Source of the DNA: a virus | Taxonomy: Duplodnaviria > Heunggongvirae > Uroviricota > Caudoviricetes | Length of the DNA stretch: 15,576 nt | Direction: 5' to 3' (one strand) | Virus record (IMG/VR): IMGVR_UViG_2802429234_000006 | Notes under the pieces: generated by a model | Seen by the model: the letters and a program-made list of their open reading frames with translations, nothing else | Database searches by the model: none | What the model was told of the DNA's origin: nothing | In this document: positions 1 through 15,576 of the stretch, in pieces | How the letters are laid out: every line of letters begins with the position of its first letter | How positions within the stretch are numbered: the first letter of the stretch is position 1 | Program-made: the position numbers and the translations under genes

Positions 1-1371
1 TTACCAATTAAAAATATAATCTTTTATTTTAAGATACATATCAACTTTCCCAGACCATTTTGATGCACTCTCTTTCATATTTTCAATAACATCATCAATC
101 AGTAAGTCTCTTCCTTTTACAATCAATTGATCATCATCAATACCCTCTGGTGCAAATTCATATATGTGCATGCTTAGATTAGACTTCTGAGTATGAGGGA
201 ATGAATCTTTTTCCACACACATACCAATAAACTCATTAATAGATAGTTCTTTCTGTTTACACATCATAAGTAATAATTCGAACTCATCAATTGTTATATA
301 GTAAATTCTTTTTAGATCAATGGGGATACTATGATATTTTTCAGATAACTCAGTTGATAGATCAGGGTTAATTAAATCCTGCACAACCATTGCATTTGAT
401 ATATGATGATCCCGATGCACCACAATTAACATTGAATCTTTCGAAGATGGTTTTCTCATCTCTATTTTATTTAAATTAAAAGCACATTCCTGACCTTGAT
501 AAATCCCTTTAATAAAACTCTTATTCAACCTTTCCTTTAGCAACTGAGCATTATTAGATGTTTTAACGAACTTTGCAGGCTCTATTGCCTTCGAGTCAAC
601 ATAAACTATTGAATCTCCTTCTGAAATAACAAAATCTACGGACTTGCAATTTTTTATTGCATTATCACTATAAATCTTCTTAACCTCCCTTTCAGTCTTA
701 AAGTTATAATTGTACTTATCAAGAAAGCGAGAAATATAAAGTTCCATCGTCTTACCAAATTTTTCTTTATAAGATTCCTTATAGACCTGCTTGAACAATT
801 CTGGAACTAGGTTGACAAACCCTGACTTCATGATTCTTTTGCATAATATCACTACACCATCGCCATCTAAAAACATTGGTTTACTGAGGAATGGTGTATC
901 TTCATAATACTCAGCGGTAATGTTTTTATCCAATTTATATGGGGCAATAAAATCTCTTACACCATCAATTTTTAAGCATGTTAATTCCAAAAATCTTTTC
1001 ACTTGTTCCGGACCAAATATCGGAACCAAGTTTATTATCAAGTGTTTAAATGGAATAACCTCTGATTCTACATCAGGATTAATACATGAAATAGCGGTAA
1101 AATAACATGCCATTTTGTAATAGCTTTCCAAATGTAAACCAGTACATTCTAAAAACTTATCTTTATAATATAATTCATCATTCAAGCAATACCAAATATA
1201 CTGTCTTGTTAATGAATTGGCATTAAATTTATCAGTTGATTGATAAAGCAACTGATTTATCACCATTCGTCTAAGGCTTAGCATAACTTTATCATCAACG
1301 ATTAAATTAGATGCTTCTAGTTGCAAGTTATAGATTAAGTTGATAATATCAATAAAATCATTTTTACTCAT
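1..1371 (-). CDS. Hypothetical protein, AT-rich cargo gene (456 aa from the ATG at 1371; the track ORF extends to 1434 only through non-ATG codons). Possible PD-(D/E)xK-like nuclease signature.
   Basis: Long uninterrupted ORF in a markedly AT-rich block. The ATG at 1369-1371 overlaps the TGA stop of the upstream small ORF (ATGA), suggesting translational coupling. No strong SD precedes any candidate ATG. The motif DFVISEGD-SIVYVDSK is encoded at about 589..636. No Walker A motif seen. Confidence 0.6.
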   Translation of the reverse strand: MSKNDFIDIINLIYNLQLEASNLIVDDKVMLSLRRMVINQLLYQSTDKFNANSLTRQYIWYCLNDELYYKDKFLECTGLHLESYYKMACYFTAISCINPDVESEVIPFKHLIINLVPIFGPEQVKRFLELTCLKIDGVRDFIAPYKLDKNITAEYYEDTPFLSKPMFLDGDGVVILCKRIMKSGFVNLVPELFKQVYKESYKEKFGKTMELYISRFLDKYNYNFKTEREVKKIYSDNAIKNCKSVDFVISEGDSIVYVDSKAIEPAKFVKTSNNAQLLKERLNKSFIKGIYQGQECAFNLNKIEMRKPSSKDSMLIVVHRDHHISNAMVVQDLINPDLSTELSEKYHSIPIDLKRIYYITIDEFELLLMMCKQKELSINEFIGMCVEKDSFPHTQKSNLSMHIYEFAPEGIDDDQLIVKGRDLLIDDVIENMKESASKWSGKVDMYLKIKDYIFNW

Positions 1372-1598
1372 TTCTTTTGCAGGCTTTTTTCCTTCATGCA
1401 AAACTTCCATTTCATTGCCAGATAGCAACACCAAGGGAAATTGGAAACAATACCCACCTCGACATCCCTTACTTTTTGGAAGTGTTCATAAAAATTTCTC
1501 AAAAAAGAAACATCACTAAAATATGACAATCTTTTCTTAATCGCATCAACTTTTATAGAATATGACATTGGTGTCATTGTTTTTATTGCCACGCTCAT
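1368..1598 (-). CDS. Small hypothetical protein (76 aa), first gene of a putative two-gene operon
   Basis: ATG at 1598 preceded by AAAAGG about 5 nt upstream. Its stop overlaps the ATG of the large downstream ORF. AT-rich promoter-like DNA lies upstream (1599-1680). Confidence 0.4.
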   Translation of the reverse strand: MSVAIKTMTPMSYSIKVDAIKKRLSYFSDVSFLRNFYEHFQKVRDVEVGIVSNFPWCCYLAMKWKFCMKEKSLQKK

Positions 1599-1974
1599 AA
1601 AAAACCTTTTATGATAAACATAGAGAAATATTTTATTTAAAAATCATCAAATACACGTTAATAAATATACATTTTTTAATTTTGCGTGCAACCCTATCCC
1701 CAATCAATACAAAATATTGTGCACACAAAATTGAAGAAGCCTATAACTATAGGTGCCTACTGACACCTATCAAGAAACTTGTTCACCCCCGACACAATTT
1801 AATTTGGCGTAGCTCACAATGTTCTCCTCAGCACACCTACCCCCACTTTATAGGACAGTTTTCATGCAGTACAGGCATAAACAAAAGCTCATCAGTTCTG
1901 GTGGTTCCTCACCACGAACATGCAGATAATACCTCAAAACATCATGTAACAATGTTGGCATTACACCACCAGCC

Positions 1975-1999
1975 ACAAAAAAGCCCTACCCTTAGGCTT
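1975..1999 (-). terminator. Putative intrinsic terminator (short stem AAGCC/GGCTT followed by a U-run on the minus-strand transcript)
   Basis: Inverted repeat at about 1981-1985 / 1995-1999 followed on the minus strand by TTTTTT. Lies about 40 nt downstream of the small ORF ending at 2039. Confidence 0.3.
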
Positions 2000-2038
2000 A
2001 ATGTTTGGCTTGGCTGTTGGCTTACCGTAACGCTCCGC

Positions 2039-2218
2039 TCACCGTCGCGGCCTGTCCGGTTTCTTCCACTGATACGGCCTCACATCATCCTGCTGGTGGC
2101 GTTCCTGTTGCAGCACAACGGAAACAGGCGCTGAACACCTGTTAATTTTGCTTGCTGGTTGTTTGATTTCGGCAATGCTGCGGATCATCTCCAGCAAATC
2201 GGCTTCGGTGATGGTCAT
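2039..2218 (-). CDS. Small hypothetical protein (59 aa; below the size cutoff of the ORF track)
   Basis: ATG at 2216-2218 with AAGGTG 7 nt upstream on the minus strand; hand translation MTITEADLLEMIRSIAEIKQPASKINR... runs to a TGA at 2039-2041. Sits immediately downstream of the repeat array. Confidence 0.3.
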   Translation of the reverse strand: MTITEADLLEMIRSIAEIKQPASKINRCSAPVSVVLQQERHQQDDVRPYQWKKPDRPRR

Positions 2219-2225
2219 GATTTAC

Positions 2226-2510
2226 ACCTTAGGAAATCTTAGGGGCTGGTTGACACTTTCCGGCTTGAGACCTTAACAAATCTTAACATCGCAGGTTGAC
2301 ACACTTGACACTTTTTCGCGAAAAACCTTATCAAACCTTAGCATTTCTAAGCATGGCAACTTGACACTTTTCGCGATTTTTTCGGCTTTTTGACGTGGTA
2401 AATCTGGCGCAAAGTCAGTAATGGCGAGGCTTCCAGCGAGGTTGACACTTTTTCGCGTTCAGAGTGTAAAGTGTCAACCTGGCAAGCTGCTCAACTTGAC
2501 ACTTTTTGAT
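2226..2510. repeat. Array of short direct repeats: at least 7 copies of TTGACAC (three as GTTGACACTTTTTCGCG), one inverted copy (GTGTCAACC), plus interleaved CCTTAnnAAAnCTTA repeats
   Basis: TTGACAC at about 2250, 2297, 2305, 2361, 2442 and 2495, with variant TTGACGT at 2389 and inverted copy at 2471-2479. CCTTA-type repeats at about 2226, 2271 and 2326. Non-coding interval between the HTH gene (stop 2512) and the small ORF (start 2218). Confidence 0.6.
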
Positions 2511-2511
2511 G

Positions 2512-3039
2512 TCATTGATGGTCTGATTTTTCCCATTCAGCCAGGGCGTTTAGCCCGGCTTCACTCCATGATTCCAGTTCATCGGGATAATCACCTGCAA
2601 CATAGCAGAGTTCGCAACGCAGCATACGAATTGCCAGCCTGGCATTACCCCGCAAATTGTATTGTTCAAAGTAATGCTGCCCGTCGCAATCCTCAAGGCA
2701 GATAGCACCATCATCAAGAAATTGCACTTCCCAGCCTAATTCCCCGGCTGCATCCAGCACACGCTGCTGTATGCCCTCGTCCGTTGCTGGCGCAGGAATT
2801 TTACCGTCTCTGGCCTTAACTGCTTTCCAGAACTCGCCCCACGTCATTTCCAGCGTTCTTTCTGGCCACATTTCAGAAACTGCGTCTTTTCCCTGTGCTG
2901 GTGGGCTGTTCCGCTGCTCTGTCGCTTCCACATCGATTTTTTTACCGGACATGATCACTTCGCCTTTCTCGATCCAGTCGTAAACTGTCTGGCGGCTTAC
3001 GCCTTTGTATTTGGCGTATTCGGCTTTACTCATCAACAT
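2512..3039 (-). CDS. Helix-turn-helix DNA-binding protein (175 aa); N-terminus resembles the winged-HTH of excisionase / AlpA / lambda Nu1 (TerS N-terminal) type proteins
   Basis: ATG at 3039 with GAGGTG 6 nt upstream (the track start at 3048 is a GTG). N-terminal MSKAEYAKYKGVSRQTVYDWIEKGEV fits the pattern of Nu1-like NKKQLADIFGASIRTIQNWQEQG. Acidic C-terminal half. Family assignment is from recollection, not a search. Confidence 0.65.
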   Translation of the reverse strand: MLMSKAEYAKYKGVSRQTVYDWIEKGEVIMSGKKIDVEATEQRNSPPAQGKDAVSEMWPERTLEMTWGEFWKAVKARDGKIPAPATDEGIQQRVLDAAGELGWEVQFLDDGAICLEDCDGQHYFEQYNLRGNARLAIRMLRCELCYVAGDYPDELESWSEAGLNALAEWEKSDHQ

Positions 3040-3138
3040 GTAGCTCACCTCATGCGTATACGATAAAAAATAATTTCATGCGGAAAGGGAATGCGTTGTG
3101 GGTATGGAGGAAAGGGGCAATAACCGCCCCTTACTGAT

Positions 3139-3411
3139 TCAGTTGCGCCAGGATGGCTGGCTAAGCGTGGTTTTCATTACATCATTGACGACCTGTTTTA
3201 CGATTTCTGTGTTGGCAGTCGTGCTTTCAACATCAACAAAGCCATAATCGCCAATTTCCACCGTCAGGGATTCCAGTTTCTTCCCTAGAGCATCAGGCAA
3301 CTCTCCACTGAACCGGTGCTGAAGATTTTCCACCAGCAACGCCCTGAATGCCTCGCTGTTCTCTTTTTTCTGCCATAGCTGGCGTTTATCCACTCTGATA
3401 TTTAATTTCAC
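3139..3411 (-). CDS. Hypothetical protein (90 aa), second gene of a small coupled operon
   Basis: Its ATG at 3411 overlaps the stop of the upstream 55-aa ORF (ATGA). A weak hairpin (GGGGC...GCCCC, about 3107-3125) lies downstream. Confidence 0.5.
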   Translation of the reverse strand: MKLNIRVDKRQLWQKKENSEAFRALLVENLQHRFSGELPDALGKKLESLTVEIGDYGFVDVESTTANTEIVKQVVNDVMKTTLSQPSWRN

Positions 3412-3575
3412 AGTCTCACCTCTTTAAGTGCCTTATCCATCAGTTGCCGGGCGATAACATGAATCGACGGTGCCACACCAAGCACAGATTTCTGACGCTC
3501 TTCGTCCTGGATGCGTTGCAGGGCTTCGATCTGGCTCCGGGAAAGTAAAACTGGCTTTACTCCGTGATTTTTCAT
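3408..3575 (-). CDS. Small protein (55 aa), possible DNA-binding regulator
   Basis: ATG at 3575 with AGGGAG 6-7 nt upstream; the track ORF upstream of this ATG is Cys/Tyr-rich and probably not coding. Palindromic operator-like sites lie 20-75 bp upstream. Confidence 0.5.
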   Translation of the reverse strand: MKNHGVKPVLLSRSQIEALQRIQDEERQKSVLGVAPSIHVIARQLMDKALKEVRL

Positions 3576-3594
3576 GATGCTCCCTTCTGAATGA

Positions 3595-3650
3595 CAATAA
3601 TTGCAATTATTGCACAAAATGAAATGATACCAACGATAATTGCAATAAAT
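3595..3650. promoter_or_regulatory. Two operator-like palindromes sharing an ATTGCAAT core: perfect 18-bp CAATAATTGCAATTATTG (3595-3612) and imperfect ATAATTGCAATAAAT (3636-3650)
   Basis: Perfect dyad symmetry read directly from the sequence, positioned in the presumed promoter of the 3575->3139 operon, centres about 39 bp apart. Confidence 0.4.
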
Positions 3651-3853
3651 GAAACAAAAAGCATCAATAAACCAACCTTCAGCACTAAATGCTCTGATTT
3701 TTCTGCAAAAGTATGGCAGATGTTGCTGCATGCAAACATAAAGGAAATAGCAGAAGAAACAGCGGGGAGTGAAAAGGGGAAGTTTTTATAAATACACGAT
3801 TGTCGCCCCACTGCAGGTTAACAGCCACAAGCTCCATGATAATAACTTGTTAA

Positions 3854-4177
3854 TTATTTCATCAGATTTTTCATTACTTGCGCGATTGAGTACACAAGCA
3901 AAAACTCGGCAGCCGCAAGAGTATAAAAAACATAAATTCGCTTAGCCCACCGACGATGAAAGAACTCCTCAGCATGGCCGGATGTTCGAGATACAAGCCA
4001 TGCACCTACTGCACACAGAGCAGGTGAAATGAGCACAGTTATAAACCAGATTGTGATGCCCATCCCATGCCTACTGATAATAGCCATTGGTATTGCAAAA
4101 ATGAATGTTAGAGCAGCATTAGCTAATAGAATATCTTTTAAAGTATTTTCAATTAGTTTTTCTAGATTATCTTTCAT
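3854..4177 (-). CDS. Small integral membrane protein (107 aa, 2-3 predicted transmembrane helices)
   Basis: ATG at 4177 with a G-rich SD (GGGGGG) 5 nt upstream. Hydrophobic stretches FIFAIPMAIISRHGMGITIWFITVLISPALCAVGAWLV and VFYTLAAAEFLLVYSI. AT-rich. Confidence 0.55.
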   Translation of the reverse strand: MKDNLEKLIENTLKDILLANAALTFIFAIPMAIISRHGMGITIWFITVLISPALCAVGAWLVSRTSGHAEEFFHRRWAKRIYVFYTLAAAEFLLVYSIAQVMKNLMK

Positions 4178-4206
4178 CTAATCCCCCCGTTGAACATTAA
4201 TATATA

Positions 4207-4229
4207 AAAGCCCCTTACTAAGGGGCTTT
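4207..4229 (-). terminator. Intrinsic terminator: 10-bp perfect stem (AAAGCCCCTT / AAGGGGCTTT) with a 3-nt loop, followed by a U-rich tract on the minus-strand transcript
   Basis: Directly downstream of the lipoprotein gene stop (4241); the minus-strand RNA continues as UUAUAUAUU. Confidence 0.55.
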
Positions 4230-4240
4230 GCGCGGATTGT

Positions 4241-5383
4241 TTAAAGGGAACTTTTTTTCGCCCCATCAATTTCTGCCTGACAAATTTCGTCATTTGTAAA
4301 TGAGTACTGCAGATAGACATATCCCTGAGTGGAATTGTTCGCTCTGGCCTCAATAGAGATAGTATCAATATTGTTTTTTAATGGTATTTCTTTTGTTCCC
4401 TTCCATGTGGCAGATAAGAAGCGTTCTTTTTTGTTTAGCCCCCTCATCCAGTCCTGAGGCTCTTTCCAAATTGAACCAGCCAGCAAAAAGTCTGTAGTAT
4501 CAGCCTTTCCATACAGAGAACTTAAAGAATTTCTCAATTCTTCAAACTTGGATTTAAGAGCCAATCCATAGCTATCAGTATCAATATTTTTTCCTAAAGC
4601 CCGTATTTGACATAAACCAGCTTTCGGGGAGATCAACAAACCATACATTTCAAAATCTGCGTTTTGCTTCGGTAATTTATCAGAAGTATACAGATTTACA
4701 CTGTCTGGTAGTGGCTTGAGCTTAGCACCGATCATATCTTCGATGTTTTTCTGTGTAAGACCGGCTTCTAAGCCGAACGGACCATCCGCTGGCGGGAGTA
4801 AAGGAAGTTGCTCTTGGGAATTTTTGGCTGTTACTTCCGTTTCAGTACTGTTTTTTGCGTCATTATCTTGTACTGATGCCAGCTTAACTTCAGCGAGGCC
4901 ATACTTGGCTGTGAGGTACTTTTGCTGCAACATTGCCATGGTCTGCTCTTCAGTGGCAACAGTAGATAATTTTAGTACCTTTATCAGACCACCGCTATAC
5001 TGACGAGCATCAGCTTTGGCTTCGTTGATTTTTGCATCTAAGCTGTCAATTTCAGTTTTAATTGAAGCCGCAAGCTCAGGATCAGGTTTAACTCCAGATA
5101 CAACAACATCAATTTTAGCACCTGATTCAATAGCATTAATACGCTGTTCCAAAATCGCTTTATTAGTTCCTAATATTTCCAGTCTTGCTGTTGTCAGATT
5201 TTTTATCAACCCACCAGAAAACTGCTGGTCAACTTCCTTAGCTGCTGATATTTCACCTTCCGTTTGCGACAGTTCAACTTTAAGAGCCGCTACTTCCTGT
5301 TTCTGTTCTGGAGTTAACTCTTCTGGCCCACATCCGGTTAACATTACTATACCGACTAATGTTGCAATTAAAGTTTTATTCAT
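4241..5383 (-). CDS. Lipoprotein (380 aa) with an internal tandem repeat and a coiled-coil-like N-terminal half
   Basis: Signal peptide with lipobox MNKTLIATLVGIVMLTGC. Internal repeat DQQFSGGLIKNL / ARQYSGGLIKVL. Long ORF followed by a strong terminator. Confidence 0.7.
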   Translation of the reverse strand: MNKTLIATLVGIVMLTGCGPEELTPEQKQEVAALKVELSQTEGEISAAKEVDQQFSGGLIKNLTTARLEILGTNKAILEQRINAIESGAKIDVVVSGVKPDPELAASIKTEIDSLDAKINEAKADARQYSGGLIKVLKLSTVATEEQTMAMLQQKYLTAKYGLAEVKLASVQDNDAKNSTETEVTAKNSQEQLPLLPPADGPFGLEAGLTQKNIEDMIGAKLKPLPDSVNLYTSDKLPKQNADFEMYGLLISPKAGLCQIRALGKNIDTDSYGLALKSKFEELRNSLSSLYGKADTTDFLLAGSIWKEPQDWMRGLNKKERFLSATWKGTKEIPLKNNIDTISIEARANNSTQGYVYLQYSFTNDEICQAEIDGAKKSSL

Positions 5384-5420
5384 ATCCCTATTCCAAATGA
5401 AAATATTCAGATTAATCTTA

Positions 5421-5804
5421 TCAGGAACCCAGATGCAATTGAATATTCATCTGCTCAGCAACGTAGTAGATTTCTTCAGAAAGCATCAACAAAAAACCAA
5501 GAGAATCCCATCCTCTGTTACTGACTACAATTGTTCTTTTTTGGTAATTCCTGAATGCCTTACCATTGGGCTGATGTAATCCCATCCCGGCATGTGCCCG
5601 GCTGATGGTTTCGCGCATCTCCCCGAAATTATCCTGCCTTGCCGGTAGGCGTGCTGCCTTGCGTATACATTCCGCGCGACGTTTTGCCGCCTGTTCCCGT
5701 GCTTTGTCATCATTCGCCAGCATGATGACCTCAGCCCATCGCTCCGCCGCTCTCCGGTACAGGCCACGCGCTTCCAGTGCTTCCGCTTTACTGTCGCGTA
5801 TCAT
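5421..5804 (-). CDS. PerC-family-like transcriptional regulator (127 aa)
   Basis: ATG at 5804 with AAGGAGG 10 nt upstream and an ATGA overlap with the preceding ORF. N-terminal KAEALEARGLYRRAAERWAEV resembles the conserved N-terminal motif of PerC/Pch-type activators as I recall it; not confirmed by search. Confidence 0.5.
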   Translation of the reverse strand: MIRDSKAEALEARGLYRRAAERWAEVIMLANDDKAREQAAKRRAECIRKAARLPARQDNFGEMRETISRAHAGMGLHQPNGKAFRNYQKRTIVVSNRGWDSLGFLLMLSEEIYYVAEQMNIQLHLGS

Positions 5805-6049
5805 GCGCTTTTTCCCTCCTTCATGGCCTTACGCTGGCGCTTGTGCTTCTCATTCAGCGCCATCAGCCGCGTTTCTGCGTCCTGTTGTTCCTGTGGTGTC
5901 ACCTCGCCGCATGGCTGGCCTTTCAGGTCGTAACGCACTCCACCAGCAACCAGAGCGCGGTAATAGCGCGGAGACTGCGCATAAGATGCCAGCGTCGCAC
6001 GTAATGCCCTTAGCCCGAATGCCAGCCCCCTGACGGCGATATCCTGCAT
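5801..6049 (-). CDS. Hypothetical small protein (about 82 aa from the ATG at 6049; the track extends to a GTG at 6160)
   Basis: Stop overlaps the PerC-like start (ATGA). GC-rich region with overlapping alternative frames, so the start is uncertain. Confidence 0.35.
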   Translation of the reverse strand: MQDIAVRGLAFGLRALRATLASYAQSPRYYRALVAGGVRYDLKGQPCGEVTPQEQQDAETRLMALNEKHKRQRKAMKEGKSA

Positions 6050-6117
6050 CAGGTCGTCGAATATCCCCCACCTTAAGCGGCTTCGGTGCTTCCCGGCTGA
6101 ATAATTCAGGCCACAAC

Positions 6118-6342
6118 TCAGTGGCGGTTTTTGCGCTGCCGTTTGGTCATATGCCGCCACGGTGTCGCCCCTGTGGGCTTCTGCTGCACTTTCTGGTTAC
6201 CGGGCATCACTTTATGCGCCGATGTGGTTTTATCCTGCTCCTGTGCCGACTGCGTCGTTTTCTGCGTCGTGCCGAAAATGCCTTTTGGCTTTCTGTTAAT
6301 GGTCAGCTTTGTCATGCTCTTCCCCATCATTGTTGCCGTCAT
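6118..6342 (-). CDS. Hypothetical small basic protein (74 aa)
   Basis: Hydrophilic, Lys/Arg/Thr/Gln-rich ORF just downstream of the putative origin. No clear SD at the first ATG; an internal ATG has GGGAAGAG upstream. Competing plus-strand frames are Cys-rich and look non-coding. Confidence 0.25.
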   Translation of the reverse strand: MTATMMGKSMTKLTINRKPKGIFGTTQKTTQSAQEQDKTTSAHKVMPGNQKVQQKPTGATPWRHMTKRQRKNRH

Positions 6343-6496
6343 ATCGGCGTGTAATCATCAAAACAGTCTGATTGTCAAAATTACATATCTGCTTTTATGC
6401 CTTTTTCTGGTCGGATGGCTGACGGTAGCCACCCGTAATACAAAATTTGAGCAATCACTTTTCTGTACTCTATAAGGCGTAAAAAACCATTTTTAC

Positions 6497-6769
6497 CGGG
6501 ATATCGGGATACAAACAAAAAACAACTTATTTTTCATTATGTTATGTGGTTTTTCGTATCCCGCCATATCCCGGTAAGTTTTTTTTTGCTTATGCATCAA
6601 TAACATATTTCGGGATACGTTCCGGGATACAGTGATTTCGTTTATTTTTAAACCATTCGTAAACCAAAATACTGGGATACGGCGGGATATGGCGGGATAC
6701 GATAGCAACACATAAGCAATTGATATTTATGTAATATATTTTTCATATCCCGATATCCCGCATATCCCG
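6497..6769. repeat. Putative replication origin: 12 copies of the 8-mer (C/T)GGGATA(C/T) in direct and inverted blocks, interleaved with AT-rich spacers
   Basis: Copies at 6497, 6505, 6611, 6623, 6673, 6683 and 6693 (forward) and 6556, 6566, 6745, 6753 and 6762 (inverted). Spacers contain long A/T runs. Lies 30-300 bp downstream of the replication protein gene stop (6802). Confidence 0.7.
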
Positions 6770-6801
6770 CGATTTTTGACCCTCTGCGAGCGTAGGCGGT
6801 T

Positions 6802-8934
6802 TTATTCGTCTTCAGCCAGGTCAATCAGCACGATAAATCGCTGCTGTGTTCCGTTAATCTTCACCGTTTTCGATGTCCAGCGACCGGGTTCTGCACAAAC
6901 CAGCACTCCGGCTTCCTCCAGCGCCTGGCACCCAAAGTTTCTGGATATGCCGCATAAAATTTCTCCATCAAACACTGACGGAATAATGTGATATTCGGGT
7001 TTTCCATCTTCCCGCTTACCGCTGACAAGATACCCTGCAAGGTTATTTATACGGGATGCATAGTGGTTATCCATATCTCCATTGCTTTTCCCGTAGGTAT
7101 AAGGCTGAAAACGGCTCAGGGCATGGCGCTGAATAAAATCACGGGCGCGGCTGATGACCTGGTATTTTTCCCGGTTTTCCAGCCCGAAATCCTGTAACCA
7201 GTCATCAAAAGCCCGTTGCGTTGCTGCCCGACATTCTTTTGCTGTCCAGCCAGTAATTGCGGTGGCAAGTTCTCCGGCCGCATCCAGCATGGCAAAGCGT
7301 GAAGCCACACGTCTGACCTGTGACGATGCATTTTCAGGCAGATTTCCCAGCCAGGTATTTTCTTTATCGGAAGTGGTGTTAATAGCCAGTTCCTTATGAG
7401 CGGATAACCAGCGCACCCACTCACGCCCCGCAGCTCCACAATAATTTGATGAAAGTCGCTTTATTGCTCTGGCATGTTGATCACCATCGTCATACCCGTT
7501 AAAAACCGTTGTATCGGTAAAGGGAACGCTTAGCAGCCGCACCAGTTGCCCGGCTTTTGGGGTGATCCCCCCTTTTAACAGGAAGGTCTCAAAATCTTCT
7601 TCCCCTGTGCTTAGTGCCGCTATTTTCCAGCGCATTACTGCACGATTGCCGCCATCTTTTCGTCCCTGAATTCTCCCCACACCGTTAAACAGGCTGTAGG
7701 CGGATTGCGCGATGTCATTAATCCTTCCTCCCTGACCAATTTCATCAATGGGGATAAAGCCATCATTACGTGCGGCAGCTTCCACCGTCAGTCCGTGCCG
7801 GGTGGCATCCCACGAAAGTTTGAGCATTTCAGGATCGCCATAAAGACTGGTGGCAGCTTCCACTGTCGTGGTTTTCCCTGCTGACGACTGCGCGAAAAGG
7901 TGGATACCAAAACAACTTCCGCCCACAAGAGAATTAAGGGGTGCTGCCAGTCCGACCAGTACCCCAAGCATCATTGAGTGATTACCTCGCATCAGGGAGG
8001 CGACATTATTCCTCCATTCCTGTACCGTCCCCCTGACGATATAGCCTTTGATGGCTGCAGATCCGCCACAGAATGCCACTGGACGATCCGGTACACCAAT
8101 CACCTCACCATCTGGCATAACATAGGCTCCACAATGCCATCCGGCTGTTGATGTGACCTCCCACACAGTACGATCTCCCTGACGTTGCAGGTATTCCGCC
8201 AGTTTATTCAGTAAATGGGCGCTGGTGGTGATTGCAACACCCCGTCCACGTAACCTCGCCCATCCTGCTGGCATACCGATTTCATTGCGCGGCATCGCTT
8301 CGTAAATAATTTTCTGTGTTCCTTCCGGGATCATTTCAATTATCAGATACGCTTCCCGACCATCATTACCAATACCCGCTGTGCGCATCCTGTCACTCAA
8401 CCAGGTTTCCTTATGATTCAGCTCCTCTGCTCTGGTATTGGGTATTGGCTCGACATACCAGAGCGCACCATCTTTTTCGGTGATATGCGGTTTCATGGGA
8501 TCTGTTCTTCCGGGCAATCCACCCGCTCTCCTGACTTCCTCCGTCATGGTTTCCCCGCGCTCTGCCTGTTCGCGGATCCGTTGCAGGTAGTCGCGCCAGT
8601 TCTCAGGCTCCCGGTCGGGGATACCTTTGTATAATTTCGCCTCCTGTACGCCAGCCAGCGCCAGTTTTTCGGCGACAGCGTTAATCAGGATTGGCTCAAT
8701 CTCCCCCGCGATATAAACACGCGCAAAGCGGCGCTCATCGTCGACAATGCGGATATTCGCAAGCTCTGCAAGTTGCTTTGGCCCCAGGTAAACAGGCGGC
8801 ACGCTATCGCCATGTTTTCGTCCTTCGCTTTCAATCCAGTGTTGAGCATGGGCGTAAGCGTCCGTCCCGGCAAAAATGATTACCTCAGTGAATTTATCCT
8901 TCGGCTGATATTTTAAATTCGGTGCGTTTTTCAC
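6802..8934 (-). CDS. Replication protein, primase-helicase-like (710 aa): P-loop NTPase core with a possible Toprim-like N-terminus
   Basis: Walker A-like AQSSAGKTT and Walker B-like FIPIDEIG read from the translation. GTG start at 8934 with GGGAGG 6-7 nt upstream, overlapping the stop of the preceding ORF (GTGA). An iteron array lies immediately downstream. Resemblance to DUF927 / phage-plasmid primase families is from recollection. Confidence 0.8.
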   Translation of the reverse strand: MKNAPNLKYQPKDKFTEVIIFAGTDAYAHAQHWIESEGRKHGDSVPPVYLGPKQLAELANIRIVDDERRFARVYIAGEIEPILINAVAEKLALAGVQEAKLYKGIPDREPENWRDYLQRIREQAERGETMTEEVRRAGGLPGRTDPMKPHITEKDGALWYVEPIPNTRAEELNHKETWLSDRMRTAGIGNDGREAYLIIEMIPEGTQKIIYEAMPRNEIGMPAGWARLRGRGVAITTSAHLLNKLAEYLQRQGDRTVWEVTSTAGWHCGAYVMPDGEVIGVPDRPVAFCGGSAAIKGYIVRGTVQEWRNNVASLMRGNHSMMLGVLVGLAAPLNSLVGGSCFGIHLFAQSSAGKTTTVEAATSLYGDPEMLKLSWDATRHGLTVEAAARNDGFIPIDEIGQGGRINDIAQSAYSLFNGVGRIQGRKDGGNRAVMRWKIAALSTGEEDFETFLLKGGITPKAGQLVRLLSVPFTDTTVFNGYDDGDQHARAIKRLSSNYCGAAGREWVRWLSAHKELAINTTSDKENTWLGNLPENASSQVRRVASRFAMLDAAGELATAITGWTAKECRAATQRAFDDWLQDFGLENREKYQVISRARDFIQRHALSRFQPYTYGKSNGDMDNHYASRINNLAGYLVSGKREDGKPEYHIIPSVFDGEILCGISRNFGCQALEEAGVLVCAEPGRWTSKTVKINGTQQRFIVLIDLAEDE

Positions 8935-9221
8935 TTCTTACCTCCCGCAACCAACATTGCCCGGATTTTTTTAATATTCGTGGCTGCACGTCTCGCCACC
9001 GCCTGTTGTTTGTTTTCCACCAGAATAAAATCACGCTCAAACTGACGGCGCGGCATTACGCAGTCATATTCGTAAGCCTCACGGCGGTAGGTGATATTGC
9101 CTGGCGTAACGTGACGAATAACCACTCGTCCACCACGTCTGGTGTCGCGGTAAATATCTCCGTGTCTGATTTCAGGCCGAGAGAGACCGCTGGCAGTAAA
9201 GCCAGAATTTTTCTTTTTCAT
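8931..9221 (-). CDS. Hypothetical basic protein (96 aa), translationally coupled to the replication protein
   Basis: ATG at 9221 with AGGA about 10 nt upstream; stop overlaps the replication gene start by 4 nt. Confidence 0.5.
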   Translation of the reverse strand: MKKKNSGFTASGLSRPEIRHGDIYRDTRRGGRVVIRHVTPGNITYRREAYEYDCVMPRRQFERDFILVENKQQAVARRAATNIKKIRAMLVAGGKK

Positions 9222-9225
9222 GGTT

Positions 9226-9426
9226 TTATTTTCCTGTCAGCAGTTCCGGTTTTATTCCTGCACGAATACAGAGTTCAGAAAAGCCTTCTACCGTACTTAC
9301 AATTTCATTATTTCGCAGCCGGCATTGTGATTTCACGTTCCCTTTATCCAGGTAAACCAGTACGCGTCCGGTGAAATCCTCTGGCACATTCAGGGTAATT
9401 GTCATTGTTGCTGGCTTATTACCCAT
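9226..9426 (-). CDS. Small protein (66 aa) carrying one copy of a DFTGxxLVxxxxGxV domain
   Basis: ATG at 9426 with AGGGGGTG upstream; overlaps the stop of the preceding ORF by 8 nt. Shares the motif with both halves of the 121-aa neighbour. Confidence 0.5.
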   Translation of the reverse strand: MGNKPATMTITLNVPEDFTGRVLVYLDKGNVKSQCRLRNNEIVSTVEGFSELCIRAGIKPELLTGK

Positions 9427-9784
9427 GATTCACCCCCTGAATGACCTGATAACCGCAACTGGTCAGCAATTCGATAAATTCCGGCAGTGTGCCGAAACAG
9501 CAATCATCACGCAGACATTCGCGGGATACCTCGACGCCGTTTTCGTAGTGACTCACCATGCGTCCGGTAAAATGCAGATCATCATCGTGATGGCTCGTTA
9601 ACGGCTTAATCAGTCGCGCACGTTCTGCCAGTTCCAGCAATGCTTCAACGCTTCCGGCAATTGCACCATCCGGCAGGTTGTAATTACGCACTATGCGCCC
9701 GTTCTCCACATGGACCAGTAGCTGCCCGGTAAATTTCTCGTCAAACTGAATGCTGTTAAGGTCAGCAATTGACAGGTTATGCAT
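9419..9784 (-). CDS. Hypothetical protein (121 aa from the ATG at 9784) containing two tandem copies of the same DFTG-motif domain
   Basis: Internal duplication FTGQLLVHVENGRIV / FTGRMVSHYENGVEV. The ATG overlaps the upstream stop within ATGCATAA (8-nt overlap). The track start at 9814 is a TTG. Confidence 0.5.
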   Translation of the reverse strand: MHNLSIADLNSIQFDEKFTGQLLVHVENGRIVRNYNLPDGAIAGSVEALLELAERARLIKPLTSHHDDDLHFTGRMVSHYENGVEVSRECLRDDCCFGTLPEFIELLTSCGYQVIQGVNHG

Positions 9785-9980
9785 GGCGCATCCCCTGACG
9801 AATACGGGTGGCAAATACCATCACGCAGCCATCAGGAGATTGCTGGCGTGCTTCCTGTTCGCTGGTAGCCTCGATGTGAATTACGCGCTGTTGTGCTGTG
9901 CTCAGGGCGATAAAACGCCAGATGTATTTATTCAGGTTGTGCGAGTCCCGCCCTTGCGGGTGTGTGGTATGATTTCTCAT
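9777..9980 (-). CDS. Small hypothetical protein (67 aa), first gene of the operon leading to the replication gene; possibly Icd-like
   Basis: ATG at 9980 with GAGG 6 nt upstream. It is the C-terminal part of a 286-aa track ORF whose upstream portion runs through a divergent promoter region and the opposite-strand small gene, so only this segment is taken as coding. The Icd-like label is a weak recollection. Confidence 0.45.
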   Translation of the reverse strand: MRNHTTHPQGRDSHNLNKYIWRFIALSTAQQRVIHIEATSEQEARQQSPDGCVMVFATRIRQGMRHA

Positions 9981-10077
9981 AGCTACCTCGATACTGTTGC
10001 TATCGTTGGTGGTTAGAAGCCCGGTTAGTGTTCGCGCACTGCCGGGTTTCGTCGTTTCTGCACCTTGCATCAACAAG

Positions 10078-10129
10078 GTGTTTAACACCAATTTAAACCT
10101 AGGTGTTAAACACGTCAAGTGTTGAACAC
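10078..10129. promoter_or_regulatory. Three operator-like palindromes GTGTT-N-AACAC in a divergent promoter region
   Basis: GTGTTTAACAC (10078-10088), GTGTTAAACAC (10103-10113) and GTGTTGAACAC (10119-10129). A possible sigma70 promoter for the plus-strand gene (TTGAAC at 10122-10127, 17-bp spacer, CATACT at 10145-10150) overlaps the third site. Confidence 0.5.
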
Positions 10130-10179
10130 TTGTTTTTTTTCCTGCATACTGCATTTGTTTTTTGTGAGGGGGACACAAC

Positions 10180-10359
10180 ATGGCGACAAAAGCAGTAAAC
10201 GCAAAATCACAAACAGTTGCGGCAAGGGTTCCGCATGAAGTTATGAACAATGTTGAGGCAGTAAAAATGCCTGGTGAAAGTACAGGGCAGTTTGTAACAG
10301 CAGCATTAAAGCGAGAAGTTGAGTACCGCCAGCGCCGCAAGGCCAAAGAACAGGAGTAG
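10180..10359 (+). CDS. Small ribbon-helix-helix-like DNA-binding protein (59 aa); the only plus-strand gene of the element in this window
   Basis: ATG at 10180 with GAGGGGG 8-14 nt upstream; hand translation MATKAVNAKSQTVAARVPHEVMNNVEAVKMPGESTGQFVTAALKREVEYRQRRKAKEQE to TAG at 10357-10359. The RVPxEV...S...FV..AL pattern is typical of Arc/CopG-type RHH proteins. Not in the ORF track (under 60 aa). Confidence 0.5.
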   Translation: MATKAVNAKSQTVAARVPHEVMNNVEAVKMPGESTGQFVTAALKREVEYRQRRKAKEQE

Positions 10360-10583
10360 TTGATCAACACCGGGCGCCCAGAAAAAATCGTATCAGTCGC
10401 GCCACCAGCAAAATTTTTTGCTTTCCGGACGATGTGGCCAACGACATTTTGCAGCAAAATATTCTGCATTTCTGGCGTGCTGTAGTAACGGTGATCAGCG
10501 CCTTCACTCTGTGCGACCACAACGCTATAATCTGCCTCGTAGACAGTAAGCAATATGGTGCTACAGGTAATTCGTTCACAAAG

Positions 10584-10614
10584 GCGCTCCGGCAACGGGG
10601 CGCTTTCTCTTTTT
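10584..10614 (+). terminator. Intrinsic terminator: 8-bp stem with GCAA tetraloop followed by TTTCTCTTTTT
   Basis: GCGCTCCG (10584-10591), loop GCAA, CGGGGCGC (10596-10603, one G-U pair), then a T-rich run. Sits between the convergent RHH gene (+) and the antirepressor gene (-). Confidence 0.5.
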
Positions 10615-10629
10615 GTAACGGTCAGAGCG

Positions 10630-11478
10630 TTACACATGGCTGTTTTCCTCCATGCGACGGGCTAACCAACGCTGCGAAAGGCGAATTAATTCAGCTTTCC
10701 GCTGGTGGTAGTCCTGGCCTAACTCAATCAGCGTGATATTGCTCTGCTCAAGGTAAGAAAGGTGCTCAAGCTGCAACGTGCTCATGTGGTCGCGTGGTTC
10801 GCCTGTGATGCCGTTCGCCAGTGCCCACTGTTTTGCAGTCATGCCACCCAGCACGATACGCGCCAGCATATTGGCTTCCGTGGTGTAATGGTGCTGTAGA
10901 GTGTTTTTACCCAGTTCAGCCCGGTACGCCTCCAGCGCGGCACACATTGGCTTAAAGTAGCTGGCAACTGTGATACGGGCTTTCAGTTCCCGGCGTAACG
11001 CTGCGGAACGTACAGGCGCAACCTTGTGTAGCTCTTCCTCGCATTTGATGAAGTACTGACGAACGGCGCGCCCCTGTTCGGTGCGTTCGACCATCGCCAG
11101 TTCTTTCGCCATGTTCGTGGAGATCAAATAGTCTTCACTGCGGCGATCACCGCCGCGCTTTGTTGTCCAATCAGAATCAAACTGTTCAATATTTACACTT
11201 TGGTTCCCCCGTTTCGGGGAATCAAAGTACAAATTTTCTACAACTTCAAAATCCACGCCATTTTTAAATCCGTACTCATCAATACGTCCTTTAATCCAGG
11301 TAGTGAAATCACGGCCTACCCCGAGCGCCTTATGCAACGCTCTGGCGCTAACAATATTGGTTTCACGCCCGCCAATAACGCCGGAAATAACCGGGATAAT
11401 TTCACCAAAATTTTGCAGATTCTGGTTTTCAGGTCGAATGAAGCCCTGCCCCTGTACGGGCGTTTTTCGCAGTTTCAT
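10630..11478 (-). CDS. Phage antirepressor-like protein (282 aa; AntA/Rha/KilA-type regulatory domains)
   Basis: ATG at 11478 with GGAG 7 nt upstream. Segments ARALHKALGVGRDFTTWIKGRI and ISTNMAKELAMVERTEQGRAVRQYFIKCEEEL resemble conserved blocks of phage antirepressor / Rha-family proteins as I recall them. Confidence 0.65.
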   Translation of the reverse strand: MKLRKTPVQGQGFIRPENQNLQNFGEIIPVISGVIGGRETNIVSARALHKALGVGRDFTTWIKGRIDEYGFKNGVDFEVVENLYFDSPKRGNQSVNIEQFDSDWTTKRGGDRRSEDYLISTNMAKELAMVERTEQGRAVRQYFIKCEEELHKVAPVRSAALRRELKARITVASYFKPMCAALEAYRAELGKNTLQHHYTTEANMLARIVLGGMTAKQWALANGITGEPRDHMSTLQLEHLSYLEQSNITLIELGQDYHQRKAELIRLSQRWLARRMEENSHV

Positions 11479-11555
11479 AAAAACTCCGCTATCGAATTAA
11501 GTTACTTTTTATTTGCTGGTGGATAGCTGGGGCGCCTGGCCCCGTTGCCATTTAA

Positions 11556-11753
11556 TCAGGTAGCTGTTCCGCGTGATTCCGCAATACGCTGATTAATCCA
11601 CTCGTCAATTTCACTCTCAACGAAAGCAATCGCTCGCGAGCCAATTTTTACAGGTTTAGGAAAACGCCCTTGGGCAATGAGTTTATAGATCCATGCCCTG
11701 CCATAGCCTGTACGGCGCATGGTTTCTGGCATACGAATTAAAGATTGTGACAT
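11556..11753 (-). CDS. alpA: AlpA-family transcriptional regulator / excisionase-like HTH protein (65 aa)
   Basis: ATG at 11753 with GGGAG upstream (the track start at 11822 is a GTG and runs through the operators). Sequence MSQSLIRMPETMRRTGYGRAWIYKLIAQGRFPKPVKIGSRAIAFVESEIDEWI is characteristic of AlpA/Xis-type proteins. Confidence 0.8.
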   Translation of the reverse strand: MSQSLIRMPETMRRTGYGRAWIYKLIAQGRFPKPVKIGSRAIAFVESEIDEWINQRIAESRGTAT

Positions 11754-11760
11754 GATAATC

Positions 11761-11793
11761 GTCTCCCGTTGTTTATTGATGCCTACGGGAGAC
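11761..11793 (-). promoter_or_regulatory. Leader hairpin (8-bp inverted repeat GTCTCCCG / CGGGAGAC with a 17-nt loop) that includes the alpA Shine-Dalgarno sequence
   Basis: Inverted repeat at 11761-11768 and 11786-11793. On the minus-strand mRNA the downstream arm contains GGGAG, the SD of alpA. Confidence 0.35.
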
Positions 11794-11820
11794 ATTGAAG
11801 CAGGTAAGACATTGGATATC

Positions 11821-11855
11821 ACCGCAATTGCGGTGAATGATACCGCAATTGCGGT
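11821..11855. promoter_or_regulatory. Tandem pair of perfect 14-bp palindromes ACCGCAATTGCGGT (operator-like), centres 21 bp apart
   Basis: Identical copies at 11821-11834 and 11842-11855, each perfectly self-complementary, in the interval between the 251-aa gene stop and the alpA start. Confidence 0.5.
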
Positions 11856-11867
11856 ATAGGACTAGAA

Positions 11868-12623
11868 CTACGATTTAATTGATTTATTGGCTTCAGCAAA
11901 CTTTGCTTCCAGCGTTCTTGAACTCATCCCCGGCTTACCTTCAAAATGCCCCAATAAATTACTAATAATAGAGCTTTGATTTTCGAATACAGATTGCTTA
12001 ATACCAGCAGGTGAACGCCCTAACATTAGAAAAAGCAACCCTCCAATAATGTTTAAATATGTTGTTTCAGAACGTTGGTCAATGTTTTGCACGGAGTTAT
12101 CAACCATTCGTCGTAGTGAATCACGTTCCCCTTGTAATTCGGAAATTTCATTTTTCTGCTGTTGGAAAGTCTTCATAGCATTATCTAAGCGAATATTAAG
12201 ACGTTTGTTTTCAGCCTGAAGAGTTTGATATGCCTCGACTGTAATTCCAGCATGTAACTGCTGCTCAACAGCATCAAAAAGGAAAGCTGGTTTTTGGTTG
12301 GGATAGTTTTTTGACATCCATGATTTCAGATCGGAATGGCGGACGGTTAAACGGTGCTTAGCAACCTGTTCTCCAGGTTGAACAGTTTTACCATCACGGC
12401 CATAAGGAATTTCACAATTATGGATTGCATCTAAAATTTTCTCAGCATTAACACGCAAGCAAGGCCATTGAGGGAACATTCCAACGCTAGGTAAAACTCC
12501 ATCTCCCACTCGCTCCAATATTAAAACTTCATGAGCAATTAAATTACACCAACGTAGCGCCGCTTCAATTGGAGTGTAATATGCCTTTTCAAGAGAACTA
12601 CAGCTTTTTGAATTGTAAGTCAC
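11868..12623 (-). CDS. Hypothetical protein (251 aa), AT-rich, with a central coiled-coil-like segment and a C-terminal hydrophobic stretch
   Basis: Long ORF with a GTG start at 12623 and GAGGT about 8 nt upstream. Noticeably lower GC than the flanking integrase and alpA. No recognisable catalytic motif. Confidence 0.55.
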   Translation of the reverse strand: MTYNSKSCSSLEKAYYTPIEAALRWCNLIAHEVLILERVGDGVLPSVGMFPQWPCLRVNAEKILDAIHNCEIPYGRDGKTVQPGEQVAKHRLTVRHSDLKSWMSKNYPNQKPAFLFDAVEQQLHAGITVEAYQTLQAENKRLNIRLDNAMKTFQQQKNEISELQGERDSLRRMVDNSVQNIDQRSETTYLNIIGGLLFLMLGRSPAGIKQSVFENQSSIISNLLGHFEGKPGMSSRTLEAKFAEANKSIKS

Positions 12624-12751
12624 TCTGTGCTACCTCGCACCCTCTGTAAAAGTGGCTGTGCCAGCCCGCAGAGGTGTACGGGTTTTCAGGAGCGACCCTA
12701 GACACAGCCTTTTCTTAATCGCTCAAAGTCTACTACTGTATACTCAACCAG

Positions 12752-13966
12752 TCACCCGCATTTTCCGAACTCACCATGCACCACATTTCCGCCATGCTCG
12801 AGCGAATCCATATAGTCGGCATACCACTGGAGCATCTCCCGGCGACCATCCAGATATTGCGCATGGTTGTATGTGCCACGAATTGAGTTTTTATCGACGT
12901 GTGCAAGCTGTGTCTCTATCCACGCGGTGTTATAGCCCTGCTCATGCAAAATGGTGCTCATGGTGTGCCGGAATCCATGACCAGTAACCTTTCCGTTATA
13001 GCCGATGCGTTTAAATACTTGGTTTATGCTAGCCTCGCTCATTGTTTTCCTTGGATCATTACGGCCGGGAAACATAAGCGGATAATTGCCAGTTAATTCT
13101 TTAATCTGCCCAATAAGAGAAAGAGCCTGCTTAGACAAAGGCACCACATGAGGGCGACGCATTTTCATCCGTGAAGCAGGTATCTCCCAGATAGCCTTGT
13201 TGAGATCGATTTCATCCCATAATGCACCGCGCAGTTCGCCAGTCCGCAAACCGGTGATAATCAGTAGACGAGCCGCCATAACAACCAATGCACTTCCTGA
13301 GTAACTGGACAATGCCTTGAAAAAATCAGGTAATTCTTTGGCTGTGAGGAAAGGATAATGATTAGATTCATGACCTTGCATCGCGCTGGTGAGATCCGGT
13401 GCAGGGTTATACTCAGCACGTCCAGTGACAATTGCATAGCGGAAAACTTCCCCGCATCGCTGCCTCACTTTTTTGGCTTTTTCGGTAGCACCGCGCCCCT
13501 CGATACGCCGCAGCACATTCAGCAGTTCAAGTGGTTTGATTTCGGCGATTGGTTTTTTGCCAATGTAAGGGAACACATCTTTGTTGAAGGCTTCGAGGAT
13601 GTCTGAAGCATAACCAGCAGACCATTTTTTTAATTTGCTGCTGTGCCACTCAATGGCAATATCTTTGAAGGTGTTGTTTAACTGCGTTTCCCGGGCAATC
13701 TTTTCCTCTCGTTTCGCTTCCATCGGATCGATACCCCCAGCGATACTCCTTTTAGCTTCTTCACGTTTTGCACGAGCATCAGCCAAGGTAACTTCAGGAT
13801 ACACACCTAGTGCTAACAGCTTCTCTTTACCAGCTACACGATACTTGAAGCGCCAATATTTTCCTCCACTAGGTTTTACCAAGAGATACAGACCACCACC
13901 ATCAGCCAGCTTGTAAGCCTTCTCTTTTGGCTTGGCAGTGTCTATTTGACGGGCATTGAGTTTCAC
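12752..13966 (-). CDS. int: Tyrosine site-specific integrase, P4 / CP4-57 IntA family (404 aa)
   Basis: N-terminal pattern AKPKEKAYKLADGGGLYLLVKPSGGKYWRFKY and C-terminal catalytic region HGFRHT...RGTYNHAQY typical of P4-type integrases. GTG start at 13966 with GGAGG 9 nt upstream. Lies next to and co-oriented with a tRNA gene. Confidence 0.9.
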   Translation of the reverse strand: MKLNARQIDTAKPKEKAYKLADGGGLYLLVKPSGGKYWRFKYRVAGKEKLLALGVYPEVTLADARAKREEAKRSIAGGIDPMEAKREEKIARETQLNNTFKDIAIEWHSSKLKKWSAGYASDILEAFNKDVFPYIGKKPIAEIKPLELLNVLRRIEGRGATEKAKKVRQRCGEVFRYAIVTGRAEYNPAPDLTSAMQGHESNHYPFLTAKELPDFFKALSSYSGSALVVMAARLLIITGLRTGELRGALWDEIDLNKAIWEIPASRMKMRRPHVVPLSKQALSLIGQIKELTGNYPLMFPGRNDPRKTMSEASINQVFKRIGYNGKVTGHGFRHTMSTILHEQGYNTAWIETQLAHVDKNSIRGTYNHAQYLDGRREMLQWYADYMDSLEHGGNVVHGEFGKCG

Positions 13967-13968
13967 TT

Positions 13969-14041
13969 GGGGGTACCTCCACTAAACCGAACAGCAAATA
14001 CCCCCAAAAGTACCCCCAATTGACTGTAGATTTTGGGGTAC
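13969..14041. repeat. Four copies of GGGGTAC in alternating orientation between the integrase start and the tRNA (candidate arm-type recombinase or accessory-protein sites in attL)
   Basis: GGGGGTACC (13969-13977), TACCCCC (13999-14005), GTACCCCC (14010-14017) and GGGGTAC (14035-14041), read directly. Confidence 0.3.
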
Positions 14042-14132
14042 TTAAGTAGACGTCAAAAGACTAAAAGGGGCGCTAACATGCGGATTATAAGAGGTTTTTA
14101 AATACTTGAGTAGACTTGGGGAGACGTTAGAA

Positions 14133-14208
14133 TGGTGCCGATAATAGGAGTCGAACCTACGACCTTCGCATTACGAATGCGCTGCTCTACCAACTGAGCT
14201 ATATCGGC
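14133..14208 (-). tRNA. thrW: tRNA-Thr (anticodon CGU), thrW-type; integration target of the element
   Basis: Minus-strand sequence GCCGATATAGCTCAGTTGGTAGAGCAGCGCATTCGTAATGCGAAGGTCGTAGGTTCGACTCCTATTATCGGCACCA folds as a canonical cloverleaf: 7-bp acceptor stem, D-arm GCTC/GAGC, anticodon loop TTCGTAA, T-loop TTCGACT, encoded CCA. Confidence 0.92.
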
Positions 14209-14322
14209 CCTGAAAGGACATGTTCACGAACGTGAATCACGGTGGACAAGGTTAAAACTAACCGGGCGATGCGTCAATGGCCTTGTGAATCAAACGGCTA
14301 CTTTTGCATCACCCGGTTTTGT

Positions 14323-15576
14323 TTACGCACGAATGGTGTAATCACCAATGCCGATCCACTTGTAAGTGGTCAGTGCTTCCAGCCCCATCGGGCCGCGCGC
14401 GTGGAGTTTTTGTGTGCTTACCGCCACTTCCGCGCCAAGACCAAACTGGCCGCCGTCGGTAAAACGTGTAGAGGCGTTGACGTAAACAGCAGAAGAATCC
14501 ACTTCGTTAACAAAACGCTGGGCATTGCGCATATCACGTGTCAGGATCGCATCGGAGTGCTGGGTGCCGTGTTCACGAATATGAGCGATGGCATCGTCAA
14601 GATCGCTGACGATTTTGACGTTCAAATCTAATGACAGAAACTCATCGTCATACTCTTCGGCTTTAACAGCCACCACCTTCGCAGAGCCTGCCTGTAACTG
14701 CGCCAGCGCAGCTACATCTGCGTGTAACGTCACGCCGCTTTCCGCCATTTGCTTGCTTAATGCGGGCAGGAAGCTATCAGCGATGTTTTTATTTACCAGC
14801 AACGTTTCTACCGTATTACATGTGCTCGGACGCTGAGTTTTCGCGTTGATAATTACTTTCAGGGCTTCAGCTATCTCTGCACTTTCATCAACATAAATAT
14901 GGCAGACGCCAATACCGCCGGTGATCACCGGGATCGTTGACTGCTCGCGGCACAGCTTATGCAAACCAGCGCCACCGCGCGGGATCAGCATGTCGATGTA
15001 TTTATCCATACGCAGCATTTCACTCACCAATGCGCGATCCGGATTATCAATCGCCTGCACTGCGCCTGCCGGTAAACCGCAGGATTGCAGGGCGTCCTGA
15101 ATCACCGCCACCGTTGCAGCGTTGGTGCGGCAGGTTTCTTTACCACCGCGCAGGATCACCGCGTTACCGGTTTTCAGGCACAGGGAAGCGACATCAACCG
15201 TCACGTTCGGGCGCGCTTCATAAATCACCCCAATCACGCCAAGTGGGACGCGACGACGCTCCAGACGCAGACCGCTGTCCAGCACACCACCATCAATCAC
15301 CTGCCCCACCGGATCGGCGAGATTACATACCTGGCGCACATCGTCGGCAATGCCTTTCAGTCGCGCGGGCGTCAGTGCCAGACGGTCAAGCATCGCTTCG
15401 CTAAGGCCATTGGCACGCGCGTCAGCAACATCCAGGGCGTTAGCGTTGAGGATATTTTCGCTTTGTGCTTCCAGTTCATCGGCGATCTTTTCCAGCACGC
15501 GATTTTTTTCGCGGCTGGAGAGTTGCGCTAATTTATACGAGGCTTGCTTCGCGGCAATGCCCATTTGTTCCAGCAT
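14323..15576 (-). CDS. proA: Gamma-glutamyl phosphate reductase (glutamate-5-semialdehyde dehydrogenase), complete 417 aa
   Basis: Full-length translation [21 protein letters not shown]...[15 protein letters not shown] matches enterobacterial ProA as I recall it. The start codon is at the window's last three bases; thrW lies 115 bp downstream, as in the E. coli chromosome. Confidence 0.95.

Follow-up and report, generated by a model that had tools for sequence, protein, structure and literature searches.

The left end of the window, by which we mean the whole analysed stretch of 15,576 nucleotides, raises the question of how many genes are encoded in its first 1598 positions and to which kind of function they belong. 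Two open reading frames (ORFs) lie there on the minus strand. The smaller one, at 1368..1598, codes for 76 amino acids (ATG at 1598, TGA at 1370..1368), and the larger one, at 1..1371, for 456 amino acids (ATG at 1371, TAA at 3..1); a mechanical version of the latter extends up to a TTG at 1434 and reaches 477 amino acids. The two ORFs share an ATGA stop/start overlap at 1368..1371, and no purine-rich Shine-Dalgarno sequence is found 5′ of the internal ATG at 1371 or of the ATG located 13 codons upstream. The GC content of the region is markedly lower than that of the element's core, with values of 0.307 for 1..1598 and 0.316 for 1..1965, compared with 0.471 for the rest of the island (1966..14132). 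The original prediction was built on these features, all of which are borne out by translation and by reading of the sequence, and interpreted them as a translationally coupled two-gene operon, belonging to no recognisable family and possibly acting in phage defence or abortive infection.

The profile search proposed at that time leads to a different picture. The curated NCBIfam model NF047931, named 'antiphage_GapS1', has 455 positions and a cut-off of 320 bits. The large ORF matches its positions 58-455 with 376 bits (E 2.7e-112), while positions 1-53 are matched by the small ORF (E 2.4e-11). When a single A is put back, a 532-aa ORF is obtained, whose residues 20-478 align with profile positions 1-455 in a single stretch with 436 bits (E 1.6e-130). 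In other words, one family model spans both ORFs, the restored frame matches it from end to end, and both the large fragment and the restored ORF score above the cut-off. Moreover, the same 1750 bases are found in six complete E. coli genomes at 98.9-99.3% identity. Five of the six carry one coding sequence of 1599 nt for 532 amino acids, which is annotated as 'gapS1: GapS1 family protein' in four of them and as 'hypothetical protein' in the fifth. In the alignment of the window with the related loci L001-L006, the sole frame-changing difference from the intact copies is a run of six adenines (A6) where these have seven (A7). This one-nucleotide deletion maps to 1385..1390 on the minus strand, where the coding-strand A6 appears as T6 on the plus strand.

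The distribution of homologues agrees with this picture. Forty-five of them, down to 25% identity, were retrieved with the restored sequence from 5.8 billion proteins, the genera represented being Pantoea, Cronobacter, Rahnella, Salmonella, Klebsiella, Pectobacterium, Serratia, Leclercia and Permianibacter. Each is one protein. The length is 508-550 aa in 43 cases, the two shorter entries coming from small contigs, and the match spans 94-100% of the restored query in almost every case. The split arrangement is absent from all 45 homologues, and exact-sequence look-ups found the exact 76-aa product confined to a few E. coli contigs with the same A6 lesion. Specifically, the small ORF encodes GapS1 residues 1-71, followed by five out-of-frame residues (SLQKK) and the TGA stop, and the large ORF encodes residues 77-532, that is, a winged-helix-like region and a PD-(D/E)xK domain. 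A genuine coupled module, with a small protein and a nuclease cooperating in defence or abortive infection, could draw on the ATGA overlap and on the large ORF's lack of a separate ribosome-binding site. Nevertheless, it is extremely improbable: the family model that recognises the large ORF has the small one as its N-terminus, the five terminal residues of the small ORF are out-of-frame read-through, and the pair is kept as a unit in none of the 45 homologues and is missing from five of the six near-identical E. coli copies. Both the overlap and the missing ribosome-binding site are instead explained by the frameshift, and comparison with the intact alleles shows the 'start' ATG of the large ORF to be an internal Met codon, Met77 in the intact protein. 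Of 24 aligned homologues, 21 share this Met (codon at 1369..1371) and three have Leu or Ile instead, a conservation that would fit a buried hydrophobic position; an internal start at this codon is possible.

We are thus dealing, with good confidence, with a single frameshifted gapS1 gene at 1..1598 on the minus strand, carried as anti-phage cargo on an integrase/AlpA/primase island inserted at thrW in Escherichia coli. The family is a known one, and RefSeq already lists the intact E. coli allele as gapS1. The single uninterrupted polypeptide typical of GapS1 proteins is the family feature that the window copy, with its A6, lacks; judged from the sequence, this copy is a disrupted GapS1 member, and the disruption does not imply a different family. 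Other collections are less informative. PADLOC-DB v2.0.0 (2023) returned no match for either fragment or for the intact protein; as this database is older than the GAPS systems, the missing match is no argument against a defence role. The Pfam search gave only sub-threshold noise (TPD, PF14811, 18 bits with a cut-off of 27), PHROGs a single match to phrog_14259, a family of unknown function, and a profile search of PDB sequences nothing meaningful. For annotation purposes, the two ORFs should be merged as a frameshifted gapS1 and not listed as a new defence pair. More generally, an ATGA overlap without a ribosome-binding site in AT-rich cargo can signal a homopolymer frameshift.

The next question is whether the missing A is a property of the organism, of the sequencing or of a regulatory switch. 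The tract measures A7 in the intact alleles, A8 in strain 537-20 and A6 in the window. The window is 100% identical, A6 included, to contig PTRF01000015.1 of GCA_002965705.1 over 4598 nt and to the Logan assembly of run SRR3972138 over 4194 nt. Furthermore, the 76-aa product of the frameshift comes in two forms with different N-terminal parts, one with M11 on four contigs, which comprise two haplotypes, and one with V11 on three Logan contigs. A6 is found on at least three haplotypes, namely the window type, an L002-like type (L005; GCA_974498155.1) and the V11 type. Since the A6 product occurs on several haplotypes, the loss from A7 to A6 recurs, which suggests that gapS1 has been repeatedly inactivated. 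Products predicted from an A8 allele were searched by exact-sequence look-up and none was found.

Additional evidence comes from another gene of the island. A gene of the ProQ/FinO family (5804..6315, minus strand) is broken by a 17-bp deletion and, 48 nt further on, by a 1-bp insertion in a G-run, and the ProQ/FinO-like protein of 176 aa is now distributed over three frames, as seen by comparison with three sister islands. A deletion of 17 bp is not a homopolymer error and therefore indicates that this copy of the island is decaying. The remaining island genes that can be compared with strain K99B are intact. These data bear on an alternative according to which the organism has an intact gene, an A was dropped from the homopolymer by an error of sequencing or assembly, and the locus is an ordinary functional gapS1. 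The step from A7 to A6 is indeed a homopolymer length change, and two related sequences carry further single-base homopolymer indels of the kind left by long reads: the gapS1 copy of 537-20 (L003 3001..4369, NZ_CP091534.1) combines A8 with two further 1-nt deletions, and GCA_974498155.1 combines A6 with another 1-nt deletion in an upstream A-run. Such an error is nonetheless unlikely to account for the lesion, because the same A6 appears both in an NCBI draft and in a raw-read Logan assembly, each matching the window at 100% identity for upwards of 4 kb, because the 17-bp deletion points to real decay, and because A6 products are present on seven contigs and at least three haplotypes. As a separate observation, the 537-20 copy is annotated as two coding sequences, one of them as 'orthopoxvirus A36R protein', an evident misannotation of a fragmented gapS1. 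In summary, the missing A is most likely a genuine mutation; a change in homopolymer length being the commonest sequencing error, the confidence in this reading is bounded by how independent the three identical A6 sequences are with respect to isolates and platforms.

A real lesion might still be a reversible one. The A-run could work as a switch, either by slipped-strand toggling between OFF (A6, A8) and ON (A7) states, or by a -1 slippage, transcriptional or ribosomal, that yields a little full-length GapS1 from the A6 allele. If this were the case, lineages could silence and re-awaken a costly, dormancy-inducing defence gene, and A6 would represent a reversible OFF state. Copies that are closely related differ in tract length, with all three values represented, and A6 has at least three haplotype backgrounds. 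If tRNA-Lys slipped by -1 on the A-run, the intact sequence ...KEKKPAKE... would be restored exactly. With 6-7 A, however, the run is short for phase variation or transcriptional slippage to be efficient. In addition, homologues conserve neither the KK residues nor the tract, some of the tract variants may be sequencing errors, and recurrent homopolymer loss would equally be expected if a costly gene were under relaxed or negative selection. Programmed -1 frameshifting was also considered and is not favoured, the A-run being out of the X XXY YYZ register needed for tandem slippage as well as unconserved. Taken together, a switch is very unlikely, and the A6 allele is most likely a real and inactive pseudogene.

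The position of the break is informative about what the protein has lost. The A is missing from the A7 run at codons 70-72, and the reading frame breaks at codon 72. Upstream of this point, the 76-aa fragment contains four predicted helices (residues 10-67 of the AlphaFold model) and the motif PWCCYLAMKW, encoded by codons 55-64 (1407..1436, minus strand). In the alignment of 24 homologues (A1), P55, W56 and K63 of this motif are invariant, and C58, L60 and W64 are kept in at least 90% of the sequences. Moreover, the shortest complete-looking homologue, of 477 aa, begins at the PW...KW motif. The frameshift cuts this motif off from the remaining protein, leaving a 456-aa fragment with neither the PW...KW segment nor its own ribosome-binding site. 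Translation from the true start would end after 76 codons and leave the following 456 codons stranded. Loss of function is the most likely outcome for the A6 allele; a residual or deregulated activity of the 456-aa fragment is conceivable, because it keeps the whole nuclease domain.

As for the nature of this domain, the original prediction had pointed to a PD-(D/E)xK nuclease core in DFVISEGDSIVYVDSK, which is indeed encoded at 589..636 on the minus strand, and had named four residues for substitution, numbered D267, D274, D280 and K282 on the 477-aa ORF. They correspond to D322, D329, D335 and K337 of the intact protein. In the 24-homologue alignment, every sequence has D322 and K337, and position 335 is always acidic (D or E), giving the catalytic motif D322-x12-D335-x-K337; three of the four residues are thus retained as a conserved site, whereas D329 is not conserved. 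The same motif can be compared with the Vibrio GAPS1 sequence contained in the published mutagenesis primers: KSV-D-FVISEGDSIVYV-D-S-K-AIEP in the window gene is aligned with KVV-D313-FLHQRNGTSIFI-D-A-K328-GVEP. Specifically, D322 and K337 align with D313 and K328, and D335 with D326, with matching spacing and flanks. The nuclease assignment gains further support from structure prediction. The AlphaFold model of an intact allele with 99% identity (pLDDT 88.4) shows an alpha-beta-beta-beta-alpha-beta core, with strands at 323-327 and 330-337 across the catalytic motif, the D opening the second strand and the (D/E)xK located on the third. On the basis of this model, the predicted fold matches that of restriction-endonuclease-like nucleases, and the intact protein is predicted to consist of an N-terminal helical region, a winged-helix-like module and a C-terminal PD-(D/E)xK domain.

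Two more elements of the large fragment deserve attention. An invariant glutamate, E286 (codon at 742..744, minus strand), lies in helix 275-295, ahead of the catalytic strands. Many PD-(D/E)xK enzymes possess an acidic residue in a helix, for which E286 is a candidate with a putative catalytic role. The HRDHH cluster, already recognised in the original prediction, is encoded at 403..417 on the minus strand and corresponds to residues 395-399, just past the fourth core strand (389-394). All aligned homologues have D397, and at least 90% have H398. A Walker A motif is absent, in agreement with the original prediction: the one GKT tripeptide (residues 282-284) has no upstream glycine and falls inside a predicted helix.

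The genomic surroundings of gapS1 are those of mobile cargo. The gene belongs to a variable, low-GC block (GC 0.316) at 1..1965, of which the window holds only the inner part, window position 1 being the final base of the gapS1 stop codon. In related genomes, gapS1 is the last gene of the island and is followed by a LysR-type pseudogene and paoD. A sigma-70-like sequence, TTGATA-16-TATAGT, at 1746..1773 on the minus strand, matches the consensus at 10 of 12 positions about 150 nt upstream of the gapS1 start; since the number of such matches in the region does not exceed the shuffled expectation, it is only a candidate promoter. A terminator-like hairpin with a T-run (1981..1999, minus strand) is located where the conserved backbone meets the variable cargo. 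Past gapS1, the island contains several small genes of unknown function together with PerC-like and ProQ-like genes, a DUF927 primase/helicase (6802..8934), DUF4222, an Icd-like region, an AntA-type antirepressor and AlpA. At the opposite end are located the tyrosine integrase (12752..13966, minus strand) and the tRNA-Thr(CGT) gene thrW, which provides the attachment site (14133..14208, minus strand), next to proA. A second copy of the tRNA-Thr 3′ end (16-30 nt), which would indicate the distal border of the island, was found neither in the window nor in nine related loci.

Sister islands show that the end opposite the integrase is exchangeable. In those with other cargo, similarity to the backbone begins at window position 1966 or 2248. 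Strain 55989 carries AriA/AriB, the PARIS system, in the gapS1 slot (L009 4703..6659; PADLOC E 5e-43 and 3.6e-22), and strain K99B a DUF4747 protein with a 199-aa hypothetical protein (L008 5249..6741). The K99B pair has no match in PADLOC or NCBIfam and could be a so far undescribed defence candidate. The earlier suggestions that the low-GC block was acquired separately, and that the distal end of the island is a hotspot for defence cargo, are both supported by these sister islands, which share a backbone and differ in cargo. That is, the slot opposite the integrase in the thrW islands of E. coli behaves as a defence hotspot, filled by GapS1, PARIS or a DUF4747 pair according to the strain.

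Two observations concern other parts of the island. In a 256-nt segment of the window (2250..2505) there are six exact copies of TTGACACTTT, five direct and one inverted. With one mismatch allowed, the whole window contains seven matches, a number that was reached in 0 of 200 shuffles. The repeats lie between a 59-aa ORF and a 178-aa ORF (2512..3048, minus strand), whose N-terminal helix-turn-helix is weakly similar to excisionase and small-terminase families (phrog_57, E 1.4e-6; TIGR01764, below the cut-off), and the array may be an operator, iteron or packaging-site array. Separately, a mechanically called ORF of 286 aa (9777..10637, minus strand) matches Icd-like/repressor families only in its last ~90 residues (196-285), and in the same region the sister islands have annotated Icd-like genes of 73-121 aa and, in its upstream portion, plus-strand genes (YlcI/YnfO). 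The 286-aa ORF is probably over-extended.

What an intact gapS1 might do can be judged from its studied relatives. GAPS stands for GMT-encoded Anti-Phage System, and GAPS1 was described from Gamma-Mobile-Trio islands of Vibrio parahaemolyticus as a single protein with a C-terminal PD-(D/E)xK phosphodiesterase domain (Mahata et al., bioRxiv 10.1101/2023.03.28.534373). In that study, the D313A and K328A substitutions abolished defence against T7, T7 escape mutants mapped to the major capsid protein Gp10, and co-expression of Gp10 and GAPS1 arrested growth while viability was retained. The same authors cloned three E. coli homologues, 24-29% identical to Vibrio GAPS1, which protect against coliphages, and strain ZH142-A, when deprived of its native homologue, became sensitised to phage BASEL21 (Mahata et al., bioRxiv 10.1101/2023.03.28.534373). 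The agreement between the site conserved here and the two residues essential in Vibrio GAPS1 supports the nuclease assignment. In these relatives, the nuclease domain is switched on by a protein of the phage, which for T7 and Vibrio GAPS1 is the major capsid protein; growth is then arrested, the cells becoming dormant and not dying, and the infection is halted. For the subfamily found in the window, the capsid-type trigger and the dormancy outcome would be an extrapolation from the tested relatives. In the portions of two tested E. coli homologues that were compared, the N-termini differ from that of the GapS1 described here outside the PW...KW motif, the shared motif being LPWVVNLCIKW and MPWIVNLCLKW in the tested proteins and FPWCCYLAMKW in the window gene. 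Judged from this N-terminal comparison, the subfamily does not match either of these two homologues, and it is apparently distinct from all the proteins tested, namely Vibrio GAPS1 and four E. coli homologues.

The comparison with known systems places the window gene closest to GapS1/GAPS1. It scores above the family cut-off, its intact form is a single protein of ~530 aa, the C-terminal PD-(D/E)xK domain has the spacing and flanks of D313/K328 and the N-terminal region the PW...KW motif, it travels as mobile-island cargo, and RefSeq names the intact E. coli allele gapS1. It differs from the described systems in that the window copy is frameshifted into fragments of 76 and 456 aa and is carried at thrW by a tyrosine-integrase island instead of a GMT (GmtX/Y/Z) island. 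PARIS shares with it the integrase-distal slot of sister thrW islands, as in E. coli 55989, but is unrelated to GapS1, being composed of two genes for an ABC-type ATPase and a DUF4435/Toprim nuclease (AriA/AriB). The cleavage domains of the FokI/BspD6I type belong to the same PD-(D/E)xK superfamily and have 9-12% sequence identity to GapS1; unlike them, GapS1 comes without a partner methyltransferase and without evidence of sequence-specific cleavage, and activation of GAPS1 results in dormancy. Finally, Upx is a single-protein PD-(D/E)XK defence nuclease of 1212 aa, with two nuclease domains, that senses the terminase (PMC13099982, PMC13601566; PDB 9wuf). Identity between Upx and GapS1 is 8-11%, with no match at the sequence level. 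The modelled fold of GapS1 resembles that of Upx beyond the nuclease core, a likeness that may link two single-protein sensor-nucleases.

Follow-up and report, generated by a model that had tools for sequence, protein, structure and literature searches.

A TTGACAC repeat array of enterobacterial phage satellites as a putative packaging-recognition site for the adjacent winged-helix protein

Genomic context of the array

The analysed stretch of DNA (15,576 bp, henceforth called the window) is a PICI-type phage satellite of E. coli located at tRNA-Thr(CGT), beside proA. All island genes are encoded on the minus strand, in the order integrase, int-alpA RNA, AlpA, AntA-type protein, DUF4222, and DUF927 primase-helicase, and are followed by CGGGATAY iterons (6496–6772) adjoining the primase gene. 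After the iterons come ProQ/FinO-like and PerC-like genes, variable genes, a conserved 55-aa gene (3408–3575, minus strand), a 90-aa gene, and the gene for a 175-aa protein (2512–3039, minus strand), which was characterised by profile, fold, and homologue searches and is the proposed reader of the repeat array described below. Beyond this gene lie the array itself, a 59-aa open reading frame of the phrog_7271 family (orf59; 2039–2218, minus strand), a terminator-like hairpin (1981–1999, minus strand; detected by a terminator/promoter scan) that closes the module ahead of the cargo, and the AT-rich cargo. The product of the 55-aa gene had no match in Pfam or PHROGs, and our guess is that it is ribbon-helix-helix-like. 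The ORF orf59 often accompanies the module but is dispensable; it is missing from many loci with a full array and follows the class B gene (see below) in locus L307. The array region was found in 166–170 of 5,426 complete E. coli genomes (~3%), on chromosomes only and in up to four copies, and is annotated in none of the RefSeq E. coli genomes carrying it.

Composition of the repeat array

The array (2221–2511, minus strand) fills the interval between the stop codon of the 175-aa gene (2512–2514, minus strand) and the ATG of orf59 (2218), and this interval is non-coding, as had been proposed in a sequence-only reading of the window. The cluster of TTGACAC repeats noted in that reading is real: the window holds seven exact copies, every one of them within 2250–2502, compared to an average of 1.98 when the whole window is shuffled. 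Six of the exact copies are on the plus strand (starting at 2250, 2296, 2305, 2361, 2442, and 2496) and one is on the minus strand (2471–2477). The earlier count of at least seven direct copies and one inverted copy is a little too high for exact copies and is reached when one-mismatch variants are included. Three such variants were found in the array, i.e., TTTACAC at 2221 (plus), TTGAGAC at 2265 (plus), and TTTACAC at 2464 (minus), of which TTTACAC is a genuine repeat variant used in the arrays of related islands. The conserved repeat unit is longer than the heptamer and has the core TTGACACTTT (AAAGTGTCAA on the coding strand), often in the form TTGACACTTTTTCGCG. The latter is present as exact copies at 2305 and 2442 and with 3 mismatches at 2496 (0.23 expected). 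Repeats are spaced by ~55 bp (2250, 2305, 2361, then 2442, 2496). The separate iterons by the primase gene (6496–6772) bear out the earlier claim that the island carries two distinct repeat-defined sites.

Closest to the gene is R1 (2496–2505, plus strand), a copy of TTGACACTTT (AAAGTGTCAA on the coding strand) located 7 nt past the stop codon, and this position (7–20 nt past the stop codon) is kept across genera. The scan for exact copies further yielded R2 (2468–2477), the sole inverted copy with TTGACACTTT on the minus strand, R3 (2442–2457, plus strand; TTGACACTTTTTCGCG), R4 (2361–2370, plus strand; TTGACACTTT), R5/R6 (2296–2314, plus strand), two adjoining copies reading TTGACACACTTGACACTTT, and R7 (2250–2259, plus strand; TTGACACTTT). 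R2 runs into the TTTACAC variant at 2464–2470, resulting in the 14-mer TTGACACTTTACAC, which is common to R2 and the cosN-proximal cluster of class B satellites. Between R1 and R2, an 8-bp unit CAGCTTGC (2482–2489, minus strand) is present as a single copy here and as 2–7 tandem copies in other E. coli strains; among the islands, the R1–R2 spacing varies in 8-bp steps. Comparison of arrays across genera delineated a conserved, non-repeat central block (2395–2441) with the core CCAGTAATGGCG (CGCCATTACTGG on the coding strand), which is kept in the arrays of Escherichia, Klebsiella/Raoultella, Pantoea, and L060 and could be a host-factor or cleavage site.

Motif counting revealed a second class of motifs at 2227–2350, consisting of three copies of CCTTANNAAANCTTA (2227, 2271, and 2326; nowhere else in the window, 0.06 expected) and the palindrome CTTAGCATTTCTAAG (2336–2350), which reads CTAAG-N5-CTAAGG on the coding strand and is located ~9 nt after a GTGTCAA copy. 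Units of the CTAAGAAATGCTAAGG type are kept in class C arrays of several genera. The consensus for IHF had one match with 1 mismatch in the array (2329–2341), with 33 such matches in the entire window where 21 were expected. A tandem repeat finder returned nothing for the array, and none of the Rfam families matched it. The RNA-folding z-score of the array (−2.1) is due to the inverted repeats.

The adjacent 175-aa protein

The AlphaFold model of the 175-aa protein (pLDDT 88) consists of a winged helix (residues 1–43), a disordered linker, and an alpha/beta C-terminal domain, modelled with four strands plus helices at approximately residues 61–170. Searches against Pfam returned a sub-threshold HTH_17 match and no named family, while the best PHROGs match was the small-terminase family phrog_57 over residues 2–43 (E-value 3e-6), followed by excisionase and MerR families. 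The N-terminus folds as a winged helix of the Xis/TerS/Rpp type, and the earlier statement that it resembles TerS/Nu1 is upheld by both the profile match and the fold. Since winged helices also occur in excisionases and MerR-type regulators, the fold alone is no proof of a function in packaging. The matches to terminases end at residue ~43, and the C-terminal region responsible for oligomerisation and TerL binding is not present.

Homologues of the protein form 101 clusters, which are restricted to Enterobacterales and labelled “hypothetical”, with a single UniRef name (“Repressor”, given to a Pantoea homologue). Residues 1–42 are nearly invariant across genera and the C-terminus is divergent; for the C-terminal domain, 20 related clusters were found among 1.84 billion representatives, and a fold search with this domain gave no informative match. 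No match was obtained with phmmer against all PDB chains including RppC (6HN7_A) at E ≤ 10, and tblastn against phages returned nothing. Judged by its sequence, the protein is not a terminase subunit itself; it is composed of a terminase-derived DNA-binding cassette and a different effector domain.

Conservation of the array with the gene

For comparison of the arrays, ~90 related loci were taken from GTDB genomes and IMG/VR. The core AAAGTGTCAA (≤ 1 mismatch) was found in 4–6 copies in the first 400 nt downstream of the homologous gene, as opposed to 0–3 copies in the remaining 10–16 kb. This clustering was seen in ~75 of the 90 loci and in at least six enterobacterial genera, with arrays after the gene in Escherichia, Klebsiella/Raoultella, Rouxiella, Buttiauxella, Pantoea, and Serratia. 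The array travels with the gene, a point that the sequence-only reading had proposed to check in homologous elements. Its layout is kept, i.e., R1, the inverted R2, R3, the central block around CGCCATTACTGG, and further copies past the central block that are each followed by a CTAAG-N5-CTAAGG unit, whereas the other spacers are divergent. Among 35 unique E. coli arrays, repeat columns were 97% identical compared to 88.5% for the other columns. The ends of IMG/VR records correspond to gene boundaries of provirus calls and are hence uninformative on the termini of packaged DNA. Very probably, the adjacent 175-aa protein has its cognate binding site in this array.

Sister satellites and the cos region of related phages

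A scan of IMG/VR for AAAGTGTCAA-N15-45-TTGACACTTT brought up another group of satellites, in which a denser array of TTGACAC/TTTACAC repeats is located directly upstream of a gene for a protein of 186–209 aa with a homologous N-terminus. Islands of class B and of class C, to which the window belongs, are homologous to each other (47% identity of the primase; 61% identity of the small upstream gene, measured for the 55-aa gene against its homologue in L135), and the module occupies the same place in both, after the small 55-aa-type gene that heads it and before the cargo. The class A protein of L133 is a full-length small terminase of phrog_57 (E-value 2.7e-23) and has ~40% identity with the Nu1-type TerS annotated in Serratia phage BZS1 and Citrobacter phage phiNP. 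The 175-aa protein is 43% identical to the L133 protein over 40 aa (BLASTP) and aligned with class B over residues 1–43 at a probability of 97.5% (hhalign). The class B proteins, which form a broad family, have only the first 43–80 residues in common with terminases and only residues 1–43 with the protein of the window.

The genome ends of phage BZS1 have been mapped experimentally to a 12-nt 5′ overhang GCATTGCGCGCC (PMC7556043), and this cosN is common to BZS1, phiNP, and the E. coli prophages L168–L170. In all of these, a cosQ-like segment GGGTCCTTCC is followed by cosN (GGGCATTGCGCGCCGCG), CTAGCTAT..TTTTGAA.TT, three to five copies of GGTAACA, and the ATG of terS; prophage L169 additionally carries inverted TGTTACC copies. 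Satellites of classes A and B keep the cosQ-like, cosN, and CTAGCTAT segments and have TTGACAC/TTTACAC in place of GGTAACA, with their arrays sitting directly between the phage-type cosQ/cosN and the start of the gene. Because the repeats replace GGTAACA beside cosN, the TTGACAC repeats hold the position of cosB in classes A and B. One class B locus, found by scanning IMG/VR for TTGACACTTTACAC (a scan that mostly returned chance matches), has the same flanks and array and a different cosN, GGGCTGGGCGACGCCCCG. Recognition helix and repeat vary together: the helix reads SRQ(T/A)xY(D/T)W in all satellites with TTGACAC, covering all three classes, and SRKTVTxW in all phages with GGTAACA.

Search for cut sites and helper phages

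The lambda cosN GGGCGGCGACCT had just a chance match with 2 mismatches in the window, located inside the primase gene. For the 19-nt cos of P2/P4, nothing better than 5 mismatches was found in the window, and an 8-nt match to GGCGAGGC at 2423 was attributed to chance. Neither the window nor any of the class C loci contained the cosQ–cosN region of phiNP/BZS1. Neither the array nor a Klebsiella array had a relevant blastn match among 50,697 phage records, and positions 1450–9400 of the window showed no phage-like DNA in a search against the same records. The central block was also considered as a cos site of phages and rejected, as a scan of IMG/VR returned its core only inside the arrays described here, chance matches apart.

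A tentative lead to the helper comes from the class C islands of Klebsiella, whose baseplate-hub gene has 62% identity with its counterpart in Klebsiella phage Chronis and also matches Yersinia vB_YenM phages. Chronis encodes a phrog_370 TerS with GGTACGCAA repeats inside the gene, together with a TerL/DUF1073-portal module, and its genome record has no annotated cohesive ends; it is probably a headful (pac) phage. With a headful helper, the lack of cosN beside the recognition site would be accounted for. Packaging modules of the Chronis type were present in 135 E. coli genomes.

Proposed function of the array and alternative explanations

The array is best read as a cosB/pac-like site that would be bound by the adjacent 175-aa protein, and we give roughly even weight to this reading with its presumed role in packaging. 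That packaging recognition or redirection is the function of the array is a proposal with an even balance of probability; it draws mainly on the terminase ancestry of the DNA-binding domain and on the finding that homologous islands have identical repeats where cosB is expected. The sequence-only reading had named a packaging-recognition site or redirection module as one hypothesis. The homology to the TerS of the sister satellites and the position of the repeats there strengthen it substantially, and the window without a cut site and the protein without a terminase C-terminus count against it. In the proposed mechanism, ~10 short “R elements” with the core AAAGTGTCAA would correspond to lambda cosB and be read by the winged helix of the 175-aa protein. 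A helper phage would induce the island, which would be excised and replicated from the separate CGGGATAY origin. The 175-aa protein, made at the end of the late operon, would then coat the array (copies ~55 bp apart, one pair inverted), and its C-terminal domain would recruit or retarget the helper terminase such that island DNA is packaged and not phage DNA. As no cosN was found in the window, cutting is presumed to be headful (pac-type) or to take place at an unrecognised site. Physical binding, the role in packaging in class C, and the contact with the helper terminase are what we infer from these comparisons. Several observations run counter to a function in packaging: the array is located downstream of the 175-aa gene and mostly in opposite orientation, whereas it is upstream in the terminase-linked classes, and the window has no cosN of the lambda, P2, or phiNP/BZS1 type, and the 175-aa protein is devoid of the terminase C-terminal region.

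The main rival to packaging, which we consider rather unlikely, is that the array is a transcriptional operator and the 175-aa protein a repressor or activator with a terminase-derived DNA-binding domain, such that, by occupying multiple sites, the protein would control or insulate late-operon transcription that runs into orf59 and the variable cargo, or antisense transcripts that enter its own gene. A regulator would agree with a fold that is common to MerR/Xis/AlpA-type regulators, with the UniRef name “Repressor” of one Pantoea homologue, and with an array at the boundary between core and cargo, upstream of orf59 and of defence-type cargo (e.g., Abi_2 in L075), in a window without a cut site. 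However, the gene downstream of the array is not conserved, and many islands with a full array have no orf59 and carry unrelated cargo, which also weakens the more specific suggestion of the earlier reading that the array controls the 59-aa ORF. The promoter scan detected no −35/−10 pair on either strand of the array, the sister classes have the same repeats at the canonical position of cosB and not at a promoter, and ten sites over 285 bp with an R1–R2 spacing that varies in 8-bp steps are unlike a simple operator. The same scan bears on the notion that the array is a cluster of sigma-70 promoters with TTGACA as −35, or else of excisionase (RDF) sites, which we regard as the least probable of the explanations considered. 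In accordance with the earlier remark that matching −10 elements were missing, no −10 partner was found 16–18 bp after TTGACA on either strand of the array, and conservation reaches over the full TTGACACTTT and takes in inverted copies. The complete island L001 has its distal att core TGGTGCGATAATAGGA and integrase arm sites GTACCCCCAA ~3 kb past the array; Xis sites were rejected for this distance, and the island already has AlpA.

Improbable, too, is an interference module, in which the protein would target the TTGACAC cosB arrays of competing class A/B satellites or tie up a helper factor, its own array being a decoy, titration, or autoregulatory site. The predicted binding specificity is indeed common to class C and to the class A/B satellites that have cosN, while class C has none, and Rpp provides a precedent for proteins with a terminase-like DNA-binding domain that can act chiefly as packaging blockers (PMC6739421). 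Interference nevertheless leaves unexplained why the complete array (repeats, central block, and CTAAG units) is retained beside the gene across genera. A second replication element similar to P4 crr, an iteron origin, or a partition centromere is very unlikely. In P4, the crr repeats are the ori repeats according to the annotation of the record, whereas here the CGGGATAY iterons are unrelated to TTGACAC, copies of which are all inside the array; the second origin put forward in the sequence-only reading loses ground accordingly. Moreover, no ParA/ParB-like gene was found among the island genes, and the DNA-binding domain is related to terminases and not to Rep.

For class C, packaging may, tentatively, be redirected independently of cosN, with a terminase-derived DNA-binding cassette and an adaptor domain loading a headful helper terminase onto a satellite-specific multi-site array; myoviruses of the Chronis/vB_YenM type would be the candidate helpers. 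More broadly, and equally speculatively, one portable cassette of DNA-binding domain and R-array would have been combined with three different effector domains, one being a true TerS and the others those of classes B and C, and with at least two cosN sequences.

Implications

Preferential packaging is the reason why phage satellites carry virulence and defence genes so efficiently. To our knowledge, the packaging solutions worked out for Gram-negative bacteria are only those of Rpp/lambda-cos and of capsid-forming PICIs. The module described here is carried, unannotated, by ~3% of complete E. coli genomes and by members of many genera of Enterobacterales, with all of its proteins labelled “hypothetical”. 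Judging from the sequences compared, the array most likely belongs to a widespread family of such packaging tags without prior description; in the searchable literature, no description was found of the protein family, of TTGACAC arrays, or of satellites of BZS1/phiNP-type phages, and a search for the motif strings returned unrelated primers only. The series of three classes, from a true small terminase over a domain-swapped protein by a phage cosN to a domain-swapped protein without cosN, constitutes a natural experiment that can reveal how packaging specificity is rewired via the swap of a short recognition helix and its repeats. If the array does act in packaging, a 285-bp fragment and one small gene would make a compact tool for the construction of transducing particles and would help to predict which phages mobilise which islands. 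Redirection independent of cosN would be a third, undescribed route to preferential packaging of PICIs in Gram-negative bacteria.

Comparison with known systems

Like P4, the island is a satellite that encodes a primase-helicase and has two repeat-defined cis sites separated by ~4 kb; the crr and ori repeats of P4 are identical and bound by the alpha protein, whereas the two sets of repeats here are unrelated. As in the SaPI TerS/pac system, a specificity factor is encoded by the satellite with its own recognition site by the gene, and headful packaging by the helper TerL is the model that would fit a site without cosN. The SaPI TerS is a complete small terminase homologue, in contrast to the 175-aa protein, which shares the DNA-binding domain only.

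Short direct and inverted repeats with a winged-helix reader are also found in lambda cosB/gpNu1 (R3-I1-R2-R1) and in the Nu1-type terminases of BZS1/phiNP, and the DNA-binding domain of the BZS1/phiNP TerS is homologous to that of the 175-aa protein, the two being linked via the TerS of class A satellites. Unlike the cos regions of lambda, BZS1, and phiNP, the array of the window has no flanking cosN and is located 3′ of the gene. Unlike a Nu1-type terminase, the 175-aa protein has no TerS part for oligomerisation and TerL binding, and no terL was found among the genes of the island.

The closest parallel in organisation is offered by Rpp and the cos sites of E. coli PICIs (e.g., EcCICFT073; Fillol-Salom et al. 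2019, PMC6739421; Murialdo and Feiss 2022, PMC9026076). These are likewise Gram-negative PICIs with int, alpA, primase, and the module at the distal end, they encode a small protein with an N-terminal TerS-like winged helix (of the type of the lambda TerS DNA-binding domain) and a non-terminase C-terminus, and they have a satellite-specific recognition sequence unlike the cosB of the helper. The Rpp arrangement, i.e., a helper-type cosQ/cosN followed by a satellite-specific cosB, was found in the sister class B and not in the window. Members of the Rpp family are recognisably related, with RppA and RppB 44–83% identical to RppC or each other (RppA 44% to RppC), whereas the 175-aa protein has no sequence homology to RppC (phmmer, E ≤ 10). 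The DNA-contact residues proposed for Rpp (R21/T22/R25/K29/R30) contrast with RQTVYDW in the 175-aa protein, and the alpha4–alpha6 coiled-coil dimer of its C-terminus with the alpha/beta domain predicted by the AlphaFold model. In addition, the cosB proposed for Rpp-type PICIs is a single R3-like site, compared to ~10 sites over 285 bp in the array of the window. The 175-aa protein is therefore not a member of the Rpp family, from which it departs in sequence, C-terminal fold, and the adjacent cosN, and the module as a whole is Rpp-like in its logic.

Repeat-unit variation and small genes around the array

Two copies of the TTGACAC repeat, R1 (window 2496-2505) and the inverted R2 (2468-2477), are separated by an interval that holds the 8-bp unit CAGCTTGC (coding strand), of which the window has one copy (2482-2489). 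Other E. coli strains (loci L025-L032 and L323) have two to seven copies of it in tandem, and the R1-R2 spacing changes by 8 bp per copy, a pattern that resembles slipped-strand variation within a putative protein-binding site.

The 107-aa ORF at window 3408-3731 (minus strand) was probably over-called; its conserved part comprises only the last 55 aa (3408-3575), and this small protein forms the head of the module in both class B (domain-swapped relatives) and class C islands (the window type, lacking cosN). A ribbon-helix-helix fold would be a guess for the 55-aa protein, for which a family search gave no match backing that fold. In the same two classes, orf59 (window 2039-2218, minus strand; phrog_7271, unknown function) comes after the HTH gene, yet is often missing; its counterparts lie at L274 6414-6602 and L307 10211-10399, and a C-terminal W(K/R)KP..RR is conserved. 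In one Klebsiella subgroup, the gene directly following the array (L274 5695-6144) codes for a DUF5681 protein that contains the motif GNPGGRPK.

Variable genes, cargo and island ends

A 380-aa protein gene (window 4241-5383, minus strand) with a lipoprotein-type signal (LTGC) at its start and a gene for a 107-aa membrane-like protein (3854-4177) are found in a subset of islands only. At window 1-1434 (minus strand), an AT-rich cargo gene (~30% GC) of at least 477 aa, assigned to phrog_14259 with a weak TPD match, extends past the window edge; relatives carry other cargo at the same spot, e.g., Abi_2 in L075, and the spot is probably a defence hotspot.

An int-alpA RNA (Rfam RF02996, 49.8 bits) was located at window 12640-12708 (minus strand), in the gap that separates the integrase gene from the gene for the 251-aa protein. 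In the complete island L001, the att core TGGTGC(C)GATAATAGGA corresponds to the tRNA-Thr 3' end, and each end of the island (11306-11408 and 26417-26568) carries the 23-nt arm-type sequence ATACCCCCAAAAGTACCCCCAAT.

Related satellites and phage cos regions

Tail parts are encoded in related satellites (L075 6206-7932, L274 3890-9724, L135 3505-6519, L152 1491-3293, and L158 12100-12450). The parts are baseplate components (hub and wedge), a spike, a VgrG-like fusion, a tail fibre together with its assembly protein, and a protein of the tape-measure/transglycosylase kind, which suggests that these satellites alter the contractile tail of the helper.

As far as could be found in the searchable literature, pairing of class A (full-length TerS) and class B satellites with BZS1/phiNP-type helpers has no earlier description. 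In Klebsiella phage Chronis, the phrog_370 small-terminase gene gp73 (L255 3460-4200) contains four to six internal copies of GGTACGCAA, a candidate pac site. The prophage of E. coli 20KM2222 (L169 1530-1735) has an expanded cosB-like region of ~200 bp in the cosN-to-terS interval, with five direct GGTAACA, two inverted TGTTACC and two GTTACGTTTT copies. The class A/B sister satellites (L128, L133, L135, L152, L158, L163, and L307) share cosQ/cosN of the BZS1/phiNP phage type and carry TTGACAC arrays in place of the phage GGTAACA repeats; L307 differs from the others in its cosN (GGGCTGGGCGACGCCCCG), with flanks and array unchanged.

Follow-up and report, generated by a model that had tools for sequence, protein, structure and literature searches.

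A putative ribbon-helix-helix regulator and a divergent DinI-like protein at the head of the post-replication operon of an EcCIMP1-type satellite island

The locus lies in a 15,576-nt stretch of DNA (hereafter, the window) and comprises a 55-aa gene, a 90-aa gene and a 175-178-aa gene, all on the minus strand, together with a predicted promoter and repeated sequence elements upstream of them (Table 1). The 55-aa and 90-aa genes overlap by 4 nt. The original prediction described the two as coupled by an ATGA; the 4-nt overlap is real, but its letters are GTGA, with the GTG start of the 90-aa gene placed over the TGA stop of its neighbor, and the 90-aa gene appears to be translationally coupled to the 55-aa gene through it. 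The Shine-Dalgarno sequence of the 55-aa gene lines up with AGGAGG of the relatives. Against the Citrobacter orthologues, the 55-aa gene had a pN/pS of 0.13-0.19 and the 90-aa gene one of 0.05-0.08. Both are real genes under purifying selection; the protein conservation proposed as a check of the small frames was found for these two and not for an overlapping hydrophobic frame. In RefSeq E. coli genomes, both proteins are "hypothetical". Citrobacter and Serratia share the synteny of the 55-90-175 trio, and the 175-aa HTH gene is probably the third gene of the module; the 90-nt gap before it contains a hairpin.

Table 1. Positions of genes, reading frames and sequence elements at the locus, in window coordinates.
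Feature	Position	Strand	Remarks
175-178-aa protein gene	2512-3039	-	N-terminal excisionase/TerS-Nu1-type HTH
90-aa gene	3139-3411	-	GTG start; putative divergent DinI-like protein; Shine-Dalgarno GAGGTGA at 3416-3422
55-aa gene	3408-3575	-	ATG start; putative orphan-family ribbon-helix-helix (RHH) protein; first gene of the island's post-replication operon
Third frame	3572-3811	-	Met-initiated part 3572-3664, 30 codons, reads MLFVSFIAIIVGIISFCAIIAIIVIQKGAS; judged non-gene
Shine-Dalgarno GAAGGGAG of the 55-aa gene	3580-3587	-	Read from the sequence; 5 nt upstream of ATG
66-aa ORF	3591-3791	+	PGAP call (WP_024189479.1, strain CI5); judged non-gene, the same motifs read in antisense
Perfect 18-bp palindrome CAATAATTGCAATTATTG	3595-3612	.	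Candidate proximal operator; overlaps the predicted -10 and start-site region
Predicted sigma-70 promoter	3606-3633	-	-35 TTGGTA (3628-3633), 16-nt spacer, TG-extended -10 AATAAT (3606-3611); consensus scan
Proximal family-conserved box TTTCATTTTGTGCAATAAT	3606-3624	-	TTTCA at -49, TGCAA at -39 from ATG
Imperfect palindrome copy CGATAATTGCAATAAATG	3634-3651		39 bp from the palindrome, centre to centre
Distal family-conserved box TTTCATTTATTGCAATTAT	3636-3654	-	TTTCA at -79, TGCAA at -69; contains the imperfect palindrome copy

The window belongs to the EcCIMP1 type of phage-inducible chromosomal islands (PICIs) and is integrated at tRNA-Thr beside proA. The tRNA-Thr gene and the att core TCCTATTATC, as described for EcCIMP1, were found in it, and the annotated twin locus carries an integrase, an AlpA-type HTH protein, AntA/B, an Icd-like protein, a P4-type primase, ProQ/FinO and PerC. 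In keeping with PICIs, the window has its integrase by the tRNA att site, an AlpA-type regulator and its own primase/replicon, lacks virion structural and lysis genes, and falls in the size range of ~15-20 kb. EcCIMP1 and the window have a common integration site, att core and backbone (int, AlpA, AntA/B, P4-type primase, PerC), and the post-primase operon of EcCIMP1 begins with a 53-aa homologue of the RHH gene, as that of the window does with the 55-aa gene (Pick, Stadel and Raivio 2025, PMC11773190). The cargo differs: DUF2824, ejection proteins and a lytic transglycosylase in EcCIMP1, and the DinI-like and HTH proteins in the window. Helper-phage-dependent excision, replication and transfer have been proven by experiment only for EcCIMP1 with phage Kapi1 (PMC11773190). 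In the searchable text of that report, the only experimental paper on EcCIMP1-like islands, the post-replication module is called uninterpretable, and a text search found discussion of neither the small RHH gene nor the LexA box described below. EcCIMP1-like islands are common; of 5426 complete E. coli genomes, 132-165 had the 55/90-aa module, among them O104:H4 outbreak strains and strain 55989. The region gave no megablast match in phage and plasmid collections, and the 55-aa and 90-aa proteins gave no tblastn match in 50,697 phage genomes.

In the AF2 model of the 55-aa protein (monomer, pLDDT 83), two helices come after an N-terminal strand, and the whole can be superposed on solved RHH protomers; the RHH fold covers residues 6-54. 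Based on the model, we consider it an RHH protein of a previously unnamed family with a putative DNA-binding role. Pfam gave no match to the protein or to 37 family members, and no curated RHH family was linked to them by sequence profile. PHROGs, NCBIfam and PADLOC gave no meaningful match to the protein and its family. Sequence and profile searches of the PDB returned chance matches only, none of them an RHH protein, and a Foldseek search of the PDB with the model found nothing. We must also note that the putative ribbon, VKPVLLS, is more hydrophobic than is usual in a strand that reads DNA, and that the monomer model is without ribbon pairing. A TumA-type antirepressor was considered too, as PSP3 has a tumA-tumB (DinI) pair, and was rejected at an hhalign probability of 0.2%.

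The family of the 90-aa protein aligned at full length with the DinI family profile (DinI/TumB) in hhalign, with 82.8% probability and E of 9e-6, compared to 0.5-0.6% for control pairs. The protein has the beta-alpha-beta-beta-alpha order of the DinI fold, and DinI was the best fold match, followed by tautomerase/MIF. The signal was obtained only with the family profile; hhalign against the single E. coli DinI sequence was not significant, and Pfam DinI (PF06183) matched none of the 13 members of the family. Relative to DinI, 12 residues are inserted after helix 1 of the protein. The C-terminal helix (residues 66-90) is approximately neutral, with 2 acidic and 3 basic residues (net +1), and is not the acidic helix that serves DinI as a DNA mimic on RecA; residues 56-81 of DinI contain 8 acidic and 3 basic residues (net -5). 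We regard the 90-aa protein as a probable distant, divergent relative of DinI. For the protein and its family, Pfam, PHROGs, NCBIfam and PADLOC yielded no meaningful match, and sequence and profile searches of the PDB with the protein yielded chance matches only; a plant LRR-like motif (HRFsGELPdalG) that emerged from the PDB search was regarded as coincidence. The 90-aa gene is limited to a subset of the RHH-carrying islands, where it is always accompanied by the 175-aa HTH gene. The product of the latter matched Pfam HTH_17 (1e-4), the PHROG terminase small subunit (1e-6) and TIGR01764 (7e-5).

Upstream of the 55-aa gene, promoter matches in the region as a whole were no more frequent than in shuffles by the consensus scan. 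The promoter architecture is conserved across genera, and the relatives have a perfect TATAAT at the position equivalent to AATAAT of the window. The perfect 18-bp palindrome and the related imperfect copy noted originally are both present. The palindrome consists of two tandem copies of a nearly self-complementary 9-mer, each with TGCAAT, and E. coli QML220601 has this 9-bp unit in 4.4 copies. Dinucleotide shuffling of the 278-nt intergenic region produced a perfect palindrome with arms of at least 9 in 9 of 5000 trials; when the whole window was shuffled, the figure was 68 of 1000. The right arm is conserved neither in Citrobacter nor in E. coli DE17, even though the RHH protein of DE17 is 98% identical. 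With an RHH protein that is conserved and a perfect palindrome that is not, the 18-mer as such cannot be the recognition unit, and we rejected it as a conserved operator. Across the family, the elements that recur are two TTTCA-N5-TGCAA boxes with a spacing of 30 bp. TGCAA occurs 42 times (9.3 +/- 2.8 expected) in 26 of the 29 upstream regions, fixed at -39 and -69. The full box is found at only those two places in the 15.6-kb window and is absent from the alpA and int promoters, which bear another palindrome. A conserved box overlies the -35/spacer region in all relatives, and the -35 is weak. The folding of the leader RNA is not unusual (z -1.6).

Canonical LexA boxes directly follow TATAAT in EcCIMP1, Serratia, Tatumella, Lonsdalea and Pantoea; the box of the Serratia orthologous operon reads CTGTATGAACATACAG. 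Since a LexA box is present at the same promoter in EcCIMP1 and in the Serratia orthologue of the trio, the ancestral module would have been SOS-wired. No LexA box was found in the window's own leader or upstream of its operon, unlike in EcCIMP1, and the lineage of the window appears to have lost it.

The RHH gene keeps its operon-leader position in the related islands, whereas the genes downstream vary and abut tightly. The gene that follows it belongs to at least seven unrelated clusters, and encodes tape-measure-like proteins, ejection proteins, or proteins of 191, ~360 or 600 aa. The RHH gene is also the only one that always accompanies the two-box promoter, as both the cargo and the upstream 380-aa and 107-aa genes are variable. 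The best model, to which we assign a probability of roughly 60%, is that the 55-aa gene is the Arc/CopG-style autoregulated leader of the post-replication (helper-exploitation) operon, with its product acting at TGCAAT units. RHH dimers would bind TGCAAT-containing units at the operon's own promoter, namely the two family-conserved boxes and one lineage-specific 9-bp unit, and this extra unit would create the perfect palindrome over the -10 and the start site. By binding, the protein would repress its own operon in a feedback loop, in the manner of Arc at P22 Pant and CopG at Pcr. The operon would run on into the coupled 90-aa DinI-like gene and probably the 175-aa HTH gene, and its location after the replication genes would be that in which other satellites place helper-exploitation genes (packaging, interference). 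The analysis shows that the genes are real, assigns their folds and establishes the synteny, the conserved motifs and the lack of a LexA box; which protein binds the boxes, whether it represses, and what the cargo does are inferred. A small DNA-binding protein under palindromic autoregulation had been proposed at the outset; with the RHH fold and repeats that overlap the predicted promoter, that layout is plausible at the level of the fold, but not with the unconserved 18-mer as its operator.

The weak -35 under the conserved box would suit an activator site equally well. We consider it unlikely, though deserving of attention, that the TTTCA-N5-TGCAA boxes are bound by another regulator (for example the island AlpA, a late activator of the helper phage, or a host factor) that switches the operon on at helper induction, while the RHH protein acts elsewhere or activates. 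AlpA is a known positive master regulator of Gram-negative PICIs, the box is situated exactly over the -35/spacer in every relative, and the right arm of the palindrome changes while the RHH protein does not. However, no gene other than that of the RHH protein is constant beside this promoter, and the box occurs nowhere else in the island, the alpA and int promoters having a palindrome of their own. Moreover, an RHH protein whose gene leads an operon is, classically, an autorepressor.

It is quite doubtful that the RHH protein is instead a DNA-processing accessory factor (of the TraM/TraY type at oriT, or of the RHH centromere-binding type), marking a packaging or handling site made of the boxes. 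Its gene opens a module located where satellites keep packaging functions, and the copy number of the unit differs between strains in an iteron-like manner. The boxes, however, lie in every relative precisely on the -35/-10/Shine-Dalgarno promoter-leader, in many cases with a LexA box, which is a transcriptional layout. No evidence of a pac or cos site emerged in the window either: the sole match to a lambda/phi80-type cosN has 2 mismatches, lies inside the primase gene and was ascribed to chance.

A type II toxin-antitoxin pair, with the 55-aa protein as the RHH antitoxin, the 90-aa protein as the toxin and palindromic autoregulation, would agree with two small genes overlapping by 4 nt, with the RHH fold of the first product and with the promoter repeats. 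We nevertheless find this layout, suggested in the original prediction, very improbable. The pairing is not conserved, since in the relatives the gene coupled to that of the RHH protein encodes a tape-measure-like protein, an ejection protein or other cargo. The RHH fold fills almost the entire 55-aa chain, which leaves no toxin-neutralising tail, and the 90-aa gene always occurs with a third gene, that of the 175-aa HTH protein. The 90-aa protein is DinI-like and has no known toxin fold. It had already been remarked that neither protein resembles a known toxin family, and indeed Pfam, PADLOC and NCBIfam returned no toxin match.

The third frame does end, as first noticed, in a TGA stop that overlaps the ATG of the 55-aa gene (ATGA). 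Its product had been likened to a type I toxin-like membrane peptide, with the caveat that it may be an artefact of the AT-rich palindromes, and the caveat proved apt. The pN/pS of this ORF is 1.17-1.25, compared to 0.05-0.19 in the neighboring genes, with radical changes (I to N, L to P, G to V). In E. coli DE17, 258E and STEC346 and in C. freundii, the hydrophobic reading lies in another frame relative to the ATG, is startless or contains stops; for other genera, the reading is that of -10 region DNA (GCAATTATAAT gives AIII), interrupted by stops. The predicted promoter falls within the ORF, and an Rfam search of 3000-4300 found no antisense or toxin-associated RNA, only a chance snoRNA match (E 0.6). 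We take the frame to be a by-product of the AT-rich promoter, i.e. a reading of conserved promoter DNA, and not a gene. Translation of the frame into a genuine type I toxin-like or leader membrane peptide, tied to the 55-aa gene via the ATGA, is the least credible of the readings: E. coli, E. ruysiae and one Citrobacter island keep its ATG, equal length and overlap, and the 9-bp expansion of QML220601 leaves it in frame, but a 9-bp unit leaves any frame open, and the pN/pS, the shifted frames and stops, the promoter inside it, the lack of an Rfam match and the ordinary RNA structure all stand against it. The 66-aa RefSeq CDS on the plus strand is likely spurious as well; in Citrobacter L022, Citrobacter L024 and E. 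coli DE17 it is cut short or its frame is shifted, and it has no family matches in Pfam or PHROGs.

The RHH proteins Arc, CopG and omega have 45-71 aa, and each is encoded first in the operon that it represses. One of the closest layouts to our model is Pant-arc-ant of P22 immI, although Arc and the 55-aa protein have no detectable sequence similarity. The Arc operator spans 21 bp, whereas the candidate operator in the window consists of TGCAAT units and two boxes 30 bp apart, and the P22 cargo is Ant in place of the DinI-like and HTH proteins. CopG (pMV158) and omega (pSM19035) hold the same position as the 55-aa gene at the start of a repressed operon. Omega binds short repeats of variable number and orientation, a situation similar to that of the 9-bp unit with its 2 versus 4.4 copies. 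These two regulators, however, belong to plasmid copy-control or partition systems, with units of 13 bp (CopG) and 7 bp (omega), and the omega operon carries a true toxin-antitoxin (epsilon/zeta), which the window operon does not.

DinI homologues are known from LexA-controlled phage operons, namely the Gifsy dinI-antirepressor operon, 186 tum and PSP3 tumA/tumB (PMC3121763). In Gifsy dinI-gfoA/gftA-irsA, 186 tum and PSP3 tumA-tumB, small proteins and DinI-family proteins are adjacent, and a LexA box directly follows the -10. The Serratia trio orthologue and EcCIMP1 share this layout of the LexA box, unlike the window, and TumA of PSP3 is unrelated to the 55-aa protein. SaPI operon I, cited as Ubeda et al. 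2007, is the LexA-repressed packaging/interference operon of staphylococcal PICIs. As would be the case for the operon studied here, it is a helper-exploitation operon after the replication module, and it is SOS-wired via LexA, whereas in our case the LexA box is found only in the relatives of the window; SaPIs are Gram-positive islands, with genes unrelated to those of the window. We know of no RHH leader gene described in SaPI operon I.

What is new here is a conserved entry point to the post-replication module, formed by a putative small RHH regulator and defined candidate operator boxes, along with the LexA box at the same promoter in relatives and the recognition of the second gene as DinI-like. 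These findings bear on how satellites time the exploitation of the helper phage, and they dispose of two misleading ideas, that of a toxin-antitoxin pair and that of a type I toxin. More speculatively, and with a low probability as a whole, the orphan RHH protein and the two-box promoter, with its LexA box in many relatives, might act as master switch of the operon for helper exploitation across a large group of enterobacterial satellites whose annotation is still poor, as a Gram-negative counterpart of SaPI operon I. The coupled DinI-like protein of the Escherichia/Citrobacter/Serratia branch might then act on RecA filaments, tuning SOS and helper-prophage induction for the satellite, and the lineage of the window, in which an extra RHH site would have taken the place of the LexA box, might have been uncoupled from SOS.

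The 175-aa protein was also compared with Rpp of EcCICFT073-type PICIs. We rejected it as an Rpp homologue: phmmer and family-profile searches gave no match to the deposited Rpp structures, nor to any other PDB chain beyond generic HTH similarity (E ~0.3), and the window has no lambda-type cosN. Rpp and the 175-aa protein nonetheless have in common a TerS(Nu1)/excisionase-type N-terminal HTH (PMC6739421), and the 175-aa gene is located late in the island, just before the accessory/defence cargo, as is that of Rpp (Fillol-Salom et al. 2019, PMC6739421).

Judged by its sequence, the element in the window is an EcCIMP1-type PICI (phage-inducible chromosomal island), since it shares the tRNA-Thr site and the att core reported for EcCIMP1, an island that phage Kapi1 mobilises (Pick et al. 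2025, PMC11773190). The region had no counterpart in phage or plasmid collections and was found at 98% identity in 132 of 5426 complete E. coli chromosomes, including O104:H4 and strain 55989. The annotated twin locus of strain CI5 comprises proA, tRNA-Thr, an integrase, an AlpA-type HTH gene, AntA/B, Icd-like, P4-type primase, ProQ/FinO and PerC genes; past PerC lie genes for hypothetical proteins of 380, 107, 55, 90 and 175 aa and then accessory genes. In EcCIMP1, the module downstream of the primase was uninterpretable by similarity to characterised PICIs (PMC11773190). Several E. coli relatives lack the 380- and 107-aa genes, and there perC is directly followed by the 55-aa gene.

Every gene in the 55-/90-aa part of the window lies on the minus strand. 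The sequence features of the original prediction had been correctly observed (both palindromes, the coupling of the 55- and 90-aa ORFs by overlap, and a third frame with an ATGA overlap on the 55-aa start), except that the overlap between the two ORFs reads GTGA and not ATGA. Compared with two orthologous Citrobacter loci, the 55-aa gene had a pN/pS of 0.13-0.19 and the 90-aa gene one of 0.05-0.08; both genes are real.

Features of the window discussed in the text
Feature	Position	Strand	Remarks
477-aa ORF reaching the window edge	1-1434	-	GapS1-family antiphage protein; NCBIfam NF047931, E 1e-114
175-178-aa protein	2512-3039/3048		excisionase/TerS-Nu1-type HTH
90-aa ORF	3139-3411	-	GTG start over the TGA stop of the 55-aa ORF
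55-aa ORF	3408-3575	-	ATG start; Shine-Dalgarno GAAGGGAG upstream
Hydrophobic third frame	3572-3664	-	reads MLFVSFIAII...QKGAS
66-aa CDS called by RefSeq/PGAP	3591-3791	+	WP_024189479.1; WP_255402546.1 in the repeat-expanded strain
Perfect 18-bp palindrome	3595-3612		CAATAATTGCAATTATTG
Related palindrome copy	3634-3651		15/18
107-aa multi-pass membrane protein	3854-4177	-	between PerC and the 55-aa gene
380-aa predicted lipoprotein	4241-5383	-	signal sequence + Cys; 60% identity to a Pantoea island protein
Perfect 18-bp palindrome	11819-11836		TCACCGCAATTGCGGTGA
Perfect 18-bp palindrome	11840-11857		ATACCGCAATTGCGGTAT; 21 bp from the preceding one
tRNA-Thr(CGU)	14133-14208		contains the att core TCCTATTATC

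We compared 18 genome loci (Pantoea, Tatumella, Rouxiella, Rosenbergiella, Klebsiella, Enterobacter, Lonsdalea, Erwinia, Rahnella and Pectobacterium, among others), Citrobacter and Serratia contigs, four divergent E. coli islands and EcCIMP1. In all of them, the 55-aa homologue followed primase/PerC and headed a co-directional cluster. The next gene started a few bases from its stop, and the identity of that gene changed between islands. Nine loci carried a 108-aa protein and a tape-measure-like protein of ~1000-1200 aa, a tenth (L005) the tape-measure-like protein alone, and EcCIMP1 DUF2824, ejection proteins and a lytic transglycosylase; elsewhere, unrelated proteins of 191, ~360, 600 or 844 aa were found. 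The 90-aa gene occupied this place only in Escherichia, Citrobacter and Serratia, where the trio of 55-, 90- and ~175-aa genes is conserved. The 55-aa gene is thus an operon leader by position and, with a changing gene downstream, behaves as a regulator heading a variable-cargo operon rather than as an antitoxin.

The 580-1200-aa proteins of many related islands have tape-measure domains (Pfam TMP_3, Phage_HK97_TLTM) and are accompanied by the 108-aa protein (L003 8512-11922 and equivalents in L005, L009, L010, L012, L014-L016, L019 and L020); at the same position, EcCIMP1 has P22-type ejection proteins. It thus seems that satellites of the EcCIMP1 class bring along DNA-delivery proteins of their own, suited to the type of helper.

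Searches of Pfam, PHROGs, NCBIfam, PADLOC and PDB sequences gave no match to the 55-aa protein, also when a family of 37 members was used, and an exhaustive HMMER search yielded only 59 cluster representatives, all of ~55-65 aa. Homologues of the 55- and 90-aa proteins were absent among 50,697 phage genomes. In the AlphaFold model (pLDDT 83), an extended N-terminus precedes two helices; Foldseek returned no match to it. The family pattern, K-P-V-L-L ... S-x-x-G-x-A-P-S/T-I-H-x-I-A-R-x-L ... A-L with invariant R43, is compatible with helix B of a ribbon-helix-helix (RHH) protein as well. An RHH fold is well supported; the protein would bind DNA, and together with its relatives it makes up a new, unnamed RHH family.

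The 130 nt preceding the 55-aa gene were aligned for 25 loci and share one architecture, with TTTCA-N5-TGCAA(T) boxes at -79/-69 and -49/-39 relative to the start codon, followed by TATAAT and, 2 nt on, CTGTAT. TGCAA occurred 42 times against 9.3 ± 2.8 expected, at fixed positions in 26 of 29 regions, in loci that share descent and are not independent samples, although their flanks have diverged past alignment. The motifs are thus conserved at the 55-aa promoter, and the full box was not found elsewhere in the window. A consensus scan of the window placed an extended -10 (TGcAATAAT) and a -35 (TTGGTA) here; in this layout, the -10 and start site lie under the palindrome, and the distal box borders the -35. 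Dinucleotide shuffling of the intergenic region gave a perfect palindrome with arms of at least 9 in 9 of 5000 trials, and shuffling of the window did so in 68 of 1000. The 18-mer is made up of two copies, in tandem, of a 9-mer, CAATAATTG, that is itself almost self-complementary; an extra unit after the proximal box creates the perfect palindrome, whose right arm is missing in Citrobacter and E. coli DE17. E. coli QML220601 has 4.4 tandem copies (L029 896-935) versus two in the window, each with the TGcAATAAT extended -10-like motif, and the array may act as a contingency repeat, prone to slippage, at the promoter.

We propose that the RHH protein would bind the TGCAAT units as dimers, perhaps cooperatively across both boxes, which are in phase, and the additional 9-bp unit, and would exert negative feedback on its own operon. 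Arc (at Pant), CopG (at Pcr) and omega (on its heptads) exert feedback of this kind. In the main rival reading, AlpA or a helper factor would use the boxes as activator sites; the -35 of the window is weak and overlapped by a conserved box, as that reading would have it. On the autoregulatory reading, the 55-aa gene would be an operon leader of a familiar mode in a poorly understood satellite class. The third gene would be co-transcribed with the pair, and the functions of the DinI-like (see below) and HTH proteins in the operon are likewise putative. Of the regulator-effector or toxin-antitoxin pair originally predicted, the DNA-binding regulator holds at the level of fold; a toxin-antitoxin pair is unsupported, as the RHH gene leads different cargo from island to island.

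The CTGTAT element is a canonical LexA box (CTG-N10-CAG) in EcCIMP1 (AACTGTTGTTTTATACAGTT), Serratia (CTGTATGAACATACAG), Tatumella, Lonsdalea and one Pantoea, lies one mismatch from it in six loci, and is one base short in eight (e.g., CTGTATAAATATCAG versus CTGTATAAATATACAG of PSP3). The canonical boxes directly follow the -10 of the post-primase operon in EcCIMP1 (~10828-10920, minus strand) and Serratia (~3790-3830). The element is absent in the Escherichia/Citrobacter clade holding the window, whose lineage lost it; a text search of the EcCIMP1 paper found no mention of LexA (PMC11773190). Ancestrally, LexA would also have acted on the promoter, its box being replaced in the window lineage by another RHH-type unit. 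With ancestral LexA, the module would be the Gram-negative counterpart of SaPI operon I, which LexA controls, and its DinI-like branch recalls the LexA-controlled Gifsy dinI-antirepressor operons and the tum and tumA-tumB modules of 186 and PSP3 (PMC3121763). The RHH leader gives a way into the EcCIMP1-type late operon and its link to SOS.

The 90-aa family (~20 members in Escherichia, Citrobacter, Serratia, Providencia and Yersinia) matched no curated family. Its model is beta-alpha-beta-beta-alpha (pLDDT 76, only moderately reliable given a shallow alignment). With hhalign, a single DinI sequence gave no signal; an alignment of E. coli DinI and seven phage DinI/TumB proteins gave 82.8% probability (E 9e-6, 75 columns, both proteins end to end) against 0.5-0.6% for unrelated profile pairs. 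The protein is therefore rather likely a divergent DinI-like protein. DinI acts on RecA through its acidic C-terminal helix, which the 90-aa protein lacks; it also has a 12-residue insertion after helix 1. This insertion is the HRFsGELPDalGkkL segment, invariant within residues 27-46 and close to the plant LRR repeat consensus, with PDB matches to receptor kinases (E 3e-5 to 2e-3); it is a single repeat-length stretch, and the resemblance was treated as coincidence.

The hydrophobic third frame, once likened to a type I toxin-like membrane peptide, was rejected as a gene: pN/pS over 90 nt of leader was 1.17-1.25 against the Citrobacter loci, the frame is not kept, the predicted promoter falls inside it, and the region had no Rfam match or unusual RNA structure. 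As originally suspected, the reading is an artefact, a by-product of conserved DNA motifs (TTTCATTTATTGCAAT gives (V)SFIAI and GCAATTATAAT AIII). In E. coli DE17, with a 98% identical RHH protein, it lacks a start and lies in another frame relative to the ATG; in E. coli 258E, STEC346, C. freundii and other genera it is also in another frame, often interrupted by stops. By the same comparison, the remaining leader frames on both strands had no convincing coding signature. The 66-aa RefSeq CDS, an antisense reading of these motifs truncated in Citrobacter and DE17, is very probably spurious.

The 175-178-aa protein matched neither Rpp nor other solved proteins. In the 90-nt gap between its gene and the 90-aa gene (3049-3138) lies a GC-rich hairpin, AAGGGGC-N7-GCCCCTT; it has no T-run and was not called in a terminator scan. 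The 477-aa ORF exceeds the curated NF047931 cut-off, so the island has a defence gene in the accessory region past the 175-aa gene; relatives carry AAA+ plus S8 peptidase, DUF6680, SEC-C, Schlafen/AlbA_2 or SecB-like genes at this position. Perfect 9+9 palindromes number three in 15.6 kb, far over expectation (at least one in only 68 of 1000 shuffles). The other two, with a core unlike that of the first, lie in the gap that separates the AlpA-type gene (ATG at 11752) from the 251-aa gene and are probably an operator pair of the alpA promoter.

Follow-up and report, generated by a model that had tools for sequence, protein, structure and literature searches.

A putative iteron-type replication origin downstream of a DUF927 rep gene in an Escherichia coli-like phage-inducible chromosomal island

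An array of twelve short repeats at positions 6498-6768 of the window (the whole 15,576-nt stretch of viral DNA analysed here) is, judging from sequence comparison, very probably the replication origin of a Gram-negative phage-inducible chromosomal island (PICI) and the putative cognate binding site of the DUF927 Rep encoded beside it. A replication origin had been proposed at this place in the initial annotation, and the proposal gains support from repeats that track the Rep allele, from the family of the Rep protein, from the PICI context and from the position of known PICI and SaPI origins. The kind of origin is already known, and no new kind is described here. The features discussed below are as follows.

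14133-14208, - strand: tRNA-Thr
12752-13966, - strand: tyrosine integrase
12640-12708, - strand: int-alpA RNA motif
11556-11822, - strand: AlpA
6802..8934, - strand: rep, encoding a 710-aa DUF927 initiator-helicase, assigned by profile and model to the SaPI Rep / SCCmec Cch family
8550..8934, - strand: 5' part of rep, encoding the N-terminal ~128 aa, a module common to otherwise unrelated E. coli PICI Rep alleles
6745..6768, - strand: iteron block 5, the one nearest rep, with three GGGATAT copies that run in the rep direction
6701..6744: AT-rich spacer between convergent blocks 4 and 5, 44 nt, 77% A+T
6674..6700, + strand: iteron block 4, three copies at 10-nt spacing, pointing at block 5
6631..6673: AT-rich spacer, 43 nt, 74% A+T
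6612..6630, + strand: iteron block 3 (central, unpaired), two copies at 12-nt spacing
6573..6611: AT-rich spacer with a T9 run, 39 nt, 74% A+T
6556..6572, - strand: iteron block 2, two copies at 10-nt spacing
6513..6555: AT-rich spacer between the distal convergent blocks 1 and 2, 43 nt, 79% A+T
6498..6512, + strand: iteron block 1 (rep-distal), two copies at 8-nt spacing
6493..6711, - strand: 72-codon open reading frame across the iterons, not a gene
6332..6497: repeat-free non-coding stretch, whose inheritance follows rep and the origin and not the ProQ-PerC genes

The island and its repeat array

The window holds a Gram-negative PICI at tRNA-Thr/proA in an E. coli-like genome. The tRNA-Thr, integrase, int-alpA RNA and AlpA features (11556..14208) are all co-oriented with rep on the - strand, and a PerC gene is also among the island genes. 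Integrase, alpA and a replication gene in one direction, a specific attachment site that prophages do not use and a size of ~8-16 kb, the features by which Gram-negative PICIs are recognized, are all found, and the gene order is that of EcCICFT073, EcCI042, EcCIRM13514, EcCIIHE3034 and EcCIATCC25922. As in EcCICFT073-type PICIs, it comprises int, AlpA, YlcI/Icd-like, small open reading frames, DUF4222, Rep, the origin, SSB and/or ProQ, and PerC; the capsid and terminase genes of some E. coli PICIs are absent here. Fillol-Salom et al. 2018 (PMC6092414) include among the PICIs of their supplement a 91% identical relative, located at 296286-311648 (15.3 kb) in E. coli 55989, and this listing together with the gene content bears out the satellite or island setting that had been assumed. 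The island's left end is either undefined in the window or situated beyond it, and a search of the window for a lambda/phi80-type cos sequence gave none.

A recount of the repeats reproduced exactly what had been described: twelve (C)GGGATAY copies in five blocks (two direct, two inverted, two direct, three direct and three inverted), with starts at 6498, 6506, 6612, 6624, 6674, 6684 and 6694 on the + strand and at 6556, 6566, 6745, 6753 and 6762 on the - strand, so that the earlier coordinates of 6497-6769 were right to within one base. The earlier label of 8-mers is a fair one as well, since a C precedes GGGATAY in 11 of the 12 copies, with a T in the copy at 6674. The window contains 18 copies of GGGATAY where 2.7 +/- 1.7 would be expected, and none of 200 shuffles reached 18; 12 of these 18 copies fall within 6498-6768, where ~0.05 matches are expected per 271 nt by either the whole-window rate or the local base composition (Poisson P ~1e-25). 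No second GGGATAY cluster is present anywhere in the window. The A/T-rich stretches reported between the blocks were also recovered, as four spacers of 74-79% A+T, and the G+C content drops to 0.32-0.40 over the array from ~0.5-0.6 in its flanks. The array lies directly 3' of the 710-aa gene, as first noted, and its first iteron begins 33 nt past the rep stop codon (6802-6804).

Comparison of five relatives that are 87-97% identical shows selection on the GGGATA cores: none of the 72 core columns varies, against 41 of 177 spacer columns (Fisher p = 2.5e-7). In E. coli ZF8-1, block 4 carries a 20-nt insertion that corresponds precisely to two further 10-nt iteron units. Of 5426 E. coli genomes, 26 contain region 6343-6801, in every case complete, whereas matches to the ProQ-PerC module in many other genomes end at ~6328-6331 and more than 100 E. 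coli genomes hold that module without this upstream region. By this comparison the origin region is inherited together with the body of rep and not with the downstream genes.

The Rep protein and its repeats

The neighboring gene had been called a replication protein, and the family and fold matches agree. The product carries a Walker A motif (AQSSAGKTTT, ~aa 348-357) and matches Pfam DUF927 (E 1e-40) and PHROG 1139 'DNA primase' (E 2e-85); among PDB profiles it matches SaPIbov1 Rep (8tch, E 2e-14) and SCCmec Cch (5dgk, E 3e-7). An AlphaFold (AF2) model of moderate confidence (pLDDT 76.9, with low-confidence loops) recovered 5dgk (E 1.7e-19), 8tch (E 1.9e-17) and the SaPI5 PriRep structure 7ola (E 3e-4) in Foldseek, so that the profile search and the structural search agree on SaPIbov1 Rep and SCCmec Cch as the top PDB matches. 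Profile and model together place Rep in the SaPI Rep / Cch family of self-loading helicases, with a fold family shared with SaPIbov1, SaPI1, SaPI5 and SCCmec Cch (Foldseek E 1e-17 to 1e-19), although the SaPI and Cch proteins come from another host phylum and are only 13-15% identical to it in sequence. In the model, residues 634-704 run beta-beta-alpha-alpha-beta-beta, an order of secondary structure that, with the overall family match, suggests a winged-helix-like C-terminus.

Positions 8550-8934 are 91-93% identical in nucleotide sequence to the starts of genes annotated as 'helicase RepA family', 'DNA primase family' and 'DUF5906', and DUF4222 precedes all of these genes. Rep is homologous to the EcCICFT073 Pri-Rep over roughly its first 145 residues (44% amino acid identity over aa 1-145), with no similarity beyond, and the remainder is a DUF927 body where the PICIs of CFT073, 042, RM13514, IHE3034 and ATCC 25922 have a 'DNA primase family' or RepA-helicase protein; PMC6092414 distinguishes four Pri-Rep alleles. 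Rep relatives in other genera carry a Zn-ribbon and Toprim primase domain in place of the N-terminal module. These alignments indicate that the module marks the upstream recombination boundary of a replication cassette.

Across the Rep alleles compared, the repeat sequence changes with the protein, while position and layout are kept. E. coli 2013C-3033, whose Rep is 73% identical, has the same five blocks and twelve sites, all of them GTGGATA; a 42%-identical DUF927 Rep is followed by CTTGTCCC repeats, the primase-family Rep of EcCICFT073 by GGTAGA repeats in alternating blocks, and the RepA-helicase of EcCI042 by AAGTGAGG repeats, so that by sequence comparison each of these repeats, like GGGATAY, goes with its own Rep. 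The GGGATAY and GTGGATA arrays, identical in layout and paired with Reps 73% identical, constitute a specificity pair for studying how SaPI-type initiator-helicases read DNA. Alignment singled out no specificity-determining residues in the Rep C-terminus, and the GGGATA-associated Reps of E. coli and Xenorhabdus differ at many positions of the putative recognition region.

The association extends to other genera. We scanned 600 nt after rep at 23 loci of Xenorhabdus, Leclercia and Buttiauxella (Rep 62-69% identical), and in 22 of them the commonest 7-mer is GGGATAA, CGGGATA or the reverse complement of TGGGATA; the sole exception (locus L013) has a tandem CGTAA microsatellite inserted among ten GGGATA copies. 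GGGATA density is 25.4/kb after rep in these loci and 0.41/kb elsewhere, and the top 7-mer occurs 4-11 times after rep, whereas 222 control windows average 2.9 and reach 6 at most. The arrays sit in otherwise unrelated DNA, with downstream genes that differ (an SSB-like open reading frame, hypothetical proteins, capsid genes). A satellite of Klebsiella aerogenes, whose Rep is 62% identical and which has the same GGGATAA array, was assembled as a 10.5-kb circular episome.

Block order is likewise kept in relatives, reading 3> 3< 1-2< 2-3> 2<. An equivalent of block 5, with 2-3 copies 25-41 nt past the rep stop, is present in the 10 related loci whose layout was mapped and also in the Klebsiella episome, and the block 3 position holds a single copy in the Xenorhabdus and Klebsiella relatives. 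The distal blocks (6498-6630, including the second convergent 2+2 pair) are kept in E. coli, Xenorhabdus and Klebsiella elements. In the Buttiauxella relative (and in Leclercia, there with degenerate proximal copies) only the 3> AT-rich 3< unit is found, followed by an open reading frame whose product begins like the SSB annotated at this position in E. coli PICIs.

Relation to known origins and a proposed initiation pathway

In PICIs the origin follows pri-rep on its 3' side and has an AT-rich region between two sets of iterons, and that of EcCICFT073 is functional, its deletion abolishing replication (PMC6092414). The Reps of SaPIs use a C-terminal winged helix to bind 6-12 iterons that directly follow the rep gene, and they load themselves (PMC9371898); SaPI origins, in the part of the work of Ubeda et al. 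relayed there, have at least two iterons on each side of an AT-rich center, those of one side opposed to those of the other, and are functional. The premise that satellite and island origins typically lie directly 3' of rep agrees with both sources (PMC6092414, PMC9371898). The present array is directly 3' of its initiator gene, its twelve iterons fall within the 6-12 range, and blocks 4 and 5 place at least two iterons on each side of an AT-rich region, in opposed orientations. It resembles the EcCICFT073 origin, with its 11 GGTAGA copies, in 7-8-nt iterons arranged in alternating blocks with AT-rich spacers, and it differs from E. coli PICI origins in the GGGATAY sequence itself. From SaPI origins it differs in iteron length (7-8 nt here, 5-6 nt in SaPIs) and in having five blocks and four AT-rich spacers rather than two sets around one; unlike the SaPIs, the island is also transcribed in one direction and its Rep has the extra N-terminal module.

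The array shares initiator sites beside an AT-rich unwinding element with lambda ori and with iteron plasmids of the pSC101, R6K, RK2, F and P1 type. Those replicons use 17-22-nt direct repeats and a RepA-type or O-type winged-helix initiator that recruits host DnaB, usually with DnaA boxes. Here the repeats are 7-8 nt long and run in both orientations, the initiator is itself an AAA+-like helicase, and no DnaA box (up to one mismatch) or GATC is present in 6343-6801, and we therefore reject a classic RepA/pi/TrfA or DnaA-dependent origin. The initial annotation was right about a layout of iterons and AT-rich elements, with the refinement that this layout is of the SaPI/PICI type and not of the classic plasmid type. 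A single consensus match to an IHF site, at 6713 on the - strand, is not conserved in relatives and was set aside.

Satellite P4 is similar in several respects: it too is an enterobacterial satellite at a tRNA gene, with octamers in both orientations (bound by the initiator in P4) and an array directly 3' of the primase-helicase gene (alpha in P4). P4 needs both ori and crr, 4.5 kb apart, whereas here there is a single cluster. A P4-type replicon was rejected on that ground and because BLASTP of Rep against alpha gave only E 0.65 and the P4 octamer TGTTCACC occurs once, at chance level. Homologues of Psu, Sid and Delta were absent from the open reading frames scanned.

By analogy with SaPI Reps we propose that, once the island is induced and excised, the C-terminal winged helix of Rep would recognize the iterons and Rep hexamers would assemble on the convergent three-copy blocks at 6674-6700 and 6745-6768. 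The spacer at 6701-6744, the predicted primary melting site on the SaPI model (PMC9371898), would then open and the helicase would load itself without a separate loader. The 95-nt unit formed by blocks 4 and 5 with their spacer is likely the minimal origin, because the Leclercia and Buttiauxella relatives have no other part of the array, and the distal blocks would probably provide a second or auxiliary loading site or serve copy control. Since Rep is without the Zn-ribbon/Toprim primase domain of its relatives, priming would presumably depend on host primase, and this step is a guess in that no primase is recognizable in the island.

We also offer, tentatively, a broader reading in three parts, which taken jointly is possible but on balance doubtful. 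First, ~6332-8549, comprising the helicase body, the C-terminal DNA-binding domain and the origin, would be a plug-in cassette, with boundaries that are observed, which E. coli PICIs would exchange through recombination at two fixed joints, inside rep after codon ~128 and ~15 nt upstream of the ProQ-like gene. Second, and speculatively, the 128-aa module may be an adaptor that fits unrelated helicases of the DUF927, RepA-type, D5/primase-type and DUF5906 kinds to the same host or helper machinery, and would in that role replace the Zn-ribbon/Toprim primase of the DUF927 relatives. Third, and also as speculation, the conserved five blocks, as two convergent loading units with the central block, could form a compact two-site origin, a functional analogue of P4 ori and crr fused into 270 nt.

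Alternative roles for the array

The alternative that survives best, though we consider it improbable, is that the repeats are Rep-binding control sites, serving autoregulation, copy control by handcuffing or a crr-like enhancer function, with initiation at part of the array or elsewhere. The precedent is P4, in which the octamer array just 3' of alpha, of 2 x 5 octamers in both orientations, is crr and not ori. The Leclercia and Buttiauxella relatives dispense with blocks 1-3, which leaves room for a regulatory role of part of the array, and the nested inverted symmetry of the array (z = -6.0 for the single-stranded DNA fold), which includes a perfect 20-nt inverted repeat between block 2 and 6683-6702, would permit distant blocks to pair. 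Against this, the window offers no other GGGATAY cluster to act as a separate origin, and all relatives have the proximal 3> AT 3< unit, whose layout is that of validated PICI/SaPI origins. The objection therefore touches the distal blocks only and is compatible with the array being the origin.

That the repeats are instead operators of the ProQ-PerC operon, bound by an island regulator such as AlpA or the repressor-like 286-aa protein, seems very unlikely. The array does occupy part of a 486-nt intergenic region that precedes the next co-oriented genes, and short repeated sites in both orientations are typical of operators, but the repeats follow the Rep allele, the ProQ-PerC genes do without them in the genomes counted above, and DUF927 rep genes of Xenorhabdus, Leclercia, Buttiauxella and Klebsiella have GGGATAA arrays on their 3' side despite the different genes downstream. 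A scan of 6100-6950 found no sigma-70-like promoter and only two terminator-like sites, both on the + strand inside the ProQ region. The stretch at 6332-6497, with no promoter- or terminator-like site, could be a leader or promoter of the next genes or an auxiliary origin sequence. Rfam returned nothing in the array, its only matches in the window being the tRNA and the int-alpA RNA.

Least credible of all is that the open reading frame at 6493-6711 encodes a 72-aa protein, or that the repeats are chance or decaying low-complexity sequence without function: a - strand frame of 65-90 codons does persist in the five closest relatives, but this one matches nothing in Pfam or PHROG, is annotated in 0 of the 26 RefSeq genomes holding the region, shows no third-position excess (10/11/15 variable columns by codon position), is altered by the 20-nt insertion in ZF8-1 and has no counterpart in the relative with the 73%-identical Rep, while chance is ruled out by the improbability of the array and the conservation of its cores across genera. 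The frame had already been suspected of being non-coding, and we concur.

Reading the array as the origin corrects the annotation, in that the seemingly empty 486-nt intergenic region is explained and a spurious open reading frame removed, and the comparisons indicate that the replication modules of PICIs are exchanged as cassettes of rep body plus origin. Individual copies may be decaying and non-functional, as the downstream ProQ/FinO gene is frameshifted in the window and the relative STEC383 has kept the origin but lost rep. Many E. coli genomes carry the island family, among them those of the O104:H4 outbreak lineage.

The repeat array and its island

An exact-match scan of the window for GGGATAY returned 12 copies at 6498-6768, reproducing the twelve repeats and the five-block pattern described in the initial annotation.

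GGGATAY matches in the array (start positions, strand)
Block 1: 6498, 6506; +
Block 2: 6556, 6566; -
Block 3: 6612, 6624; +
Block 4: 6674, 6684, 6694; +
Block 5: 6745, 6753, 6762; -

Window-wide, 18 matches were observed versus 2.7 expected, a count reached by no shuffle, and ~0.05 would be expected within the 271-nt array itself (Poisson P ~1e-25). All but one of the 12 array copies are preceded by C. The A/T-rich stretches reported between the blocks are also present, with four spacers of 43, 39, 43 and 44 nt that are 74-79% A+T, and G+C over the array drops to 0.32-0.40. Blocks 1 and 5, like blocks 2 and 4, are mutual inverted copies, and a perfect 20-nt inverted repeat pairs 6554-6573 with 6683-6702; because of this arrangement, the array as single-stranded DNA folds into a nested hairpin (z = -6.0), which is a consequence of the layout and not separate evidence.

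The ORF at 6493-6711 (-), already suspected to be non-coding, is rejected as a gene and is an artefact of A+T-rich, symmetric sequence. It has no family match in Pfam or PHROG and is annotated in none of the 26 genomes holding the region; its variable columns are split 10/11/15 by codon position, without third-position excess, and its frame is not kept, being lost in a relative whose Rep is 73% identical and altered by a 20-nt insertion in strain ZF8-1.

The array lies in an integrated island with the following features.

Island features (coordinates, strand, feature)
14133-14208, -, tRNA-Thr (CGU)
12752-13966, -, tyrosine integrase
12640-12708, -, int-alpA RNA motif (Rfam RF02996, 49.8 bits)
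11556-11822, -, AlpA
10630-11478, -, AntA-like protein
8931-9221, -, DUF4222 protein
6802-8934, -, 710-aa DUF927 protein (Rep)
6498-6768, tabulated with the - strand island features, repeat array
from 6315, -, ProQ/FinO-like gene (start as annotated in relatives)
5421-5804, -, PerC-like gene

In E. coli 55989 and O104:H4 outbreak strains, a 91%-identical island is integrated at this same tRNA-Thr/proA locus, and Fillol-Salom et al. 2018 (PMC6092414) include its 55989 interval (296286-311648) in their supplement as a phage-inducible chromosomal island (PICI). Gene order in the window follows that of EcCICFT073, EcCI042, EcCIRM13514, EcCIIHE3034 and EcCIATCC25922, all named PICIs of E. coli. The int-alpA RNA motif (12640-12708, -) is flanked on one side by the integrase gene and on the other by a 251-aa ORF of unassigned function (11868-12623) that precedes alpA. 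The ProQ/FinO-family gene 3' of the array (5801-6342, -) is disrupted in the window: compared with E. coli 55989 and ZF8-1, it carries a 17-nt deletion and one extra nucleotide within a G run and is split into two ORFs (6118-6342 and 5801-6160, -), and because of this frameshift the window's copy of the island may be partly decayed. Cargo at the far end varies among relatives, with a 477-aa A+T-rich ORF lacking a family or PADLOC match at 1-1434 (-) in the window versus an AAA-family ATPase and a DUF4435 protein in E. coli 55989 (locus L001, 2107-4063), a pair that presumably resembles the PARIS anti-phage system.

The replication protein and known island origins

The only Pfam domain in Rep is DUF927 (residues 227-434), and PHROGs places the protein with DNA primases or primase/helicases. 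A profile of ten homologues matched the PDB sequences 8tch (E 2e-14) and 5dgk (E 3e-7). An AlphaFold model of moderate confidence (43 homologues, mean pLDDT 76.9) matched SCCmec Cch (5dgk; E 1.7e-19, TM 0.68 on target) and 8tch (E 1.9e-17), the latter titled 'Initiation of replication protein with helicase activity encoded by Pathogenicity Island SaPIBov1', followed in order by SaPI5 PriRep and MCM proteins. In the model, the C-terminal 70 residues form two strands, two helices and then a beta hairpin, the order of elements that a winged helix would give. Rep and the EcCICFT073 Pri-Rep have only their first ~145 residues in common. DUF927 relatives outside E. coli/Salmonella (~890-950 aa, among the Rep-related proteins P0029-P0087 compared) mostly carry N-terminal Prim_Zn_Ribbon and Toprim_3 domains, and the Rep N-terminus is a PICI-specific module at the place of this Zn-ribbon plus Toprim primase; because of that replacement, Rep probably acts as a helicase-initiator that lacks primase activity.

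The location of the array immediately 3' of rep had been called typical of satellite and island origins, and published systems agree. Gram-negative PICIs have their origin directly 3' of the gene for replication initiation, and a temperature-sensitive plasmid is kept when it carries the EcCICFT073 pri-rep-ori segment but not once rep or ori is deleted (PMC6092414). In the staphylococcal counterparts (SaPIs), Rep both initiates replication and acts as a self-loading helicase, its C-terminal winged-helix domain reads 5-6-nt iterons, and the origin consists of 6-12 iterons immediately downstream of rep, with at least two per side, in opposite directions, around a central AT-rich region (PMC9371898). 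In PMC10111431, DUF927 proteins already figure among the 'primases' of Gram-negative PICIs, and the origin is described as 'found downstream of pri'. Right behind the rep stop codon, the validated EcCICFT073 origin contains eleven GGTAGA copies in alternating-orientation blocks; it shares its design with the window array but uses another word (GGTAGA versus GGGATAY). The window array is very probably an origin of this PICI/SaPI type. In the written text of the literature, as distinct from figures such as Fig. 2a of PMC6092414, neither the GGGATAY word nor the five-block design was found for this allele.

Inheritance and variation among E. coli alleles

Outside its close relatives, rep is matched in >1000 other E. 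coli genomes only over nt 8550-8934, the first ~128 codons; this stretch has 91-93% identity to the 5' ends of genes for unrelated Rep alleles, annotated as RepA-family helicase, DNA primase family or DUF5906. Matches to the ProQ-PerC module (>100 genomes) end at ~6328-6331, ~15 nt before the ProQ start. Given these boundaries, the body of rep and the complete intergenic stretch form one inherited unit of ~2.2 kb, an apparently exchangeable rep-body-plus-origin cassette delimited by two sharp homology boundaries. The repeats could instead be operators for downstream genes, but the array is inherited with the rep body and not with the ProQ-PerC module, which argues against operators and fits a cognate initiator-origin pair formed by Rep and the array. 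A classic iteron-plasmid origin is ruled out by the short bidirectional repeats, the helicase initiator and the lack, within 6343-6801, of GATC and of a DnaA box with at most one mismatch. A P4-type replicon is likewise ruled out, as Rep has no detectable similarity to P4 alpha and the window holds a single GGGATAY cluster.

Of 5426 complete E. coli genomes, 26 contain the 459-nt region 6343-6801 (87-97% identity), with coding annotation in none of the 26. In an alignment of five of these relatives, 0 of 72 columns vary in the GGGATA cores versus 41 of 177 in the spacers (Fisher p = 2.5e-7), and the Y position varies in 4 of the 12 iterons. The ZF8-1 insertion (L003, ~3350-3400) is exactly two extra 10-nt units in block 4.

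E. coli 2013C-3033 encodes a Rep 73% identical to that of the window, and its region 3' of rep aligns block for block; all 12 iterons read GTGGATA, in the layout 2+, 2-, 1+, 4+, 3-; the word has changed in concert while the layout was kept. At this locus (L010, 2160-2460) the iterons have the form GGTGGATAA/T/C. Compared with the DnaA-box consensus TGTGGATAA, three of these copies agree at 8 of 9 positions, versus only 5 of 9 for the window's CGGGATAY. Downstream of a more distant DUF927 Rep, 42% identical, lie four CTTGTCCC copies, then an AT-rich stretch, then copies in inverted orientation. Two by-products of this analysis are the most useful: the cassette boundaries, and GGGATAY versus GTGGATA as a natural specificity pair. 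Strain STEC383 (L002, 3001-3460) carries a 97%-identical origin copy with ProQ and PerC remnants between smrA and abgR; it adjoins a truncated integrase, rep is deleted, and the copy is an orphan origin in a decayed island.

Other genera, proposed mechanism and an episomal form

A cross-genus scan using one genome per species returned 26 loci, with 62-69% identical Reps in Xenorhabdus, Leclercia and Buttiauxella; one further scan locus, in Escherichia ruysiae, matched the N-terminal module only. In 22 of 23 usable loci, a count with no prior motif gave GGGATAA, CGGGATA or the reverse complement of TGGGATA as the commonest 7-mer in the 600 nt after the rep stop. The single exception (Xenorhabdus khoisanae, L013, ~4800-4860) has a tandem CGTAA microsatellite inserted between blocks, amid ten GGGATA copies. 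This microsatellite and the block 4 gain of two 10-nt units in ZF8-1 are origin changes via unit-length events. GGGATA density was 25.4/kb in the first 400 nt after rep versus 0.41/kb elsewhere in the same loci, and the top 7-mer count was 4-11 after rep versus a maximum of 6 (mean 2.9) in 222 control windows. Along the rep direction, block order is 3>, 3<, 2<, 2>, 2< in the window and 3>, 3<, 1<, 3>, 2< in Xenorhabdus kozodoii, whose spacers are unrelated in sequence. Buttiauxella and Leclercia have only the proximal 3> AT-rich 3< unit, with two proximal copies degenerate in Leclercia; in both, the unit is followed by an ORF whose product starts like the SSB proteins of E. coli PICIs, at the same position.

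What the analysis shows is the array itself, the selection acting on it, the way its word varies together with Rep, and the family to which Rep belongs. By analogy with the SaPI and PICI literature, Rep would bind the iterons via its C-terminal domain, assemble on convergent blocks, melt the AT-rich spacer between them and load itself as the replicative helicase. Because the unit at 6674-6768 alone is universal among relatives, we propose it as the minimal origin; the distal blocks may be auxiliary or a second loading unit, or a copy-control element, and P4 crr offers a precedent for an accessory array adjoining an initiator gene. As no primase was found in the window's island, our guess is that host DnaG would provide priming.

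Finally, Klebsiella aerogenes pYD-K10_2 (L039, NZ_CP142848.1), deposited as a circular plasmid of 10,541 bp, carries int, AlpA, YlcI/YnfO, an 886-aa DUF927 primase-helicase and a ClpP-protease/major-capsid fusion gene. The DUF927 protein is 62% identical to the window Rep, and a GGGATAA five-block array directly follows its gene. This 'plasmid' is in fact a satellite, and probably a capsid-forming PICI that was captured in its excised, episomal state.

Follow-up and report, generated by a model that had tools for sequence, protein, structure and literature searches.

A probable early replication operon of an Escherichia phage satellite, with candidate control elements at its 5' end

The operon and the island that carries it

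Five minus-strand genes, g1 to g5, lie between positions 9980 and 6802 of the window, i.e. the whole stretch of 15,576 nucleotides that was analysed (Table 1). Reading of the minus strand confirmed that they are linked, as a sequence-only reading had claimed, and the ORFs agreed with the ORF list. At the g1/g2 junction, the octamer ATGCATAA (9784-9777) contains both the ATG of g2 and the TAA of g1, and ATGGGTAA (9426-9419) likewise contains the ATG of g3 and the TAA of g2. A 4-nt gap (AACC, 9225-9222) separates g3 from g4, and GTGA (8934-8931) is shared by the GTG of g5 and the TGA of g4. A Shine-Dalgarno sequence had also been assigned to each gene, and SD-like purine runs were indeed found ahead of all five starts (GAGG for g1, AGGGGA for g2, AGGGGG for g3, GGAGG for g5), the weakest being that of g4 (AGGA, 10 nt from the start). 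A promoter and terminator scan of the minus strand did not find strong internal signals within the operon. All five genes are under purifying selection (dN/dS 0.05-0.48 with respect to orthologues).

Table 1. Coordinates of the operon genes and of the predicted elements around them (numbering of the window).
Feature	Position	Strand	Detail
Putative ori	6497..6770	.	11 exact CGGGATA/TATCCCG iterons, both orientations, around AT-rich stretches; GC 0.39
g5	GTG 8934 to TAA 6802	-	Rep, predicted initiator-helicase, 710 aa
Walker B of g5	7735..7758	-	FIPIDEIG, aa 393-400; aligned to Cch PIVFDELS
Walker A of g5	7867..7893	-	AQSSAGKTT, aa 348-356; aligned to Cch QSSTGKST
Degenerate Toprim-like N-terminal domain of g5	8545..8934	-	aa 1-130
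g4	ATG 9221 to TGA 8931	-	DUF4222 protein, 96 aa
g3	ATG 9426 to TAA 9226	-	66 aa, single-domain paralogue of g2
g2	ATG 9784 to TAA 9419	-	121 aa, two copies of the g3 domain
g1	ATG 9980 to TAA 9777	-	Icd-like, 67 aa, first cistron
Extended -10 of antisense RNA, predicted	9965..9973	+	TGgTATGAT, within g1 codons 3-6
SymR-like cis-antisense small RNA, predicted	9979..10062	+	complementary to g1 SD and 5' UTR
Candidate palindromic operators (three)	10078-10088, 10103-10113, 10119-10129	.	GTGTTnAACAC
Operon promoter, predicted	10090..10118	-	TTGACG, 17 nt, TAAATT; scan, 9/12 matches
YlcI/YnfO family gene, divergent	10180..10359	+	59 aa; NCBIfam NF041551, 59.7 bits vs cutoff 30
Intrinsic terminator, ylcI transcript	10581..10606	+	11-bp stem, 7 GC pairs, T-run

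Diverged islands from E. coli, Salmonella, Serratia and Raoultella have the same junction types: overlaps of 8 nt (ATGnnnTAA), a short gap ahead of DUF4222 and, into Rep, an overlap of 4 nt. The pattern is kept in islands whose Rep is just 48-81% identical, and also in PICIs with unrelated Rep types. This conservation, which weighs more than any chance statistic, indicates that the gene arrangement has been maintained.

The product of g1 belongs to the host cell division inhibitor family (NCBIfam NF033153, 66.4 bits with respect to a cutoff of 25) and matches phrog_6196 (2.4e-42). Two stretches of g2 match phrog_340, as does g3 (5.8e-18), and the two proteins have the motif FTG...G...L...EL in common (alignment A4). 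For g2 (dN/dS 0.37-0.48) there was no match in Pfam, PDB or PADLOC; PADLOC gave nothing for g4 and g5 either, and PDB sequence searches with g1, g2 and YlcI gave matches at chance level only. Some related islands, such as L032, do not contain g3. DUF4222, encoded by g4, consists of a Tudor/SH3/KOW-like barrel followed by a C-terminal helix. The small proteins would act early, g1 perhaps by inhibiting division in the manner of Icd and g4 perhaps as an adaptor of Tudor type that is linked to Rep.

The window represents a Gram-negative PICI-type (GN-PICI) phage satellite in Escherichia, located at tRNA-Thr next to proA. The published definition of GN-PICIs requires int, alpA and pri-rep, together with an iteron-containing ori immediately downstream of rep (PMC6092414). 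We also considered the absence of phage lysis or tail genes and a size of about 10-15 kb. In the window, a tyrosine integrase gene (Pfam; 12752-13966) lies 167 nt from tRNA-Thr (14133-14208), and alpA (Phage_AlpA 2.5e-19, 11556-11822) has the same orientation as int and the replication genes. A pri-rep-like gene, g5, is followed by the predicted ori, in agreement with the GN-PICI pattern of two iteron sets around an AT-rich region. No structural or lysis genes were matched in the window, the far end of the island lying outside it, and a search with the tRNA 3' end gave no second att copy within it. Annotations of E. coli 55989 and O104:H4 include this same island, and the orthologous island in 55989 spans ~15 kb. 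Further elements of the window are an int-alpA RNA, AntA, ProQ/PerC and, as cargo, the GapS1 defence gene. Core genes of P4-like satellites are psu, delta, sid, epsilon and alpha (SatelliteFinder definition); no ORF of the window matched them in Pfam, PHROGs or NCBIfam. Since megablast of the operon against the phage collection gave no match, the operon is not a known phage segment.

The five-gene layout is ordinary among PICIs and agrees with that of EcCICFT073 and four other PICIs. In common with EcCICFT073 and other GN-PICIs (Fillol-Salom et al. 2018, PMC6092414; EcCIMP1, PMC11773190), the island has int at an att site, alpA and small overlapping genes. The gene order is shared as well: a divergent YlcI/YnfO gene, Icd-like to DUF4222, Rep, iteron ori, SSB/ProQ/PerC and cargo. 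CFT073 likewise contains the antisense element. The differences are that Rep here is a DUF927 protein with a dead Toprim domain, whereas EcCICFT073 has a 'DNA primase family protein', that the window contains no capsid genes, that the iterons are CGGGATA instead of GGTAGACA, and that the cargo is GapS1.

Rep and the putative origin

Both Walker motifs previously pointed out in the large protein are present, and the alignment to Cch places GKT at 353-355 and DE at 397-398. The domain search proposed together with them gave a DUF927 match (Pfam PF06048, aa 227-434) of 140.5 bits, well above the gathering score of 22.6; g5 also matches the Cch1 NCBIfam, PDB 5dgk/8tch and phrog_1139. Judged by homology, these comparisons show g5 to be a DUF927 AAA-type helicase of the class of SCCmec Cch (PDB 5dgk) and SaPIbov1-type Rep (PDB 8tch), with which it shares the ATPase core and Walker A/B. 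Cch, which contains DUF927, is related to SaPIbov1 Rep, the C-terminal domain of SaPI Rep binds the downstream iterons, and in these systems, too, iterons come directly after the gene (PMC7581432). However, their similarity to g5 is only E~1e-6 and concerns the core alone, with no counterpart of the dead Toprim or of the enterobacterial C-terminal region.

The iteron array of the window lies directly downstream of g5. In other islands, the iteron sequence varies with the Rep allele (TGAGACAA, GTGGTTCA, GGTAGACA, CTGTTCAC), and we predict that this allele-specific array is a replication origin.

The N-terminal domain resembles in its fold the Toprim domains of DnaG, T7 gp4 and Twinkle; Foldseek against PDB gave no significant match, which is weak counter-evidence, and Pfam Toprim was not matched in g5 even at E<1. 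Across 21 family members, A22-G23 and A76-G77 are invariant in place of the catalytic Glu (EG) and DxD, and primase-bearing relatives have E247-G248 and D294-N-D296 at these motifs. Neither a Zn_Ribbon_Prim match in g5 nor a Cys/His cluster in aa 1-142 was found; Zn_Ribbon_Prim is present in relatives P0029 and P0054. In hhalign, the N-domain aligned with the Zn-Toprim relatives at its C-terminal edge only (aa 107-160, probability 85%), therefore the E/DxD correspondence rests on strand order and motif pattern and is unscored. Taken together, the data show that the N-domain is a Toprim-like fold that is catalytically dead, having neither the acidic residues nor the zinc ribbon.

Among the closest systems are PICI primase-helicases of the Zn-ribbon-Toprim-DUF927 type from Xenorhabdus, Klebsiella and Proteus (e.g. 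P0029), which are 77% identical to g5 over aa 143-710 and have the same antisense RNA at the start codon. These differ in ~380 N-terminal residues containing Zn_Ribbon_Prim and a Toprim_3 that bears E and DxD, and in the absence of g1-g4 upstream. The existence of such true fusions, together with the fold of the N-domain and the PHROG label 'DNA primase', could be taken to mean that g5 is an active DnaG-type primase-helicase and that the operon supplies a complete primosome, as the sequence-only reading suggested. We regard this as very improbable, given the exchange of catalytic residues for invariant Ala and Ala-Gly, the lack of a zinc ribbon and of a Pfam Toprim match, and the fact that g5 leaves positions 1-232 of the primase PHROG profile (895 positions) without a match. 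What stands of the earlier description, a primase-helicase with a possibly Toprim-like N-terminus, is the helicase and the Toprim-like fold; the primase catalytic residues are missing. It follows that 'primase' labels on PICI Rep proteins, which come from family lumping, are not always right.

A recombination breakpoint is located at ~8550, between the N-domain and the helicase. The dead Toprim forms a single recombination module with DUF4222 and the small genes, and their joint inheritance suggests that it may be a docking platform, not an enzyme, across the Rep lineage that retains it. Rep would be a self-loading initiator-helicase that recognises the iterons via its C-terminal part and may depend on host DnaG for priming.

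Antisense RNA and candidate operators at the 5' end

The element opposite the g1 leader matches Rfam symR (RF01809) with 32.7 bits (E 0.0064), about half of the gathering score of 61. The reverse search matches annotated symR with only 23.6 bits (E 0.0017), and the match is thus reciprocal. Folding gave an MFE of -37.2, with z -5.1 on the plus strand vs. z -1.2 on the minus strand. In the alignment, which is model-fitted, 10 of the 24 pairs show double changes and 97% of cells are paired. A covariance model of the RNA (CM R1) found matches in 20 loci besides the window, plus native symR. In every locus the RNA abuts the start codon of the first ORF of the replication operon, which in Xenorhabdus is the 924-aa primase-helicase itself. 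Related sequence occurs in 1386 of 5426 E. coli genomes. Its promoter sits within the first ~10 codons of g1, and TATG(A/C)T, invariant in alignment A1, lies 7 nt upstream of the RNA 5' end. Folding, covariation and position together show that a structured antisense RNA, as predicted here, is encoded with its own conserved extended -10 opposite the g1 leader.

SymR of E. coli K-12, with which the element has architecture and antisense geometry in common, is a two-hairpin RNA of ~77-80 nt that lies opposite the 5' end of its gene and starts at the start codon; it acts in cis to repress the synthesis of SymE (Kawano et al. 2007, PMC1891008). Here, an Icd-like or Rep cistron would be targeted instead of SymE, and the candidate upstream control is the YlcI/YnfO operator set, whereas the SymR paper describes LexA (PMC1891008).

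The predicted operon promoter, of sigma-70 type, is located ~100 nt upstream of g1. Its -35 reads TTGACG or TTGACA in each of the eight alleles compared, whereas the surrounding sequence is not conserved; the -10 is a weak one, and the region is no richer in promoter-like sites than shuffles are. Of the candidate operators, one is at the start site, a second in the spacer of the promoter and the third ahead of the -35. Their sequence differs with the YlcI/YnfO allele, is identical where YlcI is 98-100% identical, and is tracked by a variable N-terminal strand (residues 11-15) of the protein. The divergent gene is also present in loci L001, L002, L028, L029, L032 and L035-L040, and the literature search found no characterised YlcI/YnfO member. 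A 286-aa ORF at 9777-10637 was rejected as an artefact because it extends across ylcI as well as the operator sites and the sequence of the antisense RNA.

YlcI/YnfO is a candidate ribbon-helix-helix-type repressor that would close the operon promoter in the resident state. A divergent repressor departs from the literature, since published GN-PICIs are described as unidirectionally transcribed, with no master repressor known (PMC6092414). Alternatively, the five genes may not be an autonomous unit: one long AlpA-dependent transcript (alpA-antA-...-rep) would cover them as its distal part, the promoter-like site being incidental or minor. In line with this, AlpA activates EcCICFT073 genes (PMC6092414), AlpA homologues act as antiterminators, as described in P. 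aeruginosa (PMC7969949), the gene caller chains antA straight into the next ORF in L032-L034, and the hairpin at 10581-10606 is a weak terminator in the antA direction. However, the preservation of the -35 and of the operator geometry in 8/8 alleles, and the divergent gene with its own terminator between antA and g1, make this alternative the less likely case, to be put at somewhat under a third. The two readings, long transcript and own promoter, are not mutually exclusive.

Proposed control of Rep supply

Our preferred interpretation, to which we give a probability of about 0.6, is that the five genes serve as early/replication operon in a PICI and that control exerted at the 5' end of this operon is relayed to Rep. 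Pairing of the antisense RNA with the leader would block the ribosome-binding site of the first cistron. As downstream starts overlap or abut the preceding stops, an untranslated g1 would lower translation of g2 to g5, and probably their transcription too, via Rho polarity. If translation is chained through the junctions in this way, 5'-end control sets the supply of Rep. Upon helper-phage induction, AlpA-driven upstream transcription and/or lost repression would override this control, and the island would replicate.

Another view is that the genes are co-transcribed and the overlaps a by-product of packing, with small genes of unrelated early or interference function and a Rep governed by neither coupling nor antisense RNA. 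Overlaps are common in compact mobile elements and occur in other genes of this island (ProQ-PerC, 3408/3411); the small genes upstream of DUF4222 vary in number and identity between islands, g3 is dispensable in L032, and the family of g1 consists of inhibitors of cell division instead of replication factors. Against compaction alone, which we rate at roughly one chance in four, junction types are conserved though the proteins diverge to 25-50% identity, the DUF4222/Rep 4-nt overlap occurs in nearly all annotated DUF4222-bearing islands, across unrelated Rep families, and the antisense RNA is always at the start codon of the leading gene of the replication operon, no matter which gene this is.

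In plasmid R1 (CopA-tap-repA) and in P1 immI (c4-icd-ant), an antisense RNA blocks a short first cistron, which in P1 is Icd, and downstream expression follows via translational coupling. By analogy, the operon would resemble both in an antisense block at the first cistron coupled to downstream genes; it would differ in that the relay crosses four cistrons and, from P1, in that the RNA is cis-antisense whereas C4 is co-transcribed. The Icd-like g1 could also suggest a P4/P1-type immunity region, in which a processed C4/CI-like RNA controls icd and the genes downstream. In the related island L002, the sequence immediately ahead of the Icd-like ORF contains isrK, C4 and c4-a1b1 above or near Rfam thresholds (C4/isrK matches of 82 and 75 bits). 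However, the 336-nt block that holds these elements is absent from the window, psu/sid/delta-type P4 genes were not found, and there is no C4, isrK or a1b1 match in the window even at E<=1. For lack of any Rfam C4/isrK/CI-type match, immunity of this type is rejected for the window copy and is the least probable of the explanations considered.

Besides its ordinary layout, the operon has a dead primase domain in Rep and, as predicted from the sequence, a previously unremarked antisense RNA and repressor site at its start. A literature search found nothing relevant on PICI or satellite antisense, SymR or RHH control, or Icd-like genes with antisense RNA; such absence is no proof of novelty. Tentatively, and at somewhat less than even odds, GN-PICIs may in general control replication in a plasmid-copy-number-like manner, with a SymR-like countertranscript, coupled cistrons and YlcI/YnfO as the missing master repressor. 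PICIs are abundant and move virulence and anti-phage genes; one in four complete E. coli genomes contains DNA that resembles this operon. How GN-PICIs stay silent and how their replication is switched on is only partly understood, AlpA being the sole known regulator, with no repressor identified. Three leads emerge from the operon: the antisense RNA predicted at the first start codon, YlcI/YnfO as a possible repressor together with the operators that match it, and a Rep that is dead as a primase and may borrow its priming.

Anatomy and conservation of the operon

Reading of the minus strand, together with the ORF table, confirmed every detail of the five overlapping or abutting genes (g1 to g5) and of their junctions as described in the sequence-only reading. 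The junctions are, in order from g1/g2 to g4/g5, ATGCATAA, ATGGGTAA, TAA-aacc-ATG and GTGA. As had also been claimed, a Shine-Dalgarno-like purine run precedes all five starts, that of g4 being the weakest. A simple scan of the minus strand of the operon gave no convincing internal promoter or terminator, and dN/dS values between 0.05 and 0.48 across all five ORFs indicate purifying selection. A 286-aa ORF on the minus strand (9777-10637) was discarded as an artefact, in which g1 is stretched upstream across the putative antisense RNA and candidate operators and across ylcI, which lies on the opposite strand. Similarly over-long "Icd-like" calls were made by PGAP in E. coli 357900 (L002) and in another compared island (L037).

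Coordinates of the operon genes and of the other features located in the island
Feature	Position	Strand	Basis or remark
g1 (Icd-like)	9980-9777	minus	minus-strand reading and ORF table
g2	9784-9419	minus	minus-strand reading and ORF table
g3	9426-9226	minus	minus-strand reading and ORF table
g4 (DUF4222)	9221-8931	minus	minus-strand reading and ORF table
g5 (Rep)	8934-6802	minus	minus-strand reading and ORF table
YlcI/YnfO gene	10180-10359		divergent from g1
int-alpA RNA motif	12640-12708	minus	Rfam RF02996, 49.8 bits vs. gathering score 35.8
tRNA-Thr(CGT)	14133-14208		adjoins proA
ProQ/FinO	5804-6315	minus	split over three reading frames vs. intact 176-aa E. coli 55989 orthologue
178-aa protein, N-terminal HTH	2512-3048	minus	phrog_57, 1.4e-06; resembles small terminase/excisionase N-termini
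GapS1 family antiphage protein, 477 aa	1-1434	minus	NCBIfam NF047931, 384 bits vs. cutoff 320

Sequence comparison indicates that the coupling-type arrangement of the junctions is conserved. In islands from Serratia, Salmonella, a second E. coli lineage and Raoultella, whose Rep is 81, 76, 50 and 48% identical to g5, respectively, 8-nt overlaps of the ATGnnnTAA type still chain the upstream genes, and a short gap is found before DUF4222 where this gene is called. The stop/start overlap into Rep is 4 nt long in three of these four islands and, as called, 31 nt in Raoultella; the 4-nt DUF4222/Rep overlap persists also in islands whose Rep belongs to a different family. The small genes differ between islands in number and identity, so that the gene string is modular and not a machine of five fixed subunits.

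The Rep protein, its putative origin and the small proteins

The core of g5 (710 aa) is a DUF927 domain (Pfam, 1.1e-40), and both the Walker A (residues 348-356) and the Walker B (residues 393-400) motifs previously assigned to this protein were found in its sequence. The protein is related by sequence to Cch of SCCmec (5dgk) and to a SaPI protein (8tch), and matches the NCBIfam Cch1 family. Cch itself has a DUF927 domain and is related to SaPIbov1 Rep, and the C-terminal domain of SaPI Rep binds iterons located downstream of the rep gene (PMC7581432). Directly 3' of g5, CGGGATA occurs in 11 exact copies, pointing in both directions, around AT-rich DNA. The same repeats, in the same arrangement, are common to islands with a Rep at least 76% identical to g5, and islands with a Rep that is about 50% identical or unrelated contain different repeats at the same position. 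Because the repeats co-vary with the Rep allele, there is good evidence for the array as the putative cognate origin.

Over residues 143-710, g5 shares 77% identity with the C-terminal two-thirds of proteins of 915-950 aa that start with Zn_Ribbon_Prim and Toprim_3 domains. The approximately 380 N-terminal residues of these relatives are replaced in g5 by 142 residues, which gave no Pfam match. The AlphaFold model, obtained from 21 family members, is confident for residues 1-130 and predicts a beta-alpha-beta-alpha-beta-alpha-beta fold. In hhalign, the segment that closes this domain (PDxxPENWRDYL) aligns in register with KADWNDY, which closes the Toprim of the long relatives. Where the primase-bearing relatives show an invariant E-G following strand 1 and D-N-D following strand 3, the g5 family has the invariant pairs A22-G23 and A76-G77. 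We conclude that the N-terminal domain is a degenerate Toprim, predicted to be unable to bind the catalytic metals. For this reason g5 would be an initiator-helicase and not a primase-helicase, with priming presumably carried out by host DnaG. The proposed Toprim-like N-terminus is supported in its modelled fold but not in its metal-binding residues, and the primase-helicase assignment was only half right.

When compared to the island of the second E. coli lineage (L032), nucleotide identity is 92-95% over 10056-8550, a region that comprises the antisense RNA, g1, g2, g4 and the Toprim-like domain, and falls below 67% beyond about 8550 (codon ~128 of g5), over the helicase, the C-terminus and the origin. 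This sharp mosaic breakpoint indicates that the dead Toprim was inherited with the upstream genes and not with the helicase-origin unit. Primase-proficient islands of the Xenorhabdus type lack g1 to g4 altogether.

As for the small proteins, g1 belongs to the Icd-like family; in P1, Icd inhibits cell division. g2 consists of two tandem copies of the g3 domain, and no informative relatives of g2 or g3 were found. The model of g4 is a five-stranded Tudor/SH3/KOW-like barrel followed by a C-terminal helix, and its closest predicted match is the RNAP-binding Tudor domain of UvrD/PcrA. The first 17 residues of g4 (9171-9221, minus strand; MKKKNSGFTASGLSRPE) hardly vary between proteins with 45-60% identity elsewhere; this tail is predicted to be disordered and could serve as a short linear motif for binding. 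Accessory replication or regulatory functions had been proposed for these proteins. Their features suggest adaptors or early-function proteins, but fall short of demonstrating a role in replication.

The island

The window is an integrated island that fits the class of Gram-negative phage-inducible chromosomal islands (GN-PICIs). The order of elements from the tRNA-Thr gene is tyrosine integrase, int-alpA RNA, AlpA, AntA-type antirepressor, the operon, ProQ/FinO and PerC; the int-alpA RNA motif sits between the integrase and a 251-aa gene, and is present also in E. coli 55989 (L001, 14735-14802). This layout fits the published GN-PICI definition, that is int, alpA, pri-rep and an iteron origin directly 3' of rep (PMC6092414), for which EcCIMP1 is likewise cited. 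In the same order as the window, the model GN-PICI EcCICFT073 and four other E. coli PICIs contain a divergent YlcI/YnfO gene, an Icd-like gene, small genes, DUF4222, Rep and the origin. The ProQ/FinO gene of the window is either a pseudogene or affected by sequencing errors. The rest of the island comprises several genes without known function, a TerS-like HTH protein (178 aa), which is a candidate packaging-redirection factor by sequence similarity, and, as defence cargo at the distal end, the AT-rich GapS1 gene (GC 0.30), which PADLOC 2023 did not recognise.

A search of a phage collection with the operon gave no match. Among the 5426 complete E. coli genomes searched, 1385 contain operon-like DNA. 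The island recurs gene for gene, annotated at thrW, in E. coli 55989 and O104:H4. None of the 5426 genomes exceeds 95% identity to the proA/tRNA-Thr flank (14100-15576), and AlpA and AntA are 98-99% identical to the proteins of Escherichia ruysiae (L028); an Escherichia other than E. coli is the probable host.

Proposed control at the start of the operon

Between g1 and the YlcI/YnfO gene, beyond the interval of the sequence-only reading, the operon strand contains a promoter-like sequence (TTGACG-17-TAAATT) with three GTGTTnAACAC palindromes, one upstream of the -35, one in the spacer and one across the predicted start site. Among eight islands compared, the -35 is constant and the palindromes vary; islands share them only when their YlcI/YnfO proteins are 98-100% identical. 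The most variable segment of YlcI/YnfO is a short N-terminal stretch, the expected DNA-reading strand of a ribbon-helix-helix protein. This correlative evidence makes YlcI/YnfO a candidate repressor of the operon. We found no functional study of the family in the searchable literature, and the PICI literature states that none is known as a master repressor (PMC6092414).

A sub-threshold Rfam SymR match on the plus strand (9981-10053) starts at the ATG of g1. With respect to shuffled sequences, the folding z-score is -5.1 for the plus strand and -1.2 for the minus strand, and the G-U pairs of the element exist on the plus strand only. A conserved extended -10 (TGgTATGAT) lies 7 nt upstream of the predicted antisense RNA, and a U-rich tract follows the second hairpin of this RNA. 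A covariance model trained on 11 copies matches the element in 20 loci besides the window; the model-fitted alignment has 97% of cells paired and compensatory double changes at 10 of 24 pairs, far exceeding slid-register controls. This model, made only of PICI copies, also matches K-12 symR at its annotated place and strand (L041, 3836-3912, plus; 23.6 bits, E 0.0017), which suggests a common ancestry of the symER leader/antisense cassette and its PICI counterpart. At every locus the 5' end of the predicted RNA adjoins or overlaps the start codon with which the replication operon opens; in several Xenorhabdus islands this first ORF is the 924-aa primase-helicase itself. The position of the element thus follows the operon start, whichever gene leads. 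In the sister island of E. coli 357900 (L002, 11243-11444, minus), isrK (75 bits), C4 antisense RNA (82 bits) and a c4-a1b1 target motif lie between the SymR-like element and the Icd-like ORF, forming two stacked layers of RNA control; this block of about 336 nt is absent from the window.

From this anatomy we infer the following regulatory roles. In the resident state, YlcI/YnfO would block transcription of the operon and the antisense RNA would block translation of g1; as each downstream start overlaps or adjoins the stop before it, the silence of g1 would spread to Rep. CopA-tap-repA of plasmid R1 and c4-icd-ant of P1 follow the same relay logic. Helper-phage induction of AlpA and/or loss of repression would let the operon through; AlpA is an antiterminator in Pseudomonas (PMC7969949), and may act likewise here. 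Rep would then load at the iterons and the island would replicate.

Three secondary points of interest, none of which was found described in the searchable literature, are the primase-dead Toprim retained within the upstream module, the conserved and predicted SymR-like countertranscript and the candidate repressor-operator pair for GN-PICIs. The operon itself is real, and represents the replication module typical of a known and very common class of satellites.

Follow-up and report, generated by a model that had tools for sequence, protein, structure and literature searches.

The window, by which we mean the whole 15,576-nucleotide stretch of DNA that was analysed, was identified from its gene content as a PICI-type phage satellite of Gram-negative bacteria, integrated at tRNA-Thr beside proA. 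The genes for the integrase (12752–13966), AlpA (11556–11822), AntA (10630–11478) and a DUF927 primase (6802–8934) have the layout of PICIs and all lie on the minus strand, and the tRNA-Thr gene (14133–14208) adjoins proA. EcCIMP1 is integrated at the same site. The gene order is also that of the zones described for Gram-negative PICIs, namely integrase, AlpA, Bro/Ant and primase replication (PMC10111431). A control region of ∼1 kb in this element was matched in 1378 of 5426 complete E. coli genomes; no match was found among 50,697 phage records, either by megablast with 9000–11500 or by tblastn with the small DNA-binding protein described below.

That protein is encoded on the plus strand at 10180–10359, behind a Shine–Dalgarno sequence GAGGGGG at 10166–10172. 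It has 59 amino acids, belongs to the YlcI/YnfO family (NCBIfam NF041551, 59.7 bits against a cut-off of 30, with residues 9–50 aligned to positions 1–42 of the 42-position model) and is predicted to be a ribbon-helix-helix (RHH) repressor. In its AF2 model, helices span residues 19–28 and 35–58, and the predicted core of helix, G-x-S/T turn and helix resembles that of solved RHH proteins; residues 1–18 are loose in the monomer. When aligned to Arc with hhalign, residues 9–21 fell on the Arc strand at a probability of only 5%, and in this same 5% alignment T12, A14 and R16 stand opposite the base-contacting Q9, N11 and R13. Profile searches with the window protein against Pfam returned no family at E ≤ 0.01 (RHH_1 and Arc included), and a profile of 32 family members gave only chance-level matches to Pfam at E ≤ 1. 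Chance-level matches were likewise all that was obtained when PDB chains were compared with the family sequence profile, with no PDB sequence match. The assignment of the fold therefore rests on structure comparison, and on that footing the plus-strand RHH gene proposed in an earlier, sequence-only reading of this DNA holds good as a YlcI/YnfO-family gene with a predicted RHH fold. The family is small, with 81 representative clusters among 1.84 billion proteins, and no function for it was found in the literature searched. YlcI of E. coli K-12, from prophage DLP12, has the pattern R-F-P...G...F-S-x-W-V in common with the window protein; a repeated operator was looked for upstream of K-12 ylcI and none was found.

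Upstream of the window ylcI gene, a motif search identified three exact matches to GTGTTNAACAC, at 10078–10088, 10103–10113 and 10119–10129. The 15.6-kb window contains no further match even when one mismatch is allowed; at that tolerance shuffled windows had a mean of 0.52 matches, and three or more were reached in 2 of 200 shuffles. With two mismatches, extra sites appeared in the window, scattered at chance level and none of them at another promoter. The three near-palindromic 11-mers of the sequence-only reading are all exact GTGTT-N-AACAC sequences. Of the interval assigned to them there (10017–10179), the part that does contain operators is 10078–10129; its left third, 10017–10060, contains none and holds the terminator hairpin of a small RNA instead. 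Centre-to-centre distances are 25 and 16 bp in the window and 22–26 bp in relatives, placing the sites out of helical phase.

These palindromes, which were assigned to neither strand, are interleaved with two back-to-back promoters. On the minus strand, a promoter scan located P_left (10090–10118), with a −35 TTGACG (10118–10113), a 17-bp spacer and a −10 TAAATT (10095–10090); relatives keep TTGACG, with a TAnnnT hexamer 17 bp away, and P_left is predicted to drive the operon running from an icd-like gene to the primase gene. The candidate P_right on the plus strand (10122–10150) was read from the sequence as a −35 TTGAAC (10122–10127), 17 bp and a −10 CATACT (10145–10150), and would drive the RHH gene. 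Operator O1 (GTGTTTAACAC, 10078–10088) adjoins the −10 of P_left, the predicted +1 of which (about 10083) lies inside it; almost all relatives have a homologous copy, between −98 and −103 relative to the ylcI ATG, and in each it carries the core of that locus. O2 (GTGTTAAACAC, 10103–10113) fills the P_left spacer immediately beside the −35; in nearly all loci its first base lies at −77 relative to the ylcI ATG, and a conserved ACGTCAA comes after it. O3′ (GTGTTGAACAC, 10119–10129) lies immediately upstream of the leftward −35 and encloses the rightward −35. The overlap of the third site with a plausible −35, noted in the sequence-only reading, is thus present as TTGAAC, in a promoter that scores 8/12 in the window and falls under the threshold of the promoter scanner; in relatives, TATACT is conserved as the −10 at the P_right position. 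The O3′ position is limited to one specificity class, TT.AA, comprising the window, L001, L002, L004 and L044, with a degenerate copy in L003. In the other classes the third operator copy lies at −32, just after the rightward −10.

With its flanks, O3′ forms a hairpin followed by T8 on the plus strand (10116–10140, sequence scan). The sequence-only reading had pointed to this structure and it is indeed present, but a functional terminator is unsupported, the hairpin existing only where O3′ occupies this position. Relatives without O3′ there lack the hairpin and keep the T-rich tract, and the element is probably incidental and merely terminator-like. The probable terminator of the RHH transcript is a G+C-rich hairpin with a T-tract, found by sequence scan on the plus strand at 10581–10616, 24 nt beyond the ant stop codon. 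Its 46-nt core has 93.6% identity in EcCICFT073 and further E. coli records, with partial matches at 79–94%.

For comparison, some 33 related loci were assembled, representing roughly a dozen genera. Every related locus has two or three copies of an 11-mer of its own, at −100, −77 and either −32 or −61. Across genera, the central operator bases co-vary with residues 12 and 14 of the protein: operator distance was 2.25 between loci in which both residues are the same and 4.39 where they differ, a gap reached in none of 10,000 permutations, in which phylogeny was ignored. When operators were predicted blind from the protein sequence alone, all three predictions were correct (P0044, P0056 and P0059). 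This comparative evidence supports the GTGTT-N-AACAC palindromes as operators of the 59-amino acid protein, and the co-variation fits a DNA-reading β-strand. The variable strand residues 12 and 14 would read the five variable central bases; the constant GTG...CAC frame is presumably recognised by parts of the protein that do not vary, R16 and the N-terminal arm. Changing residues 12/14 from T/A to K/E is predicted to move the specificity to GTGTCAGCCAC. Recombination boundaries between elements follow the same unit. An Edwardsiella locus has DNA in common with the window only over 9912–10353. With EcCICFT073 the common parts are the icd/sRNA stretch and the 3′ end of ylcI; the operators are not shared, nor are the two-thirds of ylcI that encode the DNA-binding part. 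Operators and reading head are thus exchanged between elements as one cassette.

A different protein could in principle bind the palindromes, be it AlpA, a helper-phage repressor or a host factor, with the 59-amino acid gene unrelated to them; AlpA-family proteins are DNA-binding and one is encoded nearby. We regard this as very unlikely. The operator core tracks RHH residues 12 and 14 across genera, predictions made from the RHH protein only were right, and the recombination boundaries enclose the operators together with the RHH reading head. AlpA itself was rejected as the binder, its similarity not following operator class: L004 has the operators of the window and an AlpA just 27% identical, whereas L007 and L022 have AlpA proteins 69–75% identical and different operators.

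The first gene of the leftward operon (9777–9980, minus strand) encodes a 67-amino acid Icd-like protein. Its ATG at 9980 is preceded by a Shine–Dalgarno GAGG at 9989–9986, in agreement with the minus-strand start that had been given for the first gene from the sequence alone. The Icd-like model NF033153 covers the C-terminal 48 residues of the extended ORF only; it scored 64.4 bits against a cut-off of 25 on residues 86–129 of a 134-amino acid form, equal to 19–62 of the 67-amino acid form. A homologous short icd-like gene with the same start is present in 26 related loci, 168–216 nt from the plus-strand ATG. The remainder of the operon (6802–9814, minus strand) consists of a 131-amino acid ORF, a 66-amino acid ORF, a DUF4222 gene (8931–9221) and the DUF927 primase gene; its genes are tightly packed and equivalent annotation exists in E. 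coli 94EC and CFT073. The island also encodes a ProQ/FinO protein (5801–6160).

A stop-free frame across the region, which did not figure in the sequence-only reading, runs on the minus strand from an ATG at 10637 to 9777 (286 amino acids). The ATG, which has a GGAGG Shine–Dalgarno sequence, overlaps the ant stop codon. Sharing its phase with icd-like, the frame crosses the RHH gene in antisense orientation and continues through the entire control region. T is absent from the third positions at which it would make an antisense stop (0 of 114, against 234 of 816). Codon-pair bias was rejected as the source of the missing stops: in the other genes of the window T precedes CAx in 26%, with 3.6 such stops per 100 codons. 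Since the frame is open and protected from stop codons, the region may also be translated. It could even be argued that the interval is coding sequence for a long Icd-like protein, with the palindromes incidental, as PGAP annotates in E. coli relatives a 134-amino acid form starting at the equivalent of 10181 and the 286-amino acid ORF offers a longer one; the open frame, its Shine–Dalgarno sequence and the avoidance of antisense stops speak in favour. Against this, the Icd-like model covers the last 48 residues only, 26 loci conserve the Shine–Dalgarno sequence and ATG of the short start, and in about one third of loci the frame is interrupted or does not share the phase of icd. The extension has no Pfam domain, all PHROG matches fall in or just upstream of the Icd-like C terminus, and substitutions in 10360–10629 show neither codon periodicity nor a synonymous excess. 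Translation of the frame would moreover leave the operator, promoter and RNA evidence standing, and we give this explanation hardly any credence. Nor is there support for reading this long antisense ORF as an ordinary protein gene, since it has no Pfam domain, no codon periodicity and a codon-usage score that is only weakly positive.

Opposite the icd-like leader, on the plus strand at 9981–10060, Rfam comparison, folding and co-variation point to a SymR-like cis-antisense RNA of ∼80 nt. This small RNA had not been recognized in the sequence-only reading, the interval of which it overlaps at the left end. Hairpin 1 (∼9980–10015) is followed by a terminator hairpin (10016–10050) and a U-rich tail, and the RNA is fully complementary to the icd-like 5′-UTR, including the Shine–Dalgarno sequence. 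Its fold of −37.2 kcal/mol corresponds to z = −5.9, and compensatory changes were seen in 16 of 25 pairs, a number reached by none of 500 shuffles. A candidate extended −10 of its promoter, TGgTATGAT (9965–9973, plus strand, with TATGAT at 9968–9973), was found in the sequence inside the first icd-like codons, and the +1 is predicted at 9981. The corresponding geometry is TAGAAT, 7 nt and A(+1) in K-12 symR, and TAGACT, 7 nt and A in the relatives.

The likeness to the SymE–SymR type I toxin–antitoxin system of E. coli (RF01809; PMC1891008) extends to the two hairpins and to the same arrangement of −10, +1 and start codon. As in SymR, the predicted RNA would be a cis-encoded antisense transcript covering the 5′ end of its target with the ribosome-binding site, with its promoter in the target ORF and two hairpins, one of them an intrinsic terminator. 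The linkers are also similar, UUGUGAUUAG in SymR and UUGUGGUUAGA in the window RNA. The match was obtained in both directions, from the Rfam model to the islands and from an island model to K-12 SymR. The Rfam SymR model scored 32.7 bits in the window, below its gathering score of 61, and 28–45.6 bits in 6 of 13 relatives, every locus again falling under 61; an RNA model built from islands only recovered K-12 SymR at 1336–1419 of L046 (annotated 1336–1412) with E = 2.7e-5. Unlike SymE, an AbrB-fold protein, the target here is Icd-like and encoded at the head of a replication operon, and the sense promoter has RHH operators where that of SymE has a LexA box. The RNA, which would be transcribed from the extended −10, should block translation of icd-like, and because the operon is tightly packed the downstream replication genes may be lowered by polarity.

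The same hairpins (9980–10050) might instead act in the leader of the leftward mRNA, either by sequestering the Shine–Dalgarno sequence or as a processed RNA of the C4/CI type. The core of hairpin 1 is Watson–Crick paired on both strands, the mRNA loop would present the Shine–Dalgarno sequence, and the immunity RNAs of P1 and P4 come from the same strand as their targets. The strand comparison, however, favours the plus strand. All 45 G·U wobble pairs there become A·C on the minus strand, which has no wobble pairs of its own, and the plus strand is the more stable in 26 of 26 loci (mean −32.4 versus −21.0 kcal/mol). The U-rich tail follows the second hairpin on the plus strand only, and the spacing of the −10 element is that of symR. 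An Rfam search for C4 and isrK also gave no match at E ≤ 1 in the window, or at E ≤ 10 in 9900–10700; a C4/isrK immunity RNA by analogy with P1 and P4 was rejected accordingly, and a leader function altogether appears improbable.

Taken together, we consider it likely that the region is a phage-satellite control region composed of an RHH repressor, three operators, two back-to-back promoters and a SymR-like antisense RNA. What the analysis shows is the sequence features and their conservation, the co-variation of protein and operator, and the co-variation of the RNA with its strand asymmetry; that the protein binds DNA and represses, that the RNA is made and that some signal lifts repression is inferred. 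With operators in the P_left spacer, at its −10/+1 edge and over the P_right −35, repression coupled to autoregulation is the best reading of the sites, and the suggestion that the RHH protein regulates itself and represses the replication operon is supported by the comparative evidence and by these positions. The protein would sit in the P_left spacer, at the −10 edge and start of P_left, and against the P_left −35 on top of the P_right −35; from such positions bound protein should exclude RNA polymerase from P_left. Replication would then be silent, and the RHH protein would also limit its own synthesis.

The block cannot be absolute, because over-expression of AlpA alone induces EcCICFT073 (PMC6092414). 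It may be that the RHH protein does repress P_left and itself, yet serves merely for CopG-type damping or copy control, or as an addiction-type autoregulator, with induction proceeding through AlpA-activated transcription from the right. This seems unlikely: the operators cover the sole recognisable promoter ahead of the replication operon, the window has no toxin partner behind the RHH gene, and exchange of operator and reading head as a cassette is what would be expected of an immunity determinant. A repressor switch could also be reconciled with AlpA if the minus-strand frame is kept open by selection not for its amino acid sequence but for the passage of ribosomes with transcripts from the alpA/Bro side, an idea we hold only as a long shot. 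On induction, AlpA-driven transcripts would be shielded from Rho by ribosomes, convergent transcription would cross and silence the repressor gene, and translation would be delivered straight into icd-like and the replication genes, so that neither repression by the RHH protein at P_left nor masking of the icd-like ribosome-binding site by the antisense RNA would stand in the way. Such a read-through bypass would explain induction of EcCICFT073 by AlpA alone despite an island repressor.

The sequence-only reading had further joined the adjacent antirepressor-like gene to the switch as a possible induction circuit, and this found no support. Among 31 related loci searched by tblastn, a full Ant gene adjoins ylcI in L001 only and a 40-residue fragment does so in L009; an Ant gene beside ylcI was found as well in a handful of other enterobacterial loci whose annotation followed later. 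No operator copy lies near the promoter of the AntA/AntB gene. AntA/AntB was rejected as a conserved partner on synteny, and the antirepressor link is unsupported because the Ant gene is so rarely adjacent in relatives.

Several known systems combine similar parts. The immI region of phage P22 contains the RHH repressors Mnt and Arc, the divergent promoters Pmnt and Pant, and the sar antisense RNA. As predicted for the window, it places a small RHH repressor divergent from the operon it represses, with operators overlapping the promoters, and a short cis-antisense RNA over the ribosome-binding site of a gene in that operon; the Arc register RWPREV matches RVPHEV of the window protein, in the alignment of 5% hhalign probability. 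The two differ in that the operon here comprises icd-like and replication genes and not ant, one RHH protein is present where P22 has two (with no Pfam Arc match), the operators are three 11-bp GTG-N5-CAC units and the antisense RNA is of SymR type. In immI of phage P1, which contains the c4 antisense RNA, icd and ant, C4 derives from the same transcript and acts in trans on two sites. An Icd-type leader cistron is common to both, and an antisense block of its translation would be expected to silence the genes downstream; unlike P1, the window has no C4/isrK match and its downstream genes are for replication. In plasmid pMV158, CopG is co-transcribed with repB, and copy number is controlled by CopG and RNAII. 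Replication genes would in both cases be under dual control of an RHH repressor and an antisense RNA, although the RHH gene of the window is transcribed divergently and belongs to an integrated satellite.

Gram-positive PICIs are governed by the Stl/Rpr master repressors, of which Stl is a large helix-turn-helix protein relieved by helper-phage proteins (PMC6092414). The regulator is divergent from the excision–replication operon of the satellite there too, whereas Gram-negative PICIs, unlike Stl-controlled ones, have been described as AlpA-activated (PMC6092414). In their founding description (2018), the global repressor was unclear and induction was attributed to the activator AlpA (PMC6092414). 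The literature searched contained no later paper assigning a repressor to Gram-negative PICIs, and none for EcCICFT073. The module of RHH gene, operators and small RNA is present also in EcCICFT073, the model Gram-negative PICI.

Gram-negative PICIs are widespread, and the module would give them a testable candidate repressor, predicted operators and a second, RNA-based layer of control. The antisense RNA would extend SymR-type control from a chromosomal toxin gene to the replication of a satellite. For the uncharacterised YlcI/YnfO family, this amounts to a first functional hypothesis. At least ten natural specificity classes appear to pair two β-strand residues with five operator bases, and this series may serve as a ready data set for an RHH recognition code and for orthogonal repressor–operator pairs.

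The palindrome GTGTTNAACAC occurs as three exact copies at 10078–10088 (O1), 10103–10113 (O2), and 10119–10129 (O3'), confirming the three near-palindromic 11-mers that the sequence-only reading had placed between the divergent genes. These copies are the sole matches in the window even at one mismatch (shuffle mean 0.52), and with two mismatches allowed, extra GTGTTNAACAC-type sites elsewhere in the window appear at chance level only. The plus-strand gene beside them (10180–10359), which encodes a 59-aa predicted ribbon-helix-helix (RHH) protein, scores above the YlcI/YnfO family cut-off. Homologues of the protein (74) were found in Enterobacterales, and at 50% clustering the family comprises only 81 representatives among 1.84 billion proteins. 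In the alignment, the N-terminal arm (MAT..N.KS), R16, H19, a G-E-S turn, and Q37-F38 are invariant, and residues 11–15 form a variable stretch. Neither Pfam RHH families nor PDB chains gave a match at the sequence level, so the predicted RHH fold class rests on structure and motif; no function is described for the family in the papers searched.

One genome per species was scanned, giving 31 loci, and more were added via exact-protein look-ups and E. coli records. Essentially every locus contained a GTG-N5-CAC (or CTG-N5-CAG) 11-mer in two or three copies at fixed positions, starting at −77, at −98 to −103, and at −32 (or −61 in the class of the window) relative to the ATG of the RHH gene. The central bases are identical within a locus and different between loci, and follow residues 11–16 of the protein: QT[VLI]AAR is found with GTGTT.AACAC, QSLKSR and QALKAR with GTGTGGCCCAC, [KR]KLEAR with GTGTCAGCCAC, QK[LV]Q[AT]R with GTGGACTCCAC, KRFDVR with GTGTCGGACAC, QKMSAR with CTGGCACCCAG, QKIQAR with CTGGATTCCAG, QMTTVR with GTGAAATACAC, and KQISIR with CTGAATCACAG. 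Mean operator distance was 2.25 where residues 12 and 14 were the same and 4.39 where they differed, a gap reached by 0 of 10000 permutations in a test that ignores phylogeny. When operators were predicted from the strand residues before the DNA was viewed, all three predictions were right (the homologues P0044 of E. coli, P0056, and P0059). AlpA was also considered as the operator-binding protein and was rejected, as it does not follow operator class. The comparative evidence gives good support both to the palindromes as putative operators of the 59-aa protein and to the core of the sequence-only reading, an RHH repressor switch.

Edwardsiella hoshinae has DNA in common with the window over 9912–10353 only, at 91% identity. 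In the model Gram-negative phage-inducible chromosomal island (PICI) EcCICFT073, the icd/sRNA segment and the final 33 bases of the RHH gene match the window, but 10068–10325, which comprises the operators and the predicted DNA-binding two-thirds of the gene, does not. On the basis of these boundaries, the operators and the reading part of the RHH gene move as a unit; EcCICFT073 itself carries QALKAR with two copies of GTGTGGCCCAC. One E. coli island (L033) holds the module twice in tandem, with two SymR-like RNA matches (1301–1381 and 2049–2128) and two 59-aa plus-strand genes (1501–1680 and 2185–2364). In E. coli relatives, the RHH gene and ant are separated by ∼660 additional bases (6878–7594 in locus L001 versus 10360–10629 in the window). 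This DNA, absent from the window, holds a plus-strand gene of 57–66 aa that lies 237 or 363 nt downstream of the RHH gene and in the same frame.

A promoter scan placed a leftward promoter on the minus strand, with a −35 hexamer TTGACG (10118–10113), a 17-bp spacer, and a −10 hexamer TAAATT (10095–10090); relatives keep TTGACG together with a TAnnnT hexamer at the 17-bp distance. O2 fills the spacer, adjoining the −35 hexamer, and O1 runs from the −10 edge across the predicted start near 10083, positions that fit repression, not activation. In most relatives the third copy follows a conserved plus-strand −10 hexamer (TATACT), which indicates likely autoregulation. In the class of the window, this copy lies over a plus-strand −35 hexamer, as had been proposed: a candidate rightward promoter (TTGAAC 10122–10127, 17 bp, CATACT 10145–10150) scores 8 of 12. 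The hairpin followed by T8 that had been noted here is present at 10116–10140, but is regarded as incidental, since it occurs only where the third operator copy sits there. In loci with KilA-N as the first leftward gene, the operator–promoter unit lies directly in front, without a long leader, and in the P0059 locus the unit is more degenerate and is followed by a Phage_ASH gene, with an O2-like copy inside the called coding region; the repressor unit thus behaves as a module. Farther along the plus strand (10503–10616), a near-consensus promoter (TTCACT-17-TATAAT, 10 of 12) lies ∼50 nt upstream of a strong hairpin and T-tract terminator (10581–10616), and could produce a second RNA of ∼78 nt or simply mark the RHH-transcript terminator. 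EcCICFT073 and further E. coli records match the 46-nt hairpin core at 93.6% identity (79–94% over partial matches), and this core encodes KSAPLPERLCE in the open antisense frame.

The start of the first leftward gene at 9980 was borne out: 26 related loci have a short Icd-like gene, preceded by an SD of its own, that begins 168–216 nt from the plus-strand ATG. PGAP annotates the Icd-like protein as 134 aa in E. coli relatives; this form is probably an over-extension, given these short starts and an NCBIfam model that covers only the C-terminal 48 residues. RefSeq is inconsistent by genome (L001 6295–6699; L044 2057–2584), giving 134 aa over the whole control region versus 66–68 aa.

The left end of the interval delimited earlier appears to be the terminator of a predicted plus-strand RNA, which the first analysis had missed. 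A full-length Rfam SymR match lies at 9981–10053 (32.7 bits versus a gathering score of 61), and 6 of 13 relatives have a match at the same place and strand, of up to 45.6 bits. The plus strand of 9981–10060 forms two hairpins followed by a U-rich tail (−37.2 kcal/mol, z = −5.9). Across 23–26 loci, 96.5% of cells pair and compensatory changes occur in 16 of 25 pairs; no shuffled or slid control came near these values. All 45 wobble pairs are G·U on the plus strand and would be A·C on the minus strand, which assigns the RNA to the plus strand; this strand also gives the more stable fold in 26 of 26 loci. Hairpin 1 has CUCC, the complement of the icd-like SD, in its loop in most relatives; in the window's variant of the hairpin, the CCUC falls in the stem. 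A model built from the island sequences alone recovered E. coli K-12 SymR at its exact annotated coordinates (E = 2.7e-5). Promoter geometry is TAGAAT, 7 nt, A(+1)GTCAT for K-12 symR, TAGACT, 7 nt, AGCCAT in the relatives, and TGgTATGAT, 7 nt, A at 9981 in the window. Based on match, fold, covariation, strand, promoter geometry, and the reciprocal K-12 match, we read 9981–10060 as a putative SymR-like antitoxin-type RNA guarding the icd-like gene. In phage P1, c4 lowers icd-ant expression via the leader cistron. The leftward genes of the window overlap or abut, so an RNA that blocks the icd-like leader cistron may also reduce downstream expression. SymR itself has its promoter within the symE ORF and represses SymE synthesis (PMC1891008).

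Within the RHH gene, the minus-strand frame whose third codon positions coincide with those of the gene is stop-free in 26 of 26 loci, and the other two frames have 0–6 stops; in the ∼190-nt control region the first of these frames is stop-free in 19 of 26. With a spacing of 1 modulo 3 the frame is continuous with icd-like, giving ORFs of 179–443 codons (433 in EcCICFT073) that start beside the ant or alpA stop codon. In the window, the long frame (9777–10637, minus strand) encodes 286 aa from an ATG at 10637 that has a GGAGG SD and lies across the ant stop codon; the frame is also stop-free in L001, L004, L018, L022, L029, and L041–L043, and in Edwardsiella (L002) it is interrupted by a stop immediately before the icd ATG. 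At four-fold sites before CAx/TAx in 33 distinct RHH genes, where T would create an antisense stop, T was found at 0 of 114 versus 234 of 816 elsewhere (Fisher p = 6e-16), an avoidance not seen in other window genes. An ordinary protein gene is nevertheless not supported. No Pfam domain was found in the extension, whose PHROG matches are all confined to the Icd-like C terminus or the stretch just upstream of it, and the single testable segment shows no codon-level constraint. The frame is also broken in about one-third of loci, and in EcCICFT073 it opens with a Bro-N/AntA-like remnant, a PGAP pseudogene in a relative. One possibility is that an open frame is retained to allow translated read-through arriving from the alpA side to cross the switch. 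In one genome, the annotation places a BRO-N pseudogene antisense to the RHH gene.

The convincing genes of the island all lie on the minus strand: integrase (12752–13966), AlpA-family regulator (11556–11822), AntA/AntB protein (10630–11478), 67-aa Icd-like protein (9777–9980), small ORFs and a DUF4222 protein, and DUF927 primase (6802–8934). A tRNA-Thr(CGU) (14133–14208) and proA flank the integrase. This predicted layout and integration site match Gram-negative PICIs: EcCIMP1 is integrated between proA and yagU (PMC11773190), Enterobacter PICIs and cf-PICIs are listed with integrase, AlpA, primase, AntA/AntB, YlcI/YnfO, and Icd (PMC13612085), and PICI zones run in the order integration, Bro, replication, late (PMC10111431). 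Of 5426 complete E. coli genomes, 1378 contain a match to the 1-kb stretch centred on these features, and no match was found among 50,697 phage records. The antirepressor-like AntA/AntB gene, previously suggested as partner in the induction circuit, is not supported in that role. It belongs to the variable Bro zone, and among 31 related loci searched by tblastn a copy adjoining the RHH gene was seen in L001 only, L009 having a 40-residue fragment; a few further enterobacterial loci annotated later have one as well. In most loci alpA directly follows the RHH gene, and the window scan found no operator copy near the ant promoter.

Other features accompany these genes. An int-alpA RNA (Rfam RF02996; 12640–12708, minus strand) scores 49.8 bits, above the gathering threshold of 35.8, between the integrase and a 251-aa gene, and the model also matches L022. 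Just downstream of the primase lie a ProQ/FinO-family protein (5801–6160, 63.6 bits) and a PerC-family regulator (5421–5804, 104 bits), both on the minus strand. Because structured antisense RNAs are the targets of FinO-type chaperones, the ProQ/FinO-family protein could, as a lead only, partner the SymR-like RNA. An ORF of at least 477 aa (1–1434, minus strand), which runs off the left window end and lacks a convincing Pfam match, could represent accessory or defence cargo.

On balance, the control region holds a putative SymR-like antisense RNA in addition to the proposed RHH switch, and we consider a mechanism combining the two fairly likely. The closest system-level parallel is P22 immI, with RHH repressors at divergent promoters and a sar antisense RNA that covers a ribosome-binding site; pMV158 CopG with RNAII and P1 c4-icd-ant are further parallels. 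The present system differs in its YlcI/YnfO family, operator form, SymR-type RNA, and regulated cargo, here satellite replication genes. The founding Gram-negative PICI paper described AlpA as activator and left the global repressor unclear, and in the literature searched no RHH or YlcI repressor is assigned for these islands, although other work may exist. The same repressor–operator module is present in EcCICFT073, the model island for which AlpA is the described activator.

Follow-up and report, generated by a model that had tools for sequence, protein, structure and literature searches.

The closest described system to the locus examined here is the BisR/PalpA node of ICEclc from Pseudomonas knackmussii B13, in which a 251-aa regulator is encoded directly upstream of a co-oriented alpA gene (Carraro et al., eLife 2020, PMC7423338). 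BisR, which has no Pfam domain and three predicted domains, is the prototype of a new regulator family, is necessary for ICEclc transfer and has published homologues that are 43-100% identical (PMC7423338). In ICE-free P. putida, BisR alone produces very strong expression of single-copy PalpA-egfp, and PalpA is silent without it (PMC7423338). Under some conditions ICEclc transcription reads through from orf101284 into orf100952, which also has a 0.5-kb transcript of its own; that work did not map the PalpA start (PMC2892462). An operator or binding site of BisR is not described in the ICEclc literature searched, where the palindromes mentioned are the sites of BisD and BisC.

The Gram-negative PICIs EcCICFT073 and EcCIMP1 share a different set of features with the locus, as their int gene is followed by alpA and then by a DUF927/primase replication module (PMC6092414, PMC11773190). 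Expression of alpA is the induction step in these islands, with AlpA as the master activator (PMC6092414, PMC11773190), and the inducer of alpA in EcCICFT073/EcCIMP1-type PICIs is an unidentified helper-phage function (PMC6092414). The regulators Stl of SaPIs and Rpr of PICIs are encoded divergently from the genes that they repress, and repression is relieved when they bind a phage protein (PMC6092414).

The window, by which we mean the whole 15,576-nt stretch of viral DNA that was analysed (IMG/VR record IMGVR_UViG_2802429234_000006), carries an island with the gene order integrase, 251-aa ORF, alpA, antA, small ORFs, DUF4222, DUF927 primase, ProQ/FinO and PerC (Table 1). HTH_17 is also among the families of the window ORFs. 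As in Gram-negative PICIs, the int, alpA and pri-rep genes are co-oriented at a tRNA/attB site, with PerC and antirepressor genes present, and the insertion next to proA is shared with EcCIMP1. As in ICEclc, the gene of a 251-aa protein immediately precedes alpA and is co-oriented with it, and the spacer between the two genes matches the orf101284-orf100952 spacer of about 110 nt, a length estimated from ORF numbering.

Table 1. Features of the alpA control region and neighbouring genes, in window coordinates
Feature	Position	Strand	Description
alpA, 65 aa, regulated gene	11556-11753	-	Pfam Phage_AlpA E 1.1e-19 and HTH_17
Leader hairpin	11761-11793	-	9-bp arms, 15-nt loop; mRNA 5' arm GUCUCCCGU 11785-11793, 3' arm ACGGGAGAC 11761-11769
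-10-like hexamer TTCAAT, putative PalpA -10	11794-11799	-	21 nt past the O2 core
O2, promoter-proximal putative operator	11819-11836	.	perfect 18-bp palindrome TCACCGCAATTGCGGTGA, core 11821-11834
O1, promoter-distal putative operator	11840-11857	.	perfect 18-bp palindrome ATACCGCAATTGCGGTAT, core 11842-11855
bisR-like gene, 251 aa	11868-12623	-	ORF; BisR homologue by sequence
int/bisR-like spacer, presumed promoter region of the bisR-like gene	12624-12751	-	alignment, conserved in sister islands
P4-type tyrosine integrase	12752-13966	-	Pfam Arm-DNA-bind_3, Phage_int_M, Phage_integrase
tRNA-Thr, island insertion site next to proA	14133-14208		tRNA call

Unlike ICEclc, the element is not conjugative but a satellite- or PICI-like int-alpA-antA-primase island, without parA, shi, bisD, bisC (DUF2857) or the LysR regulator TciR. 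Pfam searches found no ParA, ParB or DUF2857 among the window ORFs, nor in an annotated relative of 98.7% identity (L001), and the window holds no LysR gene, the gene upstream of the bisR-like gene being the integrase. Since bisD and bisC are absent, the island has no BisDC feedback loop, the defining feature of the ICEclc switch, and with parA, shi and the LysR activator missing as well the feature lies outside the ICEclc regulatory constellation. No packaging-related Pfam family was found among the window ORFs, several of which belong to no family. In EcCIMP1, unlike the window island, int and alpA are separated by a 427-bp spacer that holds no gene and carries a different inverted repeat; the idea that it might be the same element was rejected, as it has neither the 251-aa gene nor the palindromes described below. 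The feature would work like the ICEclc BisR-PalpA node and is homologous to it. Unlike EcCICFT073 and EcCIMP1, the island would supply its own BisR-type factor, with putative operators of its own in front of alpA.

Because alpA lies on the minus strand, its leader is read from right to left in the window. Positions 11754-11867 are the entire spacer between alpA and the stop codon of the 251-aa ORF, and they contain two exact copies of ACCGCAATTGCGGT with starts 21 bp apart. Both copies are flanked symmetrically, each in its own way, giving two perfect 18-bp palindromes, of which O1 begins 10 bp past the stop codon. When up to three mismatches are allowed, the whole window yields one further match, with three mismatches, and shuffled sequences yield 0.9 matches at that same relaxed threshold, and chance therefore does not account for a pair of exact copies spaced by 21 bp. 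The first-pass annotation had described two tandem, identical, self-complementary 14-mers with centres 21 bp apart, which is confirmed with the extension to 18 bp, and its view of the alpA leader as the control point of alpA is supported by the comparisons that follow. An exact scan of IMG/VR for the 14-mer returned mostly single chance matches, with the tandem pair in only two contigs, both of them copies of the same island. A consensus promoter scan called no sigma-70 promoter within the spacer, and none at 12624-12751 upstream of the bisR-like gene.

The 251-aa protein is found at 100% in Escherichia ruysiae, the closest genome in the species collection, and the spacer together with the 251-aa ORF occurs in only 8 of 5426 complete E. 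coli genomes. The alpA and antA genes are common to about 196 of these 5426 genomes, and similarity stops at the alpA start. In sister islands the int-proximal 125 nt are kept and are followed by a different, non-homologous gene and another repeat array before alpA, which consists of 4-7 copies of TACCCTnAGGGTA in one type and of an AT-rich array in another. This joint exchange of slot gene and repeats prompted a test of whether the two belong together. No homology links the BisR-like protein to the genes that take this slot in sister E. coli islands (hhalign probability about 1%), and a role of the slot gene as a defence system was discarded for want of a PADLOC match.

On sequence grounds, the 251-aa ORF is a homologue of BisR. 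It has no match in Pfam, NCBIfam, PHROG or PADLOC, and its 706 homologues, of near-constant length (about 252 aa), are found in Entero-, Gamma- and Betaproteobacteria. An AF2 model (pLDDT 82) divides the protein into three domains, an N-domain at about residues 11-118, a long helix or coiled coil at 118-179 and a three-helix C-domain at 183-250, so that length, absence of a Pfam domain and predicted three-domain architecture all agree with BisR. Homology extends over nearly the full length, as judged against orthologues defined by synteny (39-48% identity). One of these is P0237 of Acidovorax (39% identity over 240 aa, E 1e-55), whose locus has the order X-alpA-parA-(82 aa)-(551 aa)-DUF2857-...-ssb-topoisomerase and thereby matches the bisR-alpA-parA-shi-bisD-bisC(DUF2857)-ssb core of the ICEclc-family elements described in PMC7423338. 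Others are encoded in LysR-X-alpA-parA loci and are 41-48% identical (best tblastn segment); in these more distant loci a LysR gene neighbours the family gene, which is followed by alpA and parA, and LysR adjoins that gene in the ICE-type loci L164, L169 and L174. The P0237 spacer has the same layout as that of the window, with CTGCAATTGCAG and CTGCCGTTGCGG 21 bp apart, followed by TATTGAAT and then by a hairpin over the Shine-Dalgarno sequence (SD). Fold searches identified no known DNA-binding fold for the protein: Foldseek against the PDB gave nothing below E = 2.8, with two weak matches to excisionase/P2 DNA binders (probability <= 0.08), and a profile search against PDB sequences returned coiled-coil noise only.

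The association between gene and palindromes was examined in 56 homologous loci from one-genome-per-species contigs of Beta- and Gammaproteobacteria, by taking the highest tandem-palindrome score over the 122 nt that follow the homologue gene and comparing it with the 99th percentile of 2009 control windows. The score exceeded this threshold in 36 loci, where the pair starts 0-20 bp past the stop codon of the homologue; the spacing is 21 bp in 31 of them and 20 bp in the other 5, and control windows have no preferred spacing. Tandem dyad-symmetric 14-mers follow the stop codon in nearly every locus with a full-length homologue, and an AlpA-like ORF lies after the family gene in 50 of the 56 loci, directly downstream in the same orientation as in the window, starting about 90-125 nt past the stop codon. 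The same layout recurs in Klebsiella and in locus L193, where, as in Escherichia, the module belongs to phage-satellite-like int-alpA-primase islands. The palindrome sequence itself is not conserved among loci, its types including ACCGCAAYTGCGGT, ACCCCAATTGGGGT, ACCCTAGTTAGGGT, ACTGCAATTGCAGT, ACCGAATTCGGT, TTGTGAACTCACAA, CTAATTAG and ACGGTAATTACC. Since the 21-bp spacing is conserved among loci, the palindromes look like sites for a dimeric protein on one face of the helix, which supports the earlier proposal of a dimeric protein, one that probably binds cooperatively.

Every locus keeps the N-domain and the coil, with a central helix of about 60 residues. For the C-domain, a locus has either a variant of '...GKPG-I-S-x-R-T-L-E-x-K-F-A-E-A' or an outright replacement, and the palindrome type shifts accordingly, such that wholesale replacement is accompanied by the new palindromes ACCGAATTCGGT, TTGTGAACTCACAA, CTAATTAG and ACGGTAATTACC. 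Over 33 loci, half-site similarity was compared with the identity of the C-domain, of AlpA and of the N-domain. It correlates with C-domain identity (Spearman 0.745; partial correlation 0.749 given N-domain and AlpA identity, permutation p 0.0005) and follows neither AlpA identity (Spearman 0.16; partial -0.18, p 0.997) nor N-domain identity (Spearman 0.01; partial -0.07). The same site occurs with AlpA proteins that are 10-14% identical, and AlpA proteins that are 80-84% identical occur with different sites. For example, loci L126 and L134 share a site and have AlpA proteins only 11% identical, and L129 and L152, with 80% identical AlpA proteins, have different sites and unrelated C-domains.

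At the level of single residues, among loci with the canonical form of the C-domain, Arg236 goes with G at half-site position 4 in 25 of 25 loci, and Thr, Ser or Ala at 236 with C4 in 7 of 7, the latter coming from enterobacterial, Burkholderiales and Halomonadaceae lineages. At residue 239, Glu or Gln accompanies C at position 3 (18/18 loci), and Trp, Ala or Asp accompanies a base other than C, namely T or A (13/14). Fisher p values for these residue-base pairs, not corrected for phylogeny, are 3e-7 for residue 236 and 4e-8 for residue 239. Residues i and i+3 of the last helix thus pair with adjacent bases, as would be expected of a recognition helix. The C-domain codons adjoin the palindromes, and part of the co-variation could therefore reflect co-inheritance in one recombination block. 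The recurrence of point-level residue/base associations in several lineages, not phylogenetically corrected, argues against this.

Promoter geometry was compared in 30 loci anchored on the centre of the promoter-proximal site. The sole conserved signal downstream of that site is T-W-n-A-W-T at +29..+34, and positions +9 to +28 carry no information. In the window this signal is TTCAAT, with no -35-like element between it and O2; the counterparts are TGTAAT in Klebsiella, TCTAAT in L193 and TTGAAT in Acidovorax and ICE-type loci. TTCAAT escapes a consensus promoter scan because it does not have A at position 2, and the usual A at -11 is absent from the hexamer in many loci. In 7 loci this position is taken up instead by a stem with the start codon as pairing partner. 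If the hexamer is read as a -10 element, the centres of O2 and O1 would fall at about -40.5 and -61.5 relative to the inferred promoter start, with no -35. We infer from this that the sites are placed as in activator-dependent promoters, in agreement with BisR genetics.

Dimers of lambda CI at OR1-OR2/PRM and of class II (-41.5) activators such as CRP bind adjacent dyads on one face of the helix, and their promoters have the proximal site near -41 and a poor or absent -35. The alpA spacer resembles these systems in its adjacent dyads, in a proximal centre near -41 and in having no -35. Unlike them, no HTH_3 or CRP fold is detected in the 251-aa protein, and unlike lambda CI the centres are 21 bp apart rather than 24, with no divergent promoter and no sign of repression.

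The palindromes are probably the operators of the BisR-like protein encoded upstream of them, a reading drawn from sequence comparison. If that is their role, the protein is likely to activate rather than repress alpA here, given its homology to ICEclc BisR and the geometry of the sites. The 251-aa protein would dimerise via its long central helix, and each dimer would read one palindrome by the last helix of the three-helix C-domain, with Arg236 reading G at half-site position 4 and Glu239 reading C at position 3. Two dimers would lie on one side of the helix with 21 bp between their centres, at about -40.5 and -61.5 relative to a start set by the -10-like TTCAAT, with no -35 element. The bound protein would be expected to activate alpA transcription, as BisR does at PalpA of ICEclc, and AlpA would then launch the excision and replication programme of the island.

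The earlier suggestion of a repressor, perhaps encoded by a helper phage or by the host, fares less well. It would have a dimeric protein, either the 251-aa protein acting in the manner of Stl or a phage or host factor, block alpA by occlusion or as a roadblock until induction removes it. Cooperative repressors typically have tandem operators spaced by two helical turns, and the sites lie between alpA and a co-transcribed upstream gene, where a bound protein could stop read-through, which from bisR into alpA is condition-dependent in ICEclc (PMC2892462). Diversified operator specificity also resembles phage immunity regions, and for Gram-negative PICIs the repressor is described in the literature as lacking or 'unclear' (PMC6092414). 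As with SaPI Stl and PICI Rpr, the island encodes a regulator next to int that would govern entry into excision and replication and that is highly diversified in specificity. Unlike Stl and Rpr, the bisR-like gene is co-oriented with alpA rather than divergent from it and is homologous to an activator without which PalpA is silent, and the putative non-DNA-binding N-domain of its product is very conserved rather than diverse. The protein has no HTH_3/Cro-CI or S24 peptidase domain, and O2 does not overlap the -10-like hexamer, the only conserved element of the putative promoter. A phage or host binder also misfits the co-variation of the sites with the C-domain of the island's own upstream gene product. 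The tandem site is in none of the cultured phage records of the collection, and in IMG/VR it is confined to the copies of this island. Operator mimicry by a helper phage was likewise rejected: a blastn search with the 57-bp site region found only two unrelated partial matches (E = 5) among 50,697 phage records. We regard repressor operators as unlikely.

Still less probable is a role of the palindromes in RNA, as a 14-bp stem with a 7-nt loop or as two stem-loops at the 3' terminus of the bisR-like transcript, forming a terminator, processing site or stabiliser that limits read-through. The minimum free energy (MFE) fold of the leader does pair both copies (-43.4 kcal/mol), and the spacer folds better than its shuffles with the palindromes (z -6.0) and less markedly so without them (z -2.8). 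The first copy starts 0-20 nt past the stop codon in most loci, and the central 4 nt (AAYT) vary as a loop might while the 5-nt arms co-vary. Against this, no terminator was called in 11754-11867, neither hairpin is followed by a U-tract, and Rfam gave 0 matches for the spacer at E <= 1. A strict spacing of 21 bp, or two turns, is needless for RNA pairing; mismatches in imperfect sites, read on the mRNA strand, are G-U in 29 cases and A-C in 34, with no G-U excess; and the arms track residues 236 and 239, which would be unexpected from RNA structure alone. Complementarity within sites and between sites where the copies differ (0.39 vs 0.34) is uninformative, as most differences lie in the flanks. 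An RNA role and operator function could coexist.

Autoregulation, in which AlpA itself would bind the palindromes and activate (PICI) or dampen (ICEclc) its own promoter, is highly improbable: AlpA does bind DNA, recognising an element located in promoters (PMC9371919), switches on the promoter of its own gene in EcCICFT073 and EcCIMP1 (PMC6092414, PMC11773190) and may repress PalpA output in ICEclc (PMC7423338), but site similarity does not follow AlpA identity, and the E. coli island L005, with a near-identical AlpA HTH (61/65 residues), has neither such palindromes nor such a gene.

A second element of the alpA leader is the hairpin. As read in the window, the inverted repeat consists of GTCTCCCGT at 11761-11769 and ACGGGAGAC at 11785-11793, and the 3' arm of the mRNA holds the SD GGGAG (11763-11767), 9 nt from the alpA ATG. 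The first-pass annotation had proposed an 8-bp inverted repeat pairing this sequence; the hairpin stands, with arms of 9 bp rather than 8, and it is conserved as a structure in relatives. In every subgroup there are hairpins, of differing sequence, that take in the SD or the start codon. When 18 ICE-type leaders are aligned, 91.6% of cells are paired in the consensus structure, compared with 21-46% for slid partners, and three pairs show compensatory changes (GC<>AU, GC<>UA, AU<>GC), which together mark the structure as conserved. Pairing of SD bases in MFE folds does not discriminate, with 7.0/10 in alpA leaders and 6.3/10 in 61 control genes.

The position of the hairpin suggests how it could operate. 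Its 5' base lies at +34..+40, directly after the hexamer, in 15 of 29 loci, and for the enterobacterial loci transcription starting 7 nt past the hexamer would begin within the 5' arm. Since the 5' arm begins right after the hexamer, read-through RNA from the bisR-like gene would carry the whole hairpin, and RNA initiated at the promoter would start at or inside that arm. Speculatively, and with low confidence, the hairpin might mask the alpA ribosome-binding site and so keep read-through RNA translationally silent.

BisR sets the fraction of cells that commit to ICE transfer, and its target DNA and reading head are undescribed in the literature searched. The present comparison offers a candidate operator, two dyads of 14-18 bp placed 21 bp apart at about -40.5 and -61.5, together with a candidate recognition helix and a two-position residue/base code. 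Relative to the literature searched, the putative operator, the C-terminal reading head with its code, the wide and apparently orthogonal diversification of regulators with their operators and the occurrence of the module outside ICEs all appear to be new. Such diversification of C-domains and sites would be expected to make the pairs orthogonal, a possible explanation for the finding that related P. aeruginosa ICEs were not induced by ICEclc BisR (PMC13393423). The occurrence of the module in satellite-like islands connects the regulation of ICEs with that of satellites, and bears on how alpA is switched on in Gram-negative PICI-like elements.

A broader proposal, possible but doubtful when all of its points are taken jointly, is that proteins of the BisR type serve as an ignition factor, general and modular, for AlpA-controlled islands, encompassing ICEs, integrase-only islands and satellite-like islands. 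If so, the conserved N-domain and coiled coil would receive a signal or contact RNA polymerase, and an exchangeable C-terminal reading head would fit the tandem operators placed right after its gene. Regulator/operator pairs would then be orthogonal, so that co-resident islands do not cross-fire, and the leader hairpin would allow translation of promoter-initiated but not of read-through alpA mRNA. In enterobacterial satellite-like islands, this module, together with the non-homologous same-slot genes and repeat arrays of sister islands, would supply the step that is missing between an inducing signal and alpA.

Comparison of the window AlpA (11556-11753) with the AlpA proteins of the TACCCT-type islands (L002:1653-1850 and L003:1651-1848) revealed differences at 14 positions, all of them in the HTH half (residues 1-34); the last 31 residues are identical. 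This confinement of the differences to one end of the protein places a recombination breakpoint inside alpA, and the gene is mosaic between the window and these islands. Downstream of alpA, the window encodes an AntA-domain protein whose C-terminal part matches the PADLOC candidate-defence model PDC-S22 (E 3e-9).

EcCIMP1, a characterised PICI of E. coli MP1, occupies the same tRNA-Thr/proA site as the window island, but its int and alpA genes have no gene between them, whereas the window island carries one. The region upstream of EcCIMP1 alpA (L185:18858-19284), 427 bp long and helper-inducible, features a different inverted repeat, long and imperfect (AAAGACCGCAATATG...CATATTGTGGTCTTT). A PerC-family regulator and a ProQ/FinO-domain protein encoded back to back are common to the window island (5421-6160) and EcCIMP1-like elements, and LEE repression has been reported for the PerC-like protein of EcCIMP1.

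The alpA leader of the window contains a further repeat (Table). Both copies of the direct repeat CAATGTCT are situated between the promoter-proximal palindrome and the leader hairpin, with the second copy overlapping the -10-like hexamer and the 5' arm of the hairpin; one possibility is that this repeat is a candidate AlpA autoregulatory site. In the leaders of ICE-type loci (L151, L161, L165, L169, L170 and L189), a 9-bp dyad, TATTSAATA, is conserved approximately 20-30 nt past the proximal site, where it overlaps the -10-like hexamer. This dyad could be an additional protein site, for example for feedback by BisDC or AlpA, or simply the promoter element. TATCACCGCAA, which lies at one edge of this proximal site, is identical to the left part of OR3 of phage lambda and to the consensus half-site of the lambda operators, TATCACCGC. 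The CACCG/CGGTG halves of lambda operators are 5 bp closer together than those in the window, and the match is probably a coincidence.

Repeats and other features of the window and sister islands
Feature	Locus and coordinates	Strand	Remark
Repeat-array regions, sister E. coli islands	L002:1850-2090; L003:1848-2095; L004:3355-3635; L005:3357-3475	minus	
AntA-domain protein	window 10630-11478		downstream of alpA
Direct repeat CAATGTCT	window 11790-11797 and 11807-11814	mRNA strand	two copies, 17 nt apart
TATCACCGCAA	window 11816-11826	+	edge of proximal palindrome

Homologues of the BisR-like protein (P0002-P0021, P0138, P0146, P0172 and others) are labelled 'protein kinase', 'Receptor protein-tyrosine kinase' or 'ATP-binding protein' in public databases. 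No kinase or ATP-binding domain was detectable behind these labels, which look like propagated misannotation.

Gammaproteobacteria of marine and environmental origin (L186:6665-10679 and L129:3001-5692) provide a third context of the bisR-like/alpA cassette, with the gene order P4-type int, bisR-like gene, alpA, HTH_17 protein (157-166 aa) and second tyrosine recombinase, followed in L186 by defence-like cargo (PLD-helicase, HNH).

In the sister E. coli islands at tRNA-Gly, the slot between int and alpA is filled by differing, non-homologous genes, with products of 265 aa, 302 aa or, as a split pair, 106 + 147 aa; the pair aligns with the 265-aa protein, one partner to each half. Each slot-gene type comes with a distinct repeat array in front of alpA; one array type comprises 4-7 copies of TACCCTnAGGGTA-type palindromes, and another is AT-rich and TTTAAAT-type. 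Slot gene and repeat array may together constitute an analogous regulator/operator cassette in these islands.
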